Below, piece after piece: positions 1 to 64,000 of a stretch of 64,000 bases of DNA (the first letter of the stretch is position 1; each line of letters opens with the position of its first letter). The translations under genes were made by a program, and so were the position numbers. The DNA comes from Eledone cirrhosa. Its lineage: Eukaryota. Location of the stretch: assembly GCA_964016885.1 (NCBI GenBank), contig OZ024745.1, positions 119,970,001 to 120,034,000 on the forward strand. Reading direction: 5' to 3'. A model generated the notes under the pieces. That model had not been told where the DNA came from. It saw only the letters and a program-made list of their open reading frames with translations, and did not search any database.

Positions 1-131
1 CATTGTTAGACGCCTGGAAGTTGTTGGCAGTGCGTTCTGTTATTAATTCTGGCAATATTACGCAAATATGACCCTCCCCAAATATAACAATATCTGTTTC
101 GACACACGATTTCATATAAAAAACCTCGCAA

Positions 132-187
<56 letters not shown>

Positions 188-339
188 ATTATTTTTTTAA
201 TATTTTATCTTGACTCTGTATTCCGTTTATCTTTCACCGAAAGTGATTTTTGAATGCATCTCTTCTTTCCATGATATCCGGATTACATTGAGTTCTTCAT
301 ACGGATTGGACACTACCGTAAACTTTTGGTAGATTTATC

Positions 340-393
<54 letters not shown>

Positions 394-1560
394 TACGTAT
401 AATTACACCAGACAAATTAATATTGATTTGGCGTGTATTGTCACAATTTCTGAGTTCAGGATTGAAATATATTCAAAGTTATCTACGTAATTTACACGAT
501 TTTGCAATTTAAAAGCAGCCTTCTGCTACACTTTGATTGACTGGGGCTTGTACGTCTGTTTCTTCCTGTTCCGGTTTATGATACACTGGTAGAATGCAGA
601 CAGTATTAGGCTTCTTATTGCAACTGCTTGCTTAAGAGGGAAGTGCATATGAATCATGTGAATTTTCAGTTAATTATTTGAAAGCCAGTGTCGAATGATA
701 ATAGACTAGCTTATATAAAGAGCTAAAATAAGAAATTACTTTTGTATATCTTGAGCAGAATTAAGTACGTTGGTTATTCATTATATTGTTTTAGTGCTAA
801 TCTTTTCCATCACACGATTCTCATTGTGTTCCTTCGCAGAACCTTAATAGTAAAAATAAGTTATAAAAGAATATAATACATCTCGAGTCGTATATTTTAA
901 ATATATCAGCAGGACTTTCTTTGGCGAAAAGTGGCTACATGGTTCGTTGTATCAATGAATTAAGGATTTCGTGTAATAGAAACCAATAGATACCAGTGCA
1001 GGTAAAACTTCTAATTGTCGACAGAAAAGCTCATTCCTCGTATGCCAACATTATGATTATGTATGTGCTTGGGGAATGGTGATCTTCATAATAATCTATA
1101 GCTAATACAGAGTAACAACTATTACAGTCAGTGAGTTGTTTAAGAACGCAACAACATACAAGCTCAGAATGCGAATTTCATTAATCTTGCTGTAGCTTTA
1201 AAAATAATTCAAAATATTTAGAAAATAAGATAAAATTATATACAATAAAGAAAGGCAAAAAGGTCATATTTTGATGTCAATCTTGAATATAAAATCCTTC
1301 TATGTATTTGTTGCGAACATATGTGATTTCCTGATTATCATTTTAGTAACCGTAATAATAGAATTATTGGAATAATTATGTCCAATGATAGAAACATATT
1401 TGGTCAAATAGTTACATTTTTTAATATATAAATCTTTTAGTCTGAGTCAATATTAGAGCGAACAATATATGTAACAGGTTTTGCCTCCTTAGTTGAATCT
1501 AGATCGATCTTCAATCCTCAGCTGAAGGGATGCCGGTTTGTCATCTTTCACTTCAGCTGA

Positions 1561-2113
1561 ATGCTTACTGACTTGTGGAGTTATCTCGAACAGCAGTTGT
1601 CGCGTGTAGAATGGATCCGACTATCGGCCAAGTCCATAGTGAAAATTGACCCGCCGCCTTCTTTTGCCAAGGAAGGACAGGCAATTTTCCTCTGCCTTGT
1701 GGCAATAGCAAAAGAGGTTGTCTGGCGGACTAGGTTGAAAGGACTGAAAACAGACACTTTTCATCAACTTTTAAAATTTCACTTAGAAAGGAAAGTGAAG
1801 GTGAGTCCTGTCCCCCAGTACATTTGCTAAAGGGTGTCTAAATGTGGCGAACATCACCCGTGTCAATGAGTCTTCTCAGAGAATGCAGCTCTAGGTTGGT
1901 TAATTTGAGGAGGAGAGGGGTGCCCTCGAAGTGGAGTACCTGAGTTGACTCTGGGTGGTTATTGGGGAGCTTTCATCGTTGTATTTTTCTTATTTTGGTA
2001 TTATTATTTATTTATTATTATTTATATAATTTACACGTTGTATATGTAAATCCCCACAGTCGCTGTCTATTGTATTGTTCCCTATATGTCGACCATTGTG
2101 GCTAATAAATGAA
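1561..2113 (+). mobile_element. Tx1-family 3' fragment (decayed)
   Basis: ORF 1561-1830 matches the ORF2 C-terminus (DLWSYLEQ...FHLERKV). The 3'UTR matches 9810-10056. Confidence 0.9.
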
Positions 2114-2155
2114 ACACGATAGGGCGTCAGACAATATGCTTTGCAGCATAGAGTT

Positions 2156-2376
2156 TTGGCAGTACCGGTAGAGAGTCAGACACCATGTTTTGCAGCAAAG
2201 AGTTACGGCCTTTATGGCCTGACTTCAAATCCCGCAGAGGTTTACTTTGCTTTTCATCCTACGGGGTCGATAAAATAAAGTACCAGTAATACACTGATTT
2301 AATTGCTGGCCTTGTGCCAAAAGTAGAAACAATTATTATTATTATAATTATTATTATTATTATTATTATTATTATT
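2156..2376 (+). mobile_element. tRNA-derived SINE (family A) with long (ATT)n tail; partial SINE piece at 2117-2155
   Basis: A-box-like TGGCAGTACCGG, B-box-like GACTTCAAATCC, central TTTCATCCT..GGGGTCGATAAAATAAAGTACCAG, and 3' GGCCTTGTGCCAAAAGTAGAAAC. Confidence 0.88.
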
Positions 2377-4236
2377 GAGTCTGAACGACGTCTTTTTGCT
2401 TGCTCCCGTAAGTTCACTTATTTACCTGCTCGATGGTCAAAATTAATGGCCACCTCTCGGAACCGTTTCAGGTCTCCCGATCGGTCCGTCAAGGGTGCCC
2501 TCCCTCCTCCCTTCTGTACGTATTGACTCTCGAGCCTTTACTGCGGAAGCTGGAGCTGTTGCAGAGCATCCCGCTCGAACCGGGACGCGGAAAGGCTGTG
2601 ACGACATCACCGTGATGGTGTCGGACACTCAGAAATCGAGGTGGTCGGCAACTTATTGGAGGAATACGAAAGGTGACGGGAGAAAAACTTAACCCGGAAA
2701 AGTCAGTAGGCTTGAAACTCGGCACCTGGAGAGGCAAGTCCATGCCGTCCAACAGCGTCGTTAGGCGCTGGACAGACGGACCGGTAAAGTTGCTAGGGGT
2801 TTGGTTCGGGCCAGACCTCCAGGTGGATAAGAATTGGGACGAGGTGACGGGCAGGGTAGTGAGTCTCACCCAGAAATGGGTTGGGATGAAACTATCACTG
2901 AAAGGTCGGGCGGAGGTGGCGAACGCGTACATCGCGTCCGTCATCTACTACCGTCTGACTGTCGTCCCTTGCCCCGTTCGCGCCTCCCCATCTTGGAGAG
3001 GCTCCTCTTCAAATTCTTGTGGAGGGGTCAGGTTCCGCTGGTGAGGCGGTCCATCTGCTGCCAGCACCCTCTACGTGGAGGGCTGGGCATGCAGTGGCTA
3101 ATGATTCGCAGGCACGCGCTGGGACTGCGGCATCTCCAGATATTCTGCCTAAACGGTGAACAGGTGTGGTCGCCGTTTGTCAGACGGGCCTTTCCGCAGC
3201 TCGTTTCTTTGACTGAGTTGCAGTCCTGGGTCAAGAAGAGACCGAGACTGGGTGACTGGCATCTGGAATGTTGCCAGGCACTCACTGCCCTCTACCAGGC
3301 GGGCAATGCGGTCAGTGGAACTTCCACTCTCGAGTTCTATAAAGGATTAGTGGTGGGCAAGTGCGACGACGCACTCGGAGAGGCTCTGGGAGTCAACGAA
3401 ATAGAACTAATCAGTCTGTACCGGAGGACTTTCGAGCCGGGGACGATGGATAATTTCCCAAAATCCCTCGCTTGGCAGTGCTACCGGGGGGCACTGCCGC
3501 TTCGAGATAAACTCTACAGGCATGGAAGTGCTGTCAGACGGACCTGCCCGAGATGCGCGCAGAGCGACGAAACCGTTCTGCACGCACTCGTCCAGTGTCC
3601 GTGCATTACTGACTTGTGGAGTTATGTTGAACAGCTGTTGTCGCGTGTAGAACGGATCCGGCTATCGGCCGAGTCCATAGTGAAGATCGACCCGCCGCCT
3701 TCTTTTGGCCAGGAAGGGCAGGCAATTTTCCTATGTCTGGTGGCAGTAGCGAAAGAGGTTGTATGGTGGACAAGGTTGAAAGGACTGAAGACAGACACTT
3801 TTCTCTTCGGCCAATCCCTCATCAACTTTTTCAAGTTTCACTTGGAAAGGAAGGTGAGGGTGGAGAGAGAAGTGTTGTCCCCCAGTACATTTGCTGAAAG
3901 GTGGGTGAATGTGGCGAGAATGGCCCGTGTGAGTGCGCCTACTCTGGTTATGCGGCTGTAGGTAGGTAAATTTGAGGAGGAGGTGTGCCCTTCCAGGGTG
4001 CTCTCAAAGCATCGGGTCGTTCAGGATTGGTGGGGTACCTGAGCGAACCCTGGGTGATCATCCCCCCTATTGGGGTATTTTTTCTTGTTGTAATTTTATT
4101 GGTACTTTGTTATTGTTATTCATATTGTTTACTCGATTTTTTCTGTAAAAACCCACTGTCCCAGTCTTTTGTATTGTCCCCTATATGTCGGCCCTTGTGG
4201 CCAATAAATGAAATCATTATTATTATTATTATTATT
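2377..4236 (+). mobile_element. Tx1-family internally deleted copy with (ATT)n tail
   Basis: 2431-4215 aligns closely to 8261-10058 with frameshifts. 2377-2430 matches the 5' terminus of the copy at 43053-43107 (minus strand). Confidence 0.92.
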
Positions 4237-4447
4237 GACGAAAGTGGATGTACGTTTTTTGAAGCTCCGTGAGTAAGCAATTTTTGAGGATTAATTGTAG
4301 AGAATTGTTTATTTTTTGTACCGCTGAAGCATTATAAGACATTAATTTGTATCCTGTGAAGGAATAACTCATAATATTTGGGCCTTTTGGCCCAAATATT
4401 TGAACTTTATTTTGAAAAAAAAATAATAATTTTTTTCTCAAAAAAAC

Positions 4448-6358
4448 ATGGCGGAGCCACGCCCCCTAGAGGCGGGTCTGCTGTCGTGCAACGGCGACTT
4501 GAGCGTTGAGAGGAGAGGTGAGGCGAGGAGCGCCACCAGCACGAATGTGAGCAGCGACAGTGCCAGCACCAACGGGCCGAGCGGCGCGGAAGGTGGTAAC
4601 AGCGACAACACCAACACCAACAAGCCGAACAGCGCAGAAGGTGGTAATAGCGAGAGCACCAACAAAACGAACAGCACAGAGAGTAATAGTAGCGACAGCA
4701 GCAGCACCAACAAGGCCAACAGCACAGAAGGTAACCACGACACAGGGGAGAACAACAACAGCAATAGCAGCAGCAACACCAACAAGAACAACAACAGTGA
4801 CAACACCAACAAGAACACTTTCGCTGCTGTGGCAGCGGCTAAAAGGAGACCATGCTACAGCATCGACTTAACCAACAGAGAGGAAAAGTTGGCCCAGGCC
4901 TGGAAAATCATAAATCAAGAGCAGACCTGGGCAAACTTAACTGTCCCGGCAGAAGCCATTGAGGCAGTGGAAAAAAGAACGGTGCATTTCAGATGCATCT
5001 CAGTAGAGACAAAGAGGGCAGCGATAATCGCCCAAGCTGACATAGAAGCCGCACTGAAATACATCAGAGAGGACACAGACTTCATAGAGAGGGGCAGGCA
5101 ATACGGCACCGTTTCGGTGCTGTTCAAGTCTGAAGCCCTCGCTGTGAAGCATTCAATGACCCCTTGCAAAACCAGCAAGGTCATAATGTACCCCTCCCAC
5201 ATGGGAAAACGAATAGCACGTGTGCGCATTCCCAGGATTCCACCAGGACTTGATATGTGGTGGCTCCTGGGTTGCGTAATCGTGGAAGGAACGGATACAG
5301 TCCCGGTAGAGGCAACGAGAACTGCCAGGGACGACTGGTCCGGGGTTGATCTGGAGATACTGCTCCAAATCAGACCCGAAAACGTGAAAGCAATCCCGGA
5401 CCACATCCGCCTCCAAAACGGGAGGGTGTTGCATATAATGACTGAGGGCAAAAGGCCGCATTGTTTCCTTTGTGGGGAAACGACACACTTGCGAGCCTTC
5501 TGCCCTCAACTGCCGAAAAGCGCAAGGGGTCGAAAGATTCCACTGCTGGCGACGCCGGGACAAGGACCACCAGCAACACCGTCAACAATGGAACCACCAA
5601 AATTGCACACCCAGGGGGGAAACGAGGAAAGCTCTCCCATTCCCCCTCCCCCCAAAAATACACACACGAACAAGAACATAAACACTCACTCAGACACAAA
5701 CACGCTCACAGCCACAGACCCCTCATCCTCCAGCAGTGAAGATGAGGGAAAACCAAAGTCCCCCAAAATACAAAAAACAAAACACAAAAAAAAAAGAAAT
5801 CCACAAAGCACAAACACCCCCACAAAAGAAAATACACACACCACCCACACAAACATTTTCCTCACAGCATCACCAACACAACCACCAAAATCCCCCAAAC
5901 GCAAACAAGCTAAACAGACACAAGAACAAATAGAGACACAAACATCAGAAACTACAGACACCCCACCCACAACAAACGCAGACACAATAGAAACAACACT
6001 AACAAAGCTATCACCACCACAATCACACGAACAAATAAAACCCGAGCAACAAAACATTAAAAACTTCGTGCTTGCCAGAAGGGCCAACAAAGAATTGATG
6101 GCCCATGTAGCACGAAGCACAAACATCGAAAAAGACGGGGAAACATTTGAAGCGAGCACATTTCGCGTACCAGATAATTTGCTTCTGATGCGAATGTCGC
6201 TCGCTTCATACAAAGAATTTCGAAAGAGCTTTCCTCGGGATGTGGGAACCCCGAACGTAAAACCCACGTCAAGACTATTAAAGGGGTTCCCAAAAGAAAC
6301 CCCACAAACCATGGAGGTCGAACCACCCGACCTTCACAAGACCCCGGAAGGTAAGTAA
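4448..6358 (+). CDS. Retrotransposon ORF1 (gag-like nucleic-acid-binding protein)
   Basis: 636 aa ATG-initiated ORF directly upstream of ORF2. S/N/T-rich N-terminus, CX2CX4HX4C zinc knuckle (CFLCGETTHLRAFC), then a P/T/K-rich disordered region. Confidence 0.9.
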   Translation: MAEPRPLEAGLLSCNGDLSVERRGEARSATSTNVSSDSASTNGPSGAEGGNSDNTNTNKPNSAEGGNSESTNKTNSTESNSSDSSSTNKANSTEGNHDTGENNNSNSSSNTNKNNNSDNTNKNTFAAVAAAKRRPCYSIDLTNREEKLAQAWKIINQEQTWANLTVPAEAIEAVEKRTVHFRCISVETKRAAIIAQADIEAALKYIREDTDFIERGRQYGTVSVLFKSEALAVKHSMTPCKTSKVIMYPSHMGKRIARVRIPRIPPGLDMWWLLGCVIVEGTDTVPVEATRTARDDWSGVDLEILLQIRPENVKAIPDHIRLQNGRVLHIMTEGKRPHCFLCGETTHLRAFCPQLPKSARGRKIPLLATPGQGPPATPSTMEPPKLHTQGGNEESSPIPPPPKNTHTNKNINTHSDTNTLTATDPSSSSSEDEGKPKSPKIQKTKHKKKRNPQSTNTPTKENTHTTHTNIFLTASPTQPPKSPKRKQAKQTQEQIETQTSETTDTPPTTNADTIETTLTKLSPPQSHEQIKPEQQNIKNFVLARRANKELMAHVARSTNIEKDGETFEASTFRVPDNLLLMRMSLASYKEFRKSFPRDVGTPNVKPTSRLLKGFPKETPQTMEVEPPDLHKTPEGK

Positions 6359-6387
6359 ACCTTTCCTCTCCCATTCATCCTGCCAGC

Positions 6388-9300
6388 ATGGCCATAAGAG
6401 TAGGAAGTTTAAATGTTCGTGGCCTGGGGTCGCCCTGGAAGCAAGGTCACTTGCTCAACGACCTCAGGTCACTAGGAATGGATGTAATTGCCATCAGCGA
6501 GACCAGAATTTCCGACACACGCGCACTGGCGCCGATTTTCGACGATTATCAGATCTTTGCATCTGTTAGTCGGCCGGGAATGGGAGGTGGAGTGGCTGTG
6601 CTGTTTAGGAAATGTCTGGATCTCGAGGTAAGGTCAATCTTCCGGGATCCTGACGGAAAGTTGGTGGTCCTGGACGTGAGCAATAGCGAAGGTGGTGCCT
6701 TTAGACTGGTGGCCGTCTACGCCCCTACTGGGGCCGGTCGGCCGGACTTCTTTAGGCGCCTGGAAAACTTTCTGCTTACGTCTCGCCCTTTACTGTTAAT
6801 AGGGGATTGGAATGGCATCTTAGAAGCACGCTGGGATTGTGTGGGAGTATCTGATAGGAGCGGGGGGTGCAAAAGCCTCAAGTACCTGATCAGCCAGTTT
6901 CAACTGCCTGACAGGTACCGACTAGATTTCCCTAATGCGCCAGTATGGACCTGGACCAATCGCATAGGGTCATCTAGATCGTACATAGATAGGATTTTCA
7001 TTAGGAAAAGAGATAGAAATAGTGTAGGATGTCCACATTTTAAAACGGTTGCCTATTCAGATCACAAGCTTGTGATCTGTATGGTCGACCTAGATAAGAC
7101 ACGTAGGTTAGGACCTAGCTACTGGAAGCTAAACATGTCGTTTCCGGCACGTAAAGCTTACAGGGACCGGGTCAACAACTTAGTTAAGCAAAAGTTGACA
7201 GGGGGGGTTGTCAACAACAGGTGGTGGGGGGCACTCAAAAGAGAGATTAGAGCAACCTCGATAGGATTTAGCAAAGAAGTAGCAATAGAGAAAAATAGAA
7301 AAGAGGAGGGGCTGATAGCTAAGTTAGACGAGGCTATTTGTAGTGGCATTGCAACAGACGTGCTAGCGGCGAGAATGGCACTAGACCATTTCTTCAATGC
7401 GAAACACGAAGGTTGCATTGTCAGAGCTAAGGCGCGTGCTCTGAGGAACGAGGGAACCAAAGCTGCCCGATGGGCTCGCTTTGCAGAGACGCAGCGTGGA
7501 AATAAAACCACAATTCGGTCTTTGACGGATCGAGATGGACACGAACTGAGCGATTCCAAGCAGATGTGTGAGGCCTTTCGCCAGCACTTTGCTCGATTGT
7601 TCGGGAGGATGGGTGAGTCGGAGATGGCGGCGGACTTCAGTCCCTACCTCGACGGCTTGCCACGCCTCTCGACGGCCGACGCTGAGCGCTGCGAAGAGCC
7701 GATAACATCAGCCGAAATTCAGGACGCCCTTGTCGGCTGCTCGAGTCGCAAGTCACCCGGTTTGGATGGTCTGCCCTACGAGCTTTACGTAAATATGCCA
7801 GACTTGTTCTCCGATCTCCTCGAAGCGCTCTACTGCAACTGGCAGCAGAACGGGAGCATTCCCAGTTCTGTGAGCCGTGGCGTAGTGACGCTGATAAGGA
7901 AAGACGAGAACAAGAGGGACACACTAGATAATTTCAGGCCCATAACCCTGCTCAACACAGAGTTTAAGATTTTGGCCAAGGTGTTAGCGAAAAGGTTGGC
8001 GCTTGTCGTCAAAGATTTGGTTGGGGAGGCGCAAACTTGCGCAATCCCGACCAGGTCCATACACGACAACCTCCACCTCATGCGATACATCATAGAGAGG
8101 GTTGGGTGCAAACCTGGCTTCGGTGGGGCTCTGATCAATTTAGATCAATCGAAAGCATTCGATAGGGTCGACCATCGGTACTTGGAGGCTGTCCTCGAGG
8201 CGGCTGGCTTCGGCCCCGTCTTCAGAAGCTGGATCGCTGCAATGTACAGCGGCATCCGCTCGGTGGTCAAAGTTAATGGCCACCTCTCGGAACCGTTTCA
8301 GATCTCTCGATCGGTCCGTCAAGGGTGCCCTCTCTCCTCACTTCTGTACGTATTGACTCTTGAGCCTCTACTGCGGAAGCTGGAGTTGTTGCAGGGCATC
8401 CCGCTCGAACCGGGACGTAGAAAGGCTGCGTCCGCTTATGCAGACGACATCACCGTGATGGTGTCGGACACCTCGGAAATCGAGGTGATCCGCACCCATT
8501 TGGAGGAATATGAAAGGTTGACGGGAGCAAAACTTAACCCGGAAAAGTCGGTGGGCTTGCAGCTCGGCACCTGGAGAGGCAAGTCCATGCCGTCCAACAG
8601 CGTCGTTGGGCGCTGGACAGACGGACCGGTAAAGTTGCTCGGGGTTTGGTTCGGACCAGACCTCCAGGTGGATAAGAATTGGGACGAGGTGACGAGCAGG
8701 ATAGCCAACCTCACCCAGAAATGGGCTGAGAGAAAGCTATCACTGAAAGGGCGGGCGGAGGTGGCGAACGCGTACATCGCGTCCGTCATCTACTACCGCC
8801 TGACCGTCGTGCCTTGCCCCCGTCCACGCCTCGCCAATTTGGAACGGCTCCTTTTCAAATTTTTGTGGAGGGGACGGGTCCCGTTGGTGAGGCGGTCCAT
8901 CTGCTGCCAGCACCCTCTTCGTGGAGGGCTGGGCATGCCGTGGCTAATGATGCGCAGACATGCGCTGAGGCTGCGACATCTCCAGATATTTTGCCTAAAC
9001 GGTGAACAGGTGTGGTCGCCGTTTGTTAGACGGGCCTTTCCGCAGCTCATCTCTTTGACTGAGCTGCAGTCCTGGGTCAAGAAGAGACCGAGACTGGGCG
9101 ACTGGCATCTGGAATGTTGCCAGGCGCTCACTGCACTCTGCAAGGTGGGCAATGCGGTCAGTGGAACTTCCACTCAAGATTTCTATAGAGGATTAGTGGA
9201 GGGCAAGTGCGATGACGTACTAGGAGAGGCTCTGGGCGTCAACGAAGTAGAACTGACCAGTATGTTCCGGAGGACTTTCGAGCCGGGGACGATGGATAAC

Positions 9301-9807
9301 TTCCAGAAATCCCTCGCTTGGCAGTGCTACCGGGGGGCGCTGCCGGTTCGGGATAAACTCTACAGGCACGGAAGTGCTGTCAGACGAACCTGCCCGAGAT
9401 GCGCGCAGAGCGACGAAACCGTTCTGCACGCACTCGTCCAGTGTCCGTGCATTGCTGACTTGTGGGGTTATGTCGAACAGCTATTGTCGCGTGTAGAACG
9501 GATCCGGCTATCGTCCGAGTCCATAGTGAAGATTGACCCGCCGCCTTCTTTTGGTCAGGAAGGGCAGGCAATTTTCCTCTGCCTGGTGGCAGTAGCGAAA
9601 GAGGTTGCATGGTGGACCAGGTTGAAAGGACTGAAGACAGACACTTTTCTCTTCGGCCAATCCCTCATCAACTTCTTCAAGTTTCACTTGGAAAGGAAGG
9701 TGAGGGTGGAGAGAGAAGTGCTGCCCCCCAGTACATTTACTGAAAGGTGGGTGAATGTGGCGAGAATGGCCCGCGTGAGTGGGCCTACTCTGATCATGCG
9801 CCTGTAG
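6388..9807 (+). CDS. Retrotransposon ORF2: APE endonuclease + reverse transcriptase + C-terminal zinc-binding domain
   Basis: 1139 aa. APE motifs SLNVRGL, ISETR, VYAP, GDWN, IDRIF and SDH. RT motifs SPGLDG, FRPITLLN, LDQSKAFDRVDH, VRQGCPLS and YADD. C-terminal CPRC..ETVLHALVQC, typical of L1/Tx1. Confidence 0.96.
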   Translation: MAIRVGSLNVRGLGSPWKQGHLLNDLRSLGMDVIAISETRISDTRALAPIFDDYQIFASVSRPGMGGGVAVLFRKCLDLEVRSIFRDPDGKLVVLDVSNSEGGAFRLVAVYAPTGAGRPDFFRRLENFLLTSRPLLLIGDWNGILEARWDCVGVSDRSGGCKSLKYLISQFQLPDRYRLDFPNAPVWTWTNRIGSSRSYIDRIFIRKRDRNSVGCPHFKTVAYSDHKLVICMVDLDKTRRLGPSYWKLNMSFPARKAYRDRVNNLVKQKLTGGVVNNRWWGALKREIRATSIGFSKEVAIEKNRKEEGLIAKLDEAICSGIATDVLAARMALDHFFNAKHEGCIVRAKARALRNEGTKAARWARFAETQRGNKTTIRSLTDRDGHELSDSKQMCEAFRQHFARLFGRMGESEMAADFSPYLDGLPRLSTADAERCEEPITSAEIQDALVGCSSRKSPGLDGLPYELYVNMPDLFSDLLEALYCNWQQNGSIPSSVSRGVVTLIRKDENKRDTLDNFRPITLLNTEFKILAKVLAKRLALVVKDLVGEAQTCAIPTRSIHDNLHLMRYIIERVGCKPGFGGALINLDQSKAFDRVDHRYLEAVLEAAGFGPVFRSWIAAMYSGIRSVVKVNGHLSEPFQISRSVRQGCPLSSLLYVLTLEPLLRKLELLQGIPLEPGRRKAASAYADDITVMVSDTSEIEVIRTHLEEYERLTGAKLNPEKSVGLQLGTWRGKSMPSNSVVGRWTDGPVKLLGVWFGPDLQVDKNWDEVTSRIANLTQKWAERKLSLKGRAEVANAYIASVIYYRLTVVPCPRPRLANLERLLFKFLWRGRVPLVRRSICCQHPLRGGLGMPWLMMRRHALRLRHLQIFCLNGEQVWSPFVRRAFPQLISLTELQSWVKKRPRLGDWHLECCQALTALCKVGNAVSGTSTQDFYRGLVEGKCDDVLGEALGVNEVELTSMFRRTFEPGTMDNFQKSLAWQCYRGALPVRDKLYRHGSAVRRTCPRCAQSDETVLHALVQCPCIADLWGYVEQLLSRVERIRLSSESIVKIDPPPSFGQEGQAIFLCLVAVAKEVAWWTRLKGLKTDTFLFGQSLINFFKFHLERKVRVEREVLPPSTFTERWVNVARMARVSGPTLIMRL

Positions 9808-10088
9808 GCTGGTGAATTCGAGAAGGAGAGGGGTGCCCTTCCCGGGTGCCCTAGGAGCGTCGGGTGGCTCAGGACTGGTGGGGTGCTTGAGTCAACCCTG
9901 GGTGGTGATCCCTCTTATTGGGGAACTTTCATTGTTGTATTTTTATTATTTTGTTTTTCTTGTTATTTATACTTACTCGATCTCTATGTAAACCCCCACT
10001 GTCCCTGTCTATTGTGTTGTCCCCTATATGTCGGCCCTTGTGGCCAATAAATGAAATCATTATTATTATTATTATTATTATTATACAA

Positions 10089-10291
10089 GGGCGGTGGATT
10101 GGCAGTATCAGCAGAGGGTCGGACGCCATGCTTTCCAGCATAGTTACGTCCCTTTACGGTCTGAGTTCAAATCCCGCCGAGGTTGACTTTGCCTTTCATC
10201 CTTACGGGGTCGATAAAATAAAGTACCAGTAATGCACTGGGTAAATTTTGGCCTTGTGCCTAAAGTAGAAACAATTATTATTATTATTATT
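10089..10291 (+). mobile_element. SINE family A, full length
   Basis: GGGCGGTGGATTGGCAGTATC head, B box GAGTTCAAATCC, conserved core and (ATT)n tail. The central core resembles my recollection of the MetaSINE domain (not verified). Confidence 0.9.
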
Positions 10292-11321
10292 TGTAGTAGT
10301 AGTAGTAGTAGTAGTAGTAACAGCAGCAGCAACAGTATCAGCAGCAGAATCCGCAGCAGCCACAGCTGTAGCAGCAGTAGCAAGAGCAACATTTTCATAT
10401 TAACCGAAACCATTACTAAGGTTGTAATTATTTGAATAGTGATGACAATAGCAAACTACATTCAGAACACTTATGTTAATGATGTTCATAATATTTGGAA
10501 AATGATTTAGCCAAAGTGTGAGTCAAAGGTACATATAAGTAAATAGCCATACGATCTCAATTTCTTTCACTAGAGACAAGATTATTTGATAAGTGACTCT
10601 AAATAGTGAAAGAGACACAATTATTGACAGGAAAACCATTAGTATTTAACGACTCTTTAGAACAAAGTTTAAATTGAAATTCTTCACTGATTCTGTTTCA
10701 TTTCTGATCTAATAACACGATATTGGACGTCAGTGAAAAATCACAAATCTATTGAAATATAATTAGACATAAACGTAATTATAGATTTCTTTGGATAAGA
10801 AAAATGTCTCCTTTTGCAGATGATAAGAGTTAATAGGTTTGGCGTAGCGCATCATTTATTGTTTTTCGTGCCTTTATGTGGACGGGAACATGAATTATTA
10901 TTCTTTACTAAGACATTAATCTCATGGAAATTATTGGTTTTCATAGGATGCAAGCTTTTTTCTATGGGAGTAACTGTGAGCAGAGGAGGGTTAATATATA
11001 TTGATGAACCCAGTTCACAGAAGAACATAGCAAACAAAATAGCGATAAGTGTGTGATCCACTATTGCTAGAAATGAAAATTATTACTTATATAAACATTA
11101 ACTTCAGTAATCCGAAAAAAGACACAAAAAAGCAAATGGATGATATGAGGTTACATATCACATTTGCATCACGCTTAAAACACGCACACATACACAGATA
11201 CGCATAAACATACACGTACAAACACTGACATACGCATATATAATACAATACACATTTATCTCGTTTCTGCCACTATCCATTCGCTCTATCTTTCTATTAC
11301 ATCTTCAATTTCTCATTCTAT

Positions 11322-11356
11322 TTTCTGATGAAGGACTAGCGTCCGAAACATTAAAA
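11322..11356 (+). ncRNA. Minimal hammerhead motif (degenerate)
   Basis: TTT-CTGATGA-A-GGAC TAGC GTCC-GAAA-CAT-TA-AAA. Confidence 0.5.
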
Positions 11357-11419
11357 CTATTTTTCTACTATATCATGTGGAAAACTAATAATATTGCTTT
11401 GTTAATTCTGTTTGCTTTT

Positions 11420-11462
<43 letters not shown>

Positions 11463-12069
11463 GTGTGTGTATGTGTATGTGTATGTGTGTGTGTGTGTGT
11501 ATGTATGTATATATATGTCGGTCACTCTTGAGTGCTACTGGTAACAAGTAACCCAGTACAACCTGTCGCATGGTCGAGTCGTTGGCGACTAAACCGGCAA
11601 CCCCACCAAGTTTACTTGGTGAGGAGGGTGACTTTGCCGTCCTTTCTCATTAGACTCTACCAAGTTCAATGTTGTGCAAGGGTGTTCCATCAGGAGGAAT
11701 ATCAGGAGGTGTTGCGTAGTCTGTGATTGCTTGCTTGCTTGTCTGTAATGTAATATAGCCAAAAGGGCGCATAATGGGAAAATACTTTGAAATGGGAATA
11801 CAAATGGAATAAATCGGACCACCGTTTCCCGAGATATGTAGTTTTTCCGGGTAACTTCATAAACAGATAGAGAGAGAGAGAAAGAGAGACATAGAGAGAG
11901 GGAGTGGAATCAGAGAAGGAGAATGGAAGAGAGGGAGAGAGAGAGAGAGAGCTGATGGTGTTGTTGTATATATATGTATATATGTGAGTGTGTGTGTATA
12001 TATATGTGTATATATATGTGTATGTGTGTGTTTATGACCAGTGTATAAAGACCACAGACACCCACAAAT

Positions 12070-12126
<57 letters not shown>

Positions 12127-12879
12127 CATACATATACATACACACACGTATATATATGGGCCTTCTAGTTTCATTTCAAATTATATACATGTCTGTGTAT
12201 ATTTTAATTATTTAATAATTATTTTTAAGTAAACATAATTTTTTTTTAATATTTTTAAGGTGGTCTAGTAATTGTTATATTTTTATATGCAATCTAATGA
12301 TAGGAGCTAGGATAAGTGACTAGAAAAAGGGACATGGAAGCAGCTTATATTACACAAAAGTATGGACCCACAATTGTGGATCTCTTAAACTGGGAAAAAT
12401 AAAATGCTGGGATGATTTTTGACGAGATAGTCGAACCCAAGAAAGCAGTTCTGGGATTCATAATGGAGTAATAAGACAAGCTTCGTCTGTCAGTTTGAAT
12501 TCATTATCGATATTTAATTGTATCTATGTGAAAAGAAATATATACTATTATATTTCCTTTATCTACGTATCGTAAATTCACACAAATTTGTAGGAAAATA
12601 CTTTTACAGCAGATTCGTATCTTAACTAAAAATATAATTTCTGTCAATTGTTTAAAGCTATGAAATACTGAATTTTATTAAACCATAGGAAATCTCTCAG
12701 AGTGTATGAAAAGATAACGCTGTGTGTGCTATGCATTATCTGTTTATATCATATCTAGTGGGCCGATTAGGGACCGATATATAGGCCTTCTTTCATTATT
12801 AACAAGACGGCTATCCACTGTTGCTTGGTAAATAAAGGACTGTTTCTTAATTCGGTGAATAATTATCATAGTTATTCAA

Positions 12880-13258
12880 CAAGAAGAAACCAGACTACAG
12901 CTATGGACTAGAAAGCTAGAGAATGACTCCCCTCCTATTGACATGGGAATCCCCCCTTCTGAAGCCCTCCCTCCTGGCTCAGAAGCACCATGGGTCCAGG
13001 GAAGACACTCAACCACCTGAGAAGAGGAATGGGGCGATCAAAAGCTGCTATGGCCAGATGGGGCTACAAGACCGACCCAACCATCTACGAATGCGGAGAG
13101 GAGGACCATACGATGCAGTACTGCCTTGTTTGCCCTCTATTACCCAACCAGTGCAGCTTAAAAGATCTCGCAGTATTTAATAATAATGCAAAGGACTGTC
13201 TAAAGAAATGGGAAACTGTCATGTAACCACATGCTTCGAAGATACGAAAAGAAGAACA
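12880..13258 (+). mobile_element. LINE 3' fragment, Ingi/Vingi-like
   Basis: KTLNHLRRGMGRS..WGY..ECGEEDHTMQYCLVCP resembles the C-terminal CCHC region of Ingi/Vingi ORFs. Short 3'UTR ending in GAA repeats. Confidence 0.55.
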
Positions 13259-13715
13259 TAAAATTATTATTTTCTTTTCGTTCATAAAATTTTACTTGCA
13301 TTTCAATAATTTATTATAAAAAGAAAAAATACACATATACATAAACATGCATTCATAAATAAAAAATCTAATATATATTTGTGAAATGGGTGATGGTTGA
13401 AATTCAGTTGTGCACGGTTAAATGGTAGTAGACGTGGTCGGACGGACATGAACATTTACACACCTATGTAAAAAGAAGCAAGGAAGCAAATAGACGAGGC
13501 TTCAAATCTCTAACTTGAAAAATGTGGTCCCTAGGGCTCCCAAACGGTCTATTTACTATCGCTTCAGGTGAGTTATTTCCCCCTGTTCTAATACTTGGAT
13601 GAGTTATTTTCCGTAGTCGCTTTCAATATTCATTGTCTTATTTACAATTTCATACAAATTTTTAAACTCATCAATTTTTTCATAACATATCAAACACAAC
13701 GTTCTTTCGGTGTTT

Positions 13716-14362
13716 TTGAAAAATATTATTGAAAGTTTATTATAAAGAAGCAGTTTCAGGAAAAAAAATAGAACTATGCACTTGTGGCTGGACGGCGTTC
13801 AATGAGAAGTGGAGCGACGTGAAAAGCGTTGTTTATTAACAGCGAAATAGCAATGTCGATGATATGCAAGTTTGAAAATGCAGATTATGAAGGTTTGTTT
13901 GATAGTTTACACTTTGATTGCCCTGGTCAGCAAGAGGGGCCTCTATATATTAGACGTTAACGATCATACAGTACCGTTTTATGAAATCGATTCTGCAGTA
14001 AGATTTTACGAAAGGCCAAACCGAAAAAGGTCACTGTTTTCTAACAAAAGAAATAAAACCCTTACATTGCGAACCCCCTGTTCTAATACTGGGGTTAGTT
14101 ATTTCCCCCTCTTCTAATAAACGTCTAATATATAGAGGCCCCTCTTGCTGACCAGGGCAATCAAAGTGTAAACTATCAAACAAACCTTCATAATCTGCAT
14201 TTTCAAACTTGCATATCATCGACATTGCTATTTCGCTGTTAATAAACAACGCTTTTCACGTCGCTCCACTTCTCATTGTACGCCGTCCAGCCCCAAGTGC
14301 ATAGTTCTATTTTTTTTCCTGAAACTGCTTCTTTATAATAAACTTTCAATAATATTTTTCAA
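13716..14362. repeat. Long inverted repeat (arms about 243 bp, spacer about 160 bp)
   Basis: 13716-13958 is a near-perfect reverse complement of 14120-14362. Confidence 0.93.
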
Positions 14363-14414
14363 ATTATTAACTTAATAAAAAGTGGCCCCGGATGCAACCG
14401 GGCTCAGCTGCTAG
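14124..14414 (+). mobile_element. Non-autonomous Helitron-like element
   Basis: TC-TAATATATA 5'-like start, subterminal hairpin CCCGG-ATGCAA-CCGGG (14387-14402), then CTAG (14411-14414) followed by T. Confidence 0.6.
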
Positions 14415-14623
14415 TAAATATATATTTGTGAATATGTGTTTGTGTGCAGGAGTAGTAGCTGTTTATATAATTATGTGTCTGTTTGTGGATGCATATATGT
14501 ATATATAGACTCGCATATCATTCTATAGGATTCGATTACCAGATTAGATTGTGGGTAAATATTGAACGCGAACAGTAAAGATATACTCACTCATACACAC
14601 ATACACTCGCCACCCCCATATAT

Positions 14624-14800
14624 AATTGTTTCTACTTTTGGCACAAGGCCAGCAATTACCCAGTACATTACTGGTACTTTATTTTATCGACCACGTAAGG
14701 ATGAAAGGCCCATTTAACCTCGGCGAGATTTGAATTCAGATCATAAAGGGACGTAACTCTATGCTTCAAAGCATGGCGTCTGACCCTCTACCGATAGTGC
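14624..14800 (-). mobile_element. SINE family A
   Basis: Reverse complement of the 10089-10275 consensus. Confidence 0.88.
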
Positions 14801-15316
14801 ATATATAATGATGTGGCAGATATGCAACGAAAGAAATTTGTTAGACTATATATATGTGTTTATATCTATATTATATCTGTATTTTTGACCGTTGGTCAGT
14901 TAATGGTAAACATTGAGGACCGAATAAATTAACTGATATAAAAGATACAGAAGCGAAAACCAACCAGACAGTGAGTGTGTTCTGTTATTAATTCTGGCAA
15001 TATTATTACAACAATATGACCCTCCCCATGTATAACAATATTTGTTTCGACACACGATTTCATGTCAAAACCCTCGCAAAACAAATTCATCGCCGTCATA
15101 TATATATATATGATGTTTTTTGAAATATCCACTTCTGCGTTTACAGATTGACTTTGTTAGTTTCAGATGATCCCGTTAAGGGTGAAAGCAGCGATTCTTT
15201 GCTTAAACTTTAATCTGTTATTTTAATAAATACTTGCTCTACGGTTTTTATATATTTGAGATATATTTATCCTTATCGAGCCTTCTTTGGATTTTAGTCT
15301 TCAAATTTATTATTAT

Positions 15317-15351
<35 letters not shown>

Positions 15352-15441
15352 AATATATATATGTTTGTGTTAGTGTGTGTGTGAGTATGATTTGTATATT
15401 TATATCTATATATATATATATCTTTCTCTCTCTCTCTCTCT

Positions 15442-15478
<37 letters not shown>

Positions 15479-15823
15479 CCATATATGCATTCCGAATGGG
15501 GTCACATGCGTTTGAATGCTTATAAATGTATGTATATTTACTCGTTTTTTTAACGTTTACCGACAATTTAATCTATAAATGAATCAATCACAATCTCCTG
15601 TTTGCCACAAACCGTGAGTAATATACCTGATTTTATTAAAAGGGATGTCTGAGCAGATGTTTCAGAAAGAAATATTACTGAAGCTTTAAGATAAATCTAG
15701 ATATTTATTTTTGAAGTTTAGATTTATTTGAAGTTCATAAGCGCATGTAGAAACACAAACCTATGTGGGTGTTTCTATGTGTGTGGGTGGTTGAATGTGT
15801 GTGTATGTGTGAATGTGTGTGCA

Positions 15824-15897
<74 letters not shown>

Positions 15898-16269
15898 TAT
15901 GTGTTTGTGTGTGCACGTATGTGTGCATACGAACTAAACACTCTGCAACAATGCACATATGTCTAATCACAGATTTTACCATCTAGATTGTAACCCATAC
16001 ACAATAAAAATGTAAGCTTCGACATGCAATAACTGTTTGATGTACTGAGAATAGGTTCATAGGTTCATTCTGTTCAAATACTGTTTTATCAACTAATAAT
16101 AAGATGACATAACAAAATTTATTATCTGATTTATCAAGTATATTTTTACGGGCAAATGTGTGATCAATGAAAGAAAGTGCTTGAATTGTTTCCTTTATTA
16201 CATGAAGCAGTATTTTGATACCATTTATTATAACGATGTCTATCACAATTAAAATGATAATTCTATTTT

Positions 16270-16452
16270 ATTGGCAGTATCGGTAGAGGGTCGGACGCCA
16301 TGCTTTACAGAATAGAGTTATGACATTTTACTCTTTGAGTTCACATTTCACCCAGGTTAACTTTGCCTCTCATCCTTACGAGTTCGATAAAATAAAGTAC
16401 CACTAATGCACTGAGATAATTGCTGGCTTTGTGCCAAAAGTAGAAACAACAA
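16270..16452 (+). mobile_element. SINE family A
   Basis: Matches the consensus from TTGGCAGTATCGG to GTAGAAAC. Confidence 0.88.
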
Positions 16453-17122
16453 TTTTACTCCATCAAAAACTTGGATACATACACCTGTTCAATGTATACT
16501 TGGTACCAAAGTTGAGTTATATTCATTCCTTTATTTAAGAACCAATTACATTTCTCAGATATTTTGTCTCGATATACTTAAATAATTATTTTGTTATATT
16601 TAAATTAATTATATCTTATTTATCTTTAGAATAACATTATCTAAATACATCTATATATAAATTTCTGCGACTCTGTCACAACACATAAAGAGAGAGGAGT
16701 AGTTTGACTACCTCACACTACTCCTCTCTCTTTACGTCTGCTGCCTGCATGAATATATGTGGGTCTAAAAAGAAGGCAGGAGGTGGTGAAAAAACTATAG
16801 CAATACAGCGGCTGGCGTCCCCTTTTGTTATGGTGTGTACGTGTGTATCATTTTGTGTGCATGTGTTTGTATGTGTGAATGTATGTGTGAGTGTGTATTT
16901 TTGTAAGTGTGTCTGTGTTTACGCGTTTATATTTATATATTCATACAGATACACACATATACACATACGCGTTAGCGTGTTGAAAAAACTCCTAGTTTAT
17001 TGAAAGGAAGAATTGCTGCTTGAAAGAAATACCTTCTGCCGTTTATTTGGATAAATGCTTTTGTGTTAGAAAAGATAGAAATAAACACACCAGGCGTATT
17101 ATTATATTATATGTTTATATAA

Positions 17123-17280
17123 GGGCAGTGGATTGGCAGTATCGGTAGAACGTCAGGCACCATGCTTTGCAACATAGAGTTATGTCCCTTTACAATCTGA
17201 GTTCAAATCCTGCCAAGGTTAGCTTTGCCTTTCATACTTACGAGATCGATAAAATAGAATACCATCAAGGCACCAGGGTT
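17123..17280 (+). mobile_element. SINE family A (3' end lost)
   Basis: Head, B box and core present. Confidence 0.8.
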
Positions 17281-17428
17281 TATTTAAAAGGGATGTCTCT
17301 GACGAGGGTATAAAAATAGTCGGGCCCCGTCACTTTGATTGTACTCTGAGCTGATCGATATCGAAGCAATTGTAATATGCAACAAATATAGTTTTTACGT
17401 ATGCTGCAACACTGACTTCGACTCGTTT

Positions 17429-17472
<44 letters not shown>

Positions 17473-18139
17473 ACATACACACACCCATACAGACACACAC
17501 ACACACGCAGCCGTTACCATATATATATATATAAGCTTTAAAATCAAAACAACAAGACCAGCTGTTCCATCTTCAAGTATTTTCAAGTGTAATCATTGTT
17601 GTTTTTTTTTTGTTTTTGTTTTGTTCCTTTGTAGTTTGGTGAATTAGTATACAAATGTGTTGTCATCTGGTGGAAGGGAGGAGAAATTAGCTCACTTTAG
17701 ATCTATAGAAATATATTCTGGCAGCCCACTGATGCATGAATTATGAAGTAGGCAATGTTTGTTGGTGGTAACGTTCTAATAATTTTGTATTGGCGAATTA
17801 TAAATTTAACCTTAAAACACGGTCTCAAATATTCGACCTTCACACGAGTATATAGGGTAATATATATATATGTATATATGTGTGTGTGTGTGTGTGTGCG
17901 TGTGTGTGTGTGTGTGTGTGTATGCGTGTGTGTGTGTGTGTGTGTGTGTATGTGATTGCATGAATGCCTTTGTGATTGTGAAGTTTGCTTTGTATTTTGG
18001 TGGCTGAGGTTTAGATACAGCTGATCAGAACATTGGGCAAGTTTATTCTGCCATAGCCTGTGTTGAAATAAAATCGTTTGTGTATATTTTGTTCGACGTA
18101 ATGTATGTATGCATGTGTATGTATGCATGTGTATGTATG

Positions 18140-18575
18140 CATGTATCTAGCATACGAGAAAGTAAAAAGGGATGTCAGGACACGCATTGTTGTTACATTT
18201 CCAGACAGCGAACATCCTCCTGGGGTACTGACATGCAGCGTCTGTGCCAGACTCTATCTCAGCAAAGCTGGACTCAAAAGTCAACTTCGCAGTCATAAAA
18301 TGAGACCAATGTTTGACTACCAGACTGCTGTCGAAGATGCTACTCCTCATATCTGTCAGGCATGTGGAAAAGAGTGTAGATGAGCAGGAGGGCTCAAACG
18401 ACATCCAAAATTACATGAAGACGAACCACAGCCAGCTATTACCAGTGAATGTTTTTATCATGGTTGGGCTAAAAAGCCACATTCGATCGCAACACCGTTA
18501 ATTATTAATATAAATGTTGTTTGTTTTCTATCGTGAAACGGCCATATTCCATAACAACGAGGGTGCTGCCATCAT
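18140..18575 (+). mobile_element. RTE-like LINE 3' end with C2H2 zinc-finger remnants
   Basis: CSVCARLYLSKAGLKSQLRSH and CQACGKEC motifs, a short 3'UTR and a tandem-repeat tail. Confidence 0.5.
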
Positions 18576-18727
18576 GTATGTATGTACGGATGGATATATT
18601 ACATGATGGAGCATAATTATTTCCCTATTTACTATTTAGAAAGAAATATTATAATTCAGCAGTAATTCTAACATGTAACACAACCTTATCAATGTTGATA
18701 AATTTCCTATAATTTTGGAATAAGTTG

Positions 18728-18920
18728 ATAATTGTTTCTACTTTTGGCACAAGGCCAGCAATTACGCAGTGTATTACTGGTACTTTATTTCATCGACCCC
18801 GTAAGGATGAAAGGCAAAGTTAACCTCGGCGGGATTTGAACTCAGAATGGCAAGGGCCGTAACTCTATGCGTGAAAGCATGGGGTCCGACCCTCTACCGA
18901 TACTGCCAATTCACCGCCCT
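18728..18920 (-). mobile_element. SINE family A
   Basis: Full reverse-complement match. Confidence 0.9.
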
Positions 18921-18995
18921 TGGAATAAGTTGATATCATTACGAAATGTTTCATATGGTTTAACGGTAAGTTAGCAAGCTAATTATACCACCATC

Positions 18996-20206
<1,211 letters not shown>

Positions 20207-20353
20207 CAGGGAGATAACGTGAAGTTACTGTAGGTTCACCCAGAGGAGCACTCGATGTTTAGGTGCACGTCAGTATCGAGGTGTAGAGCTAAACAGAGTG
20301 TAATATAATGAAACAAGGACGCTTTGTTGAGCCTTCATTACGTTCATTGATTG

Positions 20354-20436
20354 GTGACGCACGTTTCGCTATTGATCAACTCAAGGTTCGATATGTATCG
20401 ATCTGGCGCGACTCTGGAATCAAAGCTCGTCGGACT
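20354..20436 (-). ncRNA. Degenerate hammerhead motif
   Basis: Minus strand reads CCGACGA (one core change)-GCTTTGAT...ATCAATAGC-GAAAC GTGC GTC. Confidence 0.45.
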
Positions 20437-20478
20437 TCTGCTTTTGATTTCAGCGTCGGAACACACACATACACACGA

Positions 20479-20592
<114 letters not shown>

Positions 20593-20596
20593 ATCT

Positions 20597-21303
20597 ATAT
20601 TATTGGCATCCGTCGGTCTCGAAAGACAATGGACCTGCGCCTGCCGACTTATGTGTCAGCTACTGATGGCAGTGCAGTGTCTGCAGTCACTGTAGAGGCC
20701 CACACTGGAGTGGCAGTTCTGTATACAGAGAGTGCATTTGAAGGAGCCGTCCTCAGGTGCTACTGCGTTGTCCTTTTTTCGAGCATTCTTTTCCCCAGAT
20801 TCAAGTTTCAGATGCTCCCGCTCCGCTCCAGTACACGTGTCAATTATGGGCGATCATTAGCGACCTCCTCCTATTTCTGGGTGTCAAAAAATCATTTGAC
20901 TTCATCTCCCTCCTATGTCTTTGAAACGGAGATGAGATGCTGCTCGTGTTTTTGTGCCGGTGGCCAGTTCCCATACGGTAGGTCTTTCGGTATCCTCGCA
21001 TCCGGCATACAATATATGTGACCGAGCCGGCGTATACGACGCTGCTTGAGAAGTGTGTATATGCCGGTTATCTTGGTGCGGTTGAGCACTTCAGTGTTGG
21101 TGACCCGGTCAGCCCACTTGATATCCAGAATGCGTCCCAGGCTACGTAGGTGGAGGACACTGGGACGTTGCTCCTGTCTGGAGTAGAAGTGCCATGTCTC
21201 ACTACAGTAAATTACTGTGCTGAGGACACACGCCTTGTAGACAGTAATCTTGGTGTTTGTAGTTAAGTTTCTGTTTTCTCTGACTTTCTTCGTTAGCCTG
21301 GCA
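20597..21303 (-). mobile_element. RTE-clade LINE 3' fragment
   Basis: TKITVYKACVLSTVIYCSETW...RILDIKWADRVTNTEVL...GHIYCMPDARIPKDLPYG is the typical RTE post-RT region. Confidence 0.85.
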
Positions 21304-21422
21304 ATAAATGAAAGTATGGAAATAATAAAACTATATTCTATTTGCAATCTCCGTGGGGATGCACTCTCTCCGCTTTTAAAACATTCATCATCATCAATGA
21401 ACGATGGCATATTTGTGCATTA

Positions 21423-21612
21423 CGGTGGGTTGGCAGAGTCGGTAGAGGGTCGGACGCCCTGCTTTGCAGTATAGAGTTGCGTCCTTTTATGTTCCAAGTC
21501 AAATCCCGCCGGCCGAGGTTAACTTTGCCTTTCTTCCTTATGGGGTCGATAAAATAAAGTACCAGTAATGGGATAATTGCTGGCCTTGTGCCAAAAGTAA
21601 AAACAATTATTA
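21423..21612 (+). mobile_element. SINE family A
   Basis: Full match to the consensus. Confidence 0.88.
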
Positions 21613-21796
21613 CTTGATGTTGGAAGCCATGCATTCATGAATTTACTAAATATTGTGCATGGGCATGTGTGCTTGTGTGAATGTGAACATGTATATTTAG
21701 CTCAATATGTATTTGTTCATGTATATATGTGTTTACGTGTGAGTGAGTATGCGTGTGTGCGTGCGTGTGTGGGTGGGTGTGTGTATGTGTGTGTGT

Positions 21797-21860
<64 letters not shown>

Positions 21861-22679
21861 TCACGTGTGTCTGTTTGTGTAATGTATGCATTCGTTTTAA
21901 TATATTTGCTTCTATTTATTGTAATTTTGACATTCAGATTTATATAAATGCTGAAATATTCTTGATTTTCATGATTTTCTGACAAACCCGACTCTCTAGT
22001 TCTATTTTTCTTTCTCCCCAACTCTCCCTCTCTTTCCCCCTTCTCCCATCTCTCTTTCAATCACTTGCACATTTATACCTAAATATCTACTCCTCTCTTA
22101 TCTCCAAATACATGCTTTCCTTTATATATTTATCATTTCCTTTTATCCTCATTTAATCCTTTTTCTTCAAAAGAAAATATATACCCGTGCCTCGTCTTCT
22201 TCACTTATTCATTGAATTTATGTTTCTGATTCATTCTGTTTGGTTCTGTTTAAATACATCGTTTGATGTTATTTATTATTCAGTTATTTATATGAAGTTA
22301 ATCAGATATTTGTTAGTACTTGAAATTGAATTCAAAACAGAATTTAAAAAGTCATAGATGAAATTATCATTAATTCGGAGTAATTAATTAATTTGACAAA
22401 CAGTAGTAATGAAAAGAAGAAAAACTTACAGCTACAAAATTAATGACGAAATCAATTGAAACAATATCTAATCAATATTAACAGAAACAGAATCAAGCAA
22501 GTCGTTTTATTAATTGTACGAACGCCGAAAAGCAACTATAAGGAAGAAACCAAACGGAATTTTCTTGAAAGTATCCTGTTTCCAAATTCTAAGCTAAGAG
22601 AGCTTGATGAGATGAGCAGATAAAAATATACTGCCTCAGTGTGAGGGTGTCTGTGAAACATATTATACACCAGGTCCGA

Positions 22680-23090
22680 ACACAAACGAACCAAACTCCC
22701 ACCGACACTGCTTCTGTCTCTTCCGCGCTTTTCTTACCTCACTATTATGAGCAAATGGGGCACGCGCTGACTACCCCGTGGCCCCACGGCCCCGGCGGAC
22801 AGGAGAGAGAAGGCGTTTCCCGGAAGATGGGGAGGGAGACGCCCTGGTAGAGCTATTCCATGTCGTGAGGCTCACAACTCTGGGTAGCCAGCTCTATGCT
22901 GATAGTGTTGAGGGCCAAGGACACCAGAAGTCTCCAGCGCTACGGGCTCGACCGCAAATCTGTCGGAGAGCGACTAGTTTTGGAGAGTTTACCCTCTTCG
23001 GCCCGAAATGTAGCAGAGACTGGGTTAGTCGCAGACTGAACCAGGTTGCCGTCATAGGTAAACTGTATCCATAACAGCATATAGCCCTTC
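22680..23090 (-). mobile_element. CRE-like (restriction-like endonuclease) LINE fragment
   Basis: Reverse-complement similarity to 24300-24770. Confidence 0.65.
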
Positions 23091-24063
23091 AGAGGTAATC
23101 CTAGGCCCAGAAACCATCACCTTCTTTCCGTTCCCCTCGCTTTTTCCTTTCTCTGCCTCTCAATTATGGCATTTATAGTCCTTTCCTCTACTTTCCCATA
23201 TAGCCAGATCTGCCCTTCTTTACCCTTTCCCCTTTTTCTCATTACTTAATTTAGTTATCTTTCTTTTTCGTATTTATGTAATTATCAATGGTTTATAAGC
23301 GAACGTCGTAAGTGAAACACATATATTGAATATAAACATTTATTTTATTCCTTGATTAATTTTATTTTTGTAATGATGCGTTACGATGCTGGTACACTCC
23401 TGAAAAACACATATTAGTGGGGACAATCCTATGACACGCAAAATTAATTTATTTGTAGGCAAGAGATAAGGATTTTGTTATTGATTTTCTAAACAATACC
23501 CACAGGCAAACTTTACTTTATACGATGTCAACTCAGGAGAGAATACCACAGTACAGTGATCTACTACTTCGAAAAATATAGAAAAATAAAAATATTCGTT
23601 AGTGCAAATGTGTTTCTTCTTCTTCTTCTTCTTCTTCTTCTTCTTCTTCTTCTTTTCTTCATCATCATCATTATCATCATCATCATCATCACCATCTTCT
23701 CCCACATTCCTGTAAGGGTCGTGGGTTGCAGAGTCAACAAACACCCTTCCAGTGGGTCAAGTCCGAAGCAACTGTCTCCAACTCCCCCGGACAGATCCAC
23801 AAGCGAGACGAGCAGTGCTCATTTATGTTATCCAATCATATTGCTCGGAATAAACCTCTGGCTCTCCTGCCGGTTGGTTTGGCCCCTAAAATGTAAAGCA
23901 TAAAACACACTTAATAGATTAGAAGAAACAAGCCAATCATAGATTAAACTACTAGATCATCTGTGAGGTCATGTTAACTTTTGGATCATTCCACAATAAC
24001 AAGAAATAGTTTTATATTCATTCTGTTGCTGCCTTTACAAGAGCAGTGTGTTAGGCAGCTCTA

Positions 24064-24790
24064 TTCTCTAGTGATATGAGGTTACAGTCGCTGTGGATCC
24101 ACCGTGGACTCTCTCGGTCTCCACCCGCTTTCCTGTCGCCACAGGGCCGGCCTCCTTATACGCCATGCTGTCACCAACGAGGTCATAAAGCATGGCTTGG
24201 ACGCTGCAAGCTTCCCCTCCCAGCCCGAGCCGATGGGGCTGTACATAGAGGACGGTAAAAGGCTAGACAGTATGATCATCTTCCTGTTCCGCGGGGGCAA
24301 AACCATCGTCTGGGATGCCACTTGCAGCGACACTTTCTCCAGCCGCAACCTAGTGCAGCCTGCGACTAACCAAGGTTCTGCTGCACGTCGGGCTGAGAAG
24401 GCCAAATTCTCCAAGTACCGATCGCTCTCCGACAGGTTCGCGGTTGTTCTCTTGGCAGTGGAGACTTCTGGTGTCCTTGGCCCTAGGGCTACCTTCCTAC
24501 TCACTCCCTATTCACCACCATAGGCGCTGAGCTGGCCAGCCGCAGGTGTGAACCTCGCGAGTTGGAATGGCTCTTCCAGCACATCTCCCTCACCATTCTC
24601 CGGGGAAACGCCTTCTCCATTCTGTCCACCGGGGCTGTGGGGAGGCCAGCACGTGGGACCCCATTTGCTCACCATACGGAGAGATGGGGAGTGCGAGAGA
24701 GATGGAGGCGATGACAGTGGGAGTTCGGCTTTTCCACATTCTGGTTATATCCTTGTGTTTGTGTGTATCAAGCCCTAGTGCAGTAATGAA
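24064..24790 (+). mobile_element. CRE-like LINE 3' fragment with RLE endonuclease
   Basis: LSC..RH..EP.GL..DGKRLD..WDATCSDT..AVETSGVLG..QHISLTILRGNA matches the CRE-type PD-(D/E)xK domain pattern. Confidence 0.75.
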
Positions 24791-25036
24791 ATATATGTAA
24801 AAATAAGTCACCTCACCGTTCTAACCATAGCTACCCCACCTCTCCACCGCAAATCATTCTATTTAAGTTGTGATCAGCAGCTAGCCGTTGCGTGTATCTG
24901 ATAGTCACTGTGTACCCAAGTTTTACAATTGATCATTGAGTCTATTTGCCTCTAATCTCTGTTGAGTTGGAATTTGTTAAGTGAAAAATGAAAGTTAACT
25001 TAACACATAGCTAGATATTTTGCCGCTCGGCACAAA

Positions 25037-25232
25037 TAATAATTGTTTCTACTTTTGACACAAGGCCTGCAATTACCCCAGTGCATTACTGGTACTTTAT
25101 TTTATCGACCCCCGTAAGGATGAAAGGTAAAGTTAACCTCGTCGGGATTTGAAATCAGACCGTAAAGAGCTGTAACTCTATGCTGCAAAGCATGGCGTCC
25201 GACCCCTGCCGGTACTGCCACTCCACCGCCCT
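25037..25232 (-). mobile_element. SINE family A
   Basis: Full reverse-complement match. Confidence 0.9.
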
Positions 25233-26399
25233 AGATATTTTGCCGCTTCTCACAAACAATCATAACAGTTTGTTTGAAGTTGTAGTTCAGGCAGCTGGAC
25301 TGCACGCGGCCAACTCGTTGCAGCTGCATAAAAGAGTAAGTTCTTCTTGTGCTTTATCACAGACTTACATTCAACATTCACGATTCCGAGAATTATCATT
25401 CAGCCCCTTTATTCGCAGACACACGCGCACACACACACATAAACAAACATACATGCACACATACACATATACGTACATACAGAACGTGTATATATATATA
25501 TATATATATATACAAACATACATACATGTGTATGTGTGTGTGTGCCTGTGCGTGTTTGTGTGGTTCTGTGTATATGTGCATGTGTGTGTTTGTCTGCGTG
25601 TGTTTATATATGTGTGTGTGTGTTTGTGTGCATGTTTGTGTTTGTCTGTGTGTGTATATATGTGTGTGAGTGTGCATGTGTGTGTGTTGGTGTGTATGTG
25701 TATGTTTGTCTATGTGTGTCTATATATATATATGTGTGTGTATATGTGTGTGAGTGTGTGTGTGTGTACGGAGTTACGTTTGCTTGAACAAGTATTAAAT
25801 GACGAATGAATGGCTATCGTTGTTATGATAATGAAATAGAGATAAAATTTGTTCTTAATAGAATCCTTCGAATTACGATACCGTCAGATTTCTGTTGATA
25901 CTATTAATAAAATAGACTATTGATAAAATACTTTATCGACGTTTTACTAATATCAAAATACGTAGCAATAATGAACACATAGTTGCAGCATATGTATATG
26001 AAAGAAATTATAAATATCCCCAGGCTTCAATAATTGTATCAGTTTTAATTCGAACGTCTATGATATTATTATGACTTCCATTGTGATTCCTGTCCATTGC
26101 AAAACCTACGAAGAATCCGTCGAGAATAATACCACTTTTTCTTTAGTAATAGAAATGTTTCATTGATAGTAACTAAAATATAAAACATTTACAATAAAAA
26201 ATGTTATTATTAATTTATTTATTTATTTAATCAATTTAAACGTTTGTTTAGAGCTAGTAAGTGATGACAGACTAGGTGAAGTATCGAGTATTCCTTACAG
26301 ATTGTAATAAAAAAGAACAGGTAACAAAAAGAGGGGAAAACAAATATAAAAAAAATAATAATTTCAGATACTGAATGCCAATTTCAGATACTGAATGCA

Positions 26400-28295
26400 T
26401 ACGAAAACGAAAAACGAAAGGAAAAGAGGAAGCAAGGGAAGCTGTAAAACAGAAGTTTCTATGGTTGAATCTTCCATGTACTTCCATGATTTTATTAATA
26501 TTTAGTAGAGCTTTAACCATATATTGAACTTCCAATCTTGGTACTTTTTGAACGATTGGTTTTAATATGGTCTCTGTCTCAGACTGATAGTTTCTATATT
26601 GGAACAAATAGTGCCAAAGAGTTTCTGGAGAATCACCACAAGAACATGGAGGTGAATCTCTATGACCTGTTCTTGATAGAATGTAGTTCAAACCTATATG
26701 TCCAGTTCAAAGCCAGCATAGTGTTTTTTTTTCTTCTTTGTATTACCCAATGATCGATAAGTTTTGAATGTCGTCAAATCTGGTTGAGAAAGTGAGGGAT
26801 TGAAATGTGTGAGCTTATCTCTGGATTCTTCCCAAAATGTTGCTAAATGATTTTACCTGTATTTAGTGTATATCTATTATTTTCCTTTGCGCTCCCTCTT
26901 TTGCTAATTTGTCAGCTTTCCTATTTCCTCTACTCTCTGTATGGCCGTGTATCCAAATCACGGTTATTTATTTATTATTTGCTGAGAGGTACATATCTAC
27001 TTTTAGCGGAACATTCTTAATATCTCTAACCAAAATCTGTTTTATTGACTGAAGCAATTCTAATTTCGAGAAAATGTTAGTAAATAGAAAGCCATTTTCC
27101 ATGGCAATTCTTTAGCTGAATCTATGGATATGAAATTCACTAACATTCTGCATAAAATACAGTGTAATCCGGATGTAATCTGAAGTTCATATGTCTATAA
27201 TTATTTTTAAAAGACCAAGTAGCTCCACAACCCACTCCCTTGTCTGAATGTCCTCCATCTGTGTAGCAGACCCAGCTGTTAACAGAGATTGACTGTGTGC
27301 TAGTGTTATGGAGTTATTTTGCTTCTTTTGTATTTTTAATATTGCCAGTATCGGTAGAGGGTGGGACGCCATGCTTTGGAGTTACCCTTTATGATCTGAG
27401 TTCAAATTCCTGTCGTGGTTAACTTTGCCTTCCGTCCTTATGGGGTCGATAAAATTAAGTACCAGTAATGCACTGGGATAATTGCTGGCCTTGTTCCAAA
27501 AGTAGAAACATTATTTTAAACTATTTTAATTGTTCTACCCATGGAGGAAGCCAAGTTTCATGCTGTTTTTGTTTGCATTTAAACTGAGCAACGACTTGCG
27601 TTTCCCGGACTCTTCTATCGTGAGTTGGGGTTAACCTGCTTCCAGAAAAATCGCAATCTTGAGAGTAGATCTTAAACATCCCAATATAGTTTCGCCCATT
27701 TACCATACAACAATTGAGCGTTGATCATTCCCTTATTATACAGTCACACGTGGTTGTATGTTAGGTAGTGGAATTTCTTTGAAATCACTTTCATTACATG
27801 CCATGTTAAAGTCATTTTTTCAGTGTGTTTGGAATGAATTTCCCATTTCAAGTCAGACTGTAACCAAATTCTTAATATTTAGATGAATGTTTGTGGTATC
27901 AGTAGTTGGTTCATCAAGTATATTTCATTGAACTGATAATTTATGGGTTCAGGATTATTGAAATGAGCCTGCCCATTCATGTACAGTTGATAGGGTTGTG
28001 CATAATTTGGTTTTGTTGTTGTTGATACTAGATGAAGTATATCAATTAATATCATCTGCAAAACCTGAACTTCTACAATTTTGTTTAGAGGTATAAACTC
28101 GTCTGTTGTTTAATATCGAAAGACAATGGGCGAGACTGGAGGACCCCGTGGGAGACTCTTTAAAAGGTAACTACTTTTGCTTTTCTTGTGTCCAAGAATC
28201 AGACTTGTACTACGATGAGTGAGAAAGCTTTCAACCCAAAGAAATTTGGGGATTTCAACTTGGTGTAGCTTTTTGACTGGAGTGTCATGAACCAC
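26400..28295 (-). mobile_element. Decayed I-group LINE (RT, RNase H and CCHC remnants)
   Basis: Minus strand gives PRGPPVSPIVF and FADD (RT), IWIHGHTESRGNRKADKLAK (RNase H) and CSCGDSPETLWHYLF (C-terminal). A related plus-strand RT piece lies at about 28900-29100. Confidence 0.65.
27341..27514 (+). mobile_element. SINE family A, inserted within a decayed I-group LINE region
   Basis: Matches the consensus. Confidence 0.85.
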
Positions 28296-28519
28296 ATTAA
28301 TTTATCTTGACTCTGTTTTCCTATGATTTTTATCGAAAATATTTGAATGCATCTTCTCTTTTCATGATATTATATATATAAGGAATTTGTAGTTTACTTG
28401 AAGCATTGTATACGGTACAAAGACGTTCGATTTCTGAAAGTCATGACAATGTGGATTTGGACGGAGAATAATCAAATCGTAAGAAACCCGCATTGTTGTG
28501 ATTTTCAAACTACAAATGT

Positions 28520-28561
<42 letters not shown>

Positions 28562-28565
28562 CACA

Positions 28566-28610
<45 letters not shown>

Positions 28611-29289
28611 GTTTTTTCTTGCTTCTCTATCCTTCCTCTCTGCCTTGTTTTATTGACATGTTTACCCACCTTCCAACGCAAATATTGCTATAATATATCA
28701 ATATAATTTAATTGCTCTTCCCAAAGTTTCCTCACGCTGTAGTGTTCCAAGAAGCTAGACAAACAATGAGGTGTATAAATACAACCTATTAAGGGTACTT
28801 TCTATGTATGTTATGTAATCCTTTGCAATAAACACACTATAATTAAACTTAAGGTGTTTTGTATTATATTAGACTTATTCTATACCGGTCATTGATTATT
28901 GTAAAAATCATAAAAGTTCTCCCACAGGGTCGGCCAGTCTTACCCCCTGTCTTTCTATATTTCACAGCAGACGTGTTTACATCCCTAAATAAAATTGTAG
29001 AAGTATCAGGTATTGCAGATGATATCAATTTATATACTTTGGATGGTCGACTTTATATTTGCTCGGATCACTCTTTAAAATGCTGTCGCAAATTGTCACC
29101 TTAAAACTATGTAAAGATGCATGTGAAATTATAGTTAAATAATTTTCTGTCGTGAATTTAAGGTGGTAATGTTACGTTTCAATTTATTACAATATTTAAG
29201 TTTATTAGTAAGTCATTTTAGGATTTTATGTGCGTCGTTTTTTTTAAACGTAAATAGGTTTATTTACAATAGTTTATAACTTTGCCTAT

Positions 29290-29556
29290 TAATCCGTATG
29301 GTGAGCAAATGGGGTCCCACGTCCTGGCATCCACACAGCGCCGGCGGACAGGGTGGAGAAGGCGTTTTCCCGGAGGATGGTAAAGGAGATGCGTTGGAAG
29401 AGCCATTCCAACTCGCGAGGCTCACACCTGCGGCTGGCCAGCTCAGCGCTTATGGTGGTGAATAGATAGGTAGCCCTCGGGCCAAGGACGCCAGAAGTCT
29501 CCACTGCCAAGGGCACGACGGCGAACCTGTCGGAGAGCTACCGGTACTTGGAGATG
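29290..29556 (-). mobile_element. CRE-like LINE fragment
   Basis: PLAVETSGVLGPRA..WLFQRISFTILRENA. Confidence 0.72.
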
Positions 29557-29559
29557 ACT

Positions 29560-30800
29560 TCTTTAACATTTCAAGGCGATGTGCAAAGAAACGAAAACGT
29601 TCAAATGAAGAGAGCAGCAAAAGATTATCCAGGAGATATCGGGTGAAAGTTCTGGTATTATGAAATATGTTGATAAACCATTATGCAGCGATGTTCCGAA
29701 CTAAGAAGGACCTACTTCGTCACACTGTTCATTGTTAACTTCATGATAAAAAAAGTAAGTCAGAAAAACAAAAACACGTTTTTCAAGAGATTAGTAACAA
29801 CAAAAATAGAAAGGCAGTGAAAGGCTTTGATGAAAAGATAGTTCAAATATTGTTACTGCTAGCTTTGGAATATCAAAGGTTATTTCTCAGCATGTTAAAA
29901 ATAATGGCTATAATATGTTCCCTTCTTTAAATAGTTTTCCAGATAAAGAAAAAACAATCATTCGGTGCATTAGTAAATTGCCAATGGGGAGAAATGGTAA
30001 ACAATAGAATGTTAAAAATATAAAACAGACATATCAGATGTTACGATATTGGTTCGAGTAAAGTCATTTCCATTTGTTTAGATGGGAATATGATGTTACA
30101 TAATCTGCTAGGCGAGCCGTTATTACTTGGTGTGTCGTGTGATGAAATGTGTGAAGAAACCGTTAATTGCTATCTTACCTGAACATACTACTGGTTTATA
30201 TGAGTCAGTAGTAAAGTAATGATCTAATCAACAGATGTTTTGGTAACTAATATTATTCCTAATATGAATGCTATAGGAAAAGATTCTGTCAACGTTTTTG
30301 CAAAATATTTCGGTCATCTTTTAGTAGCATTTCTTTGTATTTCTTTGTATAATATTTGGAAATGTTTCTAGTTGAAAATAATTTCTTAAGCACCCTGAAT
30401 ATGTGAATAAAATCAAAACCAAATAAGTTAGTTGTATACTTGTGTTTCTTTTGAAAAAAGAGAGTTTCAGTTTTTATTGAGCATAGAGAAATTGGTGTAC
30501 ACAAGGCTTCATATGTACAATAAAACCAGCTGTATTGTTTGAGGTTGTCTCTTTAAATCATTTGAGTATTTGAATAAAATTCAAATGTTTTGAAACTGTG
30601 AAAATTATGTAGACCAATGATTGTCTACGAATTTCCTATCACTTTTAAATGATTTCGATACCAACTAACATGGAACTTGCAAAACATAAGAAAACATATT
30701 TAATATCAAGCTAAAGTATTTCCAATGAGATGTCGACAACACTAGTTGTAAAATGTTTTTCAAATTCCAAAACAACATGACTGATGTTCAAATTCTTTAA
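29560..30800 (+). pseudogene. Possible heavily decayed hAT-like DNA transposase remnant
   Basis: Only weak remnants (KDYPGD near the start, GVSCDE later). No open frame. Confidence 0.22.
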
Positions 30801-30814
30801 TCAAGTAAGATTAG

Positions 30815-31028
30815 TTTCGGATTTAGGCCCAAGGCCAACAATTTAGGGAATGGGAAAATCGATTAAGTCGACACCAATCGATTACGTGTACTTTATGTTA
30901 TCGACCTCGTAAGGATGAAATGCAAAGTTAACTTCGGCAAGATCTAAAATCAGATCGTAGAAGGTCGTAACTCTACGTCATAAAGCACGTTGTCCGACAA
31001 TCCGCCGATACTATCAATCTACCGCCCT
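30815..31028 (-). mobile_element. SINE family A, diverged long variant
   Basis: Reverse complement, includes the TCGATTAAGTCGA insert. Confidence 0.75.
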
Positions 31029-31290
31029 GAATAAACTAACGTTGAAATTGTTTAAATATAATCAAGTGCATCACTGAATCAGTTTCTAGAAACTTTATTA
31101 CGTTATTATCATCTGAAACAACAGCAAAGTTCATTACAATTGACGACAGTGTAACGTTAGGGAACATAAATCTAGAAGTGATGATGTCGATTGATTTAAT
31201 ATGCAATTGAACTCTTTAACACGCGGCTCAATTAGAAGGTATAATCGTGTAGACTCCAGTATTGAACTAGAAAATATCTAACATTATTTT

Positions 31291-31478
31291 TGGATTGGCA
31301 GTATCGGTAGAAGGTCGGACGCCATGCTTTGCAGCAAAGAGTTACGGGCCTTTATGATCTGAGTTCAAATCACGCCGAGGTTAACTTTGCTTTTCATCCT
31401 TACGGGGTCGATAAAATAAAGTACCAGTAATGTACTGGATAATTGCTGGCCTTGTCCCAACAGTAGAAACAATTATTC
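31291..31478 (+). mobile_element. SINE family A
   Basis: Matches the consensus. Confidence 0.9.
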
Positions 31479-31799
31479 ATTGAACATGTCTGATAATATC
31501 TGTCTGTATGTCTCACTGTCTGTATTACGACATTATGACGCCGCGTGTGTATGTGTATATATGTTTATATATATAGTGTGTGTATATATATATATATAGT
31601 GTGTAACGTTTTTCGGAATATTTACTTCTGCGTTCACACATTGATTTGTTTAGTTTCAGAAGATCCCGTTAAGGGTGAAAGCAGCGATTCTTTTCTTAAA
31701 ATTTAATCTGTTATTTTAATATATATATATAATTATATATTCATATACAGATATTTTTGCACACACAATAACAAAATATAAACAAACGTATTCATTTCA

Positions 31800-31870
31800 C
31801 GAGGCTCGATAAGGATAAATATATATCAAATATATAAGAACCCTAGAGCAATGCCGGGCCATTCTGCTAG
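31800..31870 (+). mobile_element. Helitron-like 3' end
   Basis: CCC..GAGCAATGCCGGG..CTAG|T. An inverted partial copy lies at about 15234-15282. Confidence 0.5.
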
Positions 31871-31874
31871 TATA

Positions 31875-34800
31875 TAACTAAAATAGAAAAAAAGATTGCT
31901 GACCTACGAAAGGCCATAGGATATGTTATGTGACAATGCTCCTTACATCCAAACAAACACAAAAAAACTTCACTCCTCACCAACAAAGAGTGAAACATAA
32001 AATAGAGACGATGTTTGGTAACAGTAGAACCATAACTCTTCAATATAAGCTGATCACCCTCAAACAAGAATTGAGAGCTGTTAGCGAAACACGCCGATAC
32101 CCGAAGAAGACAGATGAAAGAAAAGTGCTTAATAAAAGATTCAGACGAAACCAAACATCAGTCTATAGAGCAAAATAATAGGTCAGACTGAGGCCCCATC
32201 CCAGAAAGGCATAGATTCCTTTTGGAGAGAAATATGGGGTGAAAAGAAGAATTTCAACCAAGATGCAGTGTGGCTAAAAGACATCCAAAAGAATTATTGC
32301 TCCTACGCTACAACAAAAACATACGAAATAAGTGAGGGTACCCTTGAGACTGTGATAGGAAAACGCTAAGATAAGAAAACACCAAGAAGAGACATGATTG
32401 TCGGCTACTGGTACAAATAACTGATATTCTATCGGAGGTATCTTACCGACCTCTACCAACAAGTTCTTAAGGGAGATACAGTTATACCAGAATGTCTGAC
32501 ATTAGCACAAACATTACTGGTCCCCAAGAACAAAGACACCCACCTGGCAAAAAAACTACCGACCCATTGCATGCCAGAGCCTGATGTATAAGATGGATAC
32601 GGCCTGGCTGAACCTATTCCTCCAAGGTCACTGTGAAAATAATAACATCATCACAGATGAACAGGCAGCTCGAAAGAAAGGGGTTTGGGGATGTGCTGAA
32701 CAACTCCTAATCAACAAAACTGCGGTGTCGGAGGTGCGACAACTTAGGAGGAATATGACTACAGTCTGGCTGGATAACAGGAAAGCTTTCGATTCTGTTT
32801 CCCACTCTTGGATGATAGAGACATGCTAAATCCCAGACATTATTATCAGAGCCATAGGGCAGTGGATTGGCAGTATCAGCAGAGGGTAGGACGCCAAGCA
32901 TAGAGTTACGTCCCTTGCCATTCTGAGTTCAAATCCCGCCGAGGTTAACGTTGCCTTTCATCCTCGATAAAATAAAGTACCGGTAATGCACTGGATAATT
33001 GCTGGCCTTGTGCCAAAAGTAGAAACAATTAATTAGAAAAAACTAGAAAATCAGTGTCTTTTAGATTTACTTATTTGGGACTCTATTTTCACTGATAAAA
33101 TAAAATATCGCAGTGGTATATTTCAGAGAGACAGTCTGTCTGTGATATTATTCATTCGGTCATTAAACCCCTTGTCCTTTCTGCTCAAGAAGTGTGAAGG
33201 ATACATCATTGGCTCACAGGAAGAAAGAAATACGAACCTAAACCATAATTTCTTTGTAGATGATCTGAAACTCTATGCCAAGAACATTGATGGGATGAAA
33301 AAAAATCTTGACCTGGTTACAACGTTCTCAAGGGATATAGGAATGGAGTTTGGCCAAGATAAATGCTCATATATGACTGTAAATGGGGGAAAAACAACAA
33401 CCCAATCTAGCAACATTGTCATCAATGGCCTAACTGTTTCACCAATATCTGATGAGGACTGCTACCTGGGGATAGATGATAACATATCCTATAATGGTAT
33501 ATGTAATAAGAACGCATAACCAGGTAATTCTACACCCGATTAAGAAAGATATGGTCGTCGGAGCTCTCTGCGAAAGACAAAACAGTGGCTCACAATGTGT
33601 TTGCTGTGCCTGTCCTAACACCAACGTTTGGAATACTCAATTGGACGATAGACGAAATCCGAGCAGTTGATGTTAGAACTCGAAAAATACTAAACAACAC
33701 CGGAAACTTCCACATCAACAGTGACATAGACCGCCTTTACTTGAAACGTAAGCAGAGAGGCAGAGGCCTAACATCAGTCCAGACAGCATTTGAATGTCAC
33801 ATCATATCTCTCCGACAACATCTACGAACCTCGAAGCGTAGGAGCCCGTCTCTCTAGAAAGTCTATATGCATGAGACTATAAGATCATGAGAGTTGGGAA
33901 GGAACTCTTCGAGAGATATTCCCTGTGCGATAATCAAAAACTCACACCCAAGGATGTCGCTCAGCAGTATGGCAATGAATCCATGGAGGAAAAACTGCAT
34001 GCTTATCAGCAAAAAATCATGCATGGATATGTTAGCAGGAAGCTCCAGAGTGAGAGTAATATAGATAAAGAAAGTAGTTTATCTTGGACCAACACCCGCT
34101 ATATTGGCTCCCACTTTGAAGGATACGCTCTTGCAATCCAAGAACAGGAAATCAATACGAAATACCTGATTCACAAAAGAGATAGGGATGCAGGCAAAAC
34201 ACCTAGATGTGATAACAAGTGCAGACTCTGCAGATTTAACATCGAGGATATCACCCATGACATCAGCAGCTGTCCAAAGATGTCATCAGCAGCTGTCCAA
34301 AGATGTCATCGCGGTACTATCTACCTATGAGGCATGATGTAGTGGCCAAAACACTGTACAATGCAATCCGTAGAAAAGATAGCCCCGATAATAAACAGAT
34401 TAAAAGCTACAACAATGTGGAAGACATCCACGTACATAATATGAAAGAGTACTAGTGGAACGTTCCAATGAAAACCGCAATAAAATGTAAGCATAACAGA
34501 TCAGATATTATGATATGGGACAGGGAAAAGAAGGCATGCAGAGCAGTGGAAGTTAGCTGCACAGCAGATGCCAATATGATATCAAAGATTAGCAAAAAGG
34601 AGAATATTTATGCAGAACTGATGAGAAATCTGCAGATACACCACCTTGATTATACCTTCAGATTTATGCCTGTGATTATTGGCGCACTGGAATATGCTAG
34701 TAACTGCCTCAATACAAATCTTGAGAAGCTGGTCTTCACAGGAACAGAAAGAACACAACTAGTTAGGAAATTACAAGTTCAATCCATTAATGGAACAGTA

Positions 34801-35058
34801 AAGGTATGTAAAACTTTGCAAAAGATTTGCATCTAATAACTGCATATACATATGTACAGATACTAAGCACATGCACACATACAACTCAAAACATACACAG
34901 GCACACATACAATAACATCCATATCTACACATGCATGCAGACATGCATACATATCTCCCTAGTTGATGTTGTAAATTCCAATGTGAGAGTCTGGTGTCTA
35001 TGTTAGAAACCGACTCTCTTTCTATTAGCAACAATTTGTGAAATTATAAAACCAGAAC
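31875..35058 (+). mobile_element. R4/Dong-clade (RLE) non-LTR retrotransposon, decayed, followed by (ACAT)n
   Basis: RT motifs (GCAEQLLINK, WLDNRKAFDSVSH, FFVDDLKLYA), CCHC (CRLC..DITHDISSC, RHDVVAK) and RLE (HNRSDIMIWD..VEVSC). Many stops and frameshifts. Confidence 0.85.
32857..33032 (+). mobile_element. SINE family A nested in an R4/Dong-like LINE
   Basis: Matches the consensus and interrupts the RT coding region. Confidence 0.9.
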
Positions 35059-36093
35059 ATACATACATACATACATACATACATACATACATACATACAT
35101 ACATACATACATACATACATACATACATACATACATACATACATACATACATACATACATACGTCTTTTTGTGTGTGTTTGTGTTTTGCAAACTCACAAA
35201 CAAAAATATTTCAATTATTAATGTTTAATGAATAATATTTATCCGAATTTAATTTCAAAAGCTTTGTCCATTTAATTCTGGCAAATATTTTCTTGATACA
35301 CCTGTATTCAGAGTGAACAAATATTCGATAATTCGCTAGCTCTAATGCGAAAAGATCGCACTGATATATTTCGAATATTCCTTAATTCAAAGCTATTTCA
35401 AATATCGATTTACTAATTCTAATTGAGTTGTGATTTAATTCCTGGAAACCTAGGGCTTATACAAACCATTTGCCAAATCATCAGAGCGTGATATTCTTTA
35501 ACATTGGAATACCTAATAGAACATATTGGCTATGCTCTAAAAGGAAGCGTTGGAGATTATCTCTAAGGTTCAAAAGCAACGAACCGATAATTTAAACTAA
35601 AGGGAATAACGTCTTGATAAGTGGATGTATTCGGTGAAGGCGAATAAGAATTGAATGCAGTAAAAATATGTTGGATATCTGTTTGTTTCTAATTGTTTAT
35701 AGAATTTTAATTCATTTTAATTTGATAAATTCCAGTTATCTAGGGCTTGTAGGAAATGTAGTAAATAAATATGAAATTATGAAATGAATACGTAGTTTAC
35801 ACCTCCGTAATCAAATATCGTATCTTTCACCAAAACTACGACTACCACAATACATATCCTCCTCCTACTGGCCCCTGTCGGTATTATCATCATTCATCAT
35901 CATTAACACTGCCGCCGCGATCCTCATGTTCAATACCATGGGTTTCATTACCTGTGCCAGCATCACTATCTTCCTTTAATCTCTGCTTAACAAAATGAAG
36001 TTATCTTACTCTAGCATTTCCCTGATAATATCTTTTCTTGTTAGCCAGCATCTCCCCTCTTGTACAAAACACGCGCTCCTACATATACATACA

Positions 36094-36165
<72 letters not shown>

Positions 36166-36185
36166 ACTTAGATGGCGTGCCTTCC

Positions 36186-36235
<50 letters not shown>

Positions 36236-37091
36236 TGTATATATCTGTGCGTGAGTGTGATGTATGTGCATCTTTATACATGAATTCAACTGCATTCGTT
36301 AAATGCACAGATTACACTGCCTGTTAATCGTCGTATTATCTGTGCCACTCTATGTTAGTGCACTCGGTCTTCTTTAAAACCAAATATAGGGAGGTTTTAG
36401 TAATTAGGACGAGGATCCGTGTTACTCAACAAAGGCCAATAATAATGGTTGTTGATTTCTTCCTGAAACCTTCAGTGTATAGTTATTTTTCAGAGTTTAT
36501 AAACGGATTTATAGAATCCGAGCTAATACAGCCATACTCGGCAGAAATATACCACGACAATTGTTGCAGTTCCGGTGATGTCCGTTATGTTTATAATTGG
36601 TTGTTATTTTAGTGTCTTTGAAGCCCTGGAGAATACTCATCCAGATGAACATTAATGCAAGTGATGTACATTAACAGCTAAAAAAGCAATCTCCAAAATA
36701 TGTTGCAATGGAAAAACGTCTTCACCAGTGCCTTTGCCATTCTTGAGTCATTGCAATGTATGTATAGTGGTTTTAATATCATGATTCCTTGGTTCAACAT
36801 TGCGGTGTTCCAAGTGAGATGTTACTATCTCCTTTTTAAAGTCAGAGCATATCTCAACAAGTGGTTTATTTTGTCGACTTTAACAAACATGTTAGACCTA
36901 TTATTTGTGTGTGTATTTGCAGGAGGGACTAACAATAATAGCTATTCTTATTGATTTATTAGGATACAGAGGAGTATGCATGGGCACATAACTCCCAAGA
37001 GAGTCGTAGAGATTTGGTTGAAAACACGACCACATAATTCGGAGTAGGATATTCTATATTTCTTTGATTACAATATTCGTTATATATATGA

Positions 37092-37212
37092 AGGCGCATG
37101 GTTTAGTGGTTGTGAGTTCGATTCTTGGACCTGGTTTTGTGTTGTGTCCTTGAGCAAGAAACTTTATTTCACGTTGCTCCAGTTTGCTCAGCTGTAGAAA
37201 TGAGTTGCGATC
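37092..37212 (+). mobile_element. Second tRNA-derived SINE family (decayed)
   Basis: GGCGCATGGTTTAGTGG (A box), GAGTTCGATTC (B box) and GTGTCCTTGAGCAAG core, distinct from family A. Confidence 0.6.
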
Positions 37213-38109
37213 CTGCCAAATCAATGGGTGGCAGTAGTTCCAGCTGCTCGCATCGAAAGACTGGTGTAGTGGTTCTGAGAACAATGCAGCTTTGCAGATG
37301 ATCAATGAAAATTGACAATGAAAAGGTGTTCCCGCTCGAATTAGAAGAGAGATATTGACCTTCAGGAGAAGCAGCGACCCTTAATTGTATTCAGGGGAAG
37401 CAGCGACCGTTGATTGTATTCAACAACCGAAACAAATATGAAGTACACCAAATGCAACGCTCCTAGGGGCACACCTGGTTCTTCTTATTTGCGAGTGTGA
37501 ATTCGGCCAGATTAGATTAGAATATATTCTTTAATTTATGGTTATCTGTATTTATTCTATATAGCAACTTGAGAGGCATATAATCGTTCGTTATAATTTT
37601 CTAAAGGGGCCAATTCCTGACTATGTGTGTGACAATGGTGTGTATGACTTAGTATAGAAAAACAGAATTCGCAACTAACATCGTTGGAAGACTGAGTTTA
37701 TTTTTTCCAACTGGTGCTATCCTCTGTCCTAACATGTACACCGCCGAACGTGGTGTGTGTATGTTCAGCATTTATGATCGTGCATAATTATGAATAAACG
37801 AATAGGCTTTCTGTAGATCCATCCACAATATTCCATTCACAACGTATTGGATAACCTGAGGCTAGGATAGAAATACTTCCCAAAAATGTCGAATATTGAT
37901 ATCGAATGCAAAAGGACATAATTGTGGAGCGAACCTTTTAACTAAATAACATCTCTCTCCGGTATGTATTACATGGTCGTCTCGCAAATATAATATTAAA
38001 CAATGTATTAATTAACATTTTGAGAATCAAACTACTTGAACAAGAATGTTTCTGTATTTTAATCAAAGCGGTAACATTGATATTGCGAACGTACTCGGCA
38101 ATGTATATA

Positions 38110-38328
38110 TAATGGTTTCTTATATAGGCACAAGGCCAGCAATTCCGGGGGAGGGGTAAGTCATTAAATCGACCCCATTTCGCGACTGGTACTTTATTTT
38201 ATCTACCCTGTAAGGATGAAAGGCAAAGTTAATCTCGGCGGGATTTGAACTCAGATCATAAAGAGCCGTAACTCTATGCTGCAAAGCATTGCGTCTGACT
38301 CTCTACCGATATTGTCAATCCACCGCTC
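38110..38328 (-). mobile_element. SINE family A, long variant
   Basis: Reverse complement with the extra GGGGTCGATTTAAT..CCCCTCCCCC segment. Confidence 0.88.
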
Positions 38329-39383
38329 TAGGCACTGTATATATAATGTTATTGTTTAGTATGTCTTCGCACTCTACATTGCGGTATTTAGTCACTTCCA
38401 TCAAAGTTCTGAGTTCAAATCTCGTCAAGCTCAACTCTATCAGCCACATGAAGTAGAATCATAAAATAAGTCACAGATATTAATCAAATATACTCCCCCT
38501 AAAATATGTTTTGCTCTTATGCCCTTGTTAAAAACCACGTTATCTCATTTATTTTTATTACATATTTTATCCCCCCGACAAACATAATCCAGAATAGTCA
38601 CCTTACACAATTGTTACAAAAAGCATTTGAGATATGTTATATGTCAAGCAGCTCGCTACCTGATAACAGTAAACTTGATTCATGAATTGTAGACCTTCCT
38701 AAACCTTTGCAAAAACGAAACGAGAAAATATAATATCGCCGAAGAAACTTAAGTATAAGGAAAATGACACCTTGAGGGAAAAGAAAGTTTTCAAAAAATT
38801 GCAAATGAACACAGTATGATAAATGATACAAATTGCAAATATCTTTCTTCTTTACTTTTGAATTTTTCTAACCTTGAAAATGGCTAAAATAAAACGGGAA
38901 AGACAAGTGACTAGTTGAACAATAAAAAAGATATATATAATTGCATTTTTATTTGGTGTTCACTTGGTTGTTATTTATAAACGATTTTATGTAGCTTATT
39001 CATTTACACATTCCATATTGTATTTTTACCTTTTCTTTGCTTCTTTGTTTTTTTTTTTATAGGATTTGTTTCATTTTATACTCAGGAAGTTAAAATAAAT
39101 AACAAACCTATTTCTATGACATAATCTGATGAAGTCAAATCAATTTTATTAGTTACAGACAAAATGTTTAACTAAATATATCATATTAACAAAGAATTTA
39201 GCACATAACACAGAGCCATATCAAGCTTGTATGTGTATGTGTGTGAAAGAGATGGGCTGTGTGCGTGTGTGGTAGTGATATAGTGAGAATAGGAGGAATA
39301 GAAACACAAAAGATCTCAGCCATCTTCTTCAATATCCGTAGCATCATGTTTTCCGACAGTTTCCACAATAAATGTTCACGTCA

Positions 39384-39429
<46 letters not shown>

Positions 39430-39654
39430 AATTTTCTTACATTTTACTTCTTTCTAAGAGAAATAAAACACCTCTAGATTTCTTTCTAACACAAAACAAC
39501 ACATTCTTCTCGGTTCCATGAAAAGCATCTTTCTGTAATGTTTCATTTCCAAACTTCCTTCTTTCTGGCATCAATGTCTTTCTCCTTATTTATATCTTCT
39601 ATATATCTTCCATCTGTATCAATCTTTCTAGATCTTTATTATTTTAAGTAGATA

Positions 39655-40404
39655 GATAGACGGATTGATATCCACACACACATACACACAGATAGATACA
39701 CTGACATAGACACACACACACATATACAGACACACATACACACACAGACACACACAGACACACACACGCGCGCAGACACAGACAGACACACACACGCGCG
39801 CAGACACAGACACAGAGACACACACACACACACATAGATACACTGACATAGACACACATACACACACAGACACACACGCGCGCAGACACAGACACACACA
39901 CACACGCACACACATAGATACACTGACATAGACACACACACAGACACACACACACATACACACACAGTCACACGCAGACACAGACACACAGACACTCACA
40001 CAGAGAAACACACACACAGGCACAGATACACACACACAGACACACACATACACATTCACACACACACACACACACTTACAGGCACACATACACACACAGA
40101 CACACACATGCGCACACAGACACACACAGACACACACACGCAGACTGTGACACAGACACACACACACACACGCAGACACATACACACACATGCACATATA
40201 GGCACACACGTACACACATACACATTCACACACACACATACAGACATACACAGACACGCACATACATAGCCCCCCCCCCCCCCACACACACACACACGTA
40301 TATATAGACGGCTAAAAAATCACAATAACTTCAAATATACATTGACAAAAGGATATGAATCACTTCAATCTCTTTCTCTCTCTCTCACTCTCTCTCTCTC
40401 TGTC

Positions 40405-40445
<41 letters not shown>

Positions 40446-41115
40446 ATCTGTATTTGTATATGTGGTGTGTGTATGCCTAGAATGAGAAGGAAGTGAGTAA
40501 GTCACACACATATATATATATATACAGACATACACCACACACACTTAACACATACACACATATATATATATACAGACACACACACAAACACATACACATA
40601 TATATATATATATATATATACAGACACACGCAAACACATACACATATATATATATACAGACATACACACATACACACACACATATATATATATATATATA
40701 CAGACATACACACACACAAACACATACACATATTTTTCAAATATCTTACTTTTTTTGGGTCTCAATCTACCCACGCACACCCACACACACAGACATATAT
40801 ACATATACATATACATGCGTGTGTATGTGTGTATGTATGTCTGTGTGTATGTGGGTATGTGTGGGTGTATGTGCGTGTGTACGTGTGTATATGTGGGTAT
40901 GTGTGGGTATGTGTGAAAGCGTGCATGTGTTTGTGTGTATGTGAGTGTGTGTATGTGGGTATGTGTAGGTGTATTTGTGTGGATGTACATATGTTTGAGA
41001 GTGTGTATATATATATGTGGGTATGTGGGTGTGTGTATGTGTGTATGTGTGGGTGTATATGTGAAGGTGTGCATGTCTTTGTCTATATATATATATATGT
41101 GCGTATGTGTGTGTC
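39655..41115. repeat. Cryptic CA/GA/TA-rich simple-repeat block
   Basis: Seen directly, with internally duplicated ACACATAGATACACTGACATAGAC units. Confidence 0.9.
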
Positions 41116-41292
41116 GATTGAGACAGAATGAAAGGAAGATGTTTGAAAAATGTTGGACGAGTCATTCATTCGGATCGCAGTTAGATTCATTTGGTTTTTG
41201 ACGTTTTTCTTCATATTTTCTATAGTAATTTATTGGCCGCTGACAATTTCACTCTACCACCCCCTTCCTTCCGCAACGATTATGTTCCAACA

Positions 41293-43107
41293 ACAATAAT
41301 AATAATAATAATAATAATAATGCTTTCTTTATTAACCACAAGTGTTTACATAAAGTAGACATTAAGGACAGTACAGGACAATACAGGACGGTACAAATGG
41401 GCATTTCTGCGTGTGAAAACAAAAAAAAACAGAGGATGTATCAAAAAGAAAAAAAAAAGAAGAAACAACGATGAATTCCCCAATAGGGTGGAGACTTACA
41501 AGGGCTATCGTGGAGAAAGCCCATTAAAAAAAGCCACGGTGACCCTGACCACAATGGGCAAGTGCCCACTCCCAGTTTTCCACCTTCAATTTACAGGCAC
41601 ATACTCAGAGTAGGCCCATTCACACGAGCCATTCTTGCCTCTCTCACCCATCTTTCAACAAAATGCTCGGAAGAGAGCACTTCCCTCTCTACCCTGATTT
41701 TCCTTTTTAAATGAAATTTGAAAAGGTTAATCAGGGCATCACCGAAGAGGTAAGTGCTCGTCTTCAGCCCTTTCAAACGCGTCCACCATAGTATCTCTTT
41801 CGCCATGGACACCAGATAGATAAAAATTGCCTGCCCTTCCCGGCTAAAGGAAGATGGCGGGGCAATCCTCACGATGGACTCAACTGATAGCCGGATCCGT
41901 CCTACACGCCACAGCAGGTGTTCGACACAAACTCACAAGTCAGCAATGCTCGCACACTGGACGAGTGCGTGCAGGACGGTTTCGTCGCCCTGCGCACATC
42001 TCGGAATTACCCGGCTGACGGCACCTCCATGCCTGTAGAGTTTATCCCGAACTGGCAAGGCTCCTCAGTAGCACTGCCAGGCCAGGGATTTCTGGAAGTT
42101 GTCCATAGGCCCCGGCCCGAAAGTTCTTCCGAAGAGATTGGCTAGTTGATTTTCGTCGACGCCTAAAGTTTCCTCAAGTACGTCGTCGTTCTTCCCCTCC
42201 ACTAATCCTCTATAGAACGCCAAGGTGGAGTTTCCACCTATCACATTGCCCGATAGGACGAGGCCTGTGAGCGCCTGAAGACATTCCAGTCTCCATGTCT
42301 GCGTCTCTCCCACCAGATCTCTGACGACAAGCGCCAATCTCTTTGCTAACACCTTGGCCAAAATCTTAAAATCTTAAACTCTATTGTCATTTCTTGACAC
42401 CATGGCTCTTGCGACTGCCATCTCCTGTCCGTGACTAGCACTGTCTCTATGTTTCGGGCCACACCTGCGAAAGAAGTGGCCCCTTTTTCAGCGGCACCAC
42501 TATTGCTGCCGCTACTGCTGCTAGTGTTCTCGTTGTTGCTGCTGCTGCTGTTGCTACTGCTACAAACGGTGTTGTTGGTGTTGTTGCTGTTATCACCGTT
42601 GTAGTTGGTTGTGTCTTTGGTGCCATCGTTGTTGTTTTCAGTCCAATTTGTATTGTTGCTGTTGGTGTTGTCGTTGTTTATTTTCTTGTTAGTGGTGTTA
42701 ATATCGTTGTTGCATTTGTCGTCATTTTTTCTCTGTTGTCTGTATTTTGGTTGTCGCTGTTATTGTAGTAGTCGGTATGGTCATTTTTTTTAAATTAGTG
42801 TTCTCAGTGTTGTTATCTTTGTTCATGTTGTTTGTGGTGGTCTATGTTGTATTAATTTCTGTAACCCTCCTCTCAACTTTAACACCGTTGTCACACGACA
42901 AAAGACATATTGCCGGGGGCGTGGCTCAGCCTTGTTTTTTTTTGCAGATTTTTAAAAGTAAAATGTTCAAATATTATACTTTTCCCTTCGCAGGGCAAAG
43001 TCCAAGGACCTATATCCCTTACACAACAAGAACAATTAAACAACAAATAATTCTAGCAGGTAAATAAAGCGACTTACCAGGAGCGAGCAAAAAGACGTCC
43101 GAACAGA
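41293..43107 (-). mobile_element. Tx1-family relative, multiply deleted (5'UTR, ORF1 start, RT snippet, ORF2 3' end, 3'UTR, (ATT)n tail)
   Basis: Minus strand carries ORF1-start-like GCTGAGCCACGCCCC (about 42915-42931). ORF 42065-42361 fuses AKVLAKRLALVV to LECLQALT. ORF 41591-41872 is the ORF2 C-terminus. (AAT)n on the plus strand at 41295-41321. Confidence 0.88.
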
Positions 43108-43334
43108 CCTTGTTGTCTCTTGAGGTCACTGGTTGTGACTTGGTGATAACTCGTATGAACATAAAGCAAAATAAATGCAACTGTAATAATAATAATAATA
43201 ATAATAATAATGATACTGGGAACAGCAAGAACCCTCCGATACGCCCTGAATATCTGAGGCTGCATGTAGTGGCTTGATATTCATTTCAACAAACTTTCCA
43301 GTTAACCAACATCAATGACTGAGACTCAAAGAAC

Positions 43335-43424
43335 AATAATAATAATTATAATAATAATAATGGTTTCTTATATAGGCACAAGGCCAGTAATTTGGGGGAG
43401 GTGAAGTCGATTAAATCGACCCCA
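43335..43424 (-). mobile_element. SINE family A long-variant 3' fragment with (ATT)n tail
   Basis: Minus strand reads GGGGTCGATTTAATCGAC...GGCCTTGTGCCTATATAAGAAACC(ATT)n. Confidence 0.85.
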
Positions 43425-43425
43425 T

Positions 43426-44094
43426 GTTTTCTTTATTAACCACAAGGGTTCACATAAAGTATAACATTAAGGACAGCACAGGACAATACAGGAAGTTACA
43501 AATGGGCATTACTGCATGTAAAGAAAAATAAACAAAGCAAATGACAAAAAAAAGAAACAGGAATTTCCCCAATACTTCCGAGGGACACCCGTGGAGAAAG
43601 CCCATTAAAAAGCCACTGTGACCCTGACCACCAGGGCAAGTGCCCTCTCCCAGTTTTCCACCTTCAATTTATAGGCGCATACTATCCTCTCTCACCCATC
43701 TTTCAACAAATTGCTGGGAAGAGAGCACTTCCCTCTCCACCCTGATTTTCCTTTTCAAATTAAAATCGGTTTTACCGAAGAGGTAAGTGCTCATCTTCAG
43801 CTCTTTCAAACGCGTCCACCACACGATTTCTTTTGCCATGCCCACCAGGCAGATAAAAACTACCTGCCCTTCCTGGCTAATGACGGCGGGGCAATCCTCA
43901 TGATAGACTCACCTGATAGCCGGATCCGTCCTACGTGTGACAGCAAGTGTTTGACATAAACCCACAAGTCAGCAATGCTCGGACACTGGACGAGTGCGTG
44001 CAAGACTGTTTCGTCGCCCTGCGCGCATCTCGGACAGGCCCGGCTGATGGCACTTCCGTGCCCGTAGAGTTTATCCTGAACTGGCAAATCTCCT
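43426..44094 (-). mobile_element. Tx1-family 5'-truncated copy
   Basis: ORF 43860-44141 contains LPVQDKLYGHG..CPRCAQGDETVLHALVQCP. The 3'UTR matches 41325-41590. (ATT)n lies at the 5' junction (44095-44108). Confidence 0.88.
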
Positions 44095-45173
44095 AATAAT
44101 AATAATAAAATATTTACGGTAGCAGCGTAAAAAGTTGACATATTCTCATTTGATAGTTAATTGTTCCATATTCGTATAAATCTTTCGATAAATTATCAAT
44201 GTCATTGATATAAATCTATCATTCAGAAGGCAATTCTCCCATATTCTTAGTAGCAGATAATTTCAATCTGATACAAATTGTTAATCTGTGCTGTAATCCT
44301 TTCCTTGTAACACAAGAAATTCAATTGTCTTAGTTGATATCTCAATGACATGTCTTAGTGGAGATAAGGCCGATATCAAACATGAAAATGACCACCTTAT
44401 TATAAATTAATCTGTTTTAGATAACAGTATTCAGTATCTCCGTGGCATAATTATAGCAGAGATATTATCGTATTACATAGCGTTTACCACCGAGTGCAAA
44501 ATATCTATCCCATTTCAACATTGTCACATTATTCAATAATCACCACGAGAGAAAAACTATGAACGCACCTTTGCTCGAGATATATGGAAATTGGATATCA
44601 GGATATCAGGATGTCAGGATATCAAGATATCCGGCTAAGCTGTACTATATATCGTAAACCTTCAAATCTGAAAGAGAATCAAGATGTCAAGTATGTAATC
44701 ATGTGTTATAAACATCGATTTGAATGTAAATAATTAATCTCAATACTATAACATTAAGCCATTCACTGCTGTTTCATACTCAAAATGCAGGCATGTATTG
44801 TAAGATAGGCTTAGTTAAACCAAACACATTAAGGGATCATTTCTAACGTCTTAATTACTCGCTGTTCATCGATCTAATGCACTGTTCATTGATAGTTTCG
44901 TGTAATCTATTTATACGTGTATATAAACAAACACACAGACACACACATACACGCGCGCACACGCACGCACAGTCACATATACAAAGACATACACACATAC
45001 AAACACAAACAAACACACGAACACACGTGCACACACAAATATATATATATATATATGTGTGTATACATGTATGTGCGTGCGTTTGTGTATTAGTGTGCAT
45101 TTGTTTGTGTGTGTATGTATGTGTATGTGTGTGTATATGTATGCATGCATGTGGTTGTGTGTGTATGTATGTA

Positions 45174-45219
<46 letters not shown>

Positions 45220-45464
45220 GTGGTAACACAACAGTTAGTTCACCATACCGAGAACAATTATTTTGACCAGTACGAGCTGAAGATCCGCTAAGGTGAAATA
45301 ATTGTTTCTACTTTCGGCACAAGACCAGCAAATACCCAGTGCATTACTGGTACTTTGAAATAATAGTTCTTGGTATGGTGAACTAACTGTTGTGTAACCA
45401 CTTCTACCTAACTCGTCCCATGGACTGAGTGCTCTACCACTACGGATATTACCTTCCAGTGTTC

Positions 45465-45570
<106 letters not shown>

Positions 45571-45610
45571 TTTTGCGAGGTTTTTTATATGAAATCGTGT
45601 GTCGAAACAA

Positions 45611-46125
45611 ATATTGTTATACTTGGGGAGGGTCATATTTGTGTAATATTGCCAGAATTAATAACAGAACGCACTCACTGTTTGGTTGGTTTTCGCTTTT
45701 CGCTTCTGTGTCTTTTATATCGGTAATCTAATATAATATAATATACTCGGTCCTCAATGTTGCCATTGACTGACCGACGGTCAAAAATAATACGGTTACA
45801 ATATAGACACAAACACATATATATAGTTTATCATAAATCTTACATGTATAAATCATACAATTCAACAGGAGGAAACAATAGCACCACTGACGATGTTGCA
45901 GATGTGCAACGAAAGATTTATGATAAACTATATATATGTGTCTGTGTCTATATTGTAACCGTATTATTTTTGACCGTCGGTCAGTCAATGGCAACATTGA
46001 GGACCGAATAAATTAGATTACCGATATAAAAGACACAGAAGCGAAAAGCGAAAACCAACCAAACAGTGAGTGTGTTCTGTTATTAATTCTGGCAATATTA
46101 CACAAATATGACCCTCCCCAAGTAT

Positions 46126-46132
<7 letters not shown>
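45611..46132. repeat. Long palindrome (arms about 225 bp) of a dispersed repeat also found at 29-135 and 14805-15085
   Basis: 45611-45841 is the reverse complement of 45912-46132. Confidence 0.92.
45882..45925 (+). ncRNA. Minimal hammerhead ribozyme motif (slightly degenerate)
   Basis: CTGACGA-T-GTTGCA/GATG/TGCAAC-GAAA-GATT-TA. Stem I is weak. Confidence 0.6.
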
Positions 46133-46171
<39 letters not shown>

Positions 46172-46366
46172 AAGAATTCATATCTAGTAACATATATATA
46201 CATACAGATGCATATCAATGCTAGCAAATATATAGGTTTTGTCTTAATAACAGTGTGGTTCAATGCATGGGGTTGCAGAACAATAATATAAGAGACGTAA
46301 AATAAGAAAATTATAAAATTAACTTACTTACTAAAATATCACTTCCAACTAATTTATTTTACGTCT

Positions 46367-46453
<87 letters not shown>

Positions 46454-46504
46454 CAAGCTGTCGAAACGGCCGGAGGTAAGCCGTCGGGGTCCTGACTCTG
46501 TTCC

Positions 46505-46547
<43 letters not shown>

Positions 46548-46551
46548 TATC

Positions 46552-47160
46552 AAAGGTATATATATTGAGTTAGAAACTCAAAACTTACGATTTGAACACA
46601 TATATGTATATATATCTGTGTTCGTTTTTCTTTAATATTCTATTATAATATACGGCTCGGAAATATCTCTTTCTTAGAGCTATTTTGTTGTAAGAGACTA
46701 TTTTGAGTTCCTAACTCAATATATACCTTTTATATATTCGGCTCCGTTAATTTGTTGAGCTATTTCAAATGTCGAATAAAACTGGCTGCTATTTTTAGTG
46801 GCGTAGGTTTGTGAGACGCCCTAGGATGCCGTGTGCGTTATTATATATAGCACACTATTCAGTGACTTAATATACTTAGAAGTGTCTAGGTTATTAATTC
46901 ATCACCCACTGATGAGCTTGAATTGGTAATTCTATTCACAATTAACATTGCGAAACAACACCAAGTTGTCTGGGTGATTGGTAGTTACCACAATTCCGGT
47001 TTGTATTTATTTTCTTGATCTTTTCTTAAATTGAGACAAACAAACCCAATTGTCTATAGTTAGTATTCTTTTCACCTTAGCGAATCTGGTCCCTTACGAT
47101 TTGAACACATATATGTATAGATTTGTGTTCGTTTTTCTTTTATATTCTATTATAATATAT
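46552..47160 (+). mobile_element. Penelope-like pLTR / retrozyme-like unit
   Basis: Direct repeat 46584-46652 = 47093-47160, inverted segment 46552-46583 vs 46701-46730, and an internal hammerhead. Confidence 0.65.
46901..46978 (+). ncRNA. Type I hammerhead ribozyme
   Basis: Stem I ATCACCCA/TGGGTGAT, core CTGATGA, stem II closed by GC/GC, GAAA, stem III ACAAC/GTTGT, and cleavage triplet GTC ending at 46970. Confidence 0.85.
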
Positions 47161-47169
47161 ATATATATA

Positions 47170-47300
47170 TATGGGTCTGTTGAAAAGTCCATAGGCTGAC
47201 TATGAAGGACTGATGTTGTCGTTGTGATCTCTTCCATGCACTAAGTTCACCTACCTTTTCTTATCAATAAATGCATTGCTTCTTTCTAGAACTATGTTAA
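47170..47300 (+). mobile_element. Possible Tc1/mariner terminal remnant
   Basis: TA followed by TGGGTCTGTTGAAAAGT, resembling mariner TIR starts. No partner TIR or transposase seen. Another TIR-like end (TACACCCTGTA) lies at about 35297-35306. Confidence 0.3.
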
Positions 47301-47791
47301 AAAATATACCTCCTTTCAGCTGAGCGTCGTATGTGTATAGGAACAAGAATTGTACGTGAATGGGAATCTGTGTGTATGGGCGTCTATGTATGTTTGCATG
47401 TATATGTGTTATGGTTCAGTAAGTAGCCGGTTCGATAATTATATTTTGTTTATCTTGAATTAATGTATTTGTTTATTTCTCATTTATACAGACGAAAAAG
47501 CAATAAGTTTTCGCCTGTTTCCAAAGTCAAGTCCAGCAGTTGCATGAGCGGGAGAGATCGTCCTGACGAGACCCAGTCGAGTTCCAAATGTATCAAAGAT
47601 TCTCCCCCTTACCTGTGCGGGACACCGCCTTGTGGCGTTAATTATCAGTGAGTTATACGTGGCTATGGCTTTCTAAATGTTTATTTATAAACATACCGTA
47701 TTTCTTTAGAAATACGAAATTCAAATACATATTTGTATACAGGTATGTTCGAAGCTAAATTCTAATTCTCTTCTCTCTCTCTCTCTCTCTC

Positions 47792-47840
<49 letters not shown>

Positions 47841-48007
47841 ATATATATCTATATAACAAAGAGGGTCTGGTAAGATACCAGGTGGACCATTACGTACCAG
47901 AGTACTCAATATTTAGGGTAGTGGAGTGGGTAATAAGAAAAGAGTCAGGACCCCAACGGCTGAGCTCCGGCCGTTTCGACAGCTAGATGCGAACCCTGAC
48001 TCATTTC

Positions 48008-48040
<33 letters not shown>

Positions 48041-48999
48041 GGTGTGTGTGTATATATTAATGTACACATGCCGATGGTAGGGATCAATTCCTTTTTAAAT
48101 TCCTTGATTTTATTGAATTACTTGTAAATTGTGAATGAGTAGATATATTTCTAATTTGGGAACTCTCCTGCCACTCCTCACCAAACCACCAGCAATATCG
48201 TTTTTACCATTGAACGGCATTCTTACAACTACAGTTGCTATAAACTGCAAATGTGTTTTGCAGTTATGCTTACCTAAAGCATCTTCGTCATGAATGAAGT
48301 TCAATCTATGCTATGCATCATTAACATTTAAATTGTTTATGCTGCAGCACAATATGCACTGTTTCAACTCAATTAATCTTTGTATTCTAACATCAACATC
48401 AGCAATACTCTCCACATGATGCTCATTGATGTGGATGACATGTTTAGAAATTGGTGCCGTTTCAGGAAAACATATTACCTGCCAGCATGTACCATGACGG
48501 ACGAACGTGTGTTGAATATTATGCAGTACACTGGTGCTAGCCTCATTTATGTTATTCGTCTTCCCTATGAAATCCTGAATAAATTGCTGCACAAACTGGT
48601 GGGATGGCGTCAAAGGATCACACGCTCTATTTAACAAACATATAATGGCAAACACAATTCGCACAGTTGGGGAGGCATTATATATCGCATCTATTTGGCA
48701 TCTATTTCTCATCATTGTTTAGGATATTTCTATTTCTGACTAAGGCTATTTAAATGCTGCAAATGATTTTTAAATCTGGAAGCTCTTTTTACATTCAATA
48801 ATTGCATTAAAAAGGGGGATTCTACTTGTTTTATATGCTGCATACATTATGGAGATTATTTTACTGCTTTCAGTTATTCACGCATGATAAGGAATATCTA
48901 AGTTGAGATAATGTTTGACATCTTCCTCACTTTCATATAGTGTAGCCCATACCACAAATAGTCAACTTCTGTTTCGAACATTTTACAATATTTGTCTTT

Positions 49000-49815
49000 C
49001 AGAACTTTCTTGAATATAAAATGAACAAATATAGATGTACCAAGATCAAACACGTTTTGAAACATGAACGCATCAAAAGATCATACTCCATTACAAAAGA
49101 TGCACAAAGATACAGTAACGAACTACAAATTTCAGAAGTCACATTTACTGCTGAAGTGAAAATCACTGAAAAAGCAAAGCAGGTAAAAGTAACTGCAAAG
49201 ATAGAACTGCTACAGCAATTGGCTAAGAAATGGCAAGAAAAGCCTCTGTATGGAAAATACCCAGAAAGAGCTAACAATCCTGATGTTGACAAAACTTTAA
49301 CACATCAGTGGTTGGCATCCTCTGGATTGAAATCAGAGACTGAAGGACTGATTATATCAGCAAAAGATCAGTGTCTGCCAACAAAAAATTATCGAGCCAA
49401 CATAATAAAAAATGGGTGCAACCCAATATGCCGTGTATGTAAAAACCAACCAGGGACCATTGATCATATAATTTCAATATGCAGTCCTATAGGTCCAATC
49501 GAATACATAAACAGACACGACAGAGTTGCACAATACATACATTGGATAATGTGTAAGCATTTTGACCTGCCTCATCAACAGAATTGGTGGGAGCATCAAC
49601 CACCTCCGGTACTTGAAAACGATCACATCTCAATCTTGTGGAACTTTAGCATCCAAACAGACCGAAAAATAGATGCAAATAGACCTGATATAATACTGAA
49701 GGACTAAAACAATACCAGTGGTTGTAGGCGCTCTAGAAATGATACCTAAGGGGTATAACGATTACTTATCGCAAATCCCAAGAAACCCGCGTACAGAAGA
49801 AATACAAAAGGAGAT
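49000..49815 (+). mobile_element. R4/Dong-clade LINE 3' fragment
   Basis: WQEKPLYGKY..SETEGLI..CRVC..TIDHIISIC..RHDRVA..ANRPDII. Confidence 0.88.
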
Positions 49816-50954
49816 AATGATTGCTAGTAATAGATGTGTTATGGGATACGGACAAAAAAAAGAGTTAAAAAATGTTGATATTCTTTAAAAGACAGAAGTA
49901 AAAATTAAATTTGAACTCAGATTGCAGCTAGCTAAAACGAATACTACAGAGTATTGGATCCGAATCTCTGATGACTCTGACAAATCTCCACATTGTCATT
50001 GTTTATGTTATTTTTGTTCTTATAACCGTGATATACGTCCATGCGATGTCAAATTTATCAGATTCACAGGGAAAAGAAAGATTGCTATCTGAGAAACTTT
50101 AGTGAAGTGGGGTTGCAGTAGAGTTGCTGCTAAGCTTGTTAGATTATTTTCCCAATCCAATGATATTCACCAGGTTTGGCTACTGATGAAATATCAAATT
50201 ACATTAGAACAGCGACCATTCGATAAAAAGAACATTGAAATATATAAAGATAATTTTTATCTCCTGGCTGCTCCCCAGACGGTGACATGAGGAATTTGAT
50301 CCGCTGATAGTCTGATATACTTATTGACTCATAAGCAGTGGTTCTACTGAAAGGAATAATATATTTATATAGAATCTACTTTAATCATTTTTTCATTACG
50401 ATAATCCTTAACTTCTTCATTCATTCATTCTAGCCAAGCATGGAGATAGTAATATATTTACATTTAATTGCTAGTCAGACAAACTTTTCAGACAATGGAA
50501 AAAGTATTTGATTCGTTGATCTTGAAAAGCTGTCAATACGATTATCAATTACAGCCAACATGTGCCAACTCGTGGGAGATTCTGTTTTGTAAAAATAAAG
50601 AAAACTAAAATAGTAATCAAAAACGTGATTCTGATTAATGAATTATCCATCAATTTATATGGTAATGCATACTGTATATGCAAATTATTAAAGGAATGCA
50701 AATGTACGTAGAGGTGCATTTGTGTGCCAAGTTTACGTAACTATTCAATCGTATCCTTATTATTCACATACCATTGACATTTTGAGAATAGAATATGGAA
50801 TGAGAAAATAAAATTAATGATTCTAAGAAATGATAGTGCTACATTGGTGTGATTTACCATCCACTAGCTAACAATGCATTAGTTCAAGATTTCGACTCCA
50901 CGTAGTTTATTATGTTTATGTTTTATGTAATCTATTCACACACGCACAGACATG

Positions 50955-51054
<100 letters not shown>

Positions 51055-51150
51055 CGTATATATAAATATATGGAGTGGAAGACCGGACATGACTTCAATC
51101 GAATATACTTGCTGTTAAATACACACACACACATATATATATTCATATAA

Positions 51151-51184
<34 letters not shown>

Positions 51185-51529
51185 GGCAGGGCCTAATGGG
51201 TTCCCTTGCAGTATGTACAATCTGAACACACTCACACACATCTTGGTATTATGACAATACTATACATCATTTCACCTCCTTTATTATTGAACATTCACGT
51301 GACTTCTACCGACCACTCAAAATTATAATGCTTATTCACGTGACATTCAACAACCAACCAAATCACGAACGCTCTATCTCAAAATGATTTTTGAAAAGCA
51401 TTTGAAATGCGCAACCGATAAAAAACTTAAAACTAACACTGAATACTAACCATTACTTATTTTATACTTATTCCTAATAAAATTATTTTTCACTGGAAAA
51501 AATTTGTCAGCATTTTCTTTTCCTTTTTA

Positions 51530-51597
<68 letters not shown>

Positions 51598-51639
51598 TAG
51601 TTTCCATTTATAAATATAGTTTCCATTTATTAATATCAT

Positions 51640-51681
<42 letters not shown>

Positions 51682-51864
51682 ATGATATTAATAAATGGAA
51701 ACTATATTTATAAAACCATATTTATTCTATTATATATATTTCAATGGTACCAAAACTTTGGTACGCACTCATCAGATAAAATACAAAGTTTGTTTTATAA
51801 ATATTGACATATCCAGAAACGAGATCTTAACGGTTCAAGTCTTTCAAATTAAATATCACTTTTG

Positions 51865-51917
<53 letters not shown>

Positions 51918-52117
51918 ATTTATTCAGGTTTGAGGGTCACCACTGGATAGAGCTGGTCAATTCCGTATGGTCAATCTTAATGTAATAATATGGAGAGTAC
52001 TCAACGTAAAGCAGTTCAACCGTCTTTGTCTTTGTAGTTGGTGGTGCTAGTACGGAGTTAAATATTATAATGAAATGACAGGAGGCTGGATTTTTGTAAA
52101 TCCTTGAAAGGTTTATT

Positions 52118-52175
52118 ATACTATGATCATTTCAATGACCGGGTTCCGTATGAATCCGGTGATATCATCAGGTAT
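52118..52175 (-). ncRNA. Minimal hammerhead ribozyme motif with palindromic stem III
   Basis: Minus strand reads ATAC-CTGATGA-..ACCGG../..CCGGT..-GAAA-TGATCA-TA-GTAT. Confidence 0.6.
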
Positions 52176-52467
52176 TCGAAATAGAATAAGTGAATGTAAT
52201 AGATAAAATCCATGGGGCTGAAAATCAAAGACCTGAGGACGACCGCCATCCAGCATCTTCCACCTTTGCCGGTCGCCCTCAAGTGACGTGGCTAAAGCTT
52301 ACAGTGTGCTACTACCGGTCAAATAAAAGAAAACAGCGTTAATATCATGCCACAAGAAAAAAGAAAGAAAGAAAGAAGAGAGAAGAAGGGGGAAGGAAGA
52401 AAAGGAAGAAGAAGAGAAGTCAGGGTTAATGTCAGCTACAAGAAGAAAGACAGAAAGAAAGAGGTAT

Positions 52468-52652
52468 TAATTGTTTCTACTTTTGGCACAAGGCCAGTAA
52501 TTACCCAGTGCATTACTGGTACTTTATTTTATCGACCCCGTAAGGATGAAAGGCAAAGTTAACCTCGGCGGGATTTGAACTCAGAATGGCAAGGGCCGTA
52601 ACTATGCGTCAAAGCATGGCGTCCGACTCTCTACCGATACTGCCAATCCCCC
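52468..52652 (-). mobile_element. SINE family A
   Basis: Full reverse-complement match. Confidence 0.9.
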
Positions 52653-53989
52653 CTTCATTAATGTCAAACTACAGTCAGGCCAGGAATATCACGAAAAAAA
52701 AATTATTCTAAGGGACCCGTATCTTAACAACTACTACCGGTCAAATATAGGCAAACAAAAAGGGGGAGGAAGATAAGTCAGCGTTAATATCATGCCACAA
52801 AGAGAAAAGACAGAAAGAATGAGGAAGAGAAGGAAGAAAAGGAAGAAGAAAAGTCAGGGTTAATGGTTACGAGAAGAAAGATAGAAAGAAAGAGGAAGAA
52901 AGGTTGGTATTAATGTCAGACTACAGTCAGGCCAGGAATGGCGCGAAGAAAATATTTTCAAAGGGACCCGTATCTTAGCAGAGGTAAATATAGAGGGGGT
53001 ATGTACGTTATAATGTGTGAGCAGAAGATTGGAACGTTACATTTTTGTTTAGATTTATAGGATGAAGTTGAAACATTAATATTTAATATTAACATTATGT
53101 AATTAAAGAAATTAGAAAATTGAAAGTTAAACAGTTTAACATTTTTAAGGTTGCGAGGTTTAAGCAAAGAAAGAGTCTTTTATGAAGAAACTTAAATTTT
53201 ATTATCGAGTAAAGATTATGTCTTTGTTTAGCCGTCAAACAGCATGCGGCGACTACAAGCTTGCGCAGCCCATCCACTCCGAGTGATATCGCCTAGCGAA
53301 AGATATGGAAATCGATTTTCTGAGCACTCTAGGAATGTATAACAGGCTTCAGGTGCGCCAGCAGGAAGTCAGCCCGCATCGTTAGGCCATCCTTGTACAA
53401 AACTAGTACTATTCCTTTACCCAGGAGGAGGATTTGCTTAAGTAGAGGGAGGCGTGATACATCTAATAGTTATGATTAGATCTGTAATTTAAAGGTACTA
53501 TATGGCGGTCAAAAAACCGGCTGCGCGCCGGGCCCCTGGGGCGAATCTAGCCACTCCGACTAGTTTCATTTACCGAAAGAAGGGGAAATTTATTTTTCCA
53601 AGCACTCAAGGTAGGCCTATGTGCCAGGGAACAGGTCCTGCCGCCAGGAAAACCAACCCAACAGTCCGACAGAAAGTTGGAACGTTAAAATATTGTTTAG
53701 ATTTATAGGATGATGTTGAAAGAATTCAGAATAACATTATAAAATTGAGAATTGAACAATTAGAAAATTGAAAATTAAACAATTAAAAAAACTTTTTTAA
53801 GGTTTTGGGTTGCGGGGTTTAGTTAAAGAGAGTATTTTATGAAGAAACGTTAATTGTATTATATAGATCCTCTATAAGTTATTCTAGTGGGATGTAGAGT
53901 AAGGGATATAGTCGGGTAATATTTAATTTGTTCTCAGGGGGAGACATTCTAGTGTCGTGTGCTAATGGGTACAAGTGAGTAACATTGAA

Positions 53990-54305
<316 letters not shown>

Positions 54306-54684
54306 ACATTTTAGCTTCAGGCATAGTTGTATAGAGATATTTAGTGGAATTTTGTATTTCAGAAGAATTACGGTATGTTTCAAATAAACATTTGGAGAGC
54401 CGTAGCTATGCCAAAACACAGGCGACTAACGCTGTCTAGCGGTGTCCAGTAGAAGCAAGGGGGATAATCGAAGGTATCCATTTCGAACTGAAGTGGTTCT
54501 CATCAGCACAATCCCTTCAACTCTTGCAAATGCTGGACTTTGAAAACAGACGAGAAGATATGGTTTTCTCGGCTGTGTGAAGTCTGTATACAACTATGCT
54601 TGAAGCTAAATTTGAATTCTATTCTATTATAAGTTGAGCCAAATTATACAGCTTCGTATGCAAATAAGATTAATCACCTCATTT

Positions 54685-54756
<72 letters not shown>

Positions 54757-54969
54757 CTGTGTGTGTGTGCGTGTCAGTGCGAGCAATAACTAAAATAAGT
54801 TATTGGGATAAAAAGAATTGGGTGGAGAAAGAGAGACATGTAAACAAACAAATTCGGAAGGCAACGTAAAGAGAGGAAAATGGGAAAACATGTCAATGAT
54901 ATATGTGAACTTAAGTTCTAGCAAATCAATGACGAGAAGACGACAGACGCGTCCGAACCCTGCGAAATA

Positions 54970-55057
<88 letters not shown>

Positions 55058-55521
55058 TAGTTCCACAACAATATATATATATATATAGTATAAAATATAG
55101 AATAAATTCCTCGAAATATTTCCTCGAAATATTTCCTACACCATATCTAATCTACACCAGGCATAGTTTTTACTTCACAAATCTGAGACATCGATCTCAC
55201 CGTTAGAGTAAATAATCATTGATACATTTAAACTCGTGGTTTATACTTCTAAATATGTATATCTGAATGAGCTAAGTAATACTTTCTGCTCAGTATGTAG
55301 TTTTGTGCACACCGGTGAATTTGACCAACTCATCCACAGCATATTCCTCCATGATGTCTTCGGACAAAAGGTCAACAGTTATTAACTTCGTGTCATATAT
55401 GTCACCTCCTAGCATTCATTCACAGTCATAGTAATTGGCGGCTGCGCTGAATGCGGTCGGTTTCGGTTTAAAAGTTGAAACAATTGAAATCATAGACTTT
55501 CCAATTGCTGGAAACGATATA

Positions 55522-55700
55522 ATAATTGTTTCTACTTTTGGCACAAGGCCAGCAATTATCTGTGTATTACTGGTACATTATTTTATCGACCCGTAAAGAT
55601 GAAAGGCAAAGTTAACCACGACGGGATTTGAACACAGACTGTAAAGAGACGTAACTATGCTGGAAAGCATGGCTCCACCGATACTGCCAATTCACCGCCC
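55522..55700 (-). mobile_element. SINE family A
   Basis: Reverse-complement match with an internal deletion. Confidence 0.87.
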
Positions 55701-55989
55701 AATTAACCAATCGGAAACGAAACAATAGTGACAATTCCTCAGACAAGTTTCATAACGATGTCAAAAGCAACAAACAGAATTACAACTAAGCGTTATTCCA
55801 ACCAGATCTATCCTCGATAACCTCCACTTTATGCAATGCATCGTAAACTGTATCGCTATGGAATTTGATTCGTATGAGGCCCTACTCAACTTCAATCAAT
55901 TGAAACTTTCAATATGGTCGAACATCAGTACCAAGATGTGGTCATCACGGCTGCCTGTTTCACAGGATCGATCGATACAATAAACAGTG

Positions 55990-56225
55990 GCATCTGTTAA
56001 ATATTTAGAGTGAACGATCATCTCTCAGAACCGTTTAACTGCATGCTCTCATTTCTCCAAATTTGCTAGCTCTCGTCCTTCATTTATGCACTGACTCAAG
56101 AGCCTTTACTTCACTAATTGCAGACGTTGATCCGTATCTCTACAAATTCGGTGGTGGGAGATCAGTGTAAGGCTATGTTGATGGTGTCATCACAGTGGTG
56201 TCGAACACTAAACTCATCGAGGAGT
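55990..56225 (+). mobile_element. Highly decayed Tx1-family RT fragment
   Basis: Nucleotide similarity by eye to 8250-8490 (gtgaacgatcatctctcagaaccgttt...gagcctttact). Confidence 0.5.
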
Positions 56226-56314
56226 TTGATAGAGCTACAGTTCTGGGTCATTTTCTTTCCATATTTTTGTTTAGTTGGTGGCGTAGAAAGATCGCTAAAG
56301 CATCGGAGAATTTG

Positions 56315-56716
56315 CTTTGCGGCATTGGTTACGAGTTCAAATCCCGCCCAGGTAAACTCTGACTTTTATCGTTCCAGGGTCGAAACAAAATGTACCAGTA
56401 AAGTTCTGGTTTCGATAATATCAACTGTTTCCTTTCCCGAAATAGCTGGCCTTGCGCCAATGTTAGAAAACAATTATTATTATTAATACAAACGAGGGAG
56501 GTGGATTGGCAGTATCGGTAGAGGGTCGGGCGCCATGCTTTGCAGCATAAAGTTACGGCTCTTTATGATCCGAGTTCAAATCCCGCCGAGGTTAACTTTG
56601 CCTTTCATCCTTACGGGGTCGATTAAATGAAGTACCAGCCACGCACTGGGTCGATTTAATCGACTTTCCCCTCCCCAAAAATTTCTGGCCTTGTGCTTAT
56701 ATGAGAAACCATTATT
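56315..56716 (+). mobile_element. Two tandem SINEs: older diverged copy (about 56315-56485) and family A long variant (56496-56716)
   Basis: Both have a B box GAGTTCAAATCC, the core and a GGCCTTG(C/T)GC 3' end. They are separated by (ATT)n. Confidence 0.82.
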
Positions 56717-57159
56717 AACACTAATGCATGAAAAACACTCATGTAGATTTCGTTTTGCCGCATTCCTCGTAAGATGTCAGATTTCCATAAGGAACTTTAT
56801 TTCAATACAGCTTGTACTGAAAGGAAAATAGTTTCTGCTATGCAATGATGTAATATGTCTAAAATCTAATGCTTTACTTACTCTCCTCTCATAAACTATG
56901 GATTAATGTAGCTCCTGTCCCAAATCACCCTAACCACTCTCCTTGTTTATCATCTTACAAATCTCCCCTCTTTGAGCGATTGTACAACATTCCCCATGTC
57001 TATTTGTTTTATAGTTTCTTATAATCGTGTTATTTATTTATATTTATGCTTTCCTCAATCGTCTACTAAATATCTATTCACTTATTTTCACTTTCAGTCA
57101 CTTTGCCTTCATTAGATTTGTCATTACCACATATTACTAGATACACGTATGTCTGTGGA

Positions 57160-57244
<85 letters not shown>

Positions 57245-57306
57245 TGTGTATACATGTATATACATATATTTCTATCTATCTATCTATATACATATATATA
57301 TATATA

Positions 57307-57377
<71 letters not shown>

Positions 57378-57517
57378 ATATATACGTTATAACGGGTTGA
57401 ATCGGAGGTAACCATAGTAAGTAAGGTACTCAATACATAGCAGAGTATAACAGTTTTAATATAGCTGAGATTCTACTGGACTAGAACTGTTTCATTCTTT
57501 AGAAATCATCATCTGCC

Positions 57518-57568
57518 AGATTCCTGATGATTTCTAACGAATGAAACAGTTCTAGTCCTGTAGAATCT
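57518..57568 (+). ncRNA. Type I hammerhead-like motif inside a palindrome
   Basis: AGATTC-CTGATGA-TTTC TAAC GAAT-GAAA-CAG TTCTAGTC CTG-TA-GAATCT. Confidence 0.62.
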
Positions 57569-57589
57569 CATCTATATTAAAACTATATG

Positions 57590-57642
<53 letters not shown>

Positions 57643-57769
57643 ATATTGCTATTTTTGTTTAGTTTTGTTTTGCCCTTCTTTTTTTCTCACTTTTCTTTTA
57701 TCTTTAGACCTATATGAATTTGTTTAATTTCTATATATCTATCAATCTATCTAGGCTGGATAGCTGCCA

Positions 57770-59475
57770 TGCACACCAGCATCTGCTCGGCATTCAAGGT
57801 GAATGGCTACCTAGCGGAGCCATTCCAAATCATGCGTTCCATCCGTCAGGGATTTCCTCTCACCTCCATTCTGTATACTCTCGAGCCATTACTGTTCAAG
57901 TTAGAGCTGTTGCAGGGCATCCCGATCGAACCTGGACTGCAGAAAGCAGCGTCGGCCTTTGCCGACGACATAATCGTAATGGTGTCGAAAATCTCGGAAA
58001 TCTGGGTAATCGGCAACCTATTACAGGAGTACGAAACGTTGATAGGAGCAAGACTAAACCCAAACAAGTTTGCAACTCGGCACGTGGAGAGGGAAACCCA
58101 TGCCTTCCGACGGTGTTGTTGGACGCAGGACGGAAGGACCGGGGAAATTGCTTGGGGTCTGGTTTGGTCCAGACCTCTAGGTGGACAAGAAATGGAACGA
58201 GATCACGGCGTAGGTGTTTGCACTGACCCAGAAGTGCGCTGAGTGCAAACTCTCCTTGAAAGGTCGAGCGGAGGTGGCGAACACTTACATAGCGTCCGTC
58301 ATCTACTACCGCTTAACAGTCGTGCCTTGACCCTGCGAACACCTCACCAAAATGGAACGCCTACTCTTCAAGTTCCTCTGGAAGAAACAGGTTCCATTGG
58401 TGAGGAGATCCATCTGCTGTCAACACCATTCTAACGGAGGACTGGGCATGATGTAGGTGATGATGTGCAAACACACCCTGAGGCTACGCCATCTCCAGGT
58501 ATTCCTGACCGGTGAACCGGTGTGGCTGTCGTTTGTGAGACAAGCTCTTCAACAACTCGTCTCTCTAACAGTGCTGCAGCCCTTCGACATTCTATAGGGG
58601 CATAGTGGAGGATAAGTGCGATATAAGTTCTTGGGAAACTCTAGGCATCGAGGAGGAGGAAGTGACCAGTCTGTTCGGGAGGACTTTCCGTCCAATGCCT
58701 ATGGATAACTTCCAGAGGTCTCTGGCCTGGCAGTGCTACCGAGGAACTCTACCAGTTTGAGACAAATTTTACAGGCACAGACGCCCTGGCAGAGATCCTG
58801 TAAAAGGACCGGTCCAAGATGCGAGCAGGGCATCGAAACAGTTCTGCACGCAATTGTTCAGTGCCCAGGGGTGACCGACCTGTGGAATTATGTCGAACAG
58901 CTACTGTCACGTGTGAGACGCATCCAGTTGTCAGCCGAGTCCATCGTGTGGATCACCCCGCCGCCTTCATTTAAGAATGAAGAAGAGGCGGTCTTCCTCT
59001 GTCTGGTGGCTATGGCGAAAGAGGTAATATGGTGGACGAGGTTAAAAGGACTAAGGGCAAACACCTTTCCCTCCGGACAACAACTTATCCCCTTCTTTAA
59101 GTACCACTTCAAAAGGAAGGTGAGAGTGGAGAGAGAGGTGCTACACCCCAGTATTCGCTGAAAGGTGGGTGAATGTGGCGAAAATGGCCCGAGTGAATGG
59201 GCCTTCTCAGTATATAAACCTGTAGGTTGAGGAAGATAAACAGAGGGAAGAGAGGAACACCTACAAAACGTGTTCCTGGTGTTGAGGGTTGTTCTATCCA
59301 CGGGGTGTAAAACAACCCTGCTGTAACGTTCCCCCTTATTGGGGATTTCAATTGTTATTTTATTATATATAGTTTATTGTTATTTACTAATGTTAAACTT
59401 ATATGATTTTTATGTAAAACCCCCGTCACGTTTTGTTATGTCCCATTTTTGTACGCCCCTGTGGCAAATAAAGAA
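57770..59475 (+). mobile_element. Tx1-family 5'-truncated, decayed copy
   Basis: Fragments VNGYLAEPF..IRQGFPL..FADD and CEQGIETVLHAIVQCP..WWTRLKGL. The 3' end has GCCCCTGTGGC followed by AAATAAAGAAA. Confidence 0.88.
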
Positions 59476-59867
59476 ATATATCTATATATCTTATTTATCT
59501 ACCTAACTATCTAGCTGGCTAGCTAGCTATATATATATATCTTTTTACCTATCTACCTACCTATCCATACCTTTATCTATATATCTATCAATCTATCTAT
59601 TTCATGTTACTTTTCCACGGTCTCCTTTCTTAGACTAAATTCAAGCCATATTCTCTTTTTGCGCACTGTCGTGTTCAATTTAGTCCTCGTTCACTATTTA
59701 TGAAACACACACACACACATGCACGCACGCACACACACACATGCACGCAAACACGCACGCGCTCACACATACCCAAATAATAATATACCCATACACACAG
59801 GCACATGTATATATATATATGAATCGCCTCCCCTCTCTCTCCCTCTCTCTCTCTCCCTCTCCCTCCC

Positions 59868-59929
<62 letters not shown>

Positions 59930-60252
59930 ATAGAGGTGTAACACACGAGTTATGATATAGTGGAAAATGCTGACAAATTGTTCCCAGTGAAAAATAGTTT
60001 AATTAGAAATAAGTAAAAATTAGTAATAGTATTGGTTAGTATAAATTAGAGCAAACATAAATTAGACCAGATTAGAGCAAACATCACGGGCGCTCTATCT
60101 CAAAATTATTTTTGAAAAGCATTAGAAATGCGCAACCGGTAAAACTTAAAACCAAAACTGAATACTAACCAATACTATTACTAATTTTTACTTATTCCTA
60201 ATTAAACTATTTTTCACTGGGAACAATTTGTCAGCATATTCTTTTCCTTTTA

Positions 60253-60315
<63 letters not shown>

Positions 60316-60318
60316 TAT

Positions 60319-60441
60319 AATAATTGTTTCTACTTTTGGCACAAGGCCAGAAATTATCCCAGTACTTTACTGGTACTTTATTTTGTCGACCCCATAATGA
60401 TGAAAAGCGAAGTTAACCACGGCGGGATTTAAACGCAGACC
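60319..60441 (-). mobile_element. SINE family A 3' part
   Basis: Reverse-complement match. Confidence 0.82.
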
Positions 60442-60447
60442 TGTCTA

Positions 60448-60539
<92 letters not shown>

Positions 60540-60955
60540 AGTGTACGTATGCGTATGTATGTATGTATGCATACTATATAAATATATTCATATATATCTG
60601 CATGTATAATATTTTCTAGCTTCATTGCAAGCTCACTTTTGTTTTTACGCTCAACATTCTCCTGAGCTCCCTCTTTGAATACTCCTGTCGTTATATAGCT
60701 CTTTATCTCCAATTAATATATAAAAAATGTAAACGATCTTTATCTCAATTAATATATAAAACATGTAATCGATATTTTTATTTGAGATTTTCGATATGCC
60801 CGCCGTTGAAGAGATATTCATCACGTTAGAGCATATGCCGAATGGAATCTAAATACCCAACAGCTCTCAACAGCCGGCATGTCATAAGCGAAAAATATAT
60901 ATTGTTTACATTTCCAACACTTGTCTGATGACAACGTATTAATTAGCACGTGTTG

Positions 60956-61170
60956 AGGGCGGTGGATTGGCAGTATCGGTAGAGAGTCGGACACCTTGCT
61001 TTGCAGCATAGAGGAGTTACGGTCCTTTATGATCTGAAGTTCAAATCCCGCCGAGGTTAACTTTACCTTTCATCCGTTAATATAAAGCACCAGTAACGTA
61101 CTGGGGTCGATTTAATCGACTCTCCCCTCCCCCGAATTACTGGCCTTGTGCCAATACTAGAAATCATTAA
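60956..61170 (+). mobile_element. SINE family A, long variant
   Basis: Head, B box, GTCGATTTAATCGAC hairpin and GGCCTTGTGCC end. Confidence 0.88.
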
Positions 61171-61799
61171 TTATCATGTGTTATCTAAGACAATAAATCT
61201 GTATGTATACCTATAGCGTGGAGTGCTTATTCTTGATTGCACTCTAGATCGTAGGTTGCTTAGATCAACTAATACTTATTAATAAACCGAAACAACTGCT
61301 CTACGCAGCCGAAATATACGAGAAATATATATTTGTATATGCAGTGTAAACTTAAATCGAGATTGCGTAAATATTTAGTCTCCATAATAGGTAGGATTTA
61401 CGTATTATCTTTTAGAATGAAAAAATGCTGAATATTCGTCATCAATTATTTACTTTCATAGTATATACACATCCAGTAATCACACAAAAAATAACATGTA
61501 ACTGAAAGCCTTTTATAGTCCGCCGAATATAGTAATACGCATAACTATACGTATTAACTTGCCTATTACGAGTTTATACATTAGTTTTCATATATACATT
61601 CCCTATAGAACTAAAACTATACTGGCCGTATATGAGCTACTAGCTTCGTTCCATCATCCTGGTTTCGGCCGCTTGTCGAACCCTGGTGTCACTTTGTAGA
61701 AGGTAGTTTGGTTTTTATAGAGGCGTTGAATATTGGATTGAACCATAAGTATTTCCTATCTCTGGATCTTCTATAGTTCCTAGGGATCTTTATATTGGT

Positions 61800-63430
61800 G
61801 TTCGGTTCAGTTATTTTTGCTGCTCGTTTTCTAATTCTATGTTTAGTCCTATGTTTGTTACTTCTATATGTGTGGGTGGTGTAGCTTTCGTTAGGTCTGT
61901 TGCTGCTGTCTCTATCTGGTATATATTCGAGCCCCTCTTTATGTCCTTCCTTATGTAAAGCTATGTTATAATAGTTTGCGTGTTTGTTAAAAATCTCTAG
62001 GTTAGAAGATAGGCGAGATATTCTGAGGGATATACTATGTGCTATGGAATTAATTATGGATCGGGGTGGTTTGAGTTATAACTAATGTAGGCTAGATTCT
62101 CGTTATGTTTATGGACGGGCTCTATTAATCCTGTGTTTAGGTTGAGTGTTATATCTAAGAAGTTTGCTTTTTTAGAGTTAAATTCGAAAGTGATACCTAG
62201 GCCTAGTTTGTTGAAGAACACTAATTTTTTTCCGTAATTTTTCCATGGTTTCATTATTTAAATTTTTATTTAAAAGGAGTGTGTCGTCTCTATAAATTCC
62301 TCCCTGGGGTTATTAAATTCCTTGCGTAAGTTATGCGCTATATATATTCCCACTATGTCTGTTACCTGTGCTGAGTCGCTAGAACCCATTGTGATATCGA
62401 AGCTATTCTGTCTGTTTCTTCGTTCCCAGTAACTCTTTTCGAATCTAATGATAGCTCTCCTAGCAGCTAGTATTATTTTAATTTCATCAGAGGTTAGGTC
62501 CGAGTTTTTCTGGGCAAAAGTTAGCGCTTTATCTAGGGTGACTGGGAAGTTGGAGGAGTAGTTGTCATTAATGTCAAACTGTACGTAGTTGGATGTTTCC
62601 CTACTGTCTATTTTGCTGAACCAGTCTATTGCTTCGTTAGTGTTACCCCATAGCTTAATTACTAGTTTGTCCTTGATTTGTGCTATTACCCTCTCTAGTA
62701 TATACTTGCTAATTCTACCTATATCCGCCTTCGATGGCATATTAATCTAATTGTGGGGTCTATTTCGAAATTATTTTTGTGATCCCTTAGGTTAAATGTG
62801 GGGTTACAAAGGGGTTAGAGGCTCGGTTCTATCAGATATTTTCAGTTTTTTTACTATGCTAAGTCCCTCCTTATTAATGCTAGTGAGTGCAGATTCTGTA
62901 GGTTTCTTGCATATTTTGTGCAGTTCTCGGCGTATAAAGTTATTGTATTTAGTAAGGCTCATGGTGTATACATTTGATGTTTTCTCTGCTTTTACTATAA
63001 TACCGTTGGTGTTGCGTAGATTTTTTAGTAGTGCATTGATGTCGTTTTGCAGTTTGTTGTGATGTGTCCGTTTTTTTAATTTGGTTCATGAGATCGAGTT
63101 CGAAGGCATCGAGCTGGGTGTTATTTGGTGGATATTTGCAAGATTTGAATCCGTATTTTTCCCTAGTAAATTCTTCTGTGTTATTAGCATGTCCTTTATC
63201 GTAATGATAGGCCTTCTATCTGATTCGACGGATGACGTCATTAGTATACTGTATCATGCCGAGTGTATAGGTATGTTTTTCAAGGACATGCCTATGTGGT
63301 ACTTTTCCATATTAGTGCCGTGCGTTAAGGTTGTTGCTCTACCTAGTAGGAACAGGGTATATGGGATAACGAGTTATCTTTATAGGTAATCCAGTTAGAA
63401 GTTGTGAGTACTCTGTGTCATGGATAGTTT
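61800..63430 (-). mobile_element. Penelope-like element RT pseudogene (Naiad-type)
   Basis: Minus-strand fragments MSLKNIPI, GFKSCKYPP..LDAFELDL, KAEKTSNVY, PSKADIGRISK, VQFDI, FDITMGSSDSAQVTDIVG and NFLDITLNL..YISYNSNHP. Frameshifted. Confidence 0.8.
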
Positions 63431-63731
63431 TAACGTAGGGCTTTGTTTGACTCAACAAGATGTTTCCATAGTTAGGCAGTGAGTTCACAAGAATTCCTAT
63501 GTAGGTTATACTTGGAGTAATAATAGTGAGAGATTGAAGAGTAACATGGTCAGCTGTACAACAAGGGGCTTTATTTCAGGTATTAACAATCGATTCATTG
63601 ATCAGGTGAGTCTAGAAGCCGCTAATCGCTCGCAGATGCGTCACTCGATCTACATTATATGTGTGTGTATGTATGTTCTTTCTTGAACATGGTGGACCTT
63701 GTTGTCTCTTGAGGTCACTGGTTGTGACTTG

Positions 63732-63912
63732 TTGGCAGTATCTGTAGAGGGTTGGACGCCATGCTTTCTAGCATAGTTACGTCCCTTTACGGTTTGAGTT
63801 CAAATCCCGCCGAGGTTAACTTTGCCTTTCATCCTTACGTGGTCGATAAAATAAAGTACCAGTAATGTACTGGGTAATTGCTGGCCTTCTGCTAAAAGTA
63901 GAAACAATTATT
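63732..63912 (+). mobile_element. SINE family A
   Basis: Matches the consensus. Confidence 0.88.
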
Positions 63913-64000
63913 TACCTCTGATCAAATACTCAGAATACAAATAATTCATACATGGCATGATATATATAGAGAGAAATAGCGTAGAATCAAAACAATAACA

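What the first reader, a model, noticed from the sequence alone, without database searches (positions are those of the whole stretch)
10030..10291. Tx1 LINE and the abundant tRNA-SINE share a 3' stem-loop (CUUGU loop) plus an (ATT)n tail, with covariation
Seen: the LINE ends GGCC-CTTGT-GGCC-AATAAATGAAATC-(ATT)n (10033-10082, also 4190-4236). The SINE ends GGC-CTTGT-GCC-(A/T)AAAGTAGAAACA-(ATT)n (10250-10291 and most other copies). Other LINE copies keep the hairpin with different paired bases: AACC-CTTGT-GGTT (43438-43450, minus) and GCC-CCTGT-GGC (59455-59465). Known: stringent SINE/LINE pairs (e.g. eel UnaL2/UnaSINE1, CR1 and RTE partners) share a 3' stem-loop recognised by the RT, whereas mammalian L1 is relaxed and poly(A)-dependent. 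Inference: this is a stringent-type Tx1 element with a microsatellite tail, and it mobilises the dominant SINE of this genome.
Basis: partly seen in the sequence, partly recalled or inferred. Interest (0 to 1): 0.82.

Follow-up and report, generated by a model that had tools for sequence, protein, structure and literature searches.

The report
Microsatellite-targeting LINE shares SINE's tail hairpin
An active jumping gene that inserts into ATT repeats ends in the same tiny hairpin motif as this genome's most abundant short repeat, which likely borrows its copying enzyme; this kind of partnership is known, but rarely from this branch of elements in animals.

Summary
The sequence observation holds at all five stated coordinates. 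The LINE is an intact, young L1/Tx1-group element. Its last ~25 nt (3-bp stem, CYTGT loop, AATAAA, GAAA) occur in 20 of 20 copies picked by protein homology alone, and there are 24,101 exact genome matches against 119 for the control. The dominant tRNA-like SINE (at least 153,360 copies) has the same loop, GAAA and spacing, with one stem pair swapped (C-G to G-C). No other LINE family found here (3 CR1, 3 R4, 4 RTE ends) matches as well.

Corrections: (ATT)n is largely target DNA, not a tail. The LINE sits inside (ATT)n microsatellites; sister lineages use (ATCT)n. The SINE needs only ATTAT and makes 8-20 bp duplications. A CR1 family also ends in (ATT)n. Covariation rests on about two events, the fourth pair is often broken, and the SINE hairpin folds weakly in prediction.

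Best reading: ATT-type Tx1 lineages mobilise the SINE (about 0.68); strict hairpin recognition is inferred and untested. Tx1-driven SINEs and stem-loop L1 pairs in plants are published; this combination was not found in ten literature searches. Repbase was not checked.

The parts
4237..10058 (+). Full-length young L1/Tx1-group LINE (subfamily A), 5.8 kb; starts directly after the (ATT)n run of the upstream copy
   Evidence: 20 of 20 genomic copies share this 5' end, 97.7-99.6% identical
4448..6358 (+). ORF1, 636 aa from the first ATG, one CCHC zinc knuckle; no Pfam hit
6388..9807 (+). ORF2, 1139 aa from the first Met (open frame from 6355): AP endonuclease, reverse transcriptase, C-terminal zf-RVT
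10033..10058 (+). LINE terminal motif: stem GGCC 10033-36, loop CTTGT 10037-41, stem GGCC 10042-45, AATAAA 10046-51, GAAA 10053-56
10059..10082 (+). (ATT)8: target microsatellite and duplication, possibly with some added tail
   Evidence: ATT runs on both sides of 19 of 19 resolved copies
10089..10273 (+). tRNA-like SINE, short subfamily (185 nt): A-box- and B-box-like head, central body, terminal motif
10250..10273 (+). SINE terminal motif: GGC 10250-52, loop CTTGT 10253-57, GCC 10258-60, 7-nt spacer, GAAA 10268-71; no AATAAA
10274..10291 (+). (ATT)6 after the SINE; unusually long for this family (median 2 units)
2428..4236 (+). Older 5'-truncated LINE copy (about 90% identical) whose (ATT)n run holds the full-length copy
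41322..42374 (-). Subfamily B LINE fragment, stem AACA/GGTT (one mismatch), (ATT)n end; 3' limit approximate
43425..44086 (-). Subfamily B LINE fragment, stem AACC/GGTT, followed by the 3' part of a long-type SINE; 3' limit approximate
57745..59477 (+). LINE fragment of an (ATCT)n-ending lineage, stem GCC/GGC, loop CCTGT

Best explanation
The LINE is an active L1/Tx1-group element that inserts into (ATT)n microsatellites, and the dominant tRNA-like SINE, which ends in the same loop, GAAA and spacing, is likely copied by the enzymes of its ATT-type lineages. Shown: structure, copy numbers, shared motif, flanks and duplications. Inferred: ORF2 binds the small CUUGU hairpin plus GAAA near the RNA end, nicks the bottom strand at 5'-C/T^ATTAT-3' sites, and primes where the freed ...TAAT-3' DNA end pairs with the AUUA just after GAAA-NN, which would explain why no poly(A) is inserted despite the AATAAA. 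Inferred: LINE RNA carries several AUU units and so favours long arrays, while SINE RNA carries one or two and so uses any ATTAT site. That the hairpin is required (stringent type) is a further inference, about 0.5 on its own.
For: Motif in 20 of 20 LINE ends picked only by ORF2 C-terminal homology in 1.06 Mb of unselected sequence (14 exact, 6 with 1-2 edits), across subfamilies whose upstream UTR is 34-62% identical between lineages. Present in 113 of 134 SINE copies picked by body homology; stem and loop columns 93-100% conserved, spacer 52-95%, GAAA 91-96%. 3'-anchored scores of four SINE ends: Tx1 21-32 (z 2.2-4.8) vs at most 21 for ten other LINE ends. Pairing 78.7% vs 64.6% shuffled, 0 of 500 shuffles; slid controls 15-53%. 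SINE ends followed by [A/G]TTA in 247 of 274 and by ATCT in 1, matching the ATT clade (100/100). SINE duplications in 65 of 127 vs control mean 5.6, mode 16 bp. Two truncated ATT-type LINE copies show short duplication-like flanks at non-microsatellite ATTATT sites (by eye). SINE target copies start with (ATT)3 in 9 of 58 vs 3% background. Both are young.
Against: Shared stretch is only ~25 nt; published bivalve pairs share 35-61 bp at 72-95% (PMC11481361, passage), and the second SINE here matches an RTE 3' end over more than 100 bp (by eye). Target strictness differs: ATT units after the end median 5 (27 of 38 with >=3) for LINE vs 2 (18 of 113) for SINE, P=6e-9. Predicted stem pairing is about 0.8 in LINE subfamilies A and B but 0.03-0.25 in full-length SINE RNA, and 0.02-0.5 in some LINE variants; no fold beat its shuffles (z -1.05 to 1.28). 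Fourth pair unpaired in 13 of 27 rows; the A-U third pair marks one lineage; the two pair-count measures were not above shuffles (375 and 447 of 500). CR1-B scores 18-21, equal to the lowest Tx1 score. LINE families under a few thousand copies would be missed in 1 Mb.
Confidence: 0.68

Rival explanations
1. The SINE depends on another, low-copy or extinct LINE family (L2, Nimb/I, or an unsampled CR1 or Tx1 lineage) that gave it the tail; the likeness to the sampled Tx1 ends is indirect or convergent.
For: Looser target choice than sampled Tx1; short shared stretch; L2 is reported among coleoid LINEs (PMC8967140, passage) but no L2 end was recovered here.
Against: In 1 Mb, tail-motif hits were SINE (89), Tx1 (9) or, of 86 others, truncated or degenerate SINE and Tx1 ends and noise, by eye. 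Two genome-wide patterns built to catch a non-SINE carrier gave SINE variants or very short SINEs in 30 of 30 and 30 of 30 inspected loci. The SINE is still young, so its driver should have young copies.
Confidence: 0.14
2. The active CR1-A family, which also ends in C(ATT)n, mobilises the SINE through the AUU repeat alone; the hairpin likeness to Tx1 is a relic or chance.
For: CR1-A is abundant, 93-99.7% identical between copies, and ends in (ATT)n.
Against: Different hairpin (ACCTGA loop); anchored score 4-10, z at most 0.1. Of 15 5'-truncated CR1-A copies one shows a clear long duplication and two lie in tandem repeats (by eye), unlike the SINE's 8-20 bp duplications.
Confidence: 0.07
3. 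Tx1 does mobilise the SINE, but the conserved motif serves 3'-end processing or RNA stability (it abuts AATAAA), and reverse transcription is chosen by AUU-primer pairing, not by hairpin binding. This is a sub-case of the best explanation on partnership and a rival on mechanism.
For: AATAAA is invariant next to the stem; the stem is only 3 bp; the SINE hairpin is weak in context.
Against: The SINE lacks AATAAA yet keeps loop, stem, spacing and GAAA across subfamilies with differing spacers; distant L1/Tx1 relatives have AATAAA and A-rich ends without this hairpin.
Confidence: 0.3
4. A CR1-B/C family (GGCC-hairpin tails ending in GAAAC or AAAAC) is the partner.
For: Second-best anchored score, 14-21 (z 1.0-2.7); 9,083 genome matches vs 30 control.
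Against: None of the first 100 matches has a CTTGT loop; 29 of 30 loci continue with their own 8-11 nt terminal repeats and then mostly (AT)n, which the SINE lacks.
Confidence: 0.04

Closest known systems
Kibi and Koshi, and crocodilian microsatellite Tx1 families (PMC4494074, parts 2-4 read; PMC3812793, passages)
   Same: AP-endonuclease Tx1-group LINEs that insert into microsatellites
   Different: Those target (TC)n, (TTC)n, (TTCC)n or (TTTC)n in vertebrates; here (ATT)n and (ATCT)n in a probable octopod. No SINE partner or 3' hairpin was described in the text seen.
SINEU with Tx1-Mar in crocodilians (PMC4494074)
   Same: SINE assigned to Tx1 machinery by shared target preference and age; tandem insertions
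   Different: SINEU has snRNA heads and poly(A) tails, and no LINE sharing the SINEU-1 3' end was found; here a tRNA-like head and a shared structured 3' motif, with no poly(A).
Maize/sorghum ZmSINE2/3 with LINE1-1_ZM; Chlamydomonas SINEX-3 with L1-1_CR (PMC3472496, PMC3747384, passages)
   Same: L1-clade LINE with a conserved 3' hairpin, compensatory changes, conserved loop and 3' flank, shared with tRNA-SINEs and read as stringent type
   Different: Plants and algae; about 50-80 nt shared; monocot hairpins of -10 to -18 kcal/mol; poly(A) or poly(T) ends. Here an animal, ~25 nt, a 3-bp stem and microsatellite ends.
Eel UnaL2/UnaSINE and zebrafish ZfL2-1/2 (PMC4176376, passages)
   Same: Loop identity matters more than stem sequence, as the pattern here suggests
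   Different: L2 clade, longer stems, and shown by assay; nothing here is assayed.
Octopus SINEs: OK/OR1/OR2 and the 'tRNA-Deu' class (cited in PMC4824008, PMC4758252, PMC8967140; the 1994 paper was not seen)
   Same: Probably the same host group; this SINE may be one of these
   Different: Identity not established: no consensus could be read. No partner LINE was named in the passages seen.
Dong (R4 clade), TAA-microsatellite targeting (PMC3812793, passage)
   Same: Uses the same microsatellite
   Different: Opposite orientation: two R4 families here end in (AAT)n and share no tail motif with the SINE.

Membership tests
Tx1 clade (L1 group) | N-terminal AP endonuclease plus RT in ORF2 | tested here: met
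   PF03372 1.7e-14, PF00078 1.3e-29
Tx1 clade (L1 group) | RT closest to the L1 group | tested here: met
   human L1 ORF2p 3e-57 vs R2 5e-22; apart from own CR1, R4 and RTE (98/99, long branches)
Tx1 clade (L1 group) | ORF1 with CCHC knuckle; C-terminal Cys/His zinc motif in ORF2 (feature list recalled) | tested here: met
   zf-RVT 1.1e-8
Tx1 clade (L1 group) | Target-specific insertion | tested here: met
   ATT runs on both sides of 19 of 19 resolved young copies
Tx1 clade (L1 group) | Groups with named Tx1 elements (Tx1L, Kibi, Koshi, Keno) in an RT tree | not testable with these tools
   No named Tx1 reference was returned; the label Tx1 rather than another L1-group lineage is inferred
tRNA-derived SINE (SINE2) | Short, dispersed, high copy, with target duplications | tested here: met
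tRNA-derived SINE (SINE2) | tRNA-derived head with A and B boxes | tested here: inconclusive
   B box identical to a tRNA-Thr of this genome, but z only 2.5 among 13 called tRNA genes; no Rfam or ARAGORN hit
tRNA-derived SINE (SINE2) | Pol III transcription | not testable with these tools
   no RNA holder listed
Stringent SINE/LINE pair | Shared 3'-terminal sequence, best among LINE families | tested here: met
   only ~25 nt, and only 10 non-Tx1 ends compared
Stringent SINE/LINE pair | Conserved stem-loop with compensatory changes | tested here: inconclusive
   Pairing above shuffles and slides, but about two events, 3 bp, weak predicted fold in SINE
Stringent SINE/LINE pair | Same terminal repeat and insertion signature | tested here: inconclusive
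   Same ATTA register but different strictness
Stringent SINE/LINE pair | Concurrent activity | tested here: met
   not discriminating, as CR1 families are also young
Stringent SINE/LINE pair | Stem-loop required for retrotransposition | not testable with these tools
   needs a cell or in vitro assay

The most novel reading that the evidence does not exclude
An animal L1/Tx1-group lineage gave up poly(A)-based priming for a minimal 3-bp hairpin recognition tag plus repeat-primer pairing, so that the RNA's own 3' repeat rather than the endonuclease alone sets target choice. One enzyme would then give a microsatellite-specific LINE, (ATT)n and (ATCT)n sister lineages, and a far less specific SINE that became the largest SINE family of this genome.
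Probability: 0.3. Interest if true: 0.72.

Novelty: new variant of a known kind. Interest (0 to 1): 0.5.

Why it matters
It would name the engine behind the largest SINE expansion in this genome, probably an octopod's, where SINEs are a main repeat class and no partner was named in the papers seen. It would add an animal case to the open question of whether stringent or relaxed RNA recognition is ancestral in the L1 group. It also supplies an intact, 99%-identical element with sister lineages that switch target (ATT vs ATCT) while keeping the RNA tag, a direct way to test how much target choice comes from the endonuclease and how much from RNA-primer pairing.

Tried and rejected
Cross-species conservation of the hairpin could not be tested. 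The 72 metagenome loci were distant (about 22-51% in the best segment); 32 were inspected, none showed the motif beside AATAAA by eye, several ended in A-rich tails, and some lacked the 3' end. Contigs laid from four runs did not cover the hairpin. No RNA holder was listed, which is no evidence either way. PF09004 as a probe for L2-like families rang nowhere, controls included, so it is uninformative. Rfam and ARAGORN gave nothing for the SINE head. Folding energy against shuffles did not support structure. A position-ordered set of 40 LINE copies for duplication analysis could not be fetched, so LINE duplication lengths rest on a few held copies. R4, RTE and CR1-B/C were rejected as partners by terminal repeat and score. 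SINEBase supplements were unreadable; supplements of three SINE papers held no string of this SINE's body (one file each not searched in two), so the central domain (Deu/Nin or Meta) is unassigned. Three look-ups of earlier findings returned nothing.

Full report
Observation. In the window, 22 hairpins with a C[CT]TGT loop and at least 3 bp of stem exist; 12 end SINE copies, 4 end LINE copies and 6 are unrelated. The window lies in a 3.0-Gb genome. The nearest named relative of ORF2 is from Argonauta hians, 69% identical over the RT, so the host is probably an octopod (inference).

The LINE. Window 4237-10058 is an intact element with ORF1 (CCHC knuckle) and ORF2 (AP endonuclease, RT, zf-RVT). 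Its best solved relative is human L1 ORF2p (3e-57, vs 5e-22 for R2). Twenty genomic copies picked by 3'-end identity are 97.7-99.6% identical, and all 20 keep the same 5' end, three with internal deletions. In the 19 of 20 that the script resolved, ATT runs flank both sides (6-53 nt 5', 11-42 nt 3'). The element is therefore microsatellite-targeted, like Kibi and Koshi (PMC3812793, passage; PMC4494074, parts 2-4), and its 'tail' is at least largely target. A tree of 31 copies puts ATT-ending subfamilies in one clade (100/100), with (ATCT)n-ending lineages outside it (two rows from one tandem locus share a segment). The name Tx1 rests on these features; no named Tx1 reference was available for a tree.

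Is the motif general? In 1.06 Mb not selected for the motif (1 Mb of arbitrary stretches plus the window), 20 of 20 loci picked only by ORF2 C-terminal protein homology carry it 194-270 nt downstream, 14 exactly and 6 with 1-2 edits. Genome-wide there are 24,101 exact matches vs 119 for the reversed control, 4,118 of a subfamily-A-type pattern. Between lineages the UTR 50-150 nt upstream is 34-62% identical, the terminal stretch 80-93%, though the latter is partly set by the picking pattern.

The SINE. It has at least 153,360 copies of one exact tail pattern and outnumbers the second SINE 87 to 22 in 1 Mb. Of 134 copies picked by body homology, 113 carry the motif; stem and loop columns are 93-100% conserved, the 7-nt spacer 52-95% and GAAA 91-96%. 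Aligned on the loop without gaps, the SINE keeps the closing C-G pair and the third G-C pair and swaps the second from C-G to G-C. GAAA lies at the same distance from the loop as in LINE subfamilies B, C and the ATCT lineages, and one base closer than in A. The head has box-like motifs and a B box identical to a local tRNA-Thr, but overall similarity is weak (z 2.5).

Covariation. On 27 distinct rows (29 of 30 position-ordered LINE loci, one noise hit dropped; 8 of 30 SINE loci chosen to include variants; 2 window ends), 78.7% of cells pair vs 64.6% shuffled (0 of 500) and 15-53% for slid partners. The counts of pairs and pair types were not above shuffles, and the fourth pair fails in 13 of 27. 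A hand count of the first 100 genome matches gives 92 paired at the third position (53 G-C, 37 A-U, 2 G-U), but the A-U form marks one lineage. So there are about two independent compensatory events. Predicted pairing is about 0.8 in LINE A and B, lower in several variants, and 0.03-0.25 in full-length SINE RNA (0.17-0.95 locally). The hairpin is plausible as a protein-stabilised tag, not shown.

Rival partners. RT searches found CR1, R4, RTE and LTR-like families; their 3' ends were read from copies. Against four SINE ends, the four Tx1 ends scored 21-32 and ten other ends 3-21; CR1-B was second at 18-21 (60 shuffles each). CR1-B/C have their own terminal repeats, then (AT)n (29 of 30), and no CTTGT loop in the first 100 of 9,083 matches. 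CR1-A is active and also ends in (ATT)n, but has another hairpin and few duplications (1 clear of 15 truncated copies, by eye). R4 families end in (AAT)n, the other strand. Two patterns designed to expose a non-SINE carrier of the SINE tail returned only SINE forms in 60 inspected loci. Rare families remain unexcluded. As an internal comparison, the second SINE matches an RTE 3' end over more than 100 bp (by eye), much longer than the 25 nt here.

Insertion signature. Duplications were found for 65 of 127 short-type SINE copies (mismatched-pair control mean 5.6, maximum 12; a few tandem copies share one duplication), 8-26 bp with mode 16, starting at ATTAT and preceded by C in 50% vs 17% background. 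Target copies begin with (ATT)3 in 9 of 58 vs 3% background. SINE ends are followed by [A/G]TTA in 247 of 274 and ATCT in 1. Against a simple match: ATT units after the end have median 5 for LINE (38 ends) and 2 for SINE (113 ends; P=6e-9). Two truncated ATT-type LINE copies among 32 candidate junctions show short duplication-like flanks at non-microsatellite sites (by eye). Both families are young: picked SINE copies differ by a median 1.1% from their nearest neighbour, unselected ones by 5.4%.

Mechanism. Shown: shared motif, register, targets, ages. Inferred: ORF2 recognises loop plus GAAA; the nicked ...TAAT-3' end pairs with AUUA just downstream; longer AUU runs on LINE RNA favour long arrays. 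Loop-specific, stem-tolerant recognition is the tested rule for zebrafish L2 (PMC4176376, passages); extending it here is analogy.

Known versus new. A Tx1-driven SINE is published (SINEU, no shared tail found, poly(A); PMC4494074). L1-clade pairs with a conserved hairpin are published for maize, sorghum and Chlamydomonas (PMC3472496, PMC3747384, passages; the latter, which tabulates 58 pairs, has no 'octopus', and its five 'Tx1' mentions are all in running text). Mollusc SINE papers name CR1, L2, Nimb and CR1-Zenon partners in the passages seen (PMC4824008, PMC4758252, PMC11481361). Octopus repeat papers list L1-Tx1 or SINEs without pairing them in what I read (PMC13282606 part 1 of 3; PMC8967140 and PMC9115989 passages). 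PMC5786205 and PMC3531059 have no 'Tx1' in the main text. Ten searches found no report of this pair, but Repbase, Dfam, SINEBase, subscription papers (including the 1994 octopus SINE paper and the 2004 target-specificity screen) and unread supplements may hold it.

Verdict. Real feature; partnership likely (0.68); stringency about even; a new variant of a known kind; interest 0.5.

Noticed in passing
L061-L080 (5' junctions); window 4237: All 20 young LINE copies picked by their 3' end keep the 5' end, and the resolved ones join in the same register (ATT then G). That is unusual for LINEs, which are mostly 5'-truncated; it may reflect homology-aided 5' joining to the repeat.
   Followed up: partly
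L245, L255, L256, L260, L262, L263, L265; window 59455-59500: Sister lineages end in and sit within (ATCT)n while keeping the same hairpin: a target switch inside one family group.
   Followed up: partly
L094, L241, L247, L270; window 43300-43360: Two R4/Dong families use the same microsatellite in the opposite orientation, giving tail-to-tail arrays with the LINE and the SINE (9 of 67 ATT-type LINE ends examined).
   Followed up: partly
L417, L389: A second tRNA-SINE family (22 per Mb) ends in more than 100 bp matching a local RTE 3' end with (ATG)n: a conventional SINE/RTE pair, possibly the known octopus CORE-SINE (label recalled).
   Followed up: partly
window 4373-4400: Perfect 12-bp inverted repeat with a 4-nt loop in the LINE 5' UTR, followed by a weaker A/T-rich one at 4407-4446.
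   Followed up: no
L036-L040; L300: SINE tandem arrays: five copies at about 192-bp spacing, and five copies each followed by the same target sequence.
   Followed up: no
L432, L438, L443: SINE insertions truncated to little more than the hairpin and tail; two show clear target duplications.
   Followed up: partly
L373-L402: CR1-B and CR1-C families (about 9,000 ends) are almost always followed by (AT)n-rich sequence, suggesting a third microsatellite niche.
   Followed up: partly
whole window: SINE density here (23 hits in 64 kb) is about three times the 1-Mb sample (127), and the window holds six LINE 3' ends found by protein homology.
   Followed up: no
L090:8076, L081: Abundant palindromic repeat (40 hits, both strands counted, in 1 Mb) in (AT)n context, MITE- or Helitron-like; not classified.
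   Followed up: no
window 19194-21021, 39628-41161, 48946-49707: Open frames of 216-342 aa without Pfam hits; not examined.
   Followed up: no
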